A DNA stretch of 64,000 nt from Blastocatellia bacterium (GCA_035652355.1 DASRDY010000285.1:24300-88299); one strand, 5' to 3'; numbered from the stretch's first letter, positions 1 to 64,000 are shown. The notes: a model not told the origin generated them from the letters alone. Program-made: numbers and translations.

Positions 1-1
1 C

Positions 2-2071
2 GAACCAGTTGCGGTTATCAGTTATGACCTGTGGCGCAGCTACAACCTGGACCCATCGATTATCGGCAGGAAAATAATTCTCCGCAAAACGCCTCTGACC
101 ATAATCGGAGTTGCACCAGACGGTTTTTTTGGGCTTGACCGCGGAAGAAAACCCGGTGTTTGGTGCCCAATAAATCTTGTTCCGGTTTTTGAGCCAGACA
201 ATCGTTTTCTGAAAAATATCAATTCCTCGTGGCTGGTAGTCATGGGAAGGCTAAAGCCGGGCATGACACAGATGCAGACGCAGCAAGAGCTGGATGTAAT
301 CTTCAAACAACAGACCGAAGAACTCATTTCGTCAAATCGCAAAATGTCTGAAAGCGAACGGCAGGCATTTCGTGCGCGGAAAATTGAAGTGGAGCAAGGC
401 AGCACCGGCCAGTCGTGGGCCAGAGTACAGTTCGGCCGTCAGACTCTGATCCTGATGATAGCGGTCGGATTGGTGTTGTTGCTGGCCTGTGCCAACGTCG
501 CCAACCTCTTAATGGCGCGTGCTGCTGCGCGGCAAAAAGAAATTGCGGTACGCCTTGCCATCGGTGCAAGTCGCTGGCGATTGGTTCGGCAGCTACTAAC
601 TGAAGGAATGGTACTGGCGATAATCGGCGGAGCTTTCGGTCTGGTCTTTGCGCATTGGGGTACGCGCATACTTTTAACCTATCTGCCGGAAAGGCTGACA
701 TACGGATACGATCTTAACCCGGATGGCCGCATCCTGCTATTTACCCTGTCAGTTTCCTTGATAACGGGAATTCTATTCGGCCTTGCTCCTGCCATGCGGG
801 CGACAAGGCTTGATTTGGCGAGCAGATTTAAAGATCAATCCAGCGGCATTACCGGGCGTTCGCGGTTTGCCATCAATAAGACTCTGATCGTCATACAAGT
901 TGCGCTGTCGGTATTCCTGTTGGTGGGAGCCGGGCTGTTCGTTCGCACTCTTCAAAATCTGAAAGGCGTGGATCTGGGATTCGACCGGAATAACTTGATG
1001 CAATTCGATGTGCGGTTGGGCAACGATTATAAAGTGCAGCAGCGAGTCAATTTTTATAAAGAAGCTCTGTCAAAGCTGGAATCTGTTCCCGGAGTGCACT
1101 CGGCCAGTATCTCCACTTTCGGGCTACTGGATGGCAGTCGAATCTATAATAGGATATCTGTTCCCGGTTATGTTCCCCAAACAGACGATGATGTTACCTG
1201 TAATGTACTCTATGTCAGCCCGAGGTTTTTTGAAACGATGGGCATAACATTGTTGTCGGGCCGTGTTTTTCAACCGCAGGACGACTTTTCAGCACAGCCG
1301 AGTGAACGAGCACCGGTTTCCCCCCCGTTATTAACTGTGATTAATCAGAAAATGGCGAATCATTTCTTCCCCGGAGAGAACCCGATTGGAAAGAGATTCA
1401 GCAACGGGATTGATCCGCAGAAAAGTCGCCAATTTGAAGTCATCGGTATCGTCAAAGACACCAACTACGAAACTCTGCGTGAAGAAAAAACAAAGATATT
1501 CTTTCTGCCTTATTTCCAGAGGCCAGACGACAGCGATATGACATTCGAAATTCGTGCTTCCGGAAGTCTGTCGAGTTACGCCCCGGCCATTCAAGGCGTT
1601 ATAAAAGATATAGATCCTAAACTACAGGTATCGGGATTTCTAACGATGAACGATCTTATCGATCGATTAGTCCTGCAGGAAAGATTCATGGCGCAACTGG
1701 CGGGTTTCTTTAGTCTCTTTGCATTGATGTTGGCCTGTATCGGTTTGTACGGAATCATGTCCTACACCGTGACCCAGAAAACAAATGAAATAGGGATAAG
1801 GATGGCGCTGGGAGCGGGCGGCGCTGATGTTATTCGACAGGTAATGAAAGAGGTTTCATTGCTGGTCGCAATCGGCATCTCCATCGGGCTGGCAGGCGCT
1901 CTTTTAGGCACCAGATTAGTCGGAAGTATGCTGTTTGGACTGACGCCGACCGATCCGGCAACGATTACATTCGCGGTTTTGTTACTTGCGATAGTTGCAG
2001 CGTTAGCCGGATTTATACCGGCGCGCAGGGCCTCGCGAATCGATCCGATGATAGCTCTCAGATATGAGTAG
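2..2071 (+). CDS. FtsX/MacB-like ABC-type permease (ADOP-like), 5' end lies outside the window
   Basis: The reading frame stays open from position 2 into the 242..2071 ORF. The translation of bases 2-241 (…VISYDLWRSYNLDPSIIGRKIILRKTPLTIIGVAPDGFFGLDRG…) reads like a MacB periplasmic core domain. The C-terminus has 4 TM helices and the FtsX signature tail …RASRIDPMIALRYE. No ABC ATPase gene is adjacent. Confidence 0.8.
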   Translation, partial: EPVAVISYDLWRSYNLDPSIIGRKIILRKTPLTIIGVAPDGFFGLDRGRKPGVWCPINLVPVFEPDNRFLKNINSSWLVVMGRLKPGMTQMQTQQELDVIFKQQTEELISSNRKMSESERQAFRARKIEVEQGSTGQSWARVQFGRQTLILMIAVGLVLLLACANVANLLMARAAARQKEIAVRLAIGASRWRLVRQLLTEGMVLAIIGGAFGLVFAHWGTRILLTYLPERLTYGYDLNPDGRILLFTLSVSLITGILFGLAPAMRATRLDLASRFKDQSSGITGRSRFAINKTLIVIQVALSVFLLVGAGLFVRTLQNLKGVDLGFDRNNLMQFDVRLGNDYKVQQRVNFYKEALSKLESVPGVHSASISTFGLLDGSRIYNRISVPGYVPQTDDDVTCNVLYVSPRFFETMGITLLSGRVFQPQDDFSAQPSERAPVSPPLLTVINQKMANHFFPGENPIGKRFSNGIDPQKSRQFEVIGIVKDTNYETLREEKTKIFFLPYFQRPDDSDMTFEIRASGSLSSYAPAIQGVIKDIDPKLQVSGFLTMNDLIDRLVLQERFMAQLAGFFSLFALMLACIGLYGIMSYTVTQKTNEIGIRMALGAGGADVIRQVMKEVSLLVAIGISIGLAGALLGTRLVGSMLFGLTPTDPATITFAVLLLAIVAALAGFIPARRASRIDPMIALRYE

Positions 2072-2160
2072 TCGACCTGTCAAGCCACGCTTGTCACCCG
2101 AAGATTGGCGTGATATAGGTTCATTGTTATGGCAATGAACTTATCAGGATTGATTTGTTG

Positions 2161-3435
2161 ATGGCTTCGAATCGGTCGCCGCTGTTCATAATTTTTATAA
2201 CTGTTTTTATTGACTTGATTGGATTTGGAATTGTAATTCCGATCCTGCCGATTTATGCAGAGAAATTCGGCGCAACCCCGCTGACAGTTGGACTGTTGCT
2301 GGCCTCGTTTTCTGTTTGCCAGTTTTTAGCCACTCCGATACTTGGTCGACTTTCGGATCGGTACGGCCGACGGCCGATATTATTTTTCAGCCTGGCCGGT
2401 ACTTCGCTTGCATTTCTGACGATGGGATTCGCCAACGCTTTATGGCTGCTTTTCGTCGCCAGAATCGTGGATGGAATTACAGGCGGCAACATATCTACAG
2501 CGCAGGCGTATATTGCCGATGTCACGACTCCGGAAAATCGCGCAAAAGGATTGGGGATGATAGGAGCCGCATTCGGTCTTGGGTTCATAATCGGTCCGGC
2601 AATCGGCGGCGTGCTGAGTAAATTCGGTCTTCCTGTTCCTTTTCTGTTTGCATCAGCCCTGGCGGCGGCAAATGCGATTCTGCTTTATTTTCGTTTACCG
2701 GAAACAGTCAAACGTGACGGTTCGCCTGCGAAGGCTTCGGCGCGCAGAGGATGGGGGATTGTCGGGATTTCGTTACCAGACACCGGTCTTAAGCTGATCC
2801 TGATCGTTTACTTCGTCGGCACGGTAGCTTTCGCAACGCTGACTGCAACCCTGGCACTTTACACCAGTCACGCAAGGCAATTTCATTACGATGCTACGCA
2901 TAATGGCTACATCTTCACATTCGTGGGAATAATCGGCGCGATCGTTCAAGGAGGTCTGCTGGGACGATTGGTCAAACAATTTGGCGAATCACTGCTGGTA
3001 GTTGTGGGTTTGGTTTCATTAGGCGCAGGTCTCGCGTTTCTCCCTTACTTAACAACTTTGATTGGGCTGTTGGTCGCGCTGGCTCTGATAGCGATTGGCA
3101 ACGGTCTGGTTACGCCGAGCCTGACTGCGCTGGCTTCGAAACGCACTTCGGAAAAGAAACAGGGTGAAATTCTGGGAATAACTCAATCTTTGAACAGCCT
3201 TGCTCGAGTTATTGGGCCGATTGTTGGCAATTTTCTTTTAGGTTTCGGAATAACCGAAGCTGCCGGTTCGGTGAGCGAATCAACCAGCGTCCCTGGTCAG
3301 GCTATGGCATCGCCCTTTGTTATGAGCGCTATTGTGACAGCATTGGCGTTTGCGCTGGCAATCTTTTATTATCTGAAATGGGGAAACAAGAAATTAGTCG
3401 GTTTTGAACGGTCACAACAGCAATCGGAGACATAG
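2161..3435 (+). CDS. MFS transporter (drug:H+ antiporter, TetA-like)
   Basis: About 12 predicted TM segments. Canonical MFS motif A GRLSDRYGRRPIL. First ATG at 2161; the track ORF opens at an upstream TTG. Confidence 0.8.
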   Translation: MASNRSPLFIIFITVFIDLIGFGIVIPILPIYAEKFGATPLTVGLLLASFSVCQFLATPILGRLSDRYGRRPILFFSLAGTSLAFLTMGFANALWLLFVARIVDGITGGNISTAQAYIADVTTPENRAKGLGMIGAAFGLGFIIGPAIGGVLSKFGLPVPFLFASALAAANAILLYFRLPETVKRDGSPAKASARRGWGIVGISLPDTGLKLILIVYFVGTVAFATLTATLALYTSHARQFHYDATHNGYIFTFVGIIGAIVQGGLLGRLVKQFGESLLVVVGLVSLGAGLAFLPYLTTLIGLLVALALIAIGNGLVTPSLTALASKRTSEKKQGEILGITQSLNSLARVIGPIVGNFLLGFGITEAAGSVSESTSVPGQAMASPFVMSAIVTALAFALAIFYYLKWGNKKLVGFERSQQQSET

Positions 3436-3437
3436 AA

Positions 3438-3644
3438 ATGAAACGTCAATTTAAAGCCACACTGACAGAAGAGAGCGGTATATTCGTGGCGCAGTGTCTC
3501 GATGTAGATGTCGCCAGTCAGGGTTCGACTGAGGCTGAGGCGCTTGCCAATTTAAAAGAAGCCTTAGAACTGCATTTTGAACCTCCTTACGCTACTGAAT
3601 ATCCAGCCGTAAAAAGTATAGAGGTTGACCTGTATGCCGCTTAA
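3438..3644 (+). CDS. hicB: HicB-like antitoxin (short UPF0150-type)
   Basis: The 68-aa product …GIFVAQCLDVDVASQGSTEAEALANLKEALELHFE matches the HicB/UPF0150 N-terminal fold consensus. Its stop overlaps the start of the hicA remnant. Confidence 0.6.
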   Translation: MKRQFKATLTEESGIFVAQCLDVDVASQGSTEAEALANLKEALELHFEPPYATEYPAVKSIEVDLYAA

Positions 3645-3857
3645 TCCTCTACCCTATCGAGAGGTGAAGCGTAGCCTTGAAGTTGCGGGTTTTTCTTAAG
3701 GTTAGCCAGAAGGGTAGCCATGTGAAGTTCGCGAAAAAAACGGACACAGGAACTCGAACCGCTATTGTTCGAGCCTATGCAGAAATAGCATCAGGAACGA
3801 TCCGAAGCATTATTCGCCCAGGCTGGCATTACTCGGGATGAATGGGAAACCTTATAA
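3641..3857 (+). pseudogene. hicA: hicA toxin gene broken by two single-base frameshifts
   Basis: Three frames together reconstruct a HicA-like protein: MPLNPLPYREVKRSLEVAGFS | VSQKGSHVKFAKKTDTGTRTAIV…GTIRSII | RQAGITRDEWETL. The conserved GF…RQKGSH and GTLRSILKQAG motifs are there. Both frame breaks sit in homopolymer runs (T5 near 3697, CCC near 3817). No intact plus-strand ORF of 60 aa or more covers this region. Confidence 0.55.
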
Positions 3858-4261
3858 CCACCTGCATATCTCTCCAAAATATTTGCCGGGTTATGTAACG
3901 TTGTCGAGCCGATTTCACATAATTTTCCATAACTGCTTCGTTTCTTTGGCCTCAGCGTAATTGCACCTTGGCTCCAACATTTTACCACGCCTATAATGCC
4001 CCCAGCCTTGGATAGTCTCATCCGACTCCAAGCGCAGTACCAATAGAGTCGAGAGATTCTAATTCACGATTTCTGCCCTTATCAGCGCCGAAAATGTCGG
4101 CGCGCGCGAGCCCAATCACCCGTGGTTTGCGCGAAACAGATTTGTAAAGCGAGAGATAACTTCTACAGCTTTTTGCCCAGGCGTTCCGACGCATCTGCCC
4201 TTAACACAAGGCGAAAAGTTTGGACACAACTGGGCAACCCCACTCTAAAAGAGGGAGATAT

Positions 4262-7200
4262 ATGAGAACTGCAAGGGTACTATTCAAGCCTATAATCTGG
4301 CTGTTATTGGTTGGCGTTGCTGCATTGGCAATGACATTCGGCGCTGATTTGCTGTCTGGCTCAGCAAAGGCCGCCGGTTTCGCTAATAGCGCGTCGTTTA
4401 CTCTGTTCAGTCCGCCGCCACCATTCGTTCGATGCGTGACGACGGGTGCAATCGACCCAAGCTGTAATGATACTCACACTACAATCCAGGGCGCGATCAA
4501 TGCTGCCTTGCCTGGCGATACCATTTTGATTGCGCCGGGCACGTATATTGAGCAAATCACCGTCAACAAGAACCTGACCATTACCACCACCGGACCAGGA
4601 GTTGTTATTCAGTCGCCATCCACTCCGCTGGTTCCCGATGCCGTTGGACAACTTAATATTGTCACGATAACGGGTGGCGTAAATGTCAGTATCAGCAACC
4701 TGGTAGTACTCGGTCCTGGTCCTGGTCCATGCGCAAGCATAAACTCGGGCATATTTGTCAGCGGCAACTCGGTTGCTTCGATCACCGGGCTAATTATTCC
4801 CGAGATTCACGATAACCCATTTGGCGGCTGCCAGAACGGCGTCGGCATCCAGGTCGGAAAACAGTCCGTTGCGCAACTCGGTCACGCCGTCATCACAAAC
4901 ACCGCCGTGAGCAATTACCAGAAGGCGGGCATTGTCGTTGACGGAACAGGATCCGACGCGACCATAACGGGCGATACAATCGACGGCCACGGTAATACGA
5001 CCTTGATCGCTCAAAACGGCATTCAGATCAGCCGCGGAGCGACAGCGATCGTCGATAACAACCTTGTTCAGGGAAATGAATTCGACGGCCCCGGCAGTGG
5101 CAGTGACATTCTAAACGATGTACAGTCGGTCGGTATCCTTCTGTTTAATGCCGGCGATGGAACTGTTATCGAAAACAACAACGTCACCGCTAATGACATC
5201 GGCATTTATGACCTTAACTTAGGCGCAGTGAACATCAACAATAACCACCTGACGATCAACCGGTATGGCGGAATCGTACAGGATCAGGGAACTGGTAACC
5301 TGAATCACAATACTGTCAGCGGTGGACTTCATTCTGTGTTCGTGGCTTCGTTTAGCGGGGCTACCGGCGATTCAATAGCGATCCTGAATGGCAACACACT
5401 CAGTCCGGGTCCTGGCGGAACGGCCCTCGACACTGGTGATGCCGACACAGGAGATGCGTTTGTTCCGTTCTTCCAGAACGTTTTCTGTGCGGCTCCTCCT
5501 GCGGGCCTCGTTAGCTGGTATCCTGGCGATGGAAATGCGACTGACGTTGCCGGTGGACACGATGGCACTTTGGTGGGTGGAGCGACCTTCTCCCCCGCAG
5601 GCGAAGTCGGGCAAGCATTCAACTTTAACGGCATCAACGCGGGCGTCAGCGTTCCCGATACGGCCAGTCTGAATTTTGGAGCAAATTCCGACTTCTCGAT
5701 TGACGCCTGGATCCACATTCCCACGAGCGCCAATCCGACTAAAACGGTTGTCGATATCGTCGATAAGCGCTCATTCAGTCCCAACCCGATGGGCTACTCC
5801 ATGTTCCTGCTGAATGGACAACTGGGTGTTCAGCTTGCGGATGGCGCTACTGTCCACAATTACGTCGGTCCGAGCACCGGTGAGTTGCGCGATGGGCAGT
5901 TCCACTTTGTTGCTGCAACAGTAACCAGGGCTTCCGCCGGAACTTTTGCGGTCAATCTCTACGTTGACGGTGTTTTGAAAGATACGATAACCAGCAATGC
6001 GATCCTCGGTGACCTGACAAATACCGGAGCTCTGCAGATTGCATTCAATCCCGATCCCGGTGTTCCCGCTGCAACGAAATTTGCTCCGGGACTGTTCGAT
6101 GAGATCGAGATTTTCAACCGCGCTCTGAGTTCGGCCGACGTTGCGTCGCTTTTTAATCCGTTGATTGCGGGCAAATGCAAGGTGACCGATGTCGGGCTCA
6201 CCAAAACGCACACAGGTACATTCACGGTCGGACTGACCGGGACATACAACCTGACGGTTACCAATGTCGGAACCCTCAGAGCAACTTCACCTATCACGGT
6301 TTCGGACACACTGCCCGCCGGTATGAGCTTCTTAGCCGTCGGTGCAGGATCTGATCCGGGTTGGCTCTGCTCTGGCTCGACAACCGTTAATTGTACAAAC
6401 AATACACAGTTGCCAGTAAGTGCTTCATTCCCGCTCAACCTTGACGTCACTGTGACGCAGGGCGGTGCAAGAACGAACAATGCCGTTGTTTCAATGTTCG
6501 GCGACAGCAATTCGGGCAATGACAACGCCAGTGACACACTGACGGTGGCAAAGGCAAATACAAACACAGCTCTCGCGTCATCGGTAAATCCGTCTGTCTT
6601 CGGTCAGCCGGTAACATTTACGGCAACCGTGACAGCGACAGGAATTACTCCTGTCGGCAACGTCGAATTCTTTGACGGCTTAACCTCGCTGGGCGTGTTC
6701 CCGACCTCCGGTGGAATTGCATCAGTTACGGTGTCAAACCTGAATGTAGGTTCGCACTCTGTCACTGCGCAATTCACTGATGGCGGCGATTTCAATAACA
6801 GCACCGCCAGCGCGTTAAATCAGGTCGTTAATCCTGCAAATACGAATACTTCACTGGTTTCGTCGGTTAACCCGTCTGTCTTCCAGCAGACAGTGACTTT
6901 CACCGCAACTGTCACAGTAGTACCTCCGGGTGGCGGAACGTTGTCAAACACCGTGACCTTCAGGGACGGCACGACTGTGATTGACGTAGTACCTATTGGT
7001 CCTGGTGGCGTTGCGACGACCACACGGAACTCACTGTCGGTCGGCAGCCATCCGATAACGGCTTCCTATAATGGAGATGGCGCTCATAACGGAAGCCTGT
7101 CCAATACCGTAGTTCAGATAGTGAACAAGGCTAATACCACATTGACGCTGACCTCGTCGGCCAATCCTGGGAATCCGGGCGGCATCGTGATGTTCACAGC

Positions 7201-8557
7201 AACGATCGGTGTTGTTCCTCCGGGATCGGGATCACCGATACCGCCGACAGGAACGGTAACATTCAAGGAAGGCGCAACAACGCTTGGTATCCGACCGGTC
7301 GGAGGACCAGGAGTAGCAACGTTCTCAACCTCGTTGCTGGGCGCCGGTCAGCACTCGATCACCGCGTTCTACAGTGGCGATGGTAACTTTAACCCGAGCA
7401 CGTCAAACACGCTGGTGCAGACTATGGGTCGTGCAGATATGTTCGTCAACCAGAGTACGGGACAGGATCCTGTGATGGTTGGTGACACGCTGCATTTCGA
7501 CATCGGCGTCGGCAGCGGCGGACCAAACGACGCATTCAACGTGGTTCTGCACCTCAACACACCTTCTGGCACATTCTTCGCGGGCGTCACACCTGACGTC
7601 GGATCGTGCACAGCGCCGCAAGTAGGTTTGACTGGAGCAATCACTTGCAGCCTGGGCAATTTCTCGCCGGGTGAAAACCATCACGTACATCTCGATCTGT
7701 TCGTCGATACAACATATTCGACGATCACCAACGTCGCCCACGTGACGACGGATTCGCTTGATCCTGACCTGACCAACAACACCATCTCTCGCACGGTGAA
7801 AGTCACGCTGATAAGCGCGCTGAGCATGACGAGTGTGCCAGTGAGCAGCAAGGCGACAACCGTGACGGTGATCGGCACGAACTTCCAGGGTGGCTCGACG
7901 GTTGAAGTGAATGGCGTCAGCCGACCTGCGACGATGGTTAGCAGCGGCAGACTGAGCGTTACGTTGACAGCATCGGATCTGTCGAAGACGGGCACACTGA
8001 CCCTGAGAGTAGTTGATCCCAGCGGCAGGAAGTCGAACGCCAAGACGTTGAACGTGGTATCGTCGAGCAACCGACGAACCCACGGAGAGCAGACTGGCGA
8101 AGAGACCGGCAACGCAGGTGGCAGCGGAACAGCTTCTCCTGCGACGCAGTCTACACAGCCGACGACCTCAGGTCAGGGCAAGACTGTAAGCCCGGCATCC
8201 AATAGCGGATCACCTGTTATTATCATGCCGACCACTGGCGTCACCGATAAGGACACTAAGGGTGAGAACGAAGCGCAGGCTTCAATTGACACTCTCAGCG
8301 TTACTGATGTTCAAGTCGGCAGCAAGCCGGTGACGGTCAAGATCACGGGCGCGAACTTCGATTCCGGATTACTGATACAGGTAAACGGAGAGAGCAGAGT
8401 CGCCAAGCTCATCGACGCCAACACGATGAGCATCACGCTCACCAGCGAAGATCTGTCAAAGACGGGGACATTGACAGTGAACGTAATCGACCAGCAGGGT
8501 CATGTCTCGAATGCCAAGGTCATCGATGTGACCGCGAGCAAGAAGGGCAAGAAGTAG
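4262..8557 (+). CDS. Large secreted surface protein: signal peptide, right-handed beta-helix (NosD/pectate-lyase-like), LamG-like domain, DUF11 repeat, Ig-like repeats, two C-terminal IPT/TIG domains
   Basis: AGAGGGAG Shine-Dalgarno site then ATG at 4262, followed by a hydrophobic signal (LLLVGVAALAMTFGA). N/G/T-rich beta-helix repeats. FDEIEIFNRALSSADVASLFN is typical of a LamG/ConA-like fold. LTKTHTGTFTVG…LTVTNVGT is a DUF11-type repeat. NTNTALASSVNPSVFGQPVTFTATVT recurs three times. Two TIG-like modules (…VTVKITGANF…TLTVNVID) close the protein. Confidence 0.8.
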   Translation: MRTARVLFKPIIWLLLVGVAALAMTFGADLLSGSAKAAGFANSASFTLFSPPPPFVRCVTTGAIDPSCNDTHTTIQGAINAALPGDTILIAPGTYIEQITVNKNLTITTTGPGVVIQSPSTPLVPDAVGQLNIVTITGGVNVSISNLVVLGPGPGPCASINSGIFVSGNSVASITGLIIPEIHDNPFGGCQNGVGIQVGKQSVAQLGHAVITNTAVSNYQKAGIVVDGTGSDATITGDTIDGHGNTTLIAQNGIQISRGATAIVDNNLVQGNEFDGPGSGSDILNDVQSVGILLFNAGDGTVIENNNVTANDIGIYDLNLGAVNINNNHLTINRYGGIVQDQGTGNLNHNTVSGGLHSVFVASFSGATGDSIAILNGNTLSPGPGGTALDTGDADTGDAFVPFFQNVFCAAPPAGLVSWYPGDGNATDVAGGHDGTLVGGATFSPAGEVGQAFNFNGINAGVSVPDTASLNFGANSDFSIDAWIHIPTSANPTKTVVDIVDKRSFSPNPMGYSMFLLNGQLGVQLADGATVHNYVGPSTGELRDGQFHFVAATVTRASAGTFAVNLYVDGVLKDTITSNAILGDLTNTGALQIAFNPDPGVPAATKFAPGLFDEIEIFNRALSSADVASLFNPLIAGKCKVTDVGLTKTHTGTFTVGLTGTYNLTVTNVGTLRATSPITVSDTLPAGMSFLAVGAGSDPGWLCSGSTTVNCTNNTQLPVSASFPLNLDVTVTQGGARTNNAVVSMFGDSNSGNDNASDTLTVAKANTNTALASSVNPSVFGQPVTFTATVTATGITPVGNVEFFDGLTSLGVFPTSGGIASVTVSNLNVGSHSVTAQFTDGGDFNNSTASALNQVVNPANTNTSLVSSVNPSVFQQTVTFTATVTVVPPGGGTLSNTVTFRDGTTVIDVVPIGPGGVATTTRNSLSVGSHPITASYNGDGAHNGSLSNTVVQIVNKANTTLTLTSSANPGNPGGIVMFTATIGVVPPGSGSPIPPTGTVTFKEGATTLGIRPVGGPGVATFSTSLLGAGQHSITAFYSGDGNFNPSTSNTLVQTMGRADMFVNQSTGQDPVMVGDTLHFDIGVGSGGPNDAFNVVLHLNTPSGTFFAGVTPDVGSCTAPQVGLTGAITCSLGNFSPGENHHVHLDLFVDTTYSTITNVAHVTTDSLDPDLTNNTISRTVKVTLISALSMTSVPVSSKATTVTVIGTNFQGGSTVEVNGVSRPATMVSSGRLSVTLTASDLSKTGTLTLRVVDPSGRKSNAKTLNVVSSSNRRTHGEQTGEETGNAGGSGTASPATQSTQPTTSGQGKTVSPASNSGSPVIIMPTTGVTDKDTKGENEAQASIDTLSVTDVQVGSKPVTVKITGANFDSGLLIQVNGESRVAKLIDANTMSITLTSEDLSKTGTLTVNVIDQQGHVSNAKVIDVTASKKGKK

Positions 8558-8583
8558 TCGATTACACTGATCTAAACCCAGGA

Positions 8584-8615
8584 AAAAGCCCGGCCAGACT
8601 GGTCGGGCTTTTTCC
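8584..8615. terminator. Likely bidirectional rho-independent terminator between convergent genes
   Basis: AAAAAGCCCGGCCAGACTGGTCGGGCTTTTT forms a GC-rich hairpin flanked by an A-run and a T-run. It sits between the 8557 stop (+) and the mnmA stop at 8737 (-). Confidence 0.5.
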
Positions 8616-8736
8616 ATGTGTGCGTCTGGGATACGCAAACCAACATCCGACTTTCAACTGGTTTTGTTTTTAGTTGAGGAAGGAAATGAATCAACCCAGG
8701 GGTATGTACCTATCCATCATGGATCAGCACTTTAGG

Positions 8737-9882
8737 TTAATTGTGGTTCTTTTCCGCTTCTGTAATCCAGCCGCCGCCGACGACCAGATCGCCATCATAA
8801 AACACAGTAGCTTGCCCCGGTGTGATTGCTCTCTGGGGTTCGTCGAAGACAACTCGGACATTTCCATCGTCGAGCGGACAGATTATCGCGTCGGCTTCGG
8901 CATTGCGATAGCGTATCTTTGCCTTTGCGCGAATTGGCTCGGTTAATCTCGAAATCGAAATCCAATTCACGTTGTTCGCGATCAAGCTGCGAGACATCAA
9001 TTGATCGTTAGTACCAACCACCAGCTTGTTGTTCGAAGTATCCAGCGAAACCACATACAACGGCAACGGATACGAAACCCCAATACCTTTACGCTGTCCA
9101 ATCGTAAATTTATGAATACCTGAATGCCGGCCCAGTTCTTTACCCTCTGCGGTGACTATGTCACCTGGTACTGGTTGCCAGTTTGCTACTTGCTGGTGAA
9201 ACTCTGGCGTGTGATGTTCCTCGTCGCGAACGTAATTCTCAACAAATCGAACGTAATCACCATCCGGTATGAAGCTGATGTCCTGACTCTCTTGTTTTTC
9301 AGAGACGGTAAGATCGTATTTTCGAGCCAGCTCGCGAACCTCAGACTTGATCATTCCGCCCAGCGGAAAGATCACTTTTGCCAGTTGGTTCTGCTTCAGG
9401 TCGAACAGGAAATAAGATTGATCCTTGTTCGGATCAACACCCTTTCGCAGTAAATAGCGTCCGCGTTCCGAATCAAATTCAACACGAGCGTAATGACCTG
9501 TGGCGACCTTTTCGACGCCGATGCCTTCTGCCATTTCGACCAGTTTGGCGAATTTCAACCGGCTGTTGCAGGCTACACAAGGAATTGGAGTGCGACCGCT
9601 CAAGTACTCGGCGACGAATGGCTGGACTACTTCTGTTTCGAACTGTTTTTCTAGATTGACTACATAGAAAGGGAAACCTAATTGTGAGGCGACCGCTCGC
9701 GCGTCATAGATGTCATCGAGTGAACAACAGCGAGATTGCAGCGGCTCGCCGTTTACATCCAGGGCTCGACTGTGATCCCACAGTTGCATCGAAAGCCCGA
9801 CAATCTCATGTCCTTGTTCAAGCAACAGAGCCGCAACCGTCGAACTGTCTACTCCGCCACTCATGGCGACCGCTATCTTCAT
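8737..9882 (-). CDS. mnmA: tRNA 2-thiouridine(34) synthase
   Basis: N-terminal PP-loop [20 protein letters not shown]. Collinear MnmA-like sequence including the catalytic Cys region. Confidence 0.9.
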
Positions 9883-9931
9883 CCTTAAATCCCCCAGGGC
9901 TGATTATAGATAGCGGCGCGATTGTAAGAAT

Positions 9932-10039
9932 GCAGGGGCAGGGCTCGTCCCTGCCCGGATTGCCGCAGGCAATTAAACGTTGTGTTACTCACCGATTTCA
10001 TCGTGCTTCGCACGATTCGGGCAGGGACCCTGCCCCTAC
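9932..10039. other. Highly structured palindromic intergenic element (candidate small RNA, cis-regulatory RNA or REP-like repeat)
   Basis: Two copies of a GGGCAGGG…CCCTGCCC palindrome (9932-9958 and 10018-10039) can also pair with each other. Between them lie perfect small hairpins ATTGCC-GCA-GGCAAT and CGTGC-TTC-GCACG. The element sits between divergent mnmA and the MoxR gene. Confidence 0.3.
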
Positions 10040-10215
10040 AACGTTACCAACGATCGTAATTTCGCATCGATTTGGTGACACCATCTATAATCAGTCATGC
10101 ACTGGTAGCGTCAAACCAGCAATGGTAATATAAAAGTTTCGGTCGGGCAAACTTCGCCTATTTTAAGTTGATGAGCATTGCTCCAAAGTGACAACGATGC
10201 CAAAAACAGGAGATT

Positions 10216-11022
10216 ATGAGAGAGCAGGCAATCGAAAAATATAAACAAACCCACGAGCCTTTTTACATTTCTACTGCCAACGAAACTGACCTTTTCTTAG
10301 CCGCCCATAAAACGAAATTGCCGGTGATGTTGAAAGGTCCCACGGGATGCGGCAAGACGCGTTTCGTCGAATACATGGCTTGGCGTTTGAACCGTCCGCT
10401 TATAACAGTTGCATGCCACGAAGACCTGTCGGCAACAGACCTTGTCGGACGCTATCTGCTTGAGGGTGAAGACACGGTTTGGCACGACGGTCCCCTGACA
10501 ACCGCAGTTAAAAACGGAGCAATTTGCTATCTGGATGAGGTCGTCGAAGCTCGAAAAGACACTATCGTCCTTATCCACCCATTGACTGACGACCGGCGAA
10601 TCTTACCGGTTGAAAAGCTGGGCATCATCCTTGAAGCCCCTGACGAATTCATGCTGGTAGTTTCTTATAACCCGGGTTATCAGAGCGTCGTCAAGGATTT
10701 GAAACAATCGACCCGGCAGCGCTTTGTCAGCCTGGAATTTGATTACCCGAGCGTCACGAATGAAATCGCAATCGTCGCGCGGGAAGGGGGCATTGATGAA
10801 GCGACGGCTCGCGATCTGGTCGTGATCGGGCAAAAAGTGCGTAACTTGAAGGGTCACGGGTTAGAGGAAGGCGTTTCAACGCGTCTTCTGGTCTATGCTG
10901 CTCAATTGATAAGCAAAGGTATCCCTGCGCAGTCGGCATGTGAAGTCGCCATTATGAGCCCAATTACCGACGACAACGAACTCCAGCGGAGTATACGCGA
11001 AATCATAACAACCGTGATTTAG
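10216..11022 (+). CDS. MoxR-class AAA+ ATPase of the CbbQ/NorQ/NirQ type
   Basis: Walker A in [18 protein letters not shown]. Single AAA+ module of 268 aa. Sequence collinear with CbbQ/NorQ. Confidence 0.85.
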
Positions 11023-11025
11023 AGG

Positions 11026-11113
11026 CAGTGGTCGGTGGTCAGTGGTCGGGGATCAGCAAAGAAAATTATTAAAAACTGATCCCTGACCACTGATCACCGA
11101 CCACCGACCACCG
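11026..11113 (+). promoter_or_regulatory. Long near-perfect stem-loop (about 30-bp stem, AT-rich 19-nt loop) between the MoxR and VWA genes
   Basis: CAGTGGTCGGTGGTCAGTGGTCGGGGATCAG – caaagaaaattattaaaaa – CTGATCCCTGACCACTGATCACCGACCACCG. There are 3 mismatches over about 31 bp. It lies immediately before the VWA gene start at 11117. Confidence 0.5.
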
Positions 11114-11116
11114 TTT

Positions 11117-14100
11117 ATGGATAGCAAGAACAAGATCAACGACACACTGAAAAAACACCTGAAAGGTGTCGCTGATTCGACAATCGAGAATTTGAGCGAT
11201 CGCCTTGGCGCGCAATCAGTCGAGCGCACCTGGCTGATGATGGATTTTGGCGCATCGCTGGCCGGTTATTCGCTCCGCCTCGCGGTTGAGTTTCTTCGCG
11301 CGGCCCCTGAAATTGCGAAATACACCGATAACAACGATGTCCGCAAATGGAGTGAAATCGGCAAACGCCTCGCTTCAACTTCGACGGATGTTGCCATCGA
11401 ATTCTTTCAGTCAAGCGTCGCGGTTCTTGCGCCATTAACACCCGCACAGCGGTCGCAGATTCTCGATTTGGTCAATAAGCAGTCGACTTTGTCCGCGAGC
11501 ATTGCGCTTGAATCATTCCGCTCGGCTACCGCTATCATTAAAGAACTGCCCAATGAGGCAGAAGCCAACGAGATCCTCGAGATCTGCTACGAAATCGCGC
11601 GTCATTCGGTCAAACACAGCAGCGATCTATTGAAAGAAGCTCCCGTCGTTACTGCTCATCTCCACAAGCTCGATGGCGGAAGCGGACTCACAGACAAGGC
11701 GTTGAAATTGACAATGGCATTCGCTTTCCGCAGCGGCGGAACGGCGGCCGAGTTTTTTAGTGCATTGCCCGAAGTTCTTTCGACTGATGACAGCGGGTCG
11801 TATTTGCGACTTTTCGAGCATACCAGCATGTTTCTTGAGCGCGGCGGCGGAGTCGCTCTGCAGTATTTCCGCGCCGCCGGAATTGTTCTGAACAACGCCG
11901 GATTGAACGCGTTTGAACGCTGGACCTTGTTATGCCAGTCTGTGGCGGCGCAGGGAAACGCCGCCAGTTATCATTTCCTGAAGGCGAGTCCAAAGATAAT
12001 CACCGACCTGACCGCTCAGGCGGGCAAGCAGAAAGCGTCCGAGCTTATCAACGGCGTGTTGGAAATCGTGGAAGAGGTCGGGCAAAAGAACACCGACGCT
12101 GCCGTCGAGTGTTTCAAGGCCAGTCCTCAGGCGCTACACTCCGCCAGTCTTCAGCAATTTCGCGAATGGGCACTGCGCGGGATCGGTCTCTATGCGAAAA
12201 GCACGCGCCGCGCGCAGGCGTATTATGCGCTGGAATCAAAAAGCAGCCAGGATACGCTTCAGGCTGTTGACGGTGGCTTAACTCTCGAATCGATTGCGCA
12301 AACATTGCGCCTGTATGTTGAAGGTTTGACCGGCCGTGTATTTGTTATCGCTCCTCTTACAGCGATTCCGGACGAAGCCAAAATCGGCGATGGACGCACT
12401 ATCCATTTGCCCTCCGTCGTTGCCGAATTTCCGACCGAAGCCGAGAACTTTCGATTGTACAAGGTTCTTGCTGCGCACGCCGCCGGGCAGGTTGAATTCG
12501 AAACCTACGCAACGAACACTCCGGAATTGTCTGCTGCATTAACCGACGTTATTCAGACTTTTGTTACCGACCCGAGGAAAGTTGCGCAGACAATCGAGCA
12601 AAAAATAAAAGAAGAGCAGGAACGAGCCGCAAACCAGAAAGATTCCAGCAAAAAGAAAACCCGGCAAAACGGTAACGGAACTGCTCTGCAGAATATAGAT
12701 TTCTCTAGAATACTGCGCGAATTTCCGTACCCCGGAGTAGCGACAAGAATCTTTGCAACAATCGAAAACGGCCGAATTGATCGTCGATTGCGTTATGCCT
12801 ATCGCGGGATTCGCAGAGATTTGGATTTCGTTCGCGAGCGTCTGATACAGCGTCGGCCGAGCATTACAGATGTTCCGCCGCAAATGCTGCTGTTCGAGCT
12901 TTTGTTTCAGATCGCTCTTTGCGGTGGCGCGAGCGATGAAGCGCGAATGCATTTCGGCAAAATCATCACCTTGCTGGAAGACACAGTTGAATCGCATATC
13001 AACTCGCCGACAGCGTCGGTTGCAGACACTGTAATCGCCACTTTGCGTGTGTATGAAATGCTGGAAAAGCAACCTGATCAGGAACAATCGAAAGAAGGCG
13101 AGGGCAACGAGAACCAGCAGGACAGCGAAGGTGAAGAATCTTCTTCAGCTGACGCTACGACCGGAGAAGGCAAAGACGCTGCAGATGGAACGGACCCGTT
13201 GTCGTTCTGGACAGTAGATCAGTTGTCGGACTCTTCGCAGGAAGAGAAGACCAGCGCACTGTTTGAGACAACCGAATCGCCGGAGCAGGATTTGGAGCCC
13301 GGCGATAAGGCTTTCTATTACGATGAATGGGATCGCGAGTTAAGCGATTATCGCACGAAGTGGTGTCGGGTGATCCAACGTCGCAGTACGCGTGGCTCTC
13401 GCCAGTTTGTTGAAAAGACCCGAAGCCATTACGCCGGGGTTATCTCCTCGATTCGTTATCAGTTTCAGTTGTTGAAACTGGAGAGTCTGCGTCGCGTGTA
13501 CAACGAACTGGATGGTGAGGATTTCGATCTGCAATCAGTTATTCAATACATAGTTGATCGTCGAACAACCGGCAAAGTGTCAGAGCGACTCTACATTCGG
13601 AAACTTCGTCGCGAACGCGACGTCGCGGTCGGATTCCTTTTGGATATGTCCAGCTCGACTGCGCGAACGGTGGGCCGACACCCGAAACAACCTTATACAA
13701 AACCAGGACAGCGCATTATCGATATCGAAAAAGAAGGACTTGTATTGATGAGCGAGGCCCTGGAAGCCGTAGGTGATGCCTACGCGATGTACGGCTTCAC
13801 CAGTGAAGGCCGCCACAACGTGAAATTCTATGTGATTAAAGAATTTGGCGAACAGTATTCGGCCGAAGTCGAACGTCGCATAGGCGGAATCAGTTATCAG
13901 AACAATACTCGACTTGGCGCTGCGATTCGCCATTCGGCCGCGCATTTGCAGAAAGAATCAGCGCGGACAAAACTGCTGATTATTCTCAGCGATGGTCGAC
14001 CTTACGATCACGATTATGGCGACACGCGTTATGCTCGTGAAGACACAAAGATGGCCTTGCGGCAGGCGCGAATCAGCGGAATCACGCCGTTCTGCATCAC

Positions 14101-14224
14101 GATTGAGCGTGAAGGTGAAGATCAGTTAAAGGACATGTACGGCGAAGTCGGCTATACGATTATAGACAACGTGCTGTCGTTGCCGGAACGCTTGCCAGGC
14201 ATCTATCGCCGACTGACGACCTGA
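11117..14224 (+). CDS. CbbO/NorD-like von Willebrand factor A protein (MoxR partner) with a long helical-repeat N-terminal region
   Basis: C-terminal VWA/MIDAS signature: [16 protein letters not shown]…[12 protein letters not shown]…[10 protein letters not shown]. The preceding 700 aa is a repetitive alpha-helical region. The gene is immediately downstream of the CbbQ-like ATPase. Confidence 0.75.
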
Positions 14225-14289
14225 TCGTCGGTTCCAGGCGCGATACCACAACTGTTACTGACGGCATGCACTTTTCGCGATACCTAAGA

Positions 14290-16233
14290 TTAAGCCGATG
14301 CGGTAAATATCGCTGCCAGATCTTCAATCCTCGAGGTTATTCTGCAATGCGGAAGACTTTCAAGGAAGATGCGACCGTATGCCTTTGTGCGCAGCCGGGG
14401 ATCAAGCACAGACAGGACGCCGCGGTCGGTTGTGCTCCTGATCAGTCGACCCAAACCCTGCTTCAGTGTGATTACTGCTTCCGGAACCGAGTATTCGAGG
14501 AAGGAATTCCCGCCGTGCGACTCTATATATTTTTGACGAGCGGCAACCACCGGATCGCTTGGAACGGCAAAAGGCAATTTGTCAATGATCACGCAGGAGA
14601 GCGCTTCGCCCTGCACATCTACACCCTGCCAGAAGCTGGATGTGGCAAACAAAACCGAATTCGGGGTCTTCTTGAACTTCTCGAGCAGCCCCGTCTTTGA
14701 ACCCTGGCCCTGGATCAGAAGAGGGAAATCGACCATTTCAGCAACCAGTTTGTATGCTTCGCGCATGGCGGTGACGCTGGTGAACAACACGAATGCGCGA
14801 CCAGAGGTTACTTCCAGCAGTTTCACTATTTCGTCGACGGCAGCAGACATATATTGCGGGCTTCTTGGGTCAGGCATTCGCGGAGGAAGATAAAGAATCG
14901 ACTGATTTTCAAAATCGAAATGCGAATCGATTATCAGCTCATCAGCTTGTTCAATACCTAATCGTGAGCGAATGAATTGAAAGCTGCCACCCGTAGTCAA
15001 CGTCGCCGAAGTCAGGATCGCCGTATTAACCTTTTCAAAGAGCCGTTCCGATAACAGCCCAGACACATCGATCGGCGTTGCCTGAAGGAAGACGCCGCGA
15101 CCACGACGCTCGTACCAGTAAACGAACGTCGGATCATCGCCGGTGACGATGAACTCCATTTCGTTCTTTATCTGCTTTGCGCGTCGCACCAGAGTTTCTA
15201 TCTCTGGCGGCGCTTCTTTGATTCCGGTTAAGGTGGCAATCATGCTATCGAGCGTGTTATCAACCGCGAGATAACTTTCGCCGGCCGCGCTCGGAGCGCG
15301 GCTTTCTCGATCATCGCGAAAGAAATGACTTCTCGGCAGCGCGTAGCGTCCATCATATATCTCTGCGCTGTGAAGAAAAGTCAGGAAGAACCGGTCGCTG
15401 CGTTGTTGCAATCGCGCGCAAACTCGGGCCAGTTCCGAATTGACGTCGGCATCCGGAATAAAAGTCAGGGTGACATCACGAACCAGATCAGCGATTCGAT
15501 AGTTGCTGACCTGCGCGCCGAAATAGTTAGCGGCTATGTCTTCGATCTCGTGGGCTTCATCAAAGATAACGATGTCGTAATCGGGAAGCACCGCTCCGTA
15601 ATCATTGTCGCGAAGCGCGAGATCAGCAAAGAACAGATGATGATTGACGATAACGATGTCGGAATCCAAAGCTCGCGTTCGCATTTTGGTGACAAAGCAC
15701 GGGTCGAAATCGGGACATTTCTGTCCTAGGCAGATTTCACCGCGAGCATCTATCGCATTCCAAAAGCTCAAATGCTCTGGCAGATCGACAAGCTCCGCCC
15801 GGTCGCCGATCTCGGTTGCCATCACCCATTTTCGAACGACGTCGAAATAATCGATATCTTCCAGACCCTCCAGGATCGGCATGTGCTCTGCCTTTTTCAG
15901 CCGGTAGAGGCAGGCGTAATTCGAGCGACCTTTCATATATGCGGCTCGGAATTTACGGGGAAGAATATCCTGTAAAAAGGGGATATCTTTGTGAAAGAGT
16001 TGTTCCTGCAAATTCTTCGTGCCCGTAGAGACAATGATCCGTTGTCCCGCCGCGATAGCGGGAATCAAATAGGCAAGCGTCTTTCCTGTCCCCGTTCCCG
16101 CCTCGACACACAGATGATGTCGATTTTCGATGGCGCGTTGAACTGCCTCAGCCATGACAATCTGACCGGGTCGGAATTCATAATTACTGTGGTGCTCGGC
16201 GATCAGACCACCGGGACCGAATACTGAGTGCAT
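14290..16233 (-). CDS. dinG: DinG/Rad3(XPD)-family ATP-dependent DNA helicase
   Basis: Walker A VEAGTGTGKTLAYLIP. DEAH-type box IVIFDEAHEIED. C-terminal helicase motifs (…QGLGRLIRS…). Confidence 0.8.
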   Translation of the reverse strand: MHSVFGPGGLIAEHHSNYEFRPGQIVMAEAVQRAIENRHHLCVEAGTGTGKTLAYLIPAIAAGQRIIVSTGTKNLQEQLFHKDIPFLQDILPRKFRAAYMKGRSNYACLYRLKKAEHMPILEGLEDIDYFDVVRKWVMATEIGDRAELVDLPEHLSFWNAIDARGEICLGQKCPDFDPCFVTKMRTRALDSDIVIVNHHLFFADLALRDNDYGAVLPDYDIVIFDEAHEIEDIAANYFGAQVSNYRIADLVRDVTLTFIPDADVNSELARVCARLQQRSDRFFLTFLHSAEIYDGRYALPRSHFFRDDRESRAPSAAGESYLAVDNTLDSMIATLTGIKEAPPEIETLVRRAKQIKNEMEFIVTGDDPTFVYWYERRGRGVFLQATPIDVSGLLSERLFEKVNTAILTSATLTTGGSFQFIRSRLGIEQADELIIDSHFDFENQSILYLPPRMPDPRSPQYMSAAVDEIVKLLEVTSGRAFVLFTSVTAMREAYKLVAEMVDFPLLIQGQGSKTGLLEKFKKTPNSVLFATSSFWQGVDVQGEALSCVIIDKLPFAVPSDPVVAARQKYIESHGGNSFLEYSVPEAVITLKQGLGRLIRSTTDRGVLSVLDPRLRTKAYGRIFLESLPHCRITSRIEDLAAIFTASA

Positions 16234-16389
16234 AGCGGATAAGTTTCGGGGCTGTGGGTGATACTGTCAAGGGTTCAGCGGCAAAGCTGTCATCGGTAAA
16301 GGAAAACTTGCGAATTTTAAAATAGTCTTCATAATTTTAAATAACTTCTCCCCGCAAAGACGGGCACCAAGCTAGTCAAGGGGAGGACG

Positions 16390-17337
16390 ATGTACCATCG
16401 GATTATCGATCTTGTCAGTATAAGTTCTGAGAGTTTCCATCGGCTAATTCTGACTTTTTCGTTTCTTATAGCGCTGGGGCTATTCCGTCTGATCGTTGAG
16501 CTGATCGGCCGGTTTGTGTTGCGTGGTCAGCACGAGCGAATGCGGTTCTGGCTGTGGCAAGTCATCAGCATGATCTCAGCGGTTGTGCTGGTGCTTGGAA
16601 TCGTTTCCATCTGGTTTGAAGATCCCAGGCGATTAACCACTGCAGTGGGACTCGTGACCGCAGGTGTGGCGTTCGCGCTGCAAAAGGTTATCACGGCTTT
16701 TGCAGGATATTTTGTGATTTTGCGTGGCAGGAACTTCACGATTGGCGATCGCATTGCGATGGGTGGCGTGCGCGGCGATGTTATGGCGCTAGGGTTTATG
16801 CAGACGACGATCATGGAGATGGGGCAGTCGCCGCCGGAACAGGAAGACGCTCCATCGGTGTGGATAAAAAGTCGACAGTACACGGGGCGAATCGTAACTG
16901 TCACCAACGATAAGATCTTTGAGCAACCTGTTTACAATTACACTCGCGAGTTTCCGTTTATCTGGGAAGAGATGACTCTTCCGATAGCCTACAAAGATAA
17001 TTACAAACGCGCGGAAGAGATCTTGTTGGAGGTCGCGGAACGTCACACGCAAAAAATGATAGAGCTGGCTGGTGAGGCGCTCGTGGAAATGAAGGAGCAC
17101 TATTACATGCATCCTTCGGTTATGAAACCGAAAGTGTATTACCGTCTTACCGACAACTGGATAGAGCTTGCGGTGCGTTTCATAACTACGACACCGGGAA
17201 CTCGCAGGATGAAGGACGCGATGAGTCGCGAGATACTGGCCGCACTCGAAGCGGCTAATATCGGGGTTGCTTCTTCGACATACGACATTGTGGGGTTTCC
17301 TCCGGTGCGTCTGCAACTGGAAAGGAAACCGAAGTAA
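16390..17337 (+). CDS. mscS: Small-conductance mechanosensitive channel (MscS family)
   Basis: N-terminal TM helices followed by the MscS beta-domain signature …FAGYFVILRGRNFTIGDRIAMGGVRGDVMALGFMQTTIME. Confidence 0.8.
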   Translation: MYHRIIDLVSISSESFHRLILTFSFLIALGLFRLIVELIGRFVLRGQHERMRFWLWQVISMISAVVLVLGIVSIWFEDPRRLTTAVGLVTAGVAFALQKVITAFAGYFVILRGRNFTIGDRIAMGGVRGDVMALGFMQTTIMEMGQSPPEQEDAPSVWIKSRQYTGRIVTVTNDKIFEQPVYNYTREFPFIWEEMTLPIAYKDNYKRAEEILLEVAERHTQKMIELAGEALVEMKEHYYMHPSVMKPKVYYRLTDNWIELAVRFITTTPGTRRMKDAMSREILAALEAANIGVASSTYDIVGFPPVRLQLERKPK

Positions 17338-17442
17338 CCCCGCAGCGTACGCATCTAGCATGCGTGGTTAATAAACAGGCCCGCTTTTGATAATAAAGAT
17401 CACCTGATGGGAGTTAAGCATCCGACGCGTGCTCTGCCAGGA

Positions 17443-20400
17443 TCAGGCAAACGCCTCGTTGACCAATTGGTGCTGTTCCATCTGGTGGATCGCGTAAACA
17501 CCGGTTGCAGGGCTCGCACTGCGTGCTCGACCAACGTATCTGACCGTGTAACCTTCGGGCAATACTTCATCGATACGCGGACGCACAAAAGTCCAGCCGC
17601 CCATATTCTTTGCCTCTTCCTGAACCCAGCGGAAATCCTTCGCTGAAGTAAAGGTCTTCAGGTAGCGCTCCATCATATTCTTCGGGAAAGGATAGAACTG
17701 TTCCAGGCGAACAATCGCGGTGCCGGTGTCTTTCAACTCCTGCCGTTTTGCATCAAGATCGTAATAAACTTTGCCGCTGCAGATCAGCACACGCTCAATT
17801 TGTGACGGATCCTTCACAATCGAGTCTTCGATGATCGGATTAAATCCGCCACTGGTGAACTCGTCGATTGGTGAAACCGCGTGCGGGTGACGCAGCAGAC
17901 TCTTTGGGGTCATCATTACCAAAGGCTTGCTGGGCGTCTGTTTGATTTGACGTCGCAGCACGTGAAAATATTGGGCCGGCGTCGAACAGTAAACGACCTG
18001 CATGTTGTCTTCAGCCGACAATTGCAGAAACCGTTCCAGTCGAGCGCTGGAATGTTCGGGGCCTTGACCTTCATAACCGTGCGGCAACAACATCACCAAT
18101 CTGCTCTTCTGATTCCATTTTTCTTCGCCTGCCGCGATGAACTGATCGACGATGACCTGAGCAACGTTCACGAAGTCGCCGAACTGCGCTTCCCACAAGG
18201 TCAATGTCTTTGGTGCGGCCACGCTGTAGCCATATTCGAAGCCGAGAACCCCTTGCTCCGACAATGAGCTGTCGAAAATCTCCAGACGCGCCTGGTCCGA
18301 TCTCATCTCTGCCAATGGAGTCCACGGCTGATCCGTCTGCGTATCGAACAGCACCATATGACGCTGACTGAACGTACCTCGACTGCTGTCCTCTCCCGTT
18401 AAGCGCACGGGAGTGCCTTCCAGCAACAGAGCGCCGAATGCGAGTGCTTCGGCAAACGCCCAATCTACAGGTACTTCGCCGGTCGCCATCTTTGCGCGAC
18501 GCGCGAGCAGCCCGACAACTTTTGGATTCAAATGAAAGCCTTTGGGAACGGTTGTCACAGCGCTGGCGATTGTTTGAAGCGTTCCCTGATCGACGTCGGT
18601 TTCAACCGTTTCGGTCTCGGCTTTCTCCTGAATGACGGGCGGGATCGTTATCGGTTGTCGACGGCTGACAATCTCCTTCGCGCCAAGATACGCGTTTTCA
18701 TAACGGCGATTGCGTTCGTCGTTTAATGCGTCGAACTCTTCCTGAGTATAAACGCCTTCTTTGACTAGTTTCTGTCCGTACAACATTCGCACACCCGGAT
18801 GCTCGCGGATGCGCTGGTACATGACGGGCTGTGTGTAGGACGGCTCGTCACCTTCATTGTGACCGTGACGCCGAAAACCAATCAGATCGATGACGACATC
18901 CTTATGGAACTTCATTCGATAGTCGAGCGCGATTCTCATCACATGATACGCGGCTTCCGGATCATCCGCGTTAACATGGAATATCGGGACCTGGATCATC
19001 TTCGCGACATCAGTGCTGTATAGCGATGAGCGAAGTTGCTCTGCCGGCGTCGTAAATCCAATCTGATTATTAACGATAATGTGAATAGTTCCACCGACAC
19101 GATAACCTTTCAGCTGAGAGAAATTCAGCGTCTCCGCCACTACTCCCTGACCGGAGAAGGCAGCATCGCCGTGAAGCAGGATAGGCATTGCCCTGTCATT
19201 GGCGCCATTCGCCCGACCGCCGAACAGCGTGTCTTGTTTAGCGCGAACTAATCCTTCCACTACGGGATCGACAAACTCGAGATGGCTGGGATTGAATGCA
19301 ACCGATAAAGCGATATTTCCGTATTCGGTCTCACGTTCGCCGCTGGCGCCCTGATGGTATTTTACGTCACCCTGATCTGATGGGAAATTTGGATGGACCG
19401 AGCCTTCAAAACTGGTGAAGATCCGCTCGCAGAAATGCCCAATCACATTGGCGATCACATTTAGCCGACCGCGATGCGACATTCCGATGGTTATGTCTTT
19501 GATCTCTCTTTCGGCGGCATGTTCGACCAGTTGATCCAGCAGCGCGACGGTCGTTTCCGTGCCTTCAACAGAGAAACGTTTTTGTCCAAGGTATTTTGTG
19601 CCCAGGAATTTTTCAAACAGCTCCGCCGAAATCAGCTTCCACAGGATACGTTTCCTGACCTCGACCGGTATTTCCGGTCGGGGTTCCTCAATGCGATCGC
19701 GCAGCCAGTCTTTTTCCGCAGGGCTCGAAATATTCCGATATTCAATTGCAATTGTGCCGCAGTATGCCTGTCGAAGTTTGGCTAGAATATCGCGCAGCGT
19801 CGCCTTTTCAACTCTGCCCAACCCGCCAGTGATGAATTCGCGATCGAGATCCCAGATCGTCAATCCGTAATACTCAATGTCCAGCTCGGGATGTTGTTGT
19901 ATGGCGGTGGCGCGGAGCGGATCGATATCGGCGATCATGTGACCGCGAACGCGGTAGGCATTTATCAATTCAATGACGCGAGCCTGTTTCTTAATCTCTT
20001 CCTGCCAGCGGTCGCCGCCAAGCAATGCAGGATTGCGATCAACAGCCCAGCGTAAAGGCTTGAACGGGATCTTCAGGTCGGCAAAGATCTCATCGTAGAA
20101 ATCATGTTTGCCCAGCAAATAGTCGCTAATCAGGGCAAGGAAAGCTCCGGATTCCGCACCTTGCACGATCCTGTGATCATAGGTGCTGGTAATCGTCATC
20201 ACCTTACTTATGCCAAGTTGCGAGAGCGCTTCGGGTGACATTGCCTGATATTCAGCCGGATATTCTATCGCGCCCGTTGCGATAATCAAACCCTGTCCCG
20301 ACATCAACCGAGGATTCGAAGCGTTAGTCCCGATTGTGCCAGGATTGGTCAGGCTTATAGTCGTTCCCTGGAAATCAGACACCTGAATCTTTCCATCGCG

Positions 20401-21102
20401 AGCGCGAAATACAATGTCGTCGTATGCGGCCAGCAATTGCGAAAAGGTGAGATGATTCGCGCCTTTGATATTCGGCACGAGTAACGTTCTGCTGCCGTCG
20501 CTTTTCGTCAGATCGATTGCTAATCCAAGGTTCACCTCAGATCGCTTTACTCGAAAAGCGCTCCCGTCGATAGCTTCGTAACCATCATTGAGCTGCGGGA
20601 ATTTCTGCAATGCCTTGATAATCGCCCATGCGATCAAATGAGTGTAAGAAGCCTTGCGTTTGCCATCGTGCTGTAATTGTTCATTGATCAAACGGCGATT
20701 TTCTTCCGCAACTTTCAATGGTATGTGTCGCTGCGAAGTCGCTGTCGGAACAGCAAGGCTCTGCTCCATATTCTCGGCGATCTTTAATGCGCCGCCTCGG
20801 ATGGGTACTTTGTCGCCCTCAAGCGAAATCTCTGCTTTTGGCGCAGGCCTGGTTTGAACCGGAGCAGGCGCTGACGCGACCGGTTCTGTTTTGGCCGCTC
20901 CTCCCCCGTTGGTCTCGCGCTTTGCTTTGCGGCTTGCTCCATCACTGTCGATAAGTCTTTCGAAATATTCGCGCCACTCTTCATCCACCAGCGCGGGATT
21001 TGCCTGAAATTGACTCAACAATTCTGCGACGTACGAGGCATTCGAGCCGAACTCAGCATCGATGATCTGAGTCAAGTCTGGTTCTTTCTGTCGTCTAGCC
21101 AC
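17443..21102 (-). CDS. kgd: Multifunctional 2-oxoglutarate decarboxylase/dehydrogenase E1 with fused E2-like N-terminal segment (KGD/OdhA type)
   Basis: 1,219 aa. The N-terminus MARRQKEPDLTQIIDAEFGSNASYVAELLSQFQANP… matches actinobacterial-type Kgd, followed by an Ala/Pro-rich linker, an E2 catalytic-like region and the TPP-dependent E1 core. Confidence 0.9.
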   Translation of the reverse strand: MARRQKEPDLTQIIDAEFGSNASYVAELLSQFQANPALVDEEWREYFERLIDSDGASRKAKRETNGGGAAKTEPVASAPAPVQTRPAPKAEISLEGDKVPIRGGALKIAENMEQSLAVPTATSQRHIPLKVAEENRRLINEQLQHDGKRKASYTHLIAWAIIKALQKFPQLNDGYEAIDGSAFRVKRSEVNLGLAIDLTKSDGSRTLLVPNIKGANHLTFSQLLAAYDDIVFRARDGKIQVSDFQGTTISLTNPGTIGTNASNPRLMSGQGLIIATGAIEYPAEYQAMSPEALSQLGISKVMTITSTYDHRIVQGAESGAFLALISDYLLGKHDFYDEIFADLKIPFKPLRWAVDRNPALLGGDRWQEEIKKQARVIELINAYRVRGHMIADIDPLRATAIQQHPELDIEYYGLTIWDLDREFITGGLGRVEKATLRDILAKLRQAYCGTIAIEYRNISSPAEKDWLRDRIEEPRPEIPVEVRKRILWKLISAELFEKFLGTKYLGQKRFSVEGTETTVALLDQLVEHAAEREIKDITIGMSHRGRLNVIANVIGHFCERIFTSFEGSVHPNFPSDQGDVKYHQGASGERETEYGNIALSVAFNPSHLEFVDPVVEGLVRAKQDTLFGGRANGANDRAMPILLHGDAAFSGQGVVAETLNFSQLKGYRVGGTIHIIVNNQIGFTTPAEQLRSSLYSTDVAKMIQVPIFHVNADDPEAAYHVMRIALDYRMKFHKDVVIDLIGFRRHGHNEGDEPSYTQPVMYQRIREHPGVRMLYGQKLVKEGVYTQEEFDALNDERNRRYENAYLGAKEIVSRRQPITIPPVIQEKAETETVETDVDQGTLQTIASAVTTVPKGFHLNPKVVGLLARRAKMATGEVPVDWAFAEALAFGALLLEGTPVRLTGEDSSRGTFSQRHMVLFDTQTDQPWTPLAEMRSDQARLEIFDSSLSEQGVLGFEYGYSVAAPKTLTLWEAQFGDFVNVAQVIVDQFIAAGEEKWNQKSRLVMLLPHGYEGQGPEHSSARLERFLQLSAEDNMQVVYCSTPAQYFHVLRRQIKQTPSKPLVMMTPKSLLRHPHAVSPIDEFTSGGFNPIIEDSIVKDPSQIERVLICSGKVYYDLDAKRQELKDTGTAIVRLEQFYPFPKNMMERYLKTFTSAKDFRWVQEEAKNMGGWTFVRPRIDEVLPEGYTVRYVGRARSASPATGVYAIHQMEQHQLVNEAFA

Positions 21103-21281
21103 GACAATTTCCTCTCTAAAAGACAGTGTCCGAACCTAGAATCATACAACGTAGGCACAAGTAAGCAAGGGAAAGCGATCTCTGGTAAAAAATCGTAAAA
21201 AGTCGACGTTTATCCTGCTGATGAAATCGAAACTGAGCTAAGATCAATCAAATTTCAGCGGCGTCAACGGTTGGTAAAATC

Positions 21282-21980
21282 ATGGAAAACACAAGTAGAT
21301 CGACAAACATCGGAAGGTTAATCATCGCACCATTTTTCGTCAGCCTTTTGATGACCATACTTCGGTTGAGCGGCGAACTTCATAATTGGTCAGACACGTG
21401 GTTCAGCCGAGAAACGGGAGGCCTGGTTCCGACATACACAAACTGGGTCGTCGGAATTACATGGCTGGCAATTCCCATCGGCGTGTATATGGCGTATGAA
21501 CTTGCCAAATCAGAATCGGTTGTTCCTAACCCGACCAAAATTATTATCCTCTCGATTACCGGTTTGGTGGTGCTTTACGGTTCACTTGGAATCTTGCCTT
21601 GGCTTAGAGAAAAGTTTTCCCTGGAATTTCACACTAGATTGCTCATAGTTTGGTCGGTAGCTGCTGCCTGTGGAGCAATCCAAGCATTCGGCTGGAAACG
21701 CCTCTTCAAAGCGTTACTTATGTACGGTTTTGCATCTCGCGCTATTATCGCCATCGTGATGTTTCTGGCGATGCGAGGGAACTGGGGCACGCATTATGAC
21801 TACTTCGATTTTCCTCCCGAATTGAAAACAGATTTTTGGTCAGAATATTTCTGGCTCGCCTTCTTTCCTCAGTTGATATTCTGGGTATTATTCACCGTTA
21901 TGGCTGGATCGCTTTCGGGTGGTATTACTCTGGCGATTATTTCTGCAAAAAGGAGAGAGGCGATTAGGGCCCACGCGTGA
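21282..21980 (+). CDS. Integral membrane protein of unknown function (about 6 TM)
   Basis: Hydrophobic segments throughout. No motif I recognise. Confidence 0.5.
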   Translation: MENTSRSTNIGRLIIAPFFVSLLMTILRLSGELHNWSDTWFSRETGGLVPTYTNWVVGITWLAIPIGVYMAYELAKSESVVPNPTKIIILSITGLVVLYGSLGILPWLREKFSLEFHTRLLIVWSVAAACGAIQAFGWKRLFKALLMYGFASRAIIAIVMFLAMRGNWGTHYDYFDFPPELKTDFWSEYFWLAFFPQLIFWVLFTVMAGSLSGGITLAIISAKRREAIRAHA

Positions 21981-21984
21981 ATAG

Positions 21985-22458
21985 ATGAAAGAAACAATTC
22001 AAGATTTTTGCGAGACGGTCGAAACCGCGTCAGAGCGTTTATTGATGATGACAGATGAACAGAGCATGATTCACCCTGCTCCGGGAAAATGGTCACCAAA
22101 GCAGATTATCGGTCATTTGATAGATTCTGCTGCTAATAACCATCAACGGTTTATCCGCGCGCAGTTTAAAGACGACCTTGTTTTCCCAGGCTATGAACAA
22201 GAATATTGGGTCAGCGTCCAAAATTATCAGCAGGAGTCCTGGAACGGACTTGTCCAACTATGGAAGCTTTACAATCTTCATATTGCGCATGTGATCGAAT
22301 TCATTTCGGAAGAGAGACTCAAACGCCCATGTCGTAAACACAATCTAAACCAGATCGCCTGGAAGGTGATCAGCGAAGATGAACCAGCTACCCTGGAATA
22401 TATGATTGTCGATTACATCGGTCATATGAAAAACCATCTGAATCAGATTTTTCCGTAA
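21985..22458 (+). CDS. DinB/YfiT-like metal-dependent hydrolase family protein
   Basis: The PGKWSPKQIIGHLIDSAANNHQRFIRAQ region fits the DinB_2 four-helix-bundle family. The gene starts 5 bp after the upstream membrane-protein gene. Confidence 0.65.
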   Translation: MKETIQDFCETVETASERLLMMTDEQSMIHPAPGKWSPKQIIGHLIDSAANNHQRFIRAQFKDDLVFPGYEQEYWVSVQNYQQESWNGLVQLWKLYNLHIAHVIEFISEERLKRPCRKHNLNQIAWKVISEDEPATLEYMIVDYIGHMKNHLNQIFP

Positions 22459-22500
22459 CGAACCTCTTTCTGACGTTCACGGAAGCTCTGTTGTTGTTCT

Positions 22501-23190
22501 TCAGAATTCAGAGCTCAGGACATTCTCTTTTTGATCTTTAGGAAGGTATTGCGAGTCGAGCGAGCTGGCGATTACGGCTCTGATTCTTTTCGACAGCTCG
22601 TGCGCGGCGGCGCGAACTTCAGTAGGCTGTGCTTTACTCATATCCGGAACTTCAATTGGCGGATGATAAGTTACAGTTACTTTTCCCGCACGCGGGAAAA
22701 TGTTACGCGACGGCCAAGCAGAGTAACCGCCATTTATTGTAACGGGGACGATCTGCGTGCCCACCGTCAGTGCTAATCGGGAAGCTCCGGGTTTGAATGG
22801 TTGAAGATATCCGTCAACTGTTCGTCCTCCTTCGGGAAAGATCATCAGTGCCTCGCCTGACCCCAGAACGTCGCTGGCGTCATGCAGCGCGCTTCGATCA
22901 AAGCGATCGATCTTTACGGGAAATGCGCCCAGGAAACGCATTATCCAGCCGACGATTGGCAGCCTGAATATCTGATCCCACGCCATATAATGCACACGAC
23001 GCTGCAGCGGAATCGTTACCCAGAAAGGATCGGCGTAAGAGACGTGATTCGGAGCCAGAATAATCGATCCGGTCATCGGAACGTTTTCGATGCCGAAGAA
23101 CCGGATGCGAAACAGCAGTTTACATATCAGCAGGCAGAGCGGCCTCAAAAAATAATCTATGACTAAGGTCTGCATAACGGTTCCGAACAA
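22501..23190 (-). CDS. plsC: 1-acyl-sn-glycerol-3-phosphate acyltransferase
   Basis: HX4D motif (PNHVSYADPF) and the FPEGGRT motif. Confidence 0.8.
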   Translation of the reverse strand: MFGTVMQTLVIDYFLRPLCLLICKLLFRIRFFGIENVPMTGSIILAPNHVSYADPFWVTIPLQRRVHYMAWDQIFRLPIVGWIMRFLGAFPVKIDRFDRSALHDASDVLGSGEALMIFPEGGRTVDGYLQPFKPGASRLALTVGTQIVPVTINGGYSAWPSRNIFPRAGKVTVTYHPPIEVPDMSKAQPTEVRAAAHELSKRIRAVIASSLDSQYLPKDQKENVLSSEF

Positions 23191-23400
23191 GAGGCCGCGT
23201 CGCCGATCAGCGACAATAATCTCTATTATGTTCTGTAATCAAAACGGTTTACAAAACTAAACACTTATTGTGCATTGCAAAAAGGCAAGTTTCAAGGTTA
23301 GAGTTTAGCCTTTCGACGGCCTGCTTTACGTCGATCAGGTAAGCTCAGTGACATGGCTCGCGCCTGTGTCGTACTGATCGCTATTGATCGAGGAGTGCGT

Positions 23401-24000
23401 ATGTCTAACGCCGTGCCTATCGAACTGTCAGATGACAGCCGGATATTTGTTCTCTCCCGGGCAGAGTTCGTTCAAAAGTTTGAGAAAGATACTGGAGAAG
23501 ACGACCTGTCTCTAATTCGTCGAGCCTATATTATTGGCGAGGCCCTGCATCGAGGCCAAACAAGAGACGAAGGCACGCCGTACTTCAATCACCCTATCCG
23601 AGTCGCTATGGTTTTGTCGGACGAGCTTAACCGTCGCGAAGCGACAATTCTATGCGGCGCATTACTGCACGATGTAGTTGAAGATAGTGATATAACCGTT
23701 GAAGACTTGCGGGCAATGTTCAATCCGGAGATTGCCGACGCCGTCAGGTTGCTTACCAAAAACGGCGGAGTGGAAACTGTAGATTATTTGAGGGCAATCG
23801 AAGAGGAAAGTCCCGGAGTGGCACTTCCAATAAAGCTGGGCGACCGACTTGATAATCTGCGTGGACTGCATCTCTCCAGGAAACCAAACAAACGAGCAAA
23901 ATACCTGGGCGAAACGATGAAATACTTTGTGCCATTGGCGGAACGACACAATATGTATGTTCACGATCAGTTTCGAAAACTGATCAATCTGCTATCGTAA
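23401..24000 (+). CDS. HD-domain phosphohydrolase (RelA/SpoT-type ppGpp-hydrolase-like, small alarmone hydrolase-like)
   Basis: HD motif in HPIRVAMVLSDELN…ILCGALLHDVVEDS. GAGGAG Shine-Dalgarno site ahead of the ATG at 23401; the track ORF opens earlier at 23353. Confidence 0.7.
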   Translation: MSNAVPIELSDDSRIFVLSRAEFVQKFEKDTGEDDLSLIRRAYIIGEALHRGQTRDEGTPYFNHPIRVAMVLSDELNRREATILCGALLHDVVEDSDITVEDLRAMFNPEIADAVRLLTKNGGVETVDYLRAIEEESPGVALPIKLGDRLDNLRGLHLSRKPNKRAKYLGETMKYFVPLAERHNMYVHDQFRKLINLLS

Positions 24001-24069
24001 TGCTGCACCCAGGTTGTCTCGTCTGGCTTTTCAATCAAATCCAGCCAATGTATTATGTCTGCCACTAAT

Positions 24070-24585
24070 ATGAGATTAATTTGTGAAGAGAACCGAATTA
24101 AGTTAACCGCGTTTTGTCTTATTGCTCTTTCGCTTGCGGCCTGTGCTTCGTGTACCGGAAAGCCATCGGCCGCTCCGAACAACAGCCAGCCTGTTGTTAC
24201 GGTTCAAAAGCAAGGGGACAAAATTATTACAACGACGAAATATCCAAATGGAACTGTTTCGGTCATCATTGCGCAGCCAAATCCGCCTGATAACCTTCCA
24301 AAGGATATTCCGAACGTTGCCGAAACAACAGATTCAACCTACACCTTCGATCCCGATGCAAAGCACGTAACGCTCGGCAGCTACTCACCCAAGGCTCAAA
24401 AAGAAGTCGCCGATTATTACGAGCATGAGTTGAGCTCCGCCGGATGGTCCGCCAGCATGTCGACTAATCCGAACAAGGTAATCTCCATCAAGGCCGATAA
24501 GAACGGACGCCAACTGGAAATAGATGTTCTGCCTTACAACAACACCGGCAGCCACATAATGCTGAAGTACAACGCATCGACGTAA
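24070..24585 (+). CDS. Putative lipoprotein
   Basis: Signal peptide with lipobox (…LIALSLAACASC). No recognisable domain. Confidence 0.5.
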   Translation: MRLICEENRIKLTAFCLIALSLAACASCTGKPSAAPNNSQPVVTVQKQGDKIITTTKYPNGTVSVIIAQPNPPDNLPKDIPNVAETTDSTYTFDPDAKHVTLGSYSPKAQKEVADYYEHELSSAGWSASMSTNPNKVISIKADKNGRQLEIDVLPYNNTGSHIMLKYNAST

Positions 24586-24598
24586 CATCGACGTAACA

Positions 24599-26083
24599 AT
24601 GATTGAGATCAACGGAAACACTCTCACCCTGGAGCAATTGTCTGCCGTCAGCCGCCAGAGCGAACAAGTCAGCATTGCTCCTGAAGCAATAGAACGCATT
24701 AAAAGATCGCGCCGGACTGTCGACGAAATCCTCGAGAGCGGTCGCGCCGTTTACGGGATAAATACCGGTTTCGGAAAACTGGTCGACGTTCACATTCCGC
24801 CTGAGGAATTGCGCCAGTTACAGGTGAATCTGGTTCGGTCGCATTGCTGCGGCGTTGGCGAGCCGCTGGATGAACCAACGACTCGCGGGATGATGCTTTT
24901 GCGCGCGAATGTGCTGGCAAAAGGATTCTCCGGCGTCCGTCCTGTGGTTGCAGAACGACTGGTCCAGATGTTGAACGCCGGAATTCATCCTGTGATTCCG
25001 TCAAAGGGATCTGTTGGAGCGAGCGGCGATCTGGCCCCGCTTGCACATTTGGCGTTGGGTCTGATTGGCGAAGGCGAAGTCCTCTATAAAGGACACCGCT
25101 TGTCGGCGGCAGAGGCGATGAAGTCCGCCGGAGTGATCCCAGTTGAATTGGAAGCAAAAGAAGGGTTGGCGCTGATCAATGGTACACAGGCAATGGCCTC
25201 GATTGGCTCGCTAGCTGTACTTGATGCAGCGTCGCTGGTGAAAGCGGCCAACACAATCGCGGCAATGACCCTTGAGGCCTTGCGCGGAAGTCACCGGGCG
25301 TTCGACGAACGAATCCATTCCGCTCGCCCGCAGCCAGGGCAAAGTCGGGTTGCCAGGGCGATGCTTGAACTGCTGTCTGACAGCGAAATTGTTCACTCCC
25401 ACGAAAACTGCGGACGTGTGCAGGATGCATATTCGCTTCGATGTATTCCACAGGTGCACGGGGCGGTGCTGGACGTGGTTGATCACGTCCGCAAAGTTCT
25501 GGAAATCGAGATCAACAGCGCGACAGATAACCCGTTGGTTTTTCCTGAATCGGGCGAAGTTATATCCGGCGGTAATTTCCACGGAGAGCCGATCGCGCTT
25601 GCCCTGGATTATCTGGGATTCGCGGTTTCAGAACTTGCCAGCATTTCGGAGCGCAGAATCGAGCGACTTGTGAACGCCGATCTCAGCGACGGTCTTCCTC
25701 CTTTTTTGATTAAACACCCTGGAACAAATTCTGGATTTATGATCGCGCAGGTGACGGCTGTCGCTTTGCTGGCGGAGAACAAAGTTCTTGCTCATCCCGC
25801 ATCGGTTGACAATCTGCCGACGTCAGGCAATCGCGAAGATCATGTAAGTATGGGGATGACTTCTGCGAACAAGCTTCGCCAGATTATCGACAATGTAAAT
25901 AAAGTTTTAGCTATCGAAGCGATATGTGCCGCGCAGGGACTCGATTTCATTGCACCGCTTAAACCTGGAAAAGGAGCGCTTGCGGCTTATCAAAAAATTC
26001 GAGCATCGATTCCGTTTATAGAACAAGACACTGTACTGGCAGGTCACATCGAAACCGCGGCCAAGTTGATAAGACAATTTTGA
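24599..26083 (+). CDS. hutH: Histidine ammonia-lyase (MIO-dependent aromatic amino acid ammonia-lyase family)
   Basis: MIO-forming Ala-Ser-Gly triad inside SVGASGDLAPLAHL. Full-length collinearity with HAL. Confidence 0.85.
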   Translation: MIEINGNTLTLEQLSAVSRQSEQVSIAPEAIERIKRSRRTVDEILESGRAVYGINTGFGKLVDVHIPPEELRQLQVNLVRSHCCGVGEPLDEPTTRGMMLLRANVLAKGFSGVRPVVAERLVQMLNAGIHPVIPSKGSVGASGDLAPLAHLALGLIGEGEVLYKGHRLSAAEAMKSAGVIPVELEAKEGLALINGTQAMASIGSLAVLDAASLVKAANTIAAMTLEALRGSHRAFDERIHSARPQPGQSRVARAMLELLSDSEIVHSHENCGRVQDAYSLRCIPQVHGAVLDVVDHVRKVLEIEINSATDNPLVFPESGEVISGGNFHGEPIALALDYLGFAVSELASISERRIERLVNADLSDGLPPFLIKHPGTNSGFMIAQVTAVALLAENKVLAHPASVDNLPTSGNREDHVSMGMTSANKLRQIIDNVNKVLAIEAICAAQGLDFIAPLKPGKGALAAYQKIRASIPFIEQDTVLAGHIETAAKLIRQF

Positions 26084-26152
26084 CCCGGTGTTCAGAGTAC
26101 AAGCTTTAGCTTGCCTGTTTCCGAATCAGCAGCCTAAAGGCTGGACTCTGAA

Positions 26153-26506
26153 CTAGTGCGGATACTCTGTCATAAAGATGTAGATGTGATAAAAGGCGAT
26201 TAGCTGATAAATGATCGCCGTGAACCAGATCCCAATTCGACCCAGCGGTCGATCCCGAGTCACGTAACATATCCAGAGACCAACCGTTGTTAACAAAACC
26301 TTGACCCAGAAGAACGTTACCCAGCCAATACTGATAAAGTAGCGCATCACGGGGTTGAGCTCGACCGCTATGCCCGATGCGATATGATGAACAGTTGCCG
26401 TGGCGTCGAAACCCGCCAGGCAAAGAGAGAACAACAGCAGCGTGAATAAACGCCGGTCCCCAATTCCGGATTTGATGCCAGTTCTATAAAGGGAGGCTGC
26501 CAGCAT
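26153..26506 (-). CDS. Small integral membrane protein (3-4 TM)
   Basis: Hydrophobic 117-aa ORF convergent with hutH. Confidence 0.4.
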   Translation of the reverse strand: MLAASLYRTGIKSGIGDRRLFTLLLFSLCLAGFDATATVHHIASGIAVELNPVMRYFISIGWVTFFWVKVLLTTVGLWICYVTRDRPLGRIGIWFTAIIYQLIAFYHIYIFMTEYPH

Positions 26507-26792
26507 CTATTAATTCCTATCGAACAGTTTAAGCTATCCGCGCCACTCTCTTAAACGCGAACGTCAGCTAAACGGATTCAAAACCTTTCTGAAGTTTATC
26601 ATTCGCACACTGAACAGAGAATAACAATTTATTTTTACTGACGTTTCTCAAAACTGCACATCGGCTTAATGCAGCTTGATGACCGTATCGCTGGCTGTTA
26701 GACTCAATGTTTAATGGATCTTTTGCCTGAGTCCTCGATTCTCCGCGTGGCAGTGAGTCAGTTCAGGTGATTACTACAAACCAGGAGCAGCA

Positions 26793-28202
26793 ATGAGCGA
26801 TTCATCGTCACCCCGCTGGGTTGTGCCGGGGTATTTGACCGAAGTTAACGGACACCTGAACATCAATGGCGCCGATGCGGTTGAGCTTGCGCGGCAATAC
26901 GGCACGCCGCTCTACGTTTTTTCAGAAGCAAGAATTACGGACAACATCAACCGGTTGAAATCCGCGGCAACGTCGGTTTGGCCGCGGGTAAAGCTCTGCT
27001 ATGCGTCAAAGGCCAATTCGACGATGGCGGTCCTGAATGTCGTCAAAGGCTCCGGCATCGATCTTGAGGTAAACAGCGGTGGCGAACTGTTCCAGGCGCT
27101 GAAAGTCGGTTTCACTGGTGATCAGATAATCTTTAACGGTGTCGCAAAGACCGAGAGAGAAATTGAAGAAGCGATCAACGCCGACATTTTCGCGATAAAC
27201 GTCGATTCGCTTTACGAGTTGGATTTGATTGTCGGCGTCGCCGAAAGGTTGAAACGCACTGCAAATGTAACTCTACGGCTTGTGCCAGAGATAATAACGC
27301 GCTCGCATGTGGGACTTCAGACAGCGCTCTACAAATCAAAGTTCGGCCTGTCGCCGCAGGAAGTGCAAAAAGGTTTCGACCGCGCTCTGTCATCAAAGTA
27401 CGTGCGGCTTCGCGGCATTCATATACACGTGGGATCGCAAACGCCGGACGCAGACGCATACGCCCGAGCGTTCGAGTTAATGTGGCATCATATGGTCTTG
27501 CTGTACCAACGCACGGGGTACCAACTGGATCACGTCAACCTTGGCGGTGGCATTCCTGTGAATTACCTGCGCGACGACTCTGAGGTTGATCAGATCGGCG
27601 AACGCGAACGGGTGATGCTCGGCGCGACCCTTGATTTATCAGAGATTCTTCGCACGGCCCTTGATGCTATCGCAAGTCAATTAACAACCAGCGTCTCTAA
27701 TGCAGAAGAAATGCTCAACAAATTGACGCTCCTGTTCGAACCGGGTCGAAGCATCATCGGCGACACCGGAGTGATGTTGACCCGAATTCACAATACGAAG
27801 ACTCGTCCGGAGACCGGCGATTCCTGGCTGCTGGTCGATGCTGGCTATAACCAGTTGCTGCCGATGAACAATTACAAGTGGTATTACCACGCAGTAGCTG
27901 CTGAACGTGCGGCTGAACCTCACACGGAAAAATATAAGCTGGCCGGGCCACTGTGTGATGGCGGCGATGTCTTCTTCGATTTGGAAGGAAACAGATTACC
28001 GGATTATCGATTACTGCCCAATGACGTCAGATCCGGTGATCTGATTGCGCTGCTGAATGTCGGTGCGTATACGCTAGCGCAGTTGTCCCGCTACAACAGT
28101 CGGACCGCGCCAGCGGTTATTATGATTTCGCGCGAAGGAAAAGCCAAAGTCGCACGACGCGCGGAAAGCTATGAAGACCTGATTGCTCGCGATTCCTGGT
28201 AA
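26793..28202 (+). CDS. PLP-dependent decarboxylase of the Orn/DAP/Arg decarboxylase (alanine-racemase-fold) family, LysA-like
   Basis: PLP-lysine region LCYASKANSTMAVLN…GIDLEVNSGGEL. Downstream GGG and CDGGD-type motifs (…AGPLCDGGDVF). At 469 aa it is longer than typical LysA. Confidence 0.8.
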   Translation: MSDSSSPRWVVPGYLTEVNGHLNINGADAVELARQYGTPLYVFSEARITDNINRLKSAATSVWPRVKLCYASKANSTMAVLNVVKGSGIDLEVNSGGELFQALKVGFTGDQIIFNGVAKTEREIEEAINADIFAINVDSLYELDLIVGVAERLKRTANVTLRLVPEIITRSHVGLQTALYKSKFGLSPQEVQKGFDRALSSKYVRLRGIHIHVGSQTPDADAYARAFELMWHHMVLLYQRTGYQLDHVNLGGGIPVNYLRDDSEVDQIGERERVMLGATLDLSEILRTALDAIASQLTTSVSNAEEMLNKLTLLFEPGRSIIGDTGVMLTRIHNTKTRPETGDSWLLVDAGYNQLLPMNNYKWYYHAVAAERAAEPHTEKYKLAGPLCDGGDVFFDLEGNRLPDYRLLPNDVRSGDLIALLNVGAYTLAQLSRYNSRTAPAVIMISREGKAKVARRAESYEDLIARDSW

Positions 28203-28211
28203 GATTGACGG

Positions 28212-29435
28212 CTACTTACCCGTCACTTCACGGATGACTCGCATGAAGTTTCCGCCGAGGATCTTCTTAACATCTTCTTCGCTGTAGCCTTTTTTCAGCA
28301 AGGCTTCCGTGATGTGCGGGAGTTTTGACACGTCTTCCATGCCTTTAGGCAAACTCGGAACGCCATCGAAATCAGAGCCCAGACCCACGTGGTCTATCCC
28401 GGCGACCTTCACCGCGTGATCGATGTGTTCGATCAACATATCGAAAGTCGGAGGCACTGCGCCGCTCGGTGATCCGTAATCAAGTTTGTAATTCGCGGCG
28501 GCTTCGCCTTCAGGATTGTTCAGGTAATCTTCATGTTTGATGGCGGTTTTCGGATGTTGTTTGTCCCACTCGTCGCTGCGTCGATTGAAATCCTTTTCAA
28601 TGAATCCTGAGTTGAAGTTGATCCCGACGACTCCACCATTTTTGGCAAGCGCCCGCAGCATATCATCCGTCATGTTACGCGGAACGTCGCAAAGCGCTCG
28701 ACATGATGAATGTGATGCGATAACCGGTTTTGTCGTCACCGCCATCACATCATAGAACGTTTTGTCGGAAACATGAGAAATGTCGACGATCATTCCAATG
28801 CGGTTCATTTCGCGCACGACCTCTTTACCGAAATCGCTGAGCCCATCGGGAGCCTTAACATGATCGCGATTCTTGTTTCCCGACGAATCGGCCCAGTTGT
28901 TGGGATTCGACCAGGTCAGGGTCATGTAACTAACACCGAGTTGCCGATATAGCCTCAGAGTCGCCAGATCGTCATCAATCGCATGACCACCTTCAATTCC
29001 CATCAGCGCAGCGATCTTGCCCTCTTTGTTGGCGCGTTCAATGTCCGAAGCGTTTACGGCTAACTGCAAGTCCTTTGGATTTGCTGCAATCACTCTGTTC
29101 ATTGCGTCGATCAGATCGAGAGTACGTTTGACCGCCCACGGTCCTTCGAATACAGAGTCAATCCAGACCGAAAAGAACTCTGCCTTCATTCCACCTTCGC
29201 GCATTCGCGGAATATCGATGTGACCTCCGTCGGTGCGTTTACCGATATCGACATTGCCGATTAATACTCGCTGCAACGTATCAACATGGGTGTCGACGAC
29301 GGTGGCTTCGCTGTGAATCTTTTTAGCGCGTTCAGATACATCGGATTCAGTTGCGCCAGTCGTGCAGGCAACCAGGCAGATCGAAGCTACAAACAACAAA
29401 GTAAAAATGATGCTGAGAAGAGAAGGTCTGTTCAT
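28212..29435 (-). CDS. Membrane dipeptidase (peptidase family M19), secreted
   Basis: Signal peptide. HVDTLQRV, DISHVSDKTFYD and GLGSDFDG motifs are typical of renal-dipeptidase-family enzymes. Confidence 0.8.
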   Translation of the reverse strand: MNRPSLLSIIFTLLFVASICLVACTTGATESDVSERAKKIHSEATVVDTHVDTLQRVLIGNVDIGKRTDGGHIDIPRMREGGMKAEFFSVWIDSVFEGPWAVKRTLDLIDAMNRVIAANPKDLQLAVNASDIERANKEGKIAALMGIEGGHAIDDDLATLRLYRQLGVSYMTLTWSNPNNWADSSGNKNRDHVKAPDGLSDFGKEVVREMNRIGMIVDISHVSDKTFYDVMAVTTKPVIASHSSCRALCDVPRNMTDDMLRALAKNGGVVGINFNSGFIEKDFNRRSDEWDKQHPKTAIKHEDYLNNPEGEAAANYKLDYGSPSGAVPPTFDMLIEHIDHAVKVAGIDHVGLGSDFDGVPSLPKGMEDVSKLPHITEALLKKGYSEEDVKKILGGNFMRVIREVTGK

Positions 29436-29585
29436 GTCGGATTAACTCCATCGAAGAGGTCGATTTAGATAAGCGAAAGTTAACCGACACAACGGCTAAG
29501 AAGCAAGCCAGAAATGCTCGATGATTGAGATAGGCGCAGGGGAATTCCCACGAAGATCGAAAGCGGATTCGAGATTCGCGCCCGA

Positions 29586-29831
29586 TTACATCGCTTTCAA
29601 CTGGCCCTCTTCAGAGAGGCGTCGCAGAATCGGATAGAGCGCACGAACGGTGTTAGGGTCGCTTAATGAGACTTTATTCATCAATTCTCTCATGTGGGCA
29701 TCGATGGATTGTCTAACTTCCTGAGGCAATTCAGGCAGTGAAAGCAGGTCAGCAAATTTGTTCGCTAAAGAATCGTAATCACCCATAAGCGCTGCAAGTT
29801 GCATCGGATCAAGTCTTTGTGTTTCCTTCAT
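29586..29831 (-). CDS. Hypothetical small helical protein
   Basis: 81-aa ORF with no recognisable motif. Confidence 0.35.
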   Translation of the reverse strand: MKETQRLDPMQLAALMGDYDSLANKFADLLSLPELPQEVRQSIDAHMRELMNKVSLSDPNTVRALYPILRRLSEEGQLKAM

Positions 29832-30059
29832 TCGCTGGCCCCCTTCGTACTTCTATTTGATAAACCGCGGATTTTCTCCGAATCCGCAGTCTGACAAGCC
29901 CTATAATTATATATCTTTGAGGTTCTTTTGGCCTACATCATAATCGTAAAGAAAAAAGCGGCCCAGACATTCAGTCTGCGCTCTTCGATTAGCTGATTTT
30001 CCGTTCGAACCTGACAGCGCATTCACCCAAACAGCGGAGACCAAATGTCTGATGCGCCA

Positions 30060-31055
30060 CTATTTTTCCTGTTTAGCCTCGGTTACGAAGCGTTTGTAAT
30101 CACTGAATTCGACCGTTGAGTCCGCCGACACACGATCAAAAAGTGTCGGATAGTCAGCGGCATTCAGACGCATTATGTGCGGTAACCAAGTCCCGTCCGG
30201 CAACCTGATCATATCCACATAAATTGGTGGAGCGATCTTGTCCGACAATTTCGCGTTACCCATTGCATTACCCGAACTGGCCGGCCAGCCAACCAGCTTA
30301 CTGACGATTCGATCCTGTTTATCGATCCATATTTCGCCTTTTAATTGCGATATATACTTCATAGCTTCATCCAGCTTGGCGTCGGCTCGTGGAGCGAAGC
30401 TGAAAACCAGCGTTTCGCGACCTTCGACTTGCTCCTGGCGAATCAGTTTCAGATCGCAGGAGCTCAGGAATATCCCAATACCAAGTCTCGCGCTACCTCT
30501 GCTAAATCCAAATACGCTGCTGTTGGTACTAAAGCTTGAATACGATCCTATAGGATGCATTCCCTTTATATCAGTCGGTTTGTTGTTCGATGCCGGCACG
30601 GATTTATGCGCGATCTTCTCTTCTTCCTTCTCCAGTCGCTCTCCTGCCTGCCTTCGCTCCTTTTCCAGTTCTTTACTGTCAACCGGGACACCGTTGTGGC
30701 TAACTGCCAACAGAATTCCACTCGCACTGGTTCCGTTCTTAAGAGTCGGAAGGTAAACCTCGAATAAGGTCGACTCTTCCTTGGCTTCACCCTTTTTATT
30801 GCGTTCGCGTTTTGTGTTTTTAAGGTTGTAAGTGAATTCTGTCAGGGCATCGCCGGCGCCTTTGCATGCAGCCTCTTTTACCAGAGCAGGGATATCAATA
30901 TCGCCCTCGACAGAAGCCGGAACGACGCCTTCGCAGATTTTGGGTATCGGGCTCAAGGGTTTGCCGAGATTGACTTTGACCCCCTGACCATCGGTAACAA
31001 TCGCGAGTAAGAGGATTGCAGACAGCATCTTGCTGACGATAATGGAATAACGCAT
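30060..31055 (-). CDS. Hypothetical secreted protein
   Basis: N-terminal signal peptide (MLSAILLLAIV…). Charged KE-rich linker. No known domain recognised. Confidence 0.5.
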   Translation of the reverse strand: MRYSIIVSKMLSAILLLAIVTDGQGVKVNLGKPLSPIPKICEGVVPASVEGDIDIPALVKEAACKGAGDALTEFTYNLKNTKRERNKKGEAKEESTLFEVYLPTLKNGTSASGILLAVSHNGVPVDSKELEKERRQAGERLEKEEEKIAHKSVPASNNKPTDIKGMHPIGSYSSFSTNSSVFGFSRGSARLGIGIFLSSCDLKLIRQEQVEGRETLVFSFAPRADAKLDEAMKYISQLKGEIWIDKQDRIVSKLVGWPASSGNAMGNAKLSDKIAPPIYVDMIRLPDGTWLPHIMRLNAADYPTLFDRVSADSTVEFSDYKRFVTEAKQEK

Positions 31056-31244
31056 TTGGTTTCACCTGATTTTGTCGAACATTTTCGCGATATGAATCCG
31101 TACGTGTTGAGAAGCTGGGTAGTTGCAAAATATTGGGAGGTTCAGAGGCCTGTAACCCGAGCAACTTTTATATTGCACAAAAGAAAGAACGCCCGCAAAT
31201 CCTGACGGAATTTGCGGGCGCTGGTTGGTTCTCGCCTTGGAGAA

Positions 31245-32471
31245 TTAATGACTTGCCAGTTTGGAAATCAACTTGAACAGTGGCAGGTACATTGCAATAA
31301 CGATGCTGCCGATGGTGATTCCCAGGAATCCGATCATTGCTGGCTCTAACATTGTCAACATCGATTTGACCGCGGTGTCCACTTCCTGTTCGTAGAAATC
31401 AGCGATCTTCGATAACATCGCATCCATAGCGCCAGTCGCTTCGCCGACGCCGATCATCTGCGAAACCATCGCAGGGAAGATCTGGGATGCCTTTAACGGC
31501 TCGACCATGGTTTGACCGCGTTCGATTGCCAGGCGGACTTTGCGGACCGCTTCCATAATTACAACGTTACCGGCGGTTCGACTGGTTATGTCCAATGACT
31601 CGAGGATCGGTACGCCCGACGAGAGCATCGTAGCCAGCGTTCGCGAGAATCTGGCAATTGCGATTTTTTTGAGCAGCGGTCCGATAATCGGAGCCTTCAG
31701 CATTATTGTATCAATGGTTTTGCGCCCACCGTCTGTTTTGTAGTAGGCCTTTATGCCCATTATTGCTGCGCCGATTACCAGGGCAATCAGCCACCAGTAA
31801 GACGCCATAAATGCGCTGATGGCAACGACAATCTCTGTCGGCAACGGCAGTGCCTCACCAGGGCCGACCATCGATTCGAAAATCTTTCTGAATGACGGAA
31901 TAACCCAGATCATGATTACCGCGATAACACCGACCGAGATCACGATGACCGATACCGGATAAATCATTGCCGATTTGACGTCGCCCTTCAACTTGACCAT
32001 CTTTTCGATGTAGACCGACAGTCGTTGCAGCACGATGTCCAGAATACCTGCGGCTTCACCTGCCGCCAGCATGTTCACATACAATGCCTCGAAGGCTCGT
32101 GGATGCTTGGCTGCGGCGTCAGACAGCGTCATACCGGCTTCGACGTCTGCACGGACTTGACCCAGGACAGCGCGGAATGTTTTGTTTTCCTGCTGCTGGC
32201 CTAACAGGTCCAGGCATTGCACCAGCGGCAAACCGGCGTCGATCATAATCGAGAACTGACGGGTAAATATCGCCAGGTCTTTATCCGGCACCTTCTTACC
32301 GCCGCCGCTCAGTTTCGGCAGAGCTATCTGTTTGCCTTTTTCGCGCGCGTTGGACAGTACGATCTGTTCTCTGCGCAGCATCATCTCCAGAGCGCCGCGA
32401 CTTGGCGCCATTCGCTCTCCGGATACGACTTCGTTAAAACGATTGCGACCTTTAAATACGTAAGTTGGCAT
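31245..32471 (-). CDS. pilC: Type IV pilus inner-membrane platform protein PilC (GspF family)
   Basis: Two GspF repeats with 3 TM segments. Follows pilB and pilT on the same strand. Confidence 0.9.
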   Translation of the reverse strand: MPTYVFKGRNRFNEVVSGERMAPSRGALEMMLRREQIVLSNAREKGKQIALPKLSGGGKKVPDKDLAIFTRQFSIMIDAGLPLVQCLDLLGQQQENKTFRAVLGQVRADVEAGMTLSDAAAKHPRAFEALYVNMLAAGEAAGILDIVLQRLSVYIEKMVKLKGDVKSAMIYPVSVIVISVGVIAVIMIWVIPSFRKIFESMVGPGEALPLPTEIVVAISAFMASYWWLIALVIGAAIMGIKAYYKTDGGRKTIDTIMLKAPIIGPLLKKIAIARFSRTLATMLSSGVPILESLDITSRTAGNVVIMEAVRKVRLAIERGQTMVEPLKASQIFPAMVSQMIGVGEATGAMDAMLSKIADFYEQEVDTAVKSMLTMLEPAMIGFLGITIGSIVIAMYLPLFKLISKLASH

Positions 32472-32677
32472 GCTATTTCACCTACACTACAAGGCAGATT
32501 CCAATTCTTTTCAGGTTGCAGGGATTCAGTGCTGTTGCTGTTCCCCTTCTTCTTTGTTTTCTGTTCGGGGCGACCCTGAACATAAACTTGCTTTCTGGTT
32601 CTCTCTCGAATACTTCTTTCGCGATCATCCCGCGATTTTGTTCGTAAACATTCGTTTCAAATAACGCGAATTCGCTG

Positions 32678-33859
32678 CTATTTTCCAAGCCTGCTAAACG
32701 GCGCGCCCTGCGGTCGCGGGGTGCTTGGCGGAGGCATCTGTGCGCCGCCTCCACTCTGTCTTGCGCCACCTCCGTGAATCAGTCCCGATCCACGGTTTAT
32801 CAACTCCTGTAATTCTTCCTGGTTCGATGATCTCGCCAGAGCCAGTTCCAGGGTAATCTGTTTTTGCATATACAGGGTCGCCAACGATTGGTTCAGCGTC
32901 TGCATCCCGTATTTTTCCTGACCGGTCTGCATCATCGAATAGATCTGGTGGATCTTGTCTTCTCGGATCAGGTTACGAACGGCTGCGTTCGGAATCAGGA
33001 TCTCCATCGCCATCACACGACCACTGCCGCTGGTAGTTGGCAACAGCGTCTGGCACATTACACCTTCCAGAACCAGTGAAAGCTGAGTTCGGATCTGCGC
33101 CTGCTGGTGCGAAGGGAAGATGTCGATGACGCGGTTGATGGTCGAATATGCCGAATTCGTGTGCAGCGTTCCAAAAGTTAAGTGACCAGTCTCTGCAATT
33201 CGCAAGGCAGATTCAACAGTTTCAAGGTCGCGCATTTCACCGATCAGCACGACGTCCGGATCCTGACGAAGGGCGGCTCTAAGCGCGTTCGAGAACGATT
33301 CCGTGTCCGCATGGACTTCGCGCTGGTTAACCAGACAACTCTTGTGCGGATGCAGGAATTCGATCGGGTCTTCGATTGTCAGAATGTGCTCGTGACGCTC
33401 CATGTTGATCTTGTCGATCATCGCGGCCAGCGTCGTCGATTTACCCGAACCAGTAGGACCGGTGACAAGGATCAAGCCGCGTGGCTTTTCGCAAAGCTTT
33501 TGCACTACCGGCGGCAAACCCAGGGCATCGAAGCTCTTGATTTCATACGGAATAACGCGGAAAACTGCGCCCACCGCGCCGCGCTGGTTAAAGAGGTTGG
33601 CTCGGAATCGGGCAACGCCTTTGATGCCGAAAGAGAAATCGAGCTCCAGGGCCTCTTCGAATCTGTGCTTTTGGGAGTCAGTCAAAACGGAATACGCAAG
33701 CTGCTTGGTATCGACGGGCGTTAGCTCTGCATAGCCCACCAGTGGTGATAAATGTCCGTGCACCCGGACTTGAGGTGCAGAGCTGGTCGCCAGGTGCAAG
33801 TCTGATCCACCCATTTCGACCATCTTCTTTAACAATTCGCTGAGCGACAGATTAGGCAT
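32678..33859 (-). CDS. pilT: Twitching-motility retraction ATPase PilT
   Basis: Walker A GPTGSGKST. PilT-type Asp box and His box. The C-terminus is rich in Gly/Pro/Gln. Confidence 0.9.
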   Translation of the reverse strand: MPNLSLSELLKKMVEMGGSDLHLATSSAPQVRVHGHLSPLVGYAELTPVDTKQLAYSVLTDSQKHRFEEALELDFSFGIKGVARFRANLFNQRGAVGAVFRVIPYEIKSFDALGLPPVVQKLCEKPRGLILVTGPTGSGKSTTLAAMIDKINMERHEHILTIEDPIEFLHPHKSCLVNQREVHADTESFSNALRAALRQDPDVVLIGEMRDLETVESALRIAETGHLTFGTLHTNSAYSTINRVIDIFPSHQQAQIRTQLSLVLEGVMCQTLLPTTSGSGRVMAMEILIPNAAVRNLIREDKIHQIYSMMQTGQEKYGMQTLNQSLATLYMQKQITLELALARSSNQEELQELINRGSGLIHGGGARQSGGGAQMPPPSTPRPQGAPFSRLGK

Positions 33860-33876
33860 AACAGCAGTTGTCCCTT

Positions 33877-35649
33877 TCAGTATTTGACCGTTTCACGCAG
33901 AACTTCTTCGACCGTTGTGACGCCGCGACGCAGTTTCTCCAAACCTGAGCCGCGAAGCGACAGCATTCCTTCTTCGATAGCTTTCTTGCGCAATTCCAAA
34001 GCCGATGCGCCGATCAGTATCAGTTCGCGCAATTCGTCCGTAATTTCCATGACTTCGTAAAGACCGATTCGGCCTCTATAACCGGTGTTATTGCAGTTGC
34101 CACAGCCTTTGCCTTTAAAAGTCTGAATACTTCCCGCCTCGTCTTTCGAAAAACCCAGGTCCACTAGTGCCTGCGGTGGCGTATGTTGAACTTCTTTGCA
34201 CTGGGGGCAAACGCGACGGATCAGTCTCTGAGCCTGAATCAAGTTGACCGAAGTCGCGACCAGGAATGGTTCGATACCCATATTCATCAGTCGGCTGATG
34301 GTTGATGGCGCGTCGTTCGTGTGCAGAGTCGAGAGCACAAGGTGACCGGTGAGTGCTGCCTTCACAGCGATTTCCGCCGTTTCAAAGTCTCGGATTTCAC
34401 CGACCAGGATGATATTGGGGTCCTGACGCAGGAAAGATCTCAAGGCAGCGGCGAAATTGAGTCCGATCTGTTCCTTAATCTGAACCTGGTTGATACCGGG
34501 CAGATTGAATTCGACCGGATCTTCCGCAGTCATAATGTTAGTGTCGATTGTATTCAAACTCGACAGGGCAGAGTACAAAGTGTTTGTCTTACCAGAACCG
34601 GTAGGACCGGTTACCAGCACCATTCCGTATGGCTTCACGATGTTCCGCTGGAAACGGGCGAGCGAATCCTCTTCAAAACCAAGCTTGGTCATATCAAGCA
34701 TCAGTTTGTCTTTATCAAGGAGTCGGAGCACGATTTTTTCGCCGAACAGAGTTGGCAGCGTCGAAACGCGGAAGTCGAGCTCGCGCGAACGATCATCGAG
34801 TTTGACCTTGATCTTAATACGTCCGTCTTGCGGCAGTCGCTTTTCAGCGATGTCAAGTTTGGACATGATCTTGACACGCGAAGTCAGCGAATCGCGAAGC
34901 TTGAGCGGCGGGTTCATTATGTTGTACAGGACGCCGTCAATACGGTATCGAATGCGAAACTCTTTTTCATAGGGCTCGATGTGAATGTCTGACGCTCCGC
35001 GTCTGAGCGCATCGACCAGAACCACGTTTGCCAGTTTGACTACCGGAGCTTCTTCCGAAGATCTTTCGAGAGCTGCAATGTCGATTTCGTCTTCTTCGTT
35101 GAGAACGTCGAGAGTTGGTTCTTCGAACTCGTCGAAATCGACCGTCATCGTCTGCTGGCCAAATCCGTCAGTCGGACCTGAGGCAGGCGAGTCAGTTCCC
35201 GGGCGGGCAAGCTCCAGTTCGCGCGTTGCGCCGTAGAACTTTTCAAAGACAGCCTGAAATGCAGCTTCAGAGACGATGACAGGCTCGACAGAGAGCCCGG
35301 TCATGAACTTGATATCATCAATGGCGAAAACGTTGGTGGGATCGACCATCGCCAGGGTGAGCGTCGCTCCAACCCGTGACAACGGCAGAACCATGTATTT
35401 TGCCGCAACATCCTGCGGGACCAGCTTTACTGCTGTGCGATCAACTTCAAAAAATGACAGATTGACAGAAGGAACGCCATATTGCCGGCTGAGGTGCCTG
35501 GCGATCTCGTTATCTTCAATGATTCCAAGTTTTACAAGTGTTGTTCCGAGTCGGCCACCGTTTGTCCGCTGATATTCCAGAGCTTCTTTTAACTGCTGAG
35601 CCGAAATCAGGTTCTCGCGCAGTAATGACTCGCCCAATTTCGTTGACAT
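33877..35649 (-). CDS. pilB: Type IV pilus assembly ATPase PilB (GspE family)
   Basis: N-terminal T2SSE_N domain. Walker A VTGPTGSGKT. Tetracysteine C-x2-C…C-x2-C zinc motif near the C-terminus (CPQCKE…CGNCNNTG). Confidence 0.9.
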   Translation of the reverse strand: MSTKLGESLLRENLISAQQLKEALEYQRTNGGRLGTTLVKLGIIEDNEIARHLSRQYGVPSVNLSFFEVDRTAVKLVPQDVAAKYMVLPLSRVGATLTLAMVDPTNVFAIDDIKFMTGLSVEPVIVSEAAFQAVFEKFYGATRELELARPGTDSPASGPTDGFGQQTMTVDFDEFEEPTLDVLNEEDEIDIAALERSSEEAPVVKLANVVLVDALRRGASDIHIEPYEKEFRIRYRIDGVLYNIMNPPLKLRDSLTSRVKIMSKLDIAEKRLPQDGRIKIKVKLDDRSRELDFRVSTLPTLFGEKIVLRLLDKDKLMLDMTKLGFEEDSLARFQRNIVKPYGMVLVTGPTGSGKTNTLYSALSSLNTIDTNIMTAEDPVEFNLPGINQVQIKEQIGLNFAAALRSFLRQDPNIILVGEIRDFETAEIAVKAALTGHLVLSTLHTNDAPSTISRLMNMGIEPFLVATSVNLIQAQRLIRRVCPQCKEVQHTPPQALVDLGFSKDEAGSIQTFKGKGCGNCNNTGYRGRIGLYEVMEITDELRELILIGASALELRKKAIEEGMLSLRGSGLEKLRRGVTTVEEVLRETVKY

Positions 35650-36149
35650 TTCCTCTTCAGCTCCTAAATTGCTGTTATTGTTTTGTTAATGCTCTCAGGC
35701 GCGACTAGTTCCTCAGCGGAGCAAAAAGCCCACCCCGATTCTCATATCGGCAGGAACCTTGAAATGGTTAGAACAAGAAATAAGGTTGCGCGGCCAAACC
35801 TGACACGGGAAATTTATCGTCCGACGGATTGCGGAATCCCGATAAACGACCAGGTATGGTGGTTATCGGCAAAGTGATAATCGTGGCGTAGACTTTAGCC
35901 TGCGCCAAATATCGAACTTCCCGGGATCAATGGAAACAGCTCATGTGTGCCATTTTGTATCACAAGAAATCGAGTTTTGTTAAATGGTGTCACACTGTCA
36001 CAGCGAAGCGAAGCGCTTTACTTTCTATAGTTAAGGCTGTGACACCCCAGCGTGACGCTCAAAATCAGGGCCCAAGTGATGCCACGAGTTTGCGCGTTCG
36101 GGGATTCGATGCTATTAGTTCTAAAACCTGATTTCTGGAGATCGATGTT

Positions 36150-36602
36150 TTGGACACAAACAGCATAATCGGCCAGTTGAAAGATTTAAGCTCAGCCAGC
36201 GGCAATCGCGACGAGACTCTTAAAGAAGCCGTCCGTCTGATCCACGCCAGCAACCCCAGATACAACTGGACTGGCATTTATTTGCTGGAGGGCGACACCC
36301 TGGTTCTGCACAATTATATTGGGAAGCCAACCGAACACACCCATATACAGGTCGGAGTCGGTGTATGCGGAACCGCAGTAGCTGAAACTAGGGATATTAA
36401 TGTTGAGGACGTGACAAAACTCGATAATTACCTGGCCTGCAGCCTTGAAACGCGAGCGGAAATTGTTGTTTTAATTAAAGATAGCGAGAAGATTTACGGT
36501 CAGATAGATATCGATAGCGACACGCCAGGAGCCTTTACAGACCATGATGAGCAATTCCTTGGTAAAATAGCCGACCACCTCGCCACGATTCTTGGCGTTT
36601 GA
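36150..36602 (+). CDS. GAF-domain protein resembling free methionine-(R)-sulfoxide reductase (fRMsr/MsrC-like)
   Basis: The 150-aa GAF fold carries the conserved …GVGVCGTAVAE… cysteine motif. Confidence 0.75.
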   Translation: MDTNSIIGQLKDLSSASGNRDETLKEAVRLIHASNPRYNWTGIYLLEGDTLVLHNYIGKPTEHTHIQVGVGVCGTAVAETRDINVEDVTKLDNYLACSLETRAEIVVLIKDSEKIYGQIDIDSDTPGAFTDHDEQFLGKIADHLATILGV

Positions 36603-36783
36603 CGTTGCTAACACATTGTCCTTTCGAGACATCTTTATATCAGAGTGCTGGAAACCTTGAGCAGACTTGAATTGGAGCCTGCTGCATAAAATCCAATCGG
36701 CACATTATTTGAAAACATTTTCAATTCACCTGTCGTAAGACGGTTTGTTCCCAGCAGGTCAATCTGACCGGAAGCCCAGTGTT

Positions 36784-38028
36784 ATGAAAAGCGTTTATTC
36801 ATTTTATGCAGACGCCGCCATTATCGCTTTGCAGTCAATTCTTGCGCACAAGCTCCGTGCATTTCTAACACTGATCGGAATAATTATTGGCGTCGCATCG
36901 GTGATTCTGGTAGCCGCCTCGATTGACGGTCTCAACTCTTATGTGACGGAAACCGTTTCCAAGGTTCTGGGTGCTAACCATTTCATGATCTCAAGGATTG
37001 CATTCGTCGGGAATGTTTCTCAAGAAGACTTCGAGAAGATGGATCGCCGCAATAAGCGCCTGACCTGGGAGGATCTGGACTGGCTGATTAACGAATGCAC
37101 CACGTGCAGCGAGGTCGGGGCAGAAGCCCAAACCAGACGCGACCTGAAGGAAAACGGCCAGGACTTATTCGGTACTCAGATTATCGGTGACACAGCTAAT
37201 ATGGCGGAAATCACCGACAAAACCATTTCTGAGGGCCGATTTCTGCTCCCCCACGAGGTTACTCATTCGGAATGGGTTTGCGTTATCGGCAACGACGTTC
37301 GCGAGAAATTCTTTCCCGGACAGAATCCCATCGATAAGACAGTGAAAATTGACGGGATGCCGATGCGAATTGTAGGCGTCGAAGAGAAGCGCGGCACAAT
37401 GTTCGGCAATTCGCTGGACAACATGGTGTACATACCGTTAACCAGTTTTGAGCGATTGTTCGGTCGGCGCTGGACTCTGCAGCTTCACGGAAAAGCCTCC
37501 AACCACGATGACTTCCAGTCAACTATCGAAGAAGCGCGAATGTCCATGCGCATCAAGCACAAGCTGAAGAGCAACGAAGAAGATGACTTCGGTCTGGTCA
37601 ATGTCGAGCAGGTTAACAATCAGGTTGATCAGTTCACCGGCGCAATCGCAACAGTAGTTGTCCCAATAACTTTTATCTCTCTCGTTGTCGGCGGCATTGT
37701 CGTGATGAACATTATGCTGGTCAGCGTCACGGAGAGGACTTTCGAAATCGGTCTTCGCAAAGCGCTCGGAGCCAGAAAAAGGCAGATACTGCTCCAGTTT
37801 CTGATCGAGTCATCATTTTTAACGACCGTTGGAGGTGCGATCGGTATTTTGGCCGCGATAGGAATTGCCAGGCTTATTACGTATGGGACCGGGATAACTA
37901 TGACGGTAAGTATTTTTTACGTAGTGCTGTCGGTGGCATTTTCGGGCGGAATCGGGATTATCGCTGGCCTTTATCCGGCTATGAAAGCCGCGAAACTGGA
38001 TCCGATCGTAGCTTTAACCAAGAACTAA
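36784..38028 (+). CDS. FtsX/MacB-like ABC transporter permease (single MacB-periplasmic-domain plus FtsX unit)
   Basis: N-terminal TM helix, periplasmic domain, 3 C-terminal TM helices and the tail …[13 protein letters not shown]. No ATPase or membrane-fusion-protein gene nearby. The likely ATG start at 36784 is preceded by GGAAG. Confidence 0.8.
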
Positions 38029-38038
38029 CGGTGCATCG

Positions 38039-39298
38039 ATGAAGATCAGGTGGAACAGATTCTTTCCGATTGAAACAATACTGATGGCACTCGCCAACCT
38101 GCGCGGAAACAAATTCCGTAGCATACTGACGGTGGTCGGCATCGTCATCGGTGTGCTGACGGTTATCGTGATTGCCTCGCTTTTGACAGGCGTTCGTAAC
38201 AATATTGTTCAGATCGTCGAAGAATATGGCGTCAACAACATCTATGCATTTCACCTTTCAACCGGACCTAGGATCGGAAATCGCGATCGAAGTGAATACA
38301 AGCGGAAACCGTTAACCTCAGAAGACGGCGACGTCATAAGGGCGCAGGCAAGCGCGGTGGAAGATGTTGCGAACACCGCTTTTGTTTGGGGAATCGACAA
38401 TACGATCTCTTACAACGGATTTACGTACAAGCAAGCCGATCTTCAGGGCGCGTCACCGAGTTATGCCCGGGTAGCCAACCTGTCGATTCGCGAAGGACGC
38501 TTTTTCAACGACATCGACGATGATCACCGGCGCAACGTGATGGTCCTGGGTGTAAACGCCGCCAACGCTATGTTTCCCAACAGCTCGAAAATCGCGGGCT
38601 CTGAAGTTCAGATGGCCGGCAAAACCTGGGAAGTCGTCGGTGTGCTGGAAAAGAGGAAAGGTTCGTTTTTTGGCGAAAATGAAGAGGACAACTTAGTCCT
38701 GATACCATTCCAAACCGTTCGCAAGCTTTCAGCGCGCAGTGACTTCGTAATGCTGGTTATTCGAGCAAAGACGGGGCAGTTGCCTCAGGCCATGGATCAG
38801 ATCGAAGAGATACTTCGGCGGCAGCGCGGTGTAAAATTCAACGAGCCAAACAATTTTGATCTCGGAACCGCTGACCGTTTCATTGAGCAGTTCGATAGTA
38901 TATTCGGAGCGATTGGTCTGATCGCCATTGCGATCTCCAGCGTTGGATTGCTGGTCGGCGGAATCGGCGTGATGAATATCATGTTGGTCAGTGTGACAGA
39001 GCGTACACGCGAGATCGGCGTGCGCAAAGCTATCGGCGCCCGTCGCCGTGACATAGTGAGTCAGTTCCTGTTTGAAGCAATGACATTGACTTTTATGGGT
39101 GGCTTGATTGGAGTCGTTCTGGCCATCGGAATCAGTTACCTGTTGATGTTGCTGCTGCCAAGCCTGCCGGCTTCGATTCCATTGTGGGCAATAGTCGCGG
39201 GGCTTGGCGTGTCAATCGCAGTCGGTTTGATCTTTGGTGTTTGGCCTGCGAGGAAGGCATCTCGACTCGATCCCATCGAGGCGCTTCGTTATGAATGA
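38039..39298 (+). CDS. FtsX/MacB-like ABC transporter permease (second unit of the tandem pair)
   Basis: Same architecture as the upstream gene. Tail …ASRLDPIEALRYE. The gap between the two genes is only 10 bp. Confidence 0.8.
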   Translation: MKIRWNRFFPIETILMALANLRGNKFRSILTVVGIVIGVLTVIVIASLLTGVRNNIVQIVEEYGVNNIYAFHLSTGPRIGNRDRSEYKRKPLTSEDGDVIRAQASAVEDVANTAFVWGIDNTISYNGFTYKQADLQGASPSYARVANLSIREGRFFNDIDDDHRRNVMVLGVNAANAMFPNSSKIAGSEVQMAGKTWEVVGVLEKRKGSFFGENEEDNLVLIPFQTVRKLSARSDFVMLVIRAKTGQLPQAMDQIEEILRRQRGVKFNEPNNFDLGTADRFIEQFDSIFGAIGLIAIAISSVGLLVGGIGVMNIMLVSVTERTREIGVRKAIGARRRDIVSQFLFEAMTLTFMGGLIGVVLAIGISYLLMLLLPSLPASIPLWAIVAGLGVSIAVGLIFGVWPARKASRLDPIEALRYE

Positions 39299-39323
39299 AG
39301 TAGCGCCAACGTCTTCGATCGCG

Positions 39324-39692
39324 CTACTTTTGCCAGGCGGACAGCGCCAGCAAAAACCATCCTGCCAAAAACAGTAATCCTCCGATCGGAGTGATTGCGC
39401 CCAGCCACCGGGTTCCAGTTATACTCAAAATATAAAGGCTCCCGCTGAAGAAGACGGTCCCCAGCACAAACGCCCATCCGGCCCAGGCGGTTAGGCTGTT
39501 TTGCCGATGAACATATGCCCAGGCGACCGCGAGCAGCGCCAGCGCGTGATACATCTGATACCTCGCGCCTGTTTCAAAAACGGTAAGCATCTCGGGACTG
39601 ATACGACTTCTTAAACCGTGAGCGCCAAACGCTCCCATTGCGACTGAGATCAAAGCGGAGATGCTTCCAAGAGTGAAGAAGGTTCTATCCAT
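39324..39692 (-). CDS. DUF423-family small membrane protein
   Basis: GAFGAHGL…FETGARYQMYHALALL matches the DUF423/YgdD signature. Start taken at MDRTFF. Confidence 0.6.
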   Translation of the reverse strand: MDRTFFTLGSISALISVAMGAFGAHGLRSRISPEMLTVFETGARYQMYHALALLAVAWAYVHRQNSLTAWAGWAFVLGTVFFSGSLYILSITGTRWLGAITPIGGLLFLAGWFLLALSAWQK

Positions 39693-39747
39693 ATGGGAAT
39701 ACCTCTGAGTTTGCATGAGCCGCTTGAAATCTTAATCCCACACGGCG

Positions 39748-40536
39748 TCAAACCAAAGTGTTTCTGACGTAAACGGCCGGTAGAAGTTCGCCTGGCATTG
39801 GATCGTTTGCGTATCGCACTGCTTCGAGAAAGAGACCGGAAGGTGGCGCAGTCCATTTCGCCGTAGTCGAGGACTTTGTCGTGAGTAACTCTTTGATTGC
39901 ATCCGGCTTAATTTCGTTGCGGCCGATTTCGACAAGCGTCCCGACTACCCGCCTGACCATCTTCCACAAGAAATGCGAGGCTCCGATGCGAAACAGGATC
40001 AAGTCACCGCGCCATCCGATCTCACAGTGCGTCACCTCAACTAAGGTCGAAGATTGCTGAGCCGGAGATTCGGTAAACGACGCGAAATCGTGACGTCCAT
40101 GAATATGAGCAACAGCATTCTGCATTGCCTCAACATCTAATTTATCTTTGATCCACCAGACGAAAGGTTTTGCAAAAGCCGTTCGGCGCGTTGCGATCTG
40201 GTAGATGTAATAGCGTTCAACAGCATCATGCCTGGCGTGAAATCTGTTAGGGACCTCCACAACGGAACGGATGCAAATATCTGCCGGCAGTCGATCATTC
40301 AATTCGTGTTGAAACTTTGTGGATGGAACAATCTTTAATGCTTTGAGGTGCGCCACCTGGGCGAGCGCGTGTACTCCAGCGTCGGTGCGACCGGCGCCCG
40401 CAATGTCGACCTTATCGCCTAAATAAGCCTCGGACGCTTTACGGAGTTCTCCCTGGATTGTTCGAGCATTCGGCTGCTCCTGCCAGCCGTGATAGCGAGT
40501 TCCCTGGTACTCGATTGTCAGTTTCCATTTTGGCAT
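39748..40536 (-). CDS. truA: tRNA pseudouridine(38-40) synthase
   Basis: MPKWKLTIEYQGTRYHGWQEQP… and the catalytic Asp context GRTDAGVHALAQVAH. Confidence 0.85.
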   Translation of the reverse strand: MPKWKLTIEYQGTRYHGWQEQPNARTIQGELRKASEAYLGDKVDIAGAGRTDAGVHALAQVAHLKALKIVPSTKFQHELNDRLPADICIRSVVEVPNRFHARHDAVERYYIYQIATRRTAFAKPFVWWIKDKLDVEAMQNAVAHIHGRHDFASFTESPAQQSSTLVEVTHCEIGWRGDLILFRIGASHFLWKMVRRVVGTLVEIGRNEIKPDAIKELLTTKSSTTAKWTAPPSGLFLEAVRYANDPMPGELLPAVYVRNTLV

Positions 40537-40558
40537 TCGGAAGGTGAGTCTATCACAT

Positions 40559-41533
40559 CTAACTGGCTAATCGCTTTGCCTCCAATTGTTGATAAACCGG
40601 CATTACCCATTTCTCAGTCATCTGGCGAACAAACTCTGATGCCTGTGATTGCTTTGCTTTGGTGTCGTCGGTGTACGGCGCGGATGGCCGCTTTGCGTGT
40701 AGAGTTGAAACCTTTTTCATAGCTTCGATCTCTTCGGCCGAAAATTCCGATCGAAAGACGGCTGGCAGATCCGTCAAGACAAAGTCAGGCAACTGTCGAT
40801 AATTTACCAGAACTGTTTTATCGTCGAGATGATCCAGACCGGCCTGACAGAATCGATTGAGACAAATAGCCAGATACTCTTCAAAGCGCATTTGAAAGAC
40901 AGACTGATAGTCTAATCCCAGGATTGCCGGATCGACCGCTGATGGCAGGAATTTCCCGGCAATTTCGTTCAGATTCGAAACCATTACCGGAACAGGATCG
41001 CGATAAAGGAATATTCTTGGGACATCAGGAAATGCCTGCTTGATCAATGGCAAATCAAGAACTGCCCAGTTATCGAACTTGACGAAGTAGCGATGCTCCT
41101 CACTGAATCGTTTTTGACCAAGAGCGCCTATAAGGCAGCGCAACAGCTCTACTCGTTGTTCATTTGAGAATTTCCTGGAACTTGCATTCGAACTGAAGAC
41201 CGCATCGACAATTTCCGGTTCCGAAATGACAACGTTTTGTGACGATGTTGCCAGCATCTGGGAGATTAACGTCGAGCCGCATCGAGACATATGGAAAATG
41301 AATCCAGTAGGCCGCAGTCCAGGATAGGTTTCGCAAAATTCCGTTAACTGCTCGATGCTTGTCTGATGCCTGAATAAAACATTGAACGGTCGTTGCAACA
41401 GCGACTCGACTGTGTCCTTGAAGAAAGGAAGCGTGAACCGCCTGTCGTAGGCGTAGCACCAATCAATCATTTGCTGCCCGTTCCTGGCATAAGATTGGAT
41501 TGGAATCCAACCTGCCAGCTGGTGGTGCTTCAC
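40559..41533 (-). CDS. PAPS-dependent sulfotransferase-family protein
   Basis: 5'-PSB loop FIFHMSRCGSTLISQML and 3'-PB motif LYRDPVPVMVS. The GTG start overlaps the stop of the upstream small ORF (GTGA). Confidence 0.75.
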   Translation of the reverse strand: MKHHQLAGWIPIQSYARNGQQMIDWCYAYDRRFTLPFFKDTVESLLQRPFNVLFRHQTSIEQLTEFCETYPGLRPTGFIFHMSRCGSTLISQMLATSSQNVVISEPEIVDAVFSSNASSRKFSNEQRVELLRCLIGALGQKRFSEEHRYFVKFDNWAVLDLPLIKQAFPDVPRIFLYRDPVPVMVSNLNEIAGKFLPSAVDPAILGLDYQSVFQMRFEEYLAICLNRFCQAGLDHLDDKTVLVNYRQLPDFVLTDLPAVFRSEFSAEEIEAMKKVSTLHAKRPSAPYTDDTKAKQSQASEFVRQMTEKWVMPVYQQLEAKRLAS

Positions 41534-41739
41534 TGATCGAGCCGCCTTTCAAACCATTTTCGCCTGCTTTCTCGGTACGCGGCCGCGACATCTTCCGCCG
41601 TGAAGCTGTAACCGCGCTGATTACCTGATTGGACGGTCAATTCGACGAACGCATTGTAGTCACGTTCGTTTCTGAGAATTTCCTGCAGTGCCACATCTTC
41701 CAGCACGAGCTTACGAAAATTTTCTAATTGCTCGGACAT
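41530..41739 (-). CDS. Nif11-like domain small protein with Arg/Tyr-rich C-terminal tail
   Basis: MSEQLENFRKLVLEDVALQEILRNERDYNAFVELTVQSGNQRGYSFTAEDV matches the Nif11 leader-like domain consensus (MSEeqLkaFlekv..D..LQekL…vv.lAkeaGFsfTaeeL). It is followed by AAAYRESRRKWFERRLDQ. Confidence 0.55.
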   Translation of the reverse strand: MSEQLENFRKLVLEDVALQEILRNERDYNAFVELTVQSGNQRGYSFTAEDVAAAYRESRRKWFERRLDQ

Positions 41740-41779
41740 TGTGTTTAAGACCGAAGTTTTATCGAAGGGAATTCAAGTT

Positions 41780-42979
41780 TCAAATAAAACGATAACGCAA
41801 ACCCGGGTTGTTACCCAACGAGTACCTGAATTCTATTTCCGTTCCTTCTTTAATCTCGCCGATCTCGAATATTGGAGTTGGAAAGGTCAGCCAGCTTTCG
41901 TTTGTTCTGAGTTCGATTGATCCAAAAACTGTTATGCTTGTCAGGATCGCGACCTTCCGGTTTCCTGAGACGTCTTCGTTAATTCGGATTACAGCCGGAG
42001 GGAACGCTGCTCCATTGCCGTTGTTCAAGAGCGTCGGCATTTGCCCGGCGATTTCTTTATTAATCTCGAACGCCTTACCAAGGCTCACGATCGATTCTTC
42101 GGGGACTATCACTTTGTCTGGATCTGTTCCCGCGTCAGGTGATATTTCAGCCAGTCCAATGTCGAGAGTCACTTTTTCCGGAATCAGAATTCCATTGGTA
42201 GCGAGTTGCGGCACAAGATTGAGAGTGATTGCAACCTGAGGTTCTTTTATCAGCGCCTTTTGCATGGTTTCCGTGACTGCAATATGGAATAGGTCGTCAT
42301 TAGGATGGCGGTACTCGGCTGCGTCACAGCGTATAAAGCCCTTTATATAAGAAGAGATTCCCAGTGCATCAGCAATTGTGCGAACGCAATCCAGAGACTT
42401 TTGATGAATGTCAAGTAACGTGAACTGCACCTCATTAGCGCTGAACTTCGTAGTGAGCGGTATCGCCAGCGTCGCATAAGGTCCGCATCCAGCGTAGAGC
42501 ACGTGGATGACACTGGACGGAAATCGCTTTTGTGCTTCGACGATTGCGTCGTGCAGACCGCGAAGATACCGAGCAGTTCTTTCGTTATGAAATATACAAC
42601 GACCAGCACCTCTCGGAGACAACGCAAGCCCGTGATCAAGATAGGTGTCGGTGACATCTTCTTCTAACTCGCTGAACGCATCCAATCCTGTAATCTCGGA
42701 AAACAGTGTGTACAGACTGCCGATAGCGCAGTTCTTATCGCCGTCGGTGCTGTCCGGATCCAAGAGCGTATCGGTGGCCGTCTTCAGGATAAGCGCGCGT
42801 TCGTCTCTGCGATTGTTTATAGCCTCGTCCTTAATCGCAGCAGCTGATTCTGAAAGAGTATCTGTTCTTTCGTGTGATTTAACTGTAGTCATCCGAATCG
42901 AGTGAACCTCAAACTTTCCGCGAGCTTTTTGAGAATCAAGTTCGATGGCAGAATATCGTCTAAGATGTCTTTTAAGCAA
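41780..42979 (-). CDS. Class I SAM-dependent methyltransferase with PRMT-like (protein arginine methyltransferase) motifs
   Basis: Motif I-like VIHVLYAGCGPYATLAIP. An acidic post-I residue (LLDIHQKS). Double-E-like loop HIAVTETMQKALIKE. A C-terminal beta-rich domain. The assignment rests on motifs only. Confidence 0.6.
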   Translation of the reverse strand: MLKRHLRRYSAIELDSQKARGKFEVHSIRMTTVKSHERTDTLSESAAAIKDEAINNRRDERALILKTATDTLLDPDSTDGDKNCAIGSLYTLFSEITGLDAFSELEEDVTDTYLDHGLALSPRGAGRCIFHNERTARYLRGLHDAIVEAQKRFPSSVIHVLYAGCGPYATLAIPLTTKFSANEVQFTLLDIHQKSLDCVRTIADALGISSYIKGFIRCDAAEYRHPNDDLFHIAVTETMQKALIKEPQVAITLNLVPQLATNGILIPEKVTLDIGLAEISPDAGTDPDKVIVPEESIVSLGKAFEINKEIAGQMPTLLNNGNGAAFPPAVIRINEDVSGNRKVAILTSITVFGSIELRTNESWLTFPTPIFEIGEIKEGTEIEFRYSLGNNPGLRYRFI

Positions 42980-43141
42980 GCGTTGGTATCAAATAAATAT
43001 AATTCAGTTTGTTCATCTGGATAATTTTGGTTTCGCGAGACTTTGATGCCGTCGCTATTGAATTTCACGCCGCAGGCATTCATAATCCGCACGTCTGCGC
43101 AGCAAGGTACTTCAAGTTGCGCATCGCTTTTCCTAAAGCGA

Positions 43142-43660
43142 ATGATTGTATCAGCGAAAAAGGATGCAGGTTTGTCAGACAGTCTAAGTCGAATTTCGCT
43201 TCGGCGGGCTCTTGTGGAAGACGAAGAATTCCTCTTTAAAGTATATGCTGCCACCCGTCGGGAAGAGATTGCGGGGTGGGGCCTGGATGCCGCGCAACAG
43301 GAGATGTTCCTGCGAATGCAGTTTCGCGCTCAACAATTTCAATACGAAGACTACGACGACTCCGGTAAATCTATCATCATGGAGGATGATGGCCCGATCG
43401 GTCGTCTAATTGTTAGTAGAAGCGAATCGGAGATCCACCTTGTAGATATTGCGTTGCTGCCCGAGCATCGGTCCGGCGGGATCGGCACAAAGATACTAGA
43501 AGATCTTTTTAATGAAGCTAGTGAAAGAAATATCCCGTTGCGCCTTGAAGTCTCAGCAGTCAACAGGGCGGCGGGGCTGTACAAAAGGCTTGGATTCCGG
43601 ATTGTTGATGAATCCGAAACTTATTTGAGGATGGAATGGAGATCGGCTGGCCAGTCTTAA
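43142..43660 (+). CDS. GNAT-family N-acetyltransferase (paralog 1)
   Basis: …IVDIALLPEHRSGGIGTKILEDL… carries the acetyl-CoA-binding motif A (R/Q-x-x-G-x-G/A). Start uncertain: first in-frame ATG is 43142, alternative TTG at 43169. Confidence 0.65.
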   Translation: MIVSAKKDAGLSDSLSRISLRRALVEDEEFLFKVYAATRREEIAGWGLDAAQQEMFLRMQFRAQQFQYEDYDDSGKSIIMEDDGPIGRLIVSRSESEIHLVDIALLPEHRSGGIGTKILEDLFNEASERNIPLRLEVSAVNRAAGLYKRLGFRIVDESETYLRMEWRSAGQS

Positions 43661-43761
43661 GTAGTCGCGCTGGGTGCAGGCAATTGCGTTACCGACCGAT
43701 CCCGTTAAATGGCATAAACAGATAATAATGAAGGAAGGGAAAAGACTCGTCGTCAAGATCT

Positions 43762-44073
43762 ATGCTGGAAACATGTACACACTCAACATTTAATAATCTT
43801 ACGGACCGAAAGTTTACAATTTATCACGGTTCTGACCAGCCACTCGAGACAGAGTTGATCGAGGTAGGGGATTTGGTCGAAACCAACCGTCAGGAAATGT
43901 TTGCCATTTATTTCAGAGTTCCTGATGGCGTAATACCCGCCCAGGGTTCATACAAACTGGTGAATTCAGAATTAGGAGAACTTATCCTCTTGCTGGTGCC
44001 TGTTATTCATGACGAGTCTATTATTTATGAAGCAGTCTTTAACCGCCTGAAGAAAAAAAAACCGACGGCCTAA
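43762..44073 (+). CDS. Hypothetical protein between the two GNAT genes
   Basis: 103-aa ORF with no recognisable domain. Ends in a lysine run. Confidence 0.4.
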   Translation: MLETCTHSTFNNLTDRKFTIYHGSDQPLETELIEVGDLVETNRQEMFAIYFRVPDGVIPAQGSYKLVNSELGELILLLVPVIHDESIIYEAVFNRLKKKKPTA

Positions 44074-44087
44074 AACCCCCGAATCTC

Positions 44088-44567
44088 ATGAACATAAATT
44101 ATCGCCCTGTAACCGATAATGACAAGCAGTTCCTGTTTAAGGTGTACTGCTTCAGCCGAGCCGTGGAGATGGCTCAGGTCCCCTGGAGCGACGCGCAAAA
44201 GGAAGCCTTTTTGATGATGCAGTTTCAGGCGCAGTCTAGCCATTATCAGGAGTACTACCCCAACAGTGATCATAAAATAATCCTGCTGGATGACCAGGCG
44301 ATAGGTCGTCTCTATCTTGCGTACGAGGATGATCGAATCGAAATCCTTGATATTGCCCTCTTGCCTCAGCATCGCGGATCGGGGATTGGCAAAAGAATCA
44401 TTGGTGAGCTTACCCATCAGGCGGAAACCGCTGGTCTTCCTCTGTGTATTTATGTGGAAACGTTTAATCCGTCGGTAGGGATATTTGAACGGTTGGGATT
44501 TAGCCAGAAAGAGACTGACGGGGTGAACATTCGATTCGAATGGCGGCCAACGAGCAGGCTGTTGTAA
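44088..44567 (+). CDS. GNAT-family N-acetyltransferase (paralog 2)
   Basis: Collinear with paralog 1 (…FLFKVY…MQFQAQ…ILDIALLPQHRGSGIGKRII…). Confidence 0.7.
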   Translation: MNINYRPVTDNDKQFLFKVYCFSRAVEMAQVPWSDAQKEAFLMMQFQAQSSHYQEYYPNSDHKIILLDDQAIGRLYLAYEDDRIEILDIALLPQHRGSGIGKRIIGELTHQAETAGLPLCIYVETFNPSVGIFERLGFSQKETDGVNIRFEWRPTSRLL

Positions 44568-45194
44568 CTCGACTTGAAATCGCAACGTCCAATTTGCGAG
44601 ACGGATTTTCTCATTTTTTCTTGCTTATTAGTTTTTTCGAAGTTAGAATCGCCGGGCTCAGGTAAAGGATTCCTAAAAAGCTCAAATTATATGGGCTATC
44701 GAATAGACCGTCGGATTGTAACTTGTAATTTAGATGGCCGTATTGCGCTTGAAGGAAAGGTACGGCAGTCTGCGGGCCTGCTCTCGCTGTTTGTAACAAC
44801 ATTGTCTGGTTCAGCGATGTCACTGTTTAGGGTGGCAGTTCTAACGATCTCGTAGTCAGGCACATCTCTTAGTTGAGAGCCGTACAACTTCCGGCCGTGT
44901 AAACGATTGTTTTGAAGGTTTGCGAATCCGGCCGCTTGACTTGAATTAATTGGTCGTAATAGAATCGCGGCGGCTTGAATTCAGTCTCAGCCCTTGTCGG
45001 CTAGAAAGTGTGGAACGCGCCGACAATGGCTTCGTCATTTAACCCTGTATTTACTTCGGATTGCCCGCGAATGATAAAAGCTGAGGAACGGCTGACTCTC
45101 TCTGATCAATTAGGAAGGGTTATTTACATTATCAGAGATGCATTCGGGCCGGAAATCTCGCGGCAATAAAATTCAAGGCGGAGGAGAATAAAAA

Positions 45195-45719
45195 ATGAGC
45201 AGTCCATACGTTGGGGAGATCAGGATGTTTGGCGGTAGCTTCGCGCCGGTCGGCTGGGCATTGTGCCAGGGCCAGACGATTCCAATTTCGCAAAATGACA
45301 CGCTCTTTAACTTGATCGGCACTACATATGGTGGTGACGGGCAGGAAACGTTTGACCTTCCAAATCTTGCCGGCAGAGTGCCCGTTCACCAGGGACAAGG
45401 TCCTGGCATAAGTCAAAATTACGTAATCGGTGAGACGGGCGGCGTCGAAGGTGTCACTTTAACAACCCAGCAAATTCCCAACCATTCACACCTTCCCGCG
45501 TGCAATAACACCAGTGCTGGTGCCACTACGAACGGTGGGGTATGGGGAACTGCGCCGACGACCGCAAACACTTTTTACGGCCCAACTCCCGCTAACGTGG
45601 CGTTCAACGCGCAGGCGATTCAACCCCAGGGCGGCAGTCAACCGCACGAGAATATGCAGCCGTTTCTGGTTGTAACCTTCATTATCTCTTTATTTGGCAT
45701 CTTTCCGACACAGAATTAA
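45195..45719 (+). CDS. Phage-tail-collar-domain protein (MdpB-like), paralog 1
   Basis: Canonical N-terminus G(E/Q)IRMF…FAP.GWALCDGQ…I…N.ALFSLLGTTYGGDG.TF.LP.L.GRVP. Gly/Thr-rich C-terminal half ending in a conserved block …GGSQPHENMQPFLV…F. Confidence 0.75.
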   Translation: MSSPYVGEIRMFGGSFAPVGWALCQGQTIPISQNDTLFNLIGTTYGGDGQETFDLPNLAGRVPVHQGQGPGISQNYVIGETGGVEGVTLTTQQIPNHSHLPACNNTSAGATTNGGVWGTAPTTANTFYGPTPANVAFNAQAIQPQGGSQPHENMQPFLVVTFIISLFGIFPTQN

Positions 45720-45775
45720 CGGAGTTGTTCAGGTGCTGAGGCGTTTCACATATAGAGTGCAATAGGAGAAACCAA

Positions 45776-46270
45776 ATGGGTACACCTTTTTTGGCAGAGA
45801 TGAGATTAATAAGTTTTAACTTTGCGCCCAAAGGCTGGGCCTTGTGCAATGGGCAATTGTTGCCAATTAATCAGAACCAGGCACTGTTTTCGATCCTGGG
45901 AACAACATACGGCGGGAATGGACAGACGACTTTCGCGCTCCCGGATTGCAGGAGTCGCGTTCCGATTCATACGGGACCGCAATTTAGTACCCTGGGGGAA
46001 AGGGGAGGTGAAGAATTTCATACTGTAATCCAGTCTGAGATGCCTGCGCATCTTCATTTCGTGCAGGCCAGCACTCTGGCCGCAAACGTCGCCAGCGAGA
46101 GTTCCGCTTTCTGGAGTACCACGACTGCATATGCGGGAGCACCCAATTCCACCATGGATCCTTCCTCCATTACAAGTATCGGAGGGTCTCAGCCGCACGA
46201 GAATCGGCAGCCTTATCTGGTGCTAAACATCATTATTGCGCTTCAGGGCGTCTTCCCAAGCAGAAATTAG
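45776..46270 (+). CDS. Phage-tail-collar-domain protein, paralog 2
   Basis: Same collar-domain signature, with the conserved C-terminal block GGSQPHENRQPYLVLNIIIALQGVFP. Confidence 0.75.
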   Translation: MGTPFLAEMRLISFNFAPKGWALCNGQLLPINQNQALFSILGTTYGGNGQTTFALPDCRSRVPIHTGPQFSTLGERGGEEFHTVIQSEMPAHLHFVQASTLAANVASESSAFWSTTTAYAGAPNSTMDPSSITSIGGSQPHENRQPYLVLNIIIALQGVFPSRN

Positions 46271-46287
46271 AGAATAAGGAGAAAAAT

Positions 46288-46821
46288 ATGTCAGCTCCGT
46301 TCGTAGCCGAAATAAAAATGTGGGCCGGAAATTTTGCGCCCACCGGATATGCCTTATGTGACGGTCAGTTATTGCCGATCAGTCAAAACACCGCTCTTTT
46401 CTCTCTGCTTGGAACCTTTTATGGCGGTGACGGCAAGAGTACTTTTGCTCTGCCGAACATGCAGGACAGCGTTCCTATAAATCAGGGGCAAAGCTCTGCC
46501 AGCGGTACGGATTATTTTATCGGAGAGCAATCAGGGGTTCCGTTTGTAACATTGATAACGACCGAGATGCCTGTACACACGCATACGGCGCAGGGCGGTT
46601 CAAGCGGTACGAGCAACAACCCGCAAAGTCTCACTTGGGGGCAAATGGCAGTTGGCCGAACCGGCACTCCGCTGTATCAAAGCGCCAATACTAATCTGAC
46701 AACAATGAACCCGCAATCCTTAGGGATCGCCGGAGGCAGTCAACCGCATAATAATATGATGCCTTTTATTGTATTGACCTTTATTATCGCGCTTCAGGGT
46801 ATCTTTCCAGCGCGATCCTAG
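46288..46821 (+). CDS. Phage-tail-collar-domain protein, paralog 3
   Basis: Same collar-domain signature, with the conserved C-terminal block GGSQPHNNMMPFIVLTFIIALQGIFP. Confidence 0.75.
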   Translation: MSAPFVAEIKMWAGNFAPTGYALCDGQLLPISQNTALFSLLGTFYGGDGKSTFALPNMQDSVPINQGQSSASGTDYFIGEQSGVPFVTLITTEMPVHTHTAQGGSSGTSNNPQSLTWGQMAVGRTGTPLYQSANTNLTTMNPQSLGIAGGSQPHNNMMPFIVLTFIIALQGIFPARS

Positions 46822-47162
46822 CCGATCGGCGTTACGACGGTTGGGCCATTTTGTGAGGAGGGCGGTTTTCAGTGCGAACTGTTATTTTCGTGGATAAGTC
46901 GCCGCCTGGAACGCAAACAAGCGTGCCAGGTGGCTTCAATTATCGATCCGCCCAGCTCGACTCCCCAAACATTGTTCATTTAAGTCGCTGCGATTGTGTG
47001 GATCGCCGCAAGTCAAGACGCAAACTAAAAAAGGATATTGTCGGCTCGGCCTAATGGATCGGGATTGCTCTAGTCTGGTCCGGTTCCATATCCGTTGTTC
47101 GAGCCTCTGCGGTCGGTTCTGATTGCAGGAGTCGTTCTGTTTTATCGCATGAAGGAGATCAC

Positions 47163-50100
47163 ATGAAGACATTGATTCGTCGTTTTGGATTCACCAGATT
47201 TGTTGTTCTGACGTTATGCATTACGTTCGTGTTGGTGCTGGTCAAGCGTGAATCAATGGTCCTTGCAACCAGCCTGTTTCATGCGGCGACATCGGGTCGC
47301 ACCCAAACCAAGGACAATACCCAGGCTAAAGATCACACTCAGCTTAAAGTTCTGAGTTCTGTCAAAGTTCGGCCGACATCTATAGCGAAGCCGATGATCA
47401 AGCTTCAGGACAGTCGCGAGCTTTCATCTGACAGCGCGAGCGCTGTGGGTACATCGCATCAATCACTGGCGCTTAACTCGCCCATAGCAGGCTCGCTCAG
47501 ACCTGCCGATTCGATTTATAGTTCTCTGCGGCAAGCGGGCGCACGGCCGCTCGCCCTGGCGACTGCGGATATTAATCGGGACGGATTCCCCGATCTGATT
47601 ACAGGCTACGCGACTTCCGGGGGCGGAGTATTGATGTTGCGGTGGGCCAACGAGCAGGCCTATGCTCCCAGCGATCCGGCTGTCCTCGAAGGTATTAGAC
47701 AGCGCCGGTTTCCCAATCCATTCTTTGATGATGGGGCCACGATCGAACTGCCCGAAGCTCCTGATTTTGTATTAACCGGTGATTTCAACCATGACGGCAT
47801 AGTGGATGTTGTGGTTGCCGCCAAGGGCAGCAATGCGTTCTACCTCCTTGCGGGGGATGGACTGGGCGGATTTTCCGCTCCGACGCGCAAAGAATTGCCA
47901 GGCGCGGTAACGGCAATGACTGCGGGAGAGTTCGGCGCCCAGGATGGCTCGATGGACCTTGTTATAGGCGTCAATGGCTCCGGGGGATCTTCAGTACTGA
48001 TTTTCGATAAACACGAGAGCATTATCGATTCCACTCCTGAGGTTCGCGGTATATCAGGGTCGATCACGACATTGGCGCTGGGTTCACTTGATGGCGATCA
48101 ATTCAACGATCTTGCCATACTGGCGGGAGGCAGGCTGAGTGTTCTGCACGGCCAGGATCGCCTGGAAGGAGTGGATTCAGCAGCGACAGCCAGGCTTGAG
48201 AGCATTCCGTTATCGTTTGCTCCTAAATCATTTTCGCTGGGGAATTTCATCTGGGACCGTGAGGATAAGACTGAGATAGCCGTAATGTCGGCCGATAATC
48301 AGGTTCACATTCTTGCCCGCGGCAGTCTTGACGTTCGTCCCTTTACAGAAGAGGAAGTTCTGGCGAGTCGCAAGGACAAAGAAGCAAAAACCATTGCGAT
48401 GGCGAACGGTACTTATGTCGCGCCGGTTCTGAGCCAGTCGGCGGCAAACCAAAAATGGGCAATTGCGGAAGATGTTCCGGTTGAATCGACTGGAGTCGGC
48501 AATTCCGCGCCAATCCTGCTTACCACCAGAATGTCCTCCGTTCCTGCGGATGATCTGCTGGTCAAGGTTCCTGGCGGCACCCAAATTCAGGTTATGTACA
48601 AAGACACGAATCAGTCGGTAACTCGTAGCCGCACCAGCGGACGAGTGATGACTGGTAGAACTCCCGTGACGCTTGATTCAGCCAGCGAACCAGTCGCGGT
48701 ACTGCCGATGCGGGTCAATGTCGATGGTCGACCTGGTCTGGTTGTAATGAGCCAGGGTAATGTGACCGCTTCAGTTATAATGCCTGAAGGCGGCACCACC
48801 ATCACGGTCAACTCTGCCACGGACGTTATTCACAGTCCCGGATGCGCAACGACTGGCACAGGTACTTGTTCGCTCAGGGATGCGATTATCTTCTCGAACG
48901 CCGATACGGGCGCCGCAGATACGATTGTTTTCAGCGTTGGTATTAATCCAACTTTAACCATATCCAGTGGAGGCGCGGCGGAAAACAATGCGCAATCCGG
49001 AGATTTGGACATTAATCGCAGTGTTACCATAACCGGGAATGCTCCTACGACAGTCAGTACTACGTTCGATAATACCTGCGGCGACTGCAAGGTTTTCGGA
49101 ATCGATCAGACGGGTTTATTCCCTGGCGAGACTGTAAGTATGTCTGGTCTTACGATCCAGAATGGTGTTAATCACGGAAACGCAGGTTCGATTTGCGGTA
49201 CGTTCTTCGAAACGGGCGGCGGCATTGACGTCTTTTTCAAATCCTCTGGAAATTCCTTCACGTTGACGAATTCAACAGTAACAAACAATAGAACCGACCT
49301 TTGTGTGGCTGCCGGGCAGCATAGTCACGGCGGTGGCATCAACATCGATAGCAATAATCAGGCAATTGTAGGGGGCGCCAGCGCCGGTACGGCAACATTA
49401 ACTAATGTTACAGTCAGCAATAATATCGCGGGTCTTCAGGCTGGCGGAATTGGTCTTTTAGCGGACGTCCACAACGTGAACTTGACCAACGTTACAATAA
49501 CTGGCAACCAGAGCCAGCATTCAGATGGAGGCGGAGTATTCGTTTTACACAGCTTTGGTGGAACCGATACGTTTTCCAACGGATCGGTCTCGAGTAACAC
49601 GTCAGATGGGATAGGCGGTGGAGTTGAAATTGACGGTAATCAGGTAGTCAATTTTACAGGGACGACTTTTACCAGCAATACCGCCACTGGCACCGGCGCG
49701 AGTTCATTGGGCGGTGGGCTTGCCATTACCAACATTGGAGCGGCAGGCGTTACCGGAAGCACATCATTAACGAACTGCACCATAGATAGTAACCACGCCA
49801 ACAACGGCGCAAATTCAGGTGGTGGTGGTGTCTATTTCAACGGGGGTTACTCGTTGACTATTTCCGCCTGCGATATTAAAAACAACACCGGCGGTCAGGG
49901 TGGGGGTATTTTCAACGGTGGCAGCAACAGCTCGCCTGGCAGCACTGTAACGATAAATAATCTGACACTTATACACGGCAATTCAGCCGTCACCACTGGC
50001 GGTGGCAACGGAGATGGCGGAGGTATTGCAAACGGCCAAATCGGTGGAGCTGGGACTCAGTCTGGAACCATCGTAACCAAAACTCATATATTCGGAAACA

Positions 50101-53100
50101 CGGCGGCTAACAATGGTGGTGGTATCGCAGTTGGTCCTTTGACTAATGGAGCGACGTTTTCGATGAGCTTTAGCCGAATTGTTAATAACACTTCTAACGC
50201 TGCGACCAATCACGGAATCGAGGTTAATGGCACGAACGCAGTTGCGAGTGTGGCCGACAACTGGTGGGGTTGTTCGCAGAATCCGATCGGCAGTACTCAG
50301 TGCGACTCTGCGCACGCGACATCCGGAACGCTGACGGTTACCCCATTCCTGCAGATCACCAATTCGGCGGCGCAGAATCCGATTAAAGTTGGAGCAACCA
50401 CGACTCTGACTGCTACGGTTCAGGATTCGAACGGAATAAATCAGTCGTCAGCCAATTTGGACGTCTTTATTACCAGCAATGCAACCGCTGGAACCCCGTT
50501 GCCTGTAACCTGGAGCGCTGCGACAAACTCAATCACAATTGACGCGAACAGCTCGCCGCTTAAGAACGTCGGCGGAGTCGTTCAGGTGACGGCCACATAT
50601 AACGGGACAAATCCTGTGCATCATGATCCGGCGGCGGCCAAGGTCGATAACGATTTCACGACCGGATCGCATCCGAATGTGGTTTTGATGACTGTCCTCT
50701 CGCCGCCTAGCATTGCAAAAGCGTTCGGATCGCCAAATGTTGCGATAAACGGTGCACCAAACACGACGACTTTGACGTTTACGATAACAAACCCGAATGT
50801 GGGCGACGGGTTGAATGGACTTGCGTTTACAGATACCTTCGCGCCTGGCGCGGCAAATATCAAAGTCGCATCTCCGCCCAATGCATCGACCACTTGCGGC
50901 GGCGGAACGGTGACGGCGGTTGCAGGCTCAGGCTCCGTTTCATTGAGCGGTGGCACGATCGGCATAAATACTACTTGTACCGTTACCGTCACTGTTCAAG
51001 GCCAAGCTCCTGACGGTACAGCTAATAACACCAGCGGGAATGTTACGGCCACCGATGCGGGTGGTTTGACTGGCAACACTGCCAGTGCCAGCACGCTTGT
51101 GGCCGATGCGCCAACTATCGCAAAACTATTCGGCGCCGCTACAATACCGCTGAACGGCACCACGTCGTTGACATTCACTCTTCAGAATACGAACGCGAAT
51201 ACAGCGCTGAGCGGAGTCGCGTTTAGCGACACTCTGCCCGCTGGATTGACAGTCGCTACCCCAGGAAACCCGAGCACCAACTGCCCAGGCGGAACTGTTA
51301 CCGCTACGAATGGGTCATCGAGCATAACCCTCTCGGGTGCATCGCTCGCAACCGGGGCAACTTGCACTGCAACGGTTACCGTTCAGGGAACAACAGCCGG
51401 AGTGAAGAACAACACGGCATCCGCTTCATCTACGACTACGGGTGCTCTTACTAATTCGACAGGTACGGTTCCAATAACAGTTGTGGCGCCGCCGACGATC
51501 AGCAAGGCATTCGGTGCGCCCAGCATACCATTGAACGGCACGACAACGATGACCTTCACGATTACCAATCCGAATACCACGGTTGGTTTGAGTGGACTCG
51601 CATTTAGCGACACATTCCCATCAGGTCTGCAGGTGGCAGCGACACCGGGCGTGGTCAATAACTGCAACGGGACCTTCACTCCGGCAGCAGGTGATACTAC
51701 GGTCAGCCTCTCAGGAGGGACGGTCGGTACCAATACCTCCTGTACTATCACGGTTAATGTAACCGGAACAACAGCAGGTGCGATGGCGAATATAACCGGA
51801 GCGATTTCGTCGACCGAAGGCGGAACGGGCACAACCAGCAACACGGCAACGCTCAATGTGTTTGCGCCTCCTACAATTTCCAAGGCGTTTGGTGTCTCGA
51901 CGATAGCGGTCAATGGTACGACATCTCTCACCTTCACAATTACAAACCCGGCCTCGAATCCAGGGGCATTGACAGGTATTGGTTTTACCGATTCTCTGCC
52001 TGCGGGACTGGTGGTCGCGACGCCTAATGGGTTGTCAAACACTTGTAATGGTACAGTGACGGCGGTCGCCGGATCAGGTTCGATAACCCTGAATAACAAC
52101 GGCAGCATCACCACTCCTGGTACTACCTGTACGATCCAGGTAAATGTTACCGGCACCACTTCCGGGGTGAAAAACAACACAACCGGTGCTATATCATCGA
52201 CCAATGGCGGAACCGGCGCAACCAGTAACACTGCCACTTTGACGGTCGCATCGCCGCCGACTATTAGCAAGGCTTTCGGCGCGGCGACGATTCCGCTAAA
52301 CGGCACAACGTCAATGACGTTCACGATCAGCAATCCAAACTCGATTGGACTAACCGGTCTTGCGGTTTCGGATACTCTTCCGGCAGGTTTGGTTGTTGCA
52401 ACTCCGAACAACCTGAGCAATTCATGTAATGGCAGCGTGACGGCTACATCGGGTACAAATTCGGTGAGCCTGTCTGGCGGCACGATAGCGGCCAGTCCTG
52501 CTACCTGTACAGTGTCTGTAGATGTTCAGGGCACAACGGCCGGTGTGAAGAGCAACACTACTACCGCAATCACTTCTACTGAAAGCGGACCCGGCACAAC
52601 CAGCAACACCGCGACAGTAACAGTGGTAGCACCGCCTACAATCAGCAAGGCGTTCGGCGCTGCCAGTGTGGCGGTCAATGGCAGCACGACGTTGACATTC
52701 ACGATAAGTAATCCTAACGCTACAGTCAGCCTGACGGGCCTGGCATTTAATGACAGCTTCCCGTCGGGTCTTCAGGTAGCATCGACACCTGGCGTCGTCA
52801 ACAACTGCGGTGGGACCTTTACTGCGAATGCTAATGCGACATCTGTGAGCCTGTCGGGTGGCACGGTTGGTACTGGCGGGTCGTCGACTTGTACAATAAC
52901 AGTCAATGTTACCGGTACATCGGCAGGCGCGAAGGCCAATACTACTGGCGCAGTCTCCTCGACTGAGGGCGGAACCGGCGCAGTCAGCAACACCGCGACA
53001 CTAAACGTGTTTGCTCCGCCGACGATCAGCAAAGCATTTGGTACTAGTCAGGTCCCGCTCGGTGGAACTACGACCCTGACCTTTACGATCACTAATCCGG

Positions 53101-59290: not shown

Positions 59291-60346
59291 TCAAGGGACG
59301 CTGGTTAATTGATTTTGCTGGTGTTGCCGTATTTGCTGACGATATTGGGCAACCGCGCGGTTGTGTTCATCGATTGACCTCGAAAAGTGATGGCTGCCGT
59401 CGACGCCGGTCGCCACAAAATAGTAAAAGTCGGTCTCTGCAGGGTATAGAGCGGCTTCGAGTGACCGTCGTCCGGGCGAGGCTATCGGACCTGGTGGCAA
59501 TCCCTGAGTAACGTAAGTATTGTACGGAGATCTCCGAGTGCGATGACGCGGATTATTCACATTGCCATCGTAATCATTTGCCAGAATAGCCGCATAAATA
59601 AACGTCGGATCGGTTTCAAGGAGCATATTCTTTTTAAGTCGATTATAGAAGACAGAGGCAATTACCGGTCGCTCATCAGGGTTTTTAGCTTCCTTTTCGA
59701 TGATTGATGCCATGGTGACGATGTTGTGAATCGAGCTAATCTGATTCGCTCTTTCCCGCCATCCGACATTAAATACAGATCGGAATCTTTCGGTCATCTG
59801 CTTTACCAGTTCCTGTGGAGTGGTCTCGTAAGTATAAGTATAAGTATCTGGAAACAAATAGCCTTCCAGATCGCGAGCTTCGGGATCCAGATCCGAAATT
59901 AATGAAGGATCTGCTGTAAGCGCCAGGAATGTCGTCGCATCCGCCTTTCCCGTCTCTGCCAGGCGGTTAGCAATATCGAATCTATTATAACCTTCCGGGA
60001 TGGTAACGTGGTATTGGACCACTTCTCCTCGCTCCATTTTACCTATAGCTTCGATGGGAGTTATGGGCGACTGGAAGCGATATTCTCCGGCTTTGATAGC
60101 TTTGCCGTAATGTAATTTAGTATATAAAAGAACTGGAACTCGGGATGATATGATACCAGCATCATATAGGCGGTCAATTATTGCGCGAGTCCCCAAACCA
60201 CGGTCGATAATAACGCTTTTGTCTGCTGGCTGATGCACAAGAGGTGTGCGCAGTTCGTAAAAAGTCCAGACAGCGAATGACGCGATCAATACTACCAGTA
60301 TTCCTAACCCTGCAAGCAGTTTCTTCCTGTTGCGTCTTCTTCGCAT
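59291..60346 (-). CDS. mltG: Endolytic murein transglycosylase MltG (YceG family)
   Basis: N-terminal TM anchor (LLAGLGILVVLIASFAVW). YceG core ASIIEKEAK…ERPVIASVFYNRL…TDPTFIYA. Start taken at the internal ATG at 60346. The open frame continues to 60601 as an Arg-rich extension that would overlap ruvX. Confidence 0.8.
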   Translation of the reverse strand: MRRRRNRKKLLAGLGILVVLIASFAVWTFYELRTPLVHQPADKSVIIDRGLGTRAIIDRLYDAGIISSRVPVLLYTKLHYGKAIKAGEYRFQSPITPIEAIGKMERGEVVQYHVTIPEGYNRFDIANRLAETGKADATTFLALTADPSLISDLDPEARDLEGYLFPDTYTYTYETTPQELVKQMTERFRSVFNVGWRERANQISSIHNIVTMASIIEKEAKNPDERPVIASVFYNRLKKNMLLETDPTFIYAAILANDYDGNVNNPRHRTRRSPYNTYVTQGLPPGPIASPGRRSLEAALYPAETDFYYFVATGVDGSHHFSRSIDEHNRAVAQYRQQIRQHQQNQLTSVP

Positions 60347-60444
60347 TGTGTTGACGGGCACTCCCAATATAGTTTCCGGCGCCGATGCGCCGGCAGGTGG
60401 ACCATTCCTCTTTTCATCGCCCTCTCCTGAGCTCTTGTTCGGTT

Positions 60445-60873
60445 CTATGTCCGATTCTGAAGACGGTCTTGCCTGGACAAATAATCTTCTAGCAGGATCA
60501 CCGCCGCCCATTCGTCCGACCTGGCCTTTCGCTCGTCGCGAGTATAGCCGCGTTCGAGCAGTATCTGGTCCGCTTCGCGCGATGTCAGTCGTTCGTCGCA
60601 AAGCTCGATCGGTACATCAACCAGCGCCCGAAGCCCGTCGGCAAATTCGCGAACGCGTCTGACCGCTGGTCCTTCGCTTCCGTCCATATTCAGCGGTAAT
60701 CCTATAACGATCTGTCTGGCGCCAAGTTCCTTTGAAAGCTCCGCAGCCCGGTGCAAAGCTTCTGACCGGTTTCGTCCGCCGATAGTCTCGACGGGTCGAA
60801 CGGTGATGCCCATCTCGTCACAAACGGCTACGCCCGTGCGTCTCGTCCCGCAGTCCAGCGCCATCACTCGCAT
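60445..60873 (-). CDS. ruvX: Holliday-junction-resolvase-like nuclease RuvX (YqgF)
   Basis: MRVMALDCGTRRTGVAVCD… is the RNase-H-fold YqgF signature. The ruvX-mltG neighbourhood is conserved. Confidence 0.8.
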   Translation of the reverse strand: MRVMALDCGTRRTGVAVCDEMGITVRPVETIGGRNRSEALHRAAELSKELGARQIVIGLPLNMDGSEGPAVRRVREFADGLRALVDVPIELCDERLTSREADQILLERGYTRDERKARSDEWAAVILLEDYLSRQDRLQNRT

Positions 60874-61061
60874 AAGGCCACCCAGTATAGTTTCACGGTG
60901 AAATGGGTGTCAACTTAACCCAGAGAAGCAGCATCGGTGGAGGTGTTTTGGTAACGTAAGGCTGATCGACAAAAGGATTATATGTCAGGAGGCCGGCAAA
61001 GTAGCCAATGAAGACGGCTGTACCGACCTTCTCAAATGGAGTCCTGAAATTTGTTGACTGT

Positions 61062-62345
61062 TTAATCCGCCAGCAACTGCAGCGATTGATCCAACAACTT
61101 CGGTATGTCGTTGAGGATCTTGGCTGCGCTCTTTGGTTGCAAATTGACAAAGCGAGCCGCCGGGTGGGCGGCCAGATCTTCCGGGCGTATTTTGGTGAGA
61201 GCCTCTTCCAACTCTGCCCTTGGACGATTTAGTGAGTAAGTCGCCAGGGTGTCCGACAGGGCCGCGATGGCCACGTATTCGCGTTCGGTTGCGGCGACTT
61301 CCAGGTTGTGGTGGTTTGCCATGGATTCCACCACAGCTTCGGGTAAGCGCCAGTTGCTGCCGACTGAACGACCGACACCCTGATGATAAACCTTGACGAT
61401 CTCGGCCGCGCTCTCTTCAAGAGCCGGATCGCGCACGGCGCCATGGCCGAGAACGTCCTGAATCAGGGTGTACAGAACGCTCATCCCAAAATCCATCAGC
61501 AATCCGCACAGGAAAGCCAGATTGCCGTCAAGACCACCTGCTCTATTCGCTACCGAGCCGGCAAATGCAGCCGTAACAAGAGAGTGCGTCCACAGGCTCT
61601 TCCTGTTTGCCGCAAAGATGTCCCTGCCAGGTTGGCGCGCGCCCAGCGACGCTGCCAATGAAATGTTTACTACCTGATCTGTTCCCAACCGCTGCACGGC
61701 GCTCGGCAAAGTCTTTACTTCTTGTTCGTAATTGTGCAGGGCAGAGTTAGCATAACGCATGATCATCGCGACTATCGCAGGATCAGTAACGACTGTATCG
61801 GTGAGCTCGTCCATCGAGAAATTTTCGTCACGAGTCAGCTTCAGCAGCTTGGCGGTTACCTCGGGCATCGGAGGAACTTTGAAATCTTCTCTGAGCAAAC
61901 GATCCGCAACTTTGAGGCGTAGGGTGTCGGCAAGAGTAAGGGTGGTATTGGGAGCGTTTACCTCCATCCAATTACTAAGAGTCGGTTCTGAACGTTCCTC
62001 ATCATTAGAAGCCTCAGTTGGCTGCGATACCCCGATAATGTCCAGCAGCAGGAACTCAACCGGCAAATTGAGATTGGTTGAGGCGACTTTCTGCGGAAGT
62101 TTACTGTCTCTGAATTCGAATTGTCCCCACCGCCAGCGGACTGCCTCTGTCAGCATTACGCGGATGCTGTTGGCACTGTCCGAATCCGTCAGGTCAAACG
62201 CCGTGGCCGCGATTTTGCCCGCGGAGAAAAAGATGGCAAGGCGGTTGGGGGAGTGCTCGACCGTAAGCTCACCCGTGCGTTCAGTCAGCGCAACCCATTG
62301 TATTATGTCGAGAAGCGGGAACGTGTATATTTCGCCCTGAATCAT
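61062..62345 (-). CDS. Signalling protein with N-terminal DUF4388 domain and C-terminal HDOD domain
   Basis: GEIYTFPLLDIIQWVALTERTGELTV is the DUF4388 pattern. HDOD region …LPPMPEVTAKLLKLTRDENFSMDELTDTVVTDPAIVAMIMRYANSA…LWTHSL…. Confidence 0.7.
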   Translation of the reverse strand: MIQGEIYTFPLLDIIQWVALTERTGELTVEHSPNRLAIFFSAGKIAATAFDLTDSDSANSIRVMLTEAVRWRWGQFEFRDSKLPQKVASTNLNLPVEFLLLDIIGVSQPTEASNDEERSEPTLSNWMEVNAPNTTLTLADTLRLKVADRLLREDFKVPPMPEVTAKLLKLTRDENFSMDELTDTVVTDPAIVAMIMRYANSALHNYEQEVKTLPSAVQRLGTDQVVNISLAASLGARQPGRDIFAANRKSLWTHSLVTAAFAGSVANRAGGLDGNLAFLCGLLMDFGMSVLYTLIQDVLGHGAVRDPALEESAAEIVKVYHQGVGRSVGSNWRLPEAVVESMANHHNLEVAATEREYVAIAALSDTLATYSLNRPRAELEEALTKIRPEDLAAHPAARFVNLQPKSAAKILNDIPKLLDQSLQLLAD

Positions 62346-62704
62346 GAACTATTTCTCTTTCAACTTCTCTTCAGCAGGCATTTAAACCCGTGACAGGGAA
62401 GACGGTTAAAACTTATGTTTTTGCTCCATCAATATATAACGACAAATGGTACACTTTTGATTAGTTATTTCAGTAGGTACAAATGTGACTTTTTCGACAC
62501 GGCTGGACCGGACAGCTTGCCAGTGTTTGCGTCCAGCGAAACGCGTAAATCCTCAAACATTATTCTTTTGCAGAGCTTCCAGCCGTGATGTATTATCTGG
62601 TAGTTCACATGATTTTTGCCTGAAAAGAGACTTGTGTCTCTGCCGCCTTCGCCAAAGACTGACCGCGACGTCGGAATTGAGCGCAGTCCCAAGGAGTTTG
62701 TCGG

Positions 62705-63976
62705 ATGTCAACCAGGAGCAAGGTATTTGTTATCGCCTTCTCGACTATAGTCGTTTTTTACACCGTCGTCGGCGGAATCCTTTCCCACGCAATGGCTTTG
62801 GACAGCAAGGACAACAAATATGTCCAGATGACCATCTTCGATGCTGTCTTGCGCCACGTTGTGCGGGACTATGTTGACGAGCCTGATCTGGAAAAAGTAC
62901 GTATGGGAGCCCTTAGAGGATTGGCGGATGGCCTGGATCCATACAGTGCTTATCTGACTGCCCAACAGGTTGCGGATTATAACGCAGGCAAAAAGGCTAC
63001 TGGCGAAACGGGTATGACAGTGTCCAAGGTGGGCGGCTTCGGCTATGTTGTAGCCGTTCAAAAAGGCTCGCCGGCAGATACCCTGGGCATTCAGCCAGGC
63101 GATTTCATTGAGTATGTGGGCAAGAACGCTACACGCGACATCAGTCTTTATGATTTGATGGGACAGTTGAACGGCGCGCCTGGAACAGAGGTTGATATTT
63201 CGATCGTTCGACAGGGCAAGCCGCAAAAGCTAAAAGTCAAGCGTGCGACGCTTTCGGCTGCCGCGACAGAAACCAGAACTGAAGCAGGCAACACGGGCTA
63301 CATTCACATCACCGATCTTTCCACGGGTAAAGCGGACGAAGTCAAAGCCAAGATCAATGCGCTGAAATCGAGCGGCGCTAAACGCTATGTCCTGGACCTG
63401 CGCGGTGCGGCTTCGGGCGATCTGGCTGAGGCGGTCAAAGTTGCTAACTTCTTCGTACCGAGTGGAACGTTGGCCAAGAAGATCGGCCACAACAATGAAG
63501 AAAAGGAAACGTTTACAGCGACTGCGACCAATGCCATTGTCACCGACGCTCCGGTTGTTGTGATCATTGATCGCACGACGGCTGGACCGGCAGAGGCGAT
63601 TGCTTCCGCAATTCTGGAAAACAAGCGCGGCGAAGTTGTCGGCGAGAAATCATTCGGTGCGGGATCGCAGCAGGAACTGTTCCCGCTTCACGACGGCGGT
63701 GGAATGCTGCTGACAACGATCAGGTACGCTTCACCATCAGGTAAAGCTTTTATGGATGGCGGAGTGACTCCTTCGGACGAGATCAAGAGGGATGAGAACG
63801 CTGACCTGGCCGTGCCCGATGTTGATGGCAGCGACGGCAGCACCGATCAGGCTAATCCCGCGACAGGCGATCAGAAGCCAATGCAAAAGAAAGCAGAGCC
63901 ACAGGAAGACAAGCTGCTGAAGCGCGCAATGGAAATACTGAATGGTGCGCCGAAGGCCCAGAAAAAAGCGGCCTAG
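62705..63976 (+). CDS. S41-family C-terminal processing peptidase with PDZ domain (CtpA-like)
   Basis: N-terminal TM. PDZ (GYVVAVQKGSPADTLGIQPGDFI). S41 catalytic region …YVLDLRGAASGDL…VVVIIDRTTAGPAEAIASAILENKRGEVVGEKSFG…. Confidence 0.85.
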   Translation: MSTRSKVFVIAFSTIVVFYTVVGGILSHAMALDSKDNKYVQMTIFDAVLRHVVRDYVDEPDLEKVRMGALRGLADGLDPYSAYLTAQQVADYNAGKKATGETGMTVSKVGGFGYVVAVQKGSPADTLGIQPGDFIEYVGKNATRDISLYDLMGQLNGAPGTEVDISIVRQGKPQKLKVKRATLSAAATETRTEAGNTGYIHITDLSTGKADEVKAKINALKSSGAKRYVLDLRGAASGDLAEAVKVANFFVPSGTLAKKIGHNNEEKETFTATATNAIVTDAPVVVIIDRTTAGPAEAIASAILENKRGEVVGEKSFGAGSQQELFPLHDGGGMLLTTIRYASPSGKAFMDGGVTPSDEIKRDENADLAVPDVDGSDGSTDQANPATGDQKPMQKKAEPQEDKLLKRAMEILNGAPKAQKKAA

Positions 63977-64000
63977 GATTTTTATAGATTCATCCGATCT

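Follow-up and report, generated by a model that had tools for sequence, protein, structure and literature searches.

The locus analysed here lies in a 64-kb stretch of DNA from a soil-dwelling member of the Blastocatellia (64,000 nucleotides, the window) and consists of a gene for a MoxR-type AAA+ ATPase and a gene for its VWA partner, separated by a long stem-loop (Table 1). The question that it raises is whether this hairpin serves to adjust the amounts of the two proteins. A first-pass annotation had suggested that it may act as an intercistronic attenuator, an RNase processing site or a translational brake for a pair that needs defined stoichiometry; as judged from the sequences compared below, the hairpin is not a conserved regulator of the gene pair.

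Table 1. Features of the cbbQ-VWA locus, with positions counted from the first nucleotide of the window
Feature	Position	Strand	Size or sequence	Basis or remark
mnmA (tRNA 2-thiouridylase)	8737..9882	-		Pfam tRNA_Me_trans, E 1e-72; divergent from cbbQ
cbbQ/norQ-type MoxR AAA+ ATPase gene	10216..11022	+	268 aa, TAG stop	AAA_5 + CbbQ_C
Hairpin, left arm	11026..11056	+	~4 tandem heptamers: GTGGTCG GTGGTCA GTGGTCG GGGATCA	Tandem Repeats Finder, period 7/14, inverted-repeat pair
Hairpin, loop	11057..11075	+	19 nt, 17/19 A/T, CAAAGAAAATTATTAAAAA	Sequence and fold
Hairpin, right arm	11076..11113	+	~5.3 heptamers: CTGATCC CTGACCA CTGATCA CCGACCA CCGACCA CCG	Tandem Repeats Finder, inverted repeat
Long-form NorD/CbbO-family VWA partner gene	11117..14224	+	1,035 aa	
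Predicted N-terminal alpha-helical repeat (solenoid) region	11117..12226	+	aa 1-370	AlphaFold2; less confident helical region then to ~aa 650
NorD-like finger, VWA/MIDAS domain and C-terminal tail	13283..14221	+	aa 723-1035	phmmer alignment to NorD 9qhd_G, 9qh6_G

The ATPase, its long VWA partner and the search for a client

The gene identities proposed in the first-pass annotation, a CbbQ/NorQ-type AAA+ protein and a VWA/MIDAS partner, were supported by Pfam and by matches to NorD and CbbQ structures. In the ATPase, Pfam detected AAA_5 (E 4e-35) and CbbQ_C (E 6e-34), the Walker A (GPTGCGKT) and Walker B (YLDEV) motifs are readable in the translation, and solved structures were matched closely (CbbQ 5c3c, E 2e-108; NorQ 9qh4, E 9e-100; 6l1q, E 2e-99), in such a way that the AAA_5 core, the CbbQ/NirQ/NorQ C-terminal domain and the near match to solved members place it in the CbbQ/NorQ subfamily. 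A protein annotated in a Blastocatellia MAG (P0121) is 100% identical to it. The divergent mnmA is the sole cbbQ neighbour kept across most of the Blastocatellia loci examined, the mnmA(-)/cbbQ(+) arrangement being found also in L067, L068, L071, L076 and L078 and not in L082. Amber read-through of the cbbQ stop by a tRNA(CUA) in the window was considered and rejected, because TAG closes 10 of the 29 window ORFs and thus has no specific tie to cbbQ.

The sole Pfam domain of the partner is the C-terminal VWA. Its residues 723-1034 align with residues ~340-640 of NorD (9qhd/9qh6, E 1e-48), and the alignment (9qhd_G and 9qh6_G, NorD residues ~340-643) spans the MIDAS motifs, the C-terminal tail and the finger region, which in Paracoccus NorD comprises residues 403-448 (PMC13036017). 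The columns of the DMSSS, TRLG and SDGRP motifs and of the C-terminal tail are invariant in 20 homologues. In NorD/CbbO-family VWA partners this conserved tail contacts the ATPase. The intact MIDAS (DxSxS...T...D), the finger insertion and the tail assign the protein to the NorD/CbbO family and to neither member specifically: there is no sequence match to NorD before residue 723 and there are no NOR genes in the window or in the related loci examined, while the gene neighbourhood, without Rubisco/cbb genes in the window, does not identify it as CbbO. Distant long-form relatives returned automatic "NorD" or "VWA" labels alone, and the "NorD" names of relatives at JGI/UniRef are likewise automatic annotation.

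The N-terminal region matched nothing in Pfam or NCBIfam. AlphaFold2 modelled aa 1-350 with a pLDDT of 77-92 and the C-terminal half with a pLDDT below 50, and a Foldseek search of the model against the PDB returned designed helical-repeat proteins alone, none at E <= 0.001. The start codon is backed by alignment with the homologues of L074 and L075 (MDxKxKINDTL), and no Shine-Dalgarno sequence is found in the 12 nt between the stem and this ATG.

The partner had also been described as unusually long, which is correct with respect to characterised NorD (638-646 aa) and CbbO and incorrect within its own family, given that the 120 best homologues all measure 1,013-1,098 aa. Among the best 150 of the 4,347 relatives found at E <= 0.001 in a library of 1.84 billion proteins, lengths of 900-1,150 aa predominate. 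A length of about 1,000 aa is normal for this family, and the long-form NorD/CbbO-like partner with N-terminal helical repeats represents a large family in which no experimentally characterised member was found here.

Concerning the client, the statement that Rubisco, NOR and CODH are lacking was upheld by Pfam analysis of the 29 window proteins, which detected no metalloenzyme client. The comparison of 11 window genes with 66 loci by tblastn revealed no conserved neighbour except mnmA beside cbbQ and no client, no metalloenzyme client was detected in the Nitrospira locus L066, and no norCB, cbb/Rubisco or cox genes were found near the window pair. The client of the long-form VWA family is not identifiable from gene neighbourhood.

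The hairpin, its junction in relatives and its class

The near-perfect stem-loop with an AT-rich 19-nt loop reported earlier was confirmed, the arms being inverted 7-nt arrays with the repeat unit GTGGTCR (Tandem Repeats Finder). Positions 11028-11056 pair with 11076-11104 in a 29-bp stem with 27 Watson-Crick and 2 G.U pairs on the + strand, and three more outer pairs carry the pairing out to 11024-11110. The left arm begins 4-6 nt past the cbbQ stop, in a ++ gene context; the right arm mirrors it unit by unit, including the order of the unit variants, carries TGA in all three frames and leaves its last 9 nt outside the stem. The stem had been said to end 3 bp before the VWA start codon, which is true of the heptamer array, whereas the paired stem stops 6-12 nt before the ATG. 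RNA folding corroborated the hairpin, the 94-nt spacer reaching -61.9 kcal/mol versus -23.4 ± 3.6 for 200 dinucleotide shuffles, none of which was as good (z = -10.8), and it is the most stable 3'-flank structure among 28 window genes.

This structure does not qualify as an intrinsic terminator, as the 29-bp stem is followed by CGACCACCGTTTATG, with three T only, and the terminator scan omits it; classic U-tract terminators lie elsewhere in the window (8581-8615, and after the genes at 30060, 31245 and 38039). Nothing promoter-like emerged in the spacer from a consensus scan, and a promoter within the AT-rich loop was discarded on the same grounds. Rfam 15 at the gathering threshold gave nothing at the hairpin, its sole match in the window being a tRNA (58787-58858). 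All four matches to GGTCGGTGGTC in the 64 kb fall within the hairpin, which is the only array pair found there by Tandem Repeats Finder and motif search, and the motif, unique in the window and with neither tag nor target-site duplication, does not qualify as a REP/RAYT or MITE element.

The same junction was then compared in relatives. The scan of genome collections yielded 66 loci, none of them from Blastocatellia with cbbQ beside the VWA gene, which were reused for the hairpin census described below; the metagenome scan with the VWA N-terminus gave one locus, L074, and a homologue search with the N-terminal 250 aa gave no further close relatives with DNA. In L075, whose CbbQ is 92% identical, the two genes are separated by 9 nt, in L074 by 17 nt, and in L078-81 the cbbQ stop overlaps the VWA ATG by 1 nt; none of these junctions has a hairpin or folds better than shuffled sequence, and the hairpin is also absent from L082. 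Inserts of 115-136 nt occupy the junction in L067 and L068, the former with a hairpin of unrelated arm sequence (z = -3.7) and the latter with a weak, non-significant fold (z = -1.8). A third candidate for a long insert is P0129, the closest relative by CbbQ (95% identical), with a 122-nt gap after cbbQ, 28 nt (4 x 7) longer than the spacer of the window. Since the neighbour-joining tree of CbbQ, ((window,(L067,(L074,L075))),L068), places L067 beside L074/L075, the presence of a hairpin is patchy in this subclade, which is thinly sampled with about six lineages.

A further 54 Blastocatellia loci, each with 2 kb or more of sequence ahead of the VWA gene, all lack an adjacent cbbQ, and in the 7.92-Mb contig_540 cbbQ (L071) and the VWA gene (L018) lie about 648 kb apart. 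Because the two genes are unlinked there, most members of the class must set the Q:VWA ratio without an intercistronic element, and detection of ATPase/VWA pairs and their clients by adjacency will fail in most Blastocatellia.

Many unrelated genes have a hairpin of like construction behind their stop codon. In a census of about 0.94 Mb from Blastocatellia, 62 long hairpins were counted, 23 with periodic arms, of which 14 have period 7; apart from that of the window, the other 22 are in related genomes. They are intergenic, their repeat units vary from site to site and they nearly always lie directly against a stop: of the 14 between tandem genes, 13 are nearer the upstream stop (mostly within 8 nt) than the next start (sign test, p ~0.002). 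Among periods not divisible by three, 7 is the most frequent, with 74 arrays (35 have period 6 and 32 have period 8), and an inverted partner within 250 nt accompanies 44 of the 101 arrays of period 7, 14 or 21. The consensus units are diverse, 45 in 48 arrays, with few that recur (e.g., TGGTCRG, CTGAAAA and GAGAATT). An ACTGA core is present in 7 of the 48 units versus 1.4% of random heptamers, and the right arm in the window reads ACTGATC / CCTGACC / ACTGATC. In the 120 nt past the VWA stop, structures with z < -3 were found in 9 of 62 loci, an undercount since hairpins longer than 120 nt (L002 and L051) are clipped. Both stem mismatches of the window hairpin are G.U on the sense strand (n = 2), and those of the class, 21 G.U vs 16 A.C, give a null result for selection at the RNA level in what is a low-power test. 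The TGGTCRG unit also flanks the VWA gene in the distant genomes L010, L009, L002 and L016, an unexplained recurrence that hints at something more specific.

These comparisons do not sustain the idea of a dedicated stoichiometry regulator: the hairpin is absent from the junctions in L074, L075 and L078-81, the genes are unlinked in 54 loci and similar hairpins stand behind unrelated genes. Absence from orthologous pairs, which the first-pass annotation had set among its refuting conditions, is largely what was found, the hairpin of L067 being unrelated and the fold in L068 weak and not significant.

Origin and possible effect of the hairpin

Starting from what is demonstrated for the hairpin (its anatomy and class, the hairpin-free state of the nearest orthologous junctions, and the missing U-tract, promoter-like site and Shine-Dalgarno sequence), we consider it somewhat better than an even bet that it is a young, locally generated repeat palindrome inserted in a formerly tight junction, one of a sporadic class, with any effect on expression a by-product. 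The ancestral junction would have been of 0-17 nt, without a Shine-Dalgarno sequence and probably translationally coupled, and the inverted arrays, (GTGGTCR)~4 and a complement of about 5 units, would have arisen locally and recently in the lineage of the window, as one case of the fast-turnover palindromes that appear directly behind stops in Blastocatellia. Since both arms carry, in mirror image, the odd unit GGGATCA and the same succession of variants, they probably originated by slippage followed by inverted duplication or template switching. Transcription must presumably read through the hairpin, because the VWA ORF is intact without signals of its own, and the hairpin would therefore block it only in part, if at all. 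In the folded state (-62 kcal/mol), about 17 unpaired nt would remain between the cbbQ stop and the VWA start, equal to the hairpin-free spacer of L074, suggesting that a self-folding insert is of a kind tolerable at such a junction. On balance, the hairpin probably protects the cbbQ 3' end to some degree and somewhat lowers VWA expression; a lower VWA output would suit a Q6:VWA1 complex, yet as a by-product and not as a conserved design. From sequence, the hairpin of this one lineage could plausibly alter read-through, mRNA decay or translation of the VWA gene. Observations that count against the palindrome reading are the long inserts at this junction in L067 and L068, the two sense-strand G.U mismatches of the stem, its first rank in stability among the 3' flanks of the window and the TGGTCRG unit beside distant VWA genes.

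A selected intercistronic attenuator or mRNA-stability element, in which partial termination or a block to 3'-5' exonucleases leaves cbbQ mRNA in excess for a 6:1 complex, is unlikely, even if several data agree with it. The stoichiometry CbbQ6:CbbO1 is established (PMC4660213) and NorQ hexamers bind a single NorD each (PMC13036017), the stability of the hairpin is extreme, the VWA gene lacks a Shine-Dalgarno sequence or promoter-like site of its own, L071, where the genes are unlinked, has a 13-bp hairpin after cbbQ (z = -4.6), and the inserts in L067 and L068, of which only that of L067 folds significantly, could reflect selection instead of a mutational hotspot. Against this stand the hairpin-free junctions (L074, L075, L078-81 and L082), the unlinked genes of most Blastocatellia, where the ratio is normally set otherwise, the like-built hairpins behind many unrelated genes and the absence of a sense-strand G.U bias in the class. 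A broader version, which we hold quite unlikely, takes the inverted heptamer arrays as Blastocatellia-wide, evolvable 3'-end or intercistronic "dimmer" elements: 7-nt slippage behind stops would alter stem length and thereby tune read-through, RNase III cleavage or re-initiation downstream, and the window element would set the CbbQ:VWA ratio once the two genes became linked. If so, the long inserts in L067, L068 and possibly P0129, together with TGGTCRG beside distant VWA genes, would be marks of selection. The same non-conservation counts equally against an RNase III site, cutting the 29-bp duplex and parting the two mRNAs, or a translational brake on the VWA gene, a pair of options that we judge decidedly improbable. 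The stem exceeds the roughly two helical turns of duplex that RNase III typically needs, and its base lies close to the VWA ATG; nevertheless, the start codon and the 6-12 nt ahead of it are unpaired in the minimum-free-energy fold. For Haemophilus, the pairing of a heptanucleotide repeat with an RNase III-targeted hairpin has been reported (PMC12721329).

A small mobile palindrome of MITE or REP type, inserted between the genes, would explain the insertion-like pattern, with close relatives having 9-17 nt at the junction, and the presence of the heptamer TGGTCRG in other genomes. Such an insertion is nonetheless very unlikely, as the motif is confined to the hairpin within the window, the arm sequences vary from site to site, there is neither a target-site duplication nor a unique terminal inverted repeat, and the GTAG/CGTC tag reported for RAYT-associated REPs (PMC3733652) is lacking; moreover, a local origin is suggested by the likeness of the right-arm unit CCGACC to the L074 spacer (GCCGACCGCACC), which has no hairpin. 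An element acting as DNA (a cruciform, a protein-binding array or a replication/recombination hotspot), for which the RNA hairpin would be irrelevant, fits the symmetry of the arms as DNA, the absence of strand bias in wobble-compatible mismatches and the capacity of G-rich heptamer arrays to form G4 or cruciform structures (PMC4692102). This is highly improbable, given the strong preference of such hairpins for the stop of an upstream gene in the same orientation, which indicates a cause in the transcript or in coding constraint. To our knowledge, no protein binds such hairpin arrays. An assembly artefact is scarcely credible: assemblers can create palindromes, and that of L003 (1-247, 111-nt arms at a contig end) looks such a case, but the hairpin is internal to a long contig and identical in two other assemblies, L076 (ENA) and L077 (Logan, SRR5581483). 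The latter ends within the right arm, illustrating that short-read assemblers break at such hairpins.

With the locally generated palindrome as the preferred reading, it would be wrong to count the hairpin among the conserved regulatory features of AAA+/VWA chaperone operons. In Blastocatellia, a class of soil bacteria that is abundant yet little studied, annotators will meet the many stop-abutting inverted-heptamer hairpins repeatedly.

Comparison with known systems

The protein pair resembles NorQ/NorD and CbbQ/CbbO (PMC13036017, PMC9976466, PMC4660213) in the ATPase, matched at E ~1e-100, and in a partner with finger, MIDAS and tail. It differs in the lack of norCB, cbb/Rubisco or cox genes nearby, in being encoded by genes that are unlinked in most Blastocatellia, and in the ~720 residues that precede the finger/VWA module, compared to ~340 in NorD and ~550 ahead of the VWA domain in CbbO (PMC4660213). 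Unlike in NorD, the first 370 residues form a predicted alpha-solenoid without detectable similarity to the NorD N-terminal domain. By analogy, a hexamer:monomer stoichiometry is expected for the pair of the window.

REP/BIME and other intercistronic stem-loops stabilise upstream mRNA segments, as in E. coli malE-malF, and the window has likewise a stable stem-loop without U-tract between presumably co-transcribed genes whose products are needed in unequal amounts. REPs come in many copies with a conserved sequence and a tag, whereas the hairpin described here occurs once in the window, consists of tandem heptamers and is not kept at the orthologous junction.

Among heptamer repeats, those of the cyanobacterial STRR type are also intergenic. 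The TAACTGA heptamers of Beggiatoaceae, Cyanobacteria and Bacteroidetes are nearly all direct and mostly located just upstream of starts, only 1 of 170 sets being inverted (PMC4679880). The repeats of the window are similarly intergenic, with stops in all three frames and an ACTGA core, but they form an inverted pair abutting a stop codon.

The described parallel for the Blastocatellia hairpins is so far mainly that of Xanthomonas, where GGGAATC heptamers form 70-75 inverted pairs, transcribed and located preferentially between ORFs of the same direction, no more than 50 bp from a stop codon (PMC4692102), in arrays of typically about 4 units that can form stem-loops and in some cases overlap the stop codon (Rehm et al. 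2015, PMC4692102). The window shares with them a close inverted pair of 7-nt arrays, with period 7 in both arms, intergenic between co-oriented ORFs and less than 50 bp from the stop. Whereas in Xanthomonas a single G-rich unit, potentially able to form G-quadruplexes, serves throughout the genome, Blastocatellia have no single dominant unit (45 units in 48 arrays) and carry many that vary between sites.

The ATPase and its VWA partner

The ATPase encoded upstream of the spacer showed near-equal matches to the solved CbbQ 5c3c (E 2e-108) and NorQ 9qh4 (E 9e-100), and a CbbQ protein identical to it is included in the annotation of a Blastocatellia (Acidobacteriota) MAG. Two solved NorD proteins align over their residues ~340-640 with residues 723-1034 of the VWA protein (E 1e-48). 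The match takes in the finger region and MIDAS motifs and also the C-terminal tail, the part of NorD that contacts the ATPase (PMC13036017). The domains and the matches to solved proteins bear out the identities proposed in the first-pass annotation, an AAA+ ATPase and a VWA/MIDAS partner, and the pair belongs to the NorQD/CbbQO kind. The VWA partner was rejected as NorD or CbbO proper, with mismatches both in the N-terminal region and in genomic association.

The same annotation had called the VWA partner unusually long. This holds in comparison with characterised NorD (~640 aa) and with CbbO, in which about 550 residues precede the VWA domain (PMC4660213), but not within its own family, for which ~1,000 aa is normal. 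The best 120 homologues all have 1,013-1,098 aa, and those named by taxon come from Blastocatellia or other Acidobacteriota. A library of 1.84 billion cluster representatives contained 4,347 relatives, with 900-1,150 aa as the prevailing length among the best 150 of them, and a Nitrospira locus encodes a 1,011-aa version. AlphaFold2 predicted with confidence an alpha-helical repeat region at aa 1-370, for which comparison with PDB structures returned a resemblance to designed helical-repeat proteins alone.

No client enzyme was found among the window proteins or at the Nitrospira locus, and the domain survey of the window agrees with the earlier statement that no obvious client is encoded there. 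The window contains transporters, a large Ig-like/beta-helix protein, mnmA, a DinG-like helicase, an MscS-like channel, a fused 2-oxoglutarate dehydrogenase, histidine ammonia-lyase and type IV pilus genes, among others, and in other loci none of these genes is a conserved neighbour of the VWA gene. The domain fusion of the dehydrogenase resembles the OdhA/Kgd arrangement of Actinobacteria. The window also encodes a tRNA labelled tRNA-Pyl by ARAGORN, whose position 8, read by eye, is A where U is usual. It would read UAG and is possibly an amber suppressor of natural origin; UAG has not been recoded in this genome, as TAG terminates 10 of 29 long window ORFs, cbbQ among them.

Coordinates of features in the window and in retrieved loci (L numbers, loci from other assemblies or genomes)
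Feature	Locus	Position	Strand	Remarks
Textbook bidirectional intrinsic terminator (GGAAAAAGCCCGGCCAG / CTGGTCGGGCTTTTTCC)	Window	8581-8615		After 1,445-aa Big_3_5/DUF11/beta-helix gene
TGTAGGGGCRG palindrome	Window	9919-10052		mnmA-cbbQ intergenic; imperfect 25-nt inverted repeat
CbbQ/NorQ-type ATPase gene	Window	10216-11022	+	268 aa; AAA_5 and CbbQ_C domains (Pfam)
VWA partner gene	Window	11117-14224	+	1,035 aa; C-terminal VWA is the sole Pfam domain
2-Oxoglutarate dehydrogenase	Window	17443-21102	-	1,219 aa; E1 domains fused to E2-type acyltransferase catalytic domain
Giant ORF	Window	47163-56924	+	3,253 aa; TAG stop
Long imperfect palindrome	Window	56929-57029		5 nt past the giant ORF's TAG; 44-nt arms, 73% complementary, no U-tract
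tRNA, anticodon CUA	Window	58787-58858	-	Canonical-looking; Rfam 63.5 bits
TGTAGGGGCRG palindrome	L006	2990-3088		
TGTAGGGGCRG palindrome	L018	5742-5836		
TGGTCRG array	L010	9022-9056		4 nt past VWA stop; almost identical to left arm of window hairpin
TGGTCRG array	L009	2318-2352		
TGGTCRG array	L002	3312-3346		
TGGTCRG array	L016	3923-3985		
CTGAAAA array	L051	9026-9175		After VWA stop codon; unit of L067 hairpin
VWA gene	L067	9056-12062		Split into two called ORFs (415 + 604 aa); probably a frameshift error in the assembly
Contig-end palindrome	L003	1-247		111-nt arms; probably an assembly artefact

The spacer hairpin and the orthologous junctions

In the 94-nt spacer between both genes, 29 base pairs in succession (27 Watson-Crick, two G.U) enclose a 19-nt A/T-rich loop; the folding energy is -61.9 kcal/mol (z = -10.8 with respect to dinucleotide shuffles). 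Both arms are tandem 7-nt arrays (GTGGTCR, equally read as TGGTCRG), and the order of the unit variants is mirrored between them, including the odd loop-adjacent unit GGGATCA, which points to duplication, in inverted orientation, of an array whose units had already diverged. Two further assemblies, represented by L076 and L077, contain an identical sequence, ruling out an assembly artefact, in such a way that the stem-loop noticed at first reading can be taken as real.

Several identities were rejected for this hairpin. The stem is followed by TTT alone, in contrast to the classic U-tract terminators found elsewhere in the window, so the canonical form of an intrinsic terminator is absent; the bidirectional terminator in the table shows that this organism uses U-tract terminators. 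The motif has no further copy in the 64-kb window, against a high-copy REP or MITE, and no known RNA family matched the hairpin. A scan of the spacer found no promoter-like site.

Comparison of orthologous gene pairs, the check put forward at first reading, did not show the hairpin to be conserved. The spacer has 9 nt in L075, whose CbbQ is 92% identical to that of the window, and 17 nt in L074, and in L078-81 the stop codon and the ATG overlap by 1 nt. The L067 junction (~115 nt) has a hairpin made from other heptamers (CAGTTTK/CTGAAAA; z = -3.7), and that of L068-70 (136 nt) a weak fold only (z = -1.8). In the CbbQ tree, with topology ((window,(L067,(L074,L075))),L068), hairpin presence varies, which indicates that hairpins at this junction have been gained or lost repeatedly. 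No Shine-Dalgarno sequence was found before any VWA start codon in the linked-gene group and, together with the variation among its junctions, this suggests that the ancestral junction was tight, with translational coupling probable. On the JGI 3300047160 contig of the closest CbbQ relative (P0129, 95% identical), the gap to the next gene is 122 nt, 28 nt (4 x 7) above that of the window, and could hold the window's hairpin with extra heptamers.

Among the loci examined, adjacency of cbbQ and the VWA gene is confined to the subclade of the window and L078-81. In none of the 54 Blastocatellia loci that extend 2 kb or more upstream of the VWA gene was cbbQ present beside it, and on one 7.92-Mb contig (contig_540, CAWDRU010000002.1; loci L071 and L018) both genes lie ~648 kb apart. 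Pairing of MoxR ATPases with VWA partners by adjacency would consequently overlook unlinked Blastocatellia pairs. The divergent mnmA/cbbQ pair is kept in most Blastocatellia loci examined.

Periodic hairpins in Blastocatellia

Within the window and the fetched loci, together ~0.94 Mb of non-redundant Blastocatellia sequence, a census returned 62 long hairpins, 23 of them with periodic arms, with period 7 in 14 and 8-10 in the others. The repeat unit changes from site to site, as in L016 (TTGTCAY, arms of 61 and 102 nt), L013 (GAATTTC), L033 (AGGGACT), L034 (GGGGCCA) and L037 (CAGGGTY). These hairpins sit between genes, and in tandem contexts the upstream stop codon is closer than the following start codon for 13 of 14, usually at 8 nt or less and with overlap of the stop in some cases. 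Period 7 is the most frequent array period among non-multiples of three, an inverted partner was found within 250 nt for 44 of 101 period-7/14/21 arrays, and an ACTGA core is enriched about ten-fold among the heptamer units. The window hairpin matches this class in all tested respects.

At orthologous positions the class turns up sporadically. Structure with z < -3 within 120 nt after the stop was present in only 9 of 62 orthologous VWA 3' flanks, an undercount because hairpins longer than 120 nt exceed the span folded. The window's own unit is found again directly before or after the VWA gene at four loci in distant genomes, and the CTGAAAA unit of L067 after the VWA stop in L051 (table); these recurrences may reflect sampling bias, since all the loci are centred on this gene, or a true association. 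A separate type of palindrome, non-periodic and marked by TGTAGGGGCRG, recalls GTAG-tagged REPs and was detected in the window and several other Blastocatellia loci.

Possible consequences of the insert and published parallels

The VWA reading frame, intact and conserved, has neither a promoter-like site nor a Shine-Dalgarno sequence of its own, so the hairpin would have to be transcribed through. Once folded, the helix would leave ~5 + 12 unpaired nt between stop and start, near the 17-nt spacer of L074, and because of this resemblance a self-folding insert would be a type of insertion tolerable at a coupled junction. The hairpin may shield the cbbQ 3' end and reduce VWA output, compatible with the Q6:VWA1 stoichiometry derived from CbbQ/CbbO work (PMC4660213). 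In relatives, however, the genes overlap or are unlinked, so any effect on cbbQ or VWA output is treated here as a by-product. A dedicated attenuator or stabiliser is considered unlikely. That the stem serves as an RNase III processing site appears more doubtful still. At the class level, the stem mismatches (21 G.U versus 16 A.C on the sense strand) showed no sense-strand G.U excess, and thus no sign that an RNA fold rather than a DNA palindrome is maintained. As a conserved design, the regulatory role first proposed for the hairpin finds no support: several linked relatives are devoid of it, and the genes are unlinked in most Blastocatellia.

The window hairpin belongs instead to a class of repeat palindromes with published precedent, and is specific to its lineage. 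The TAACTGA heptamers known from Beggiatoaceae, Cyanobacteria and Bacteroidetes repeat almost always in direct orientation (PMC4679880), whereas those of the window are inverted. Its nearest published parallel is provided by the GGGAATC heptamer repeats of Xanthomonas, with 70-75 inverted pairs per genome, located between co-oriented ORFs at 50 bp or less from stop codons, which are transcribed and where transcript starts and stops are more frequent than at control repeats (PMC4692102).
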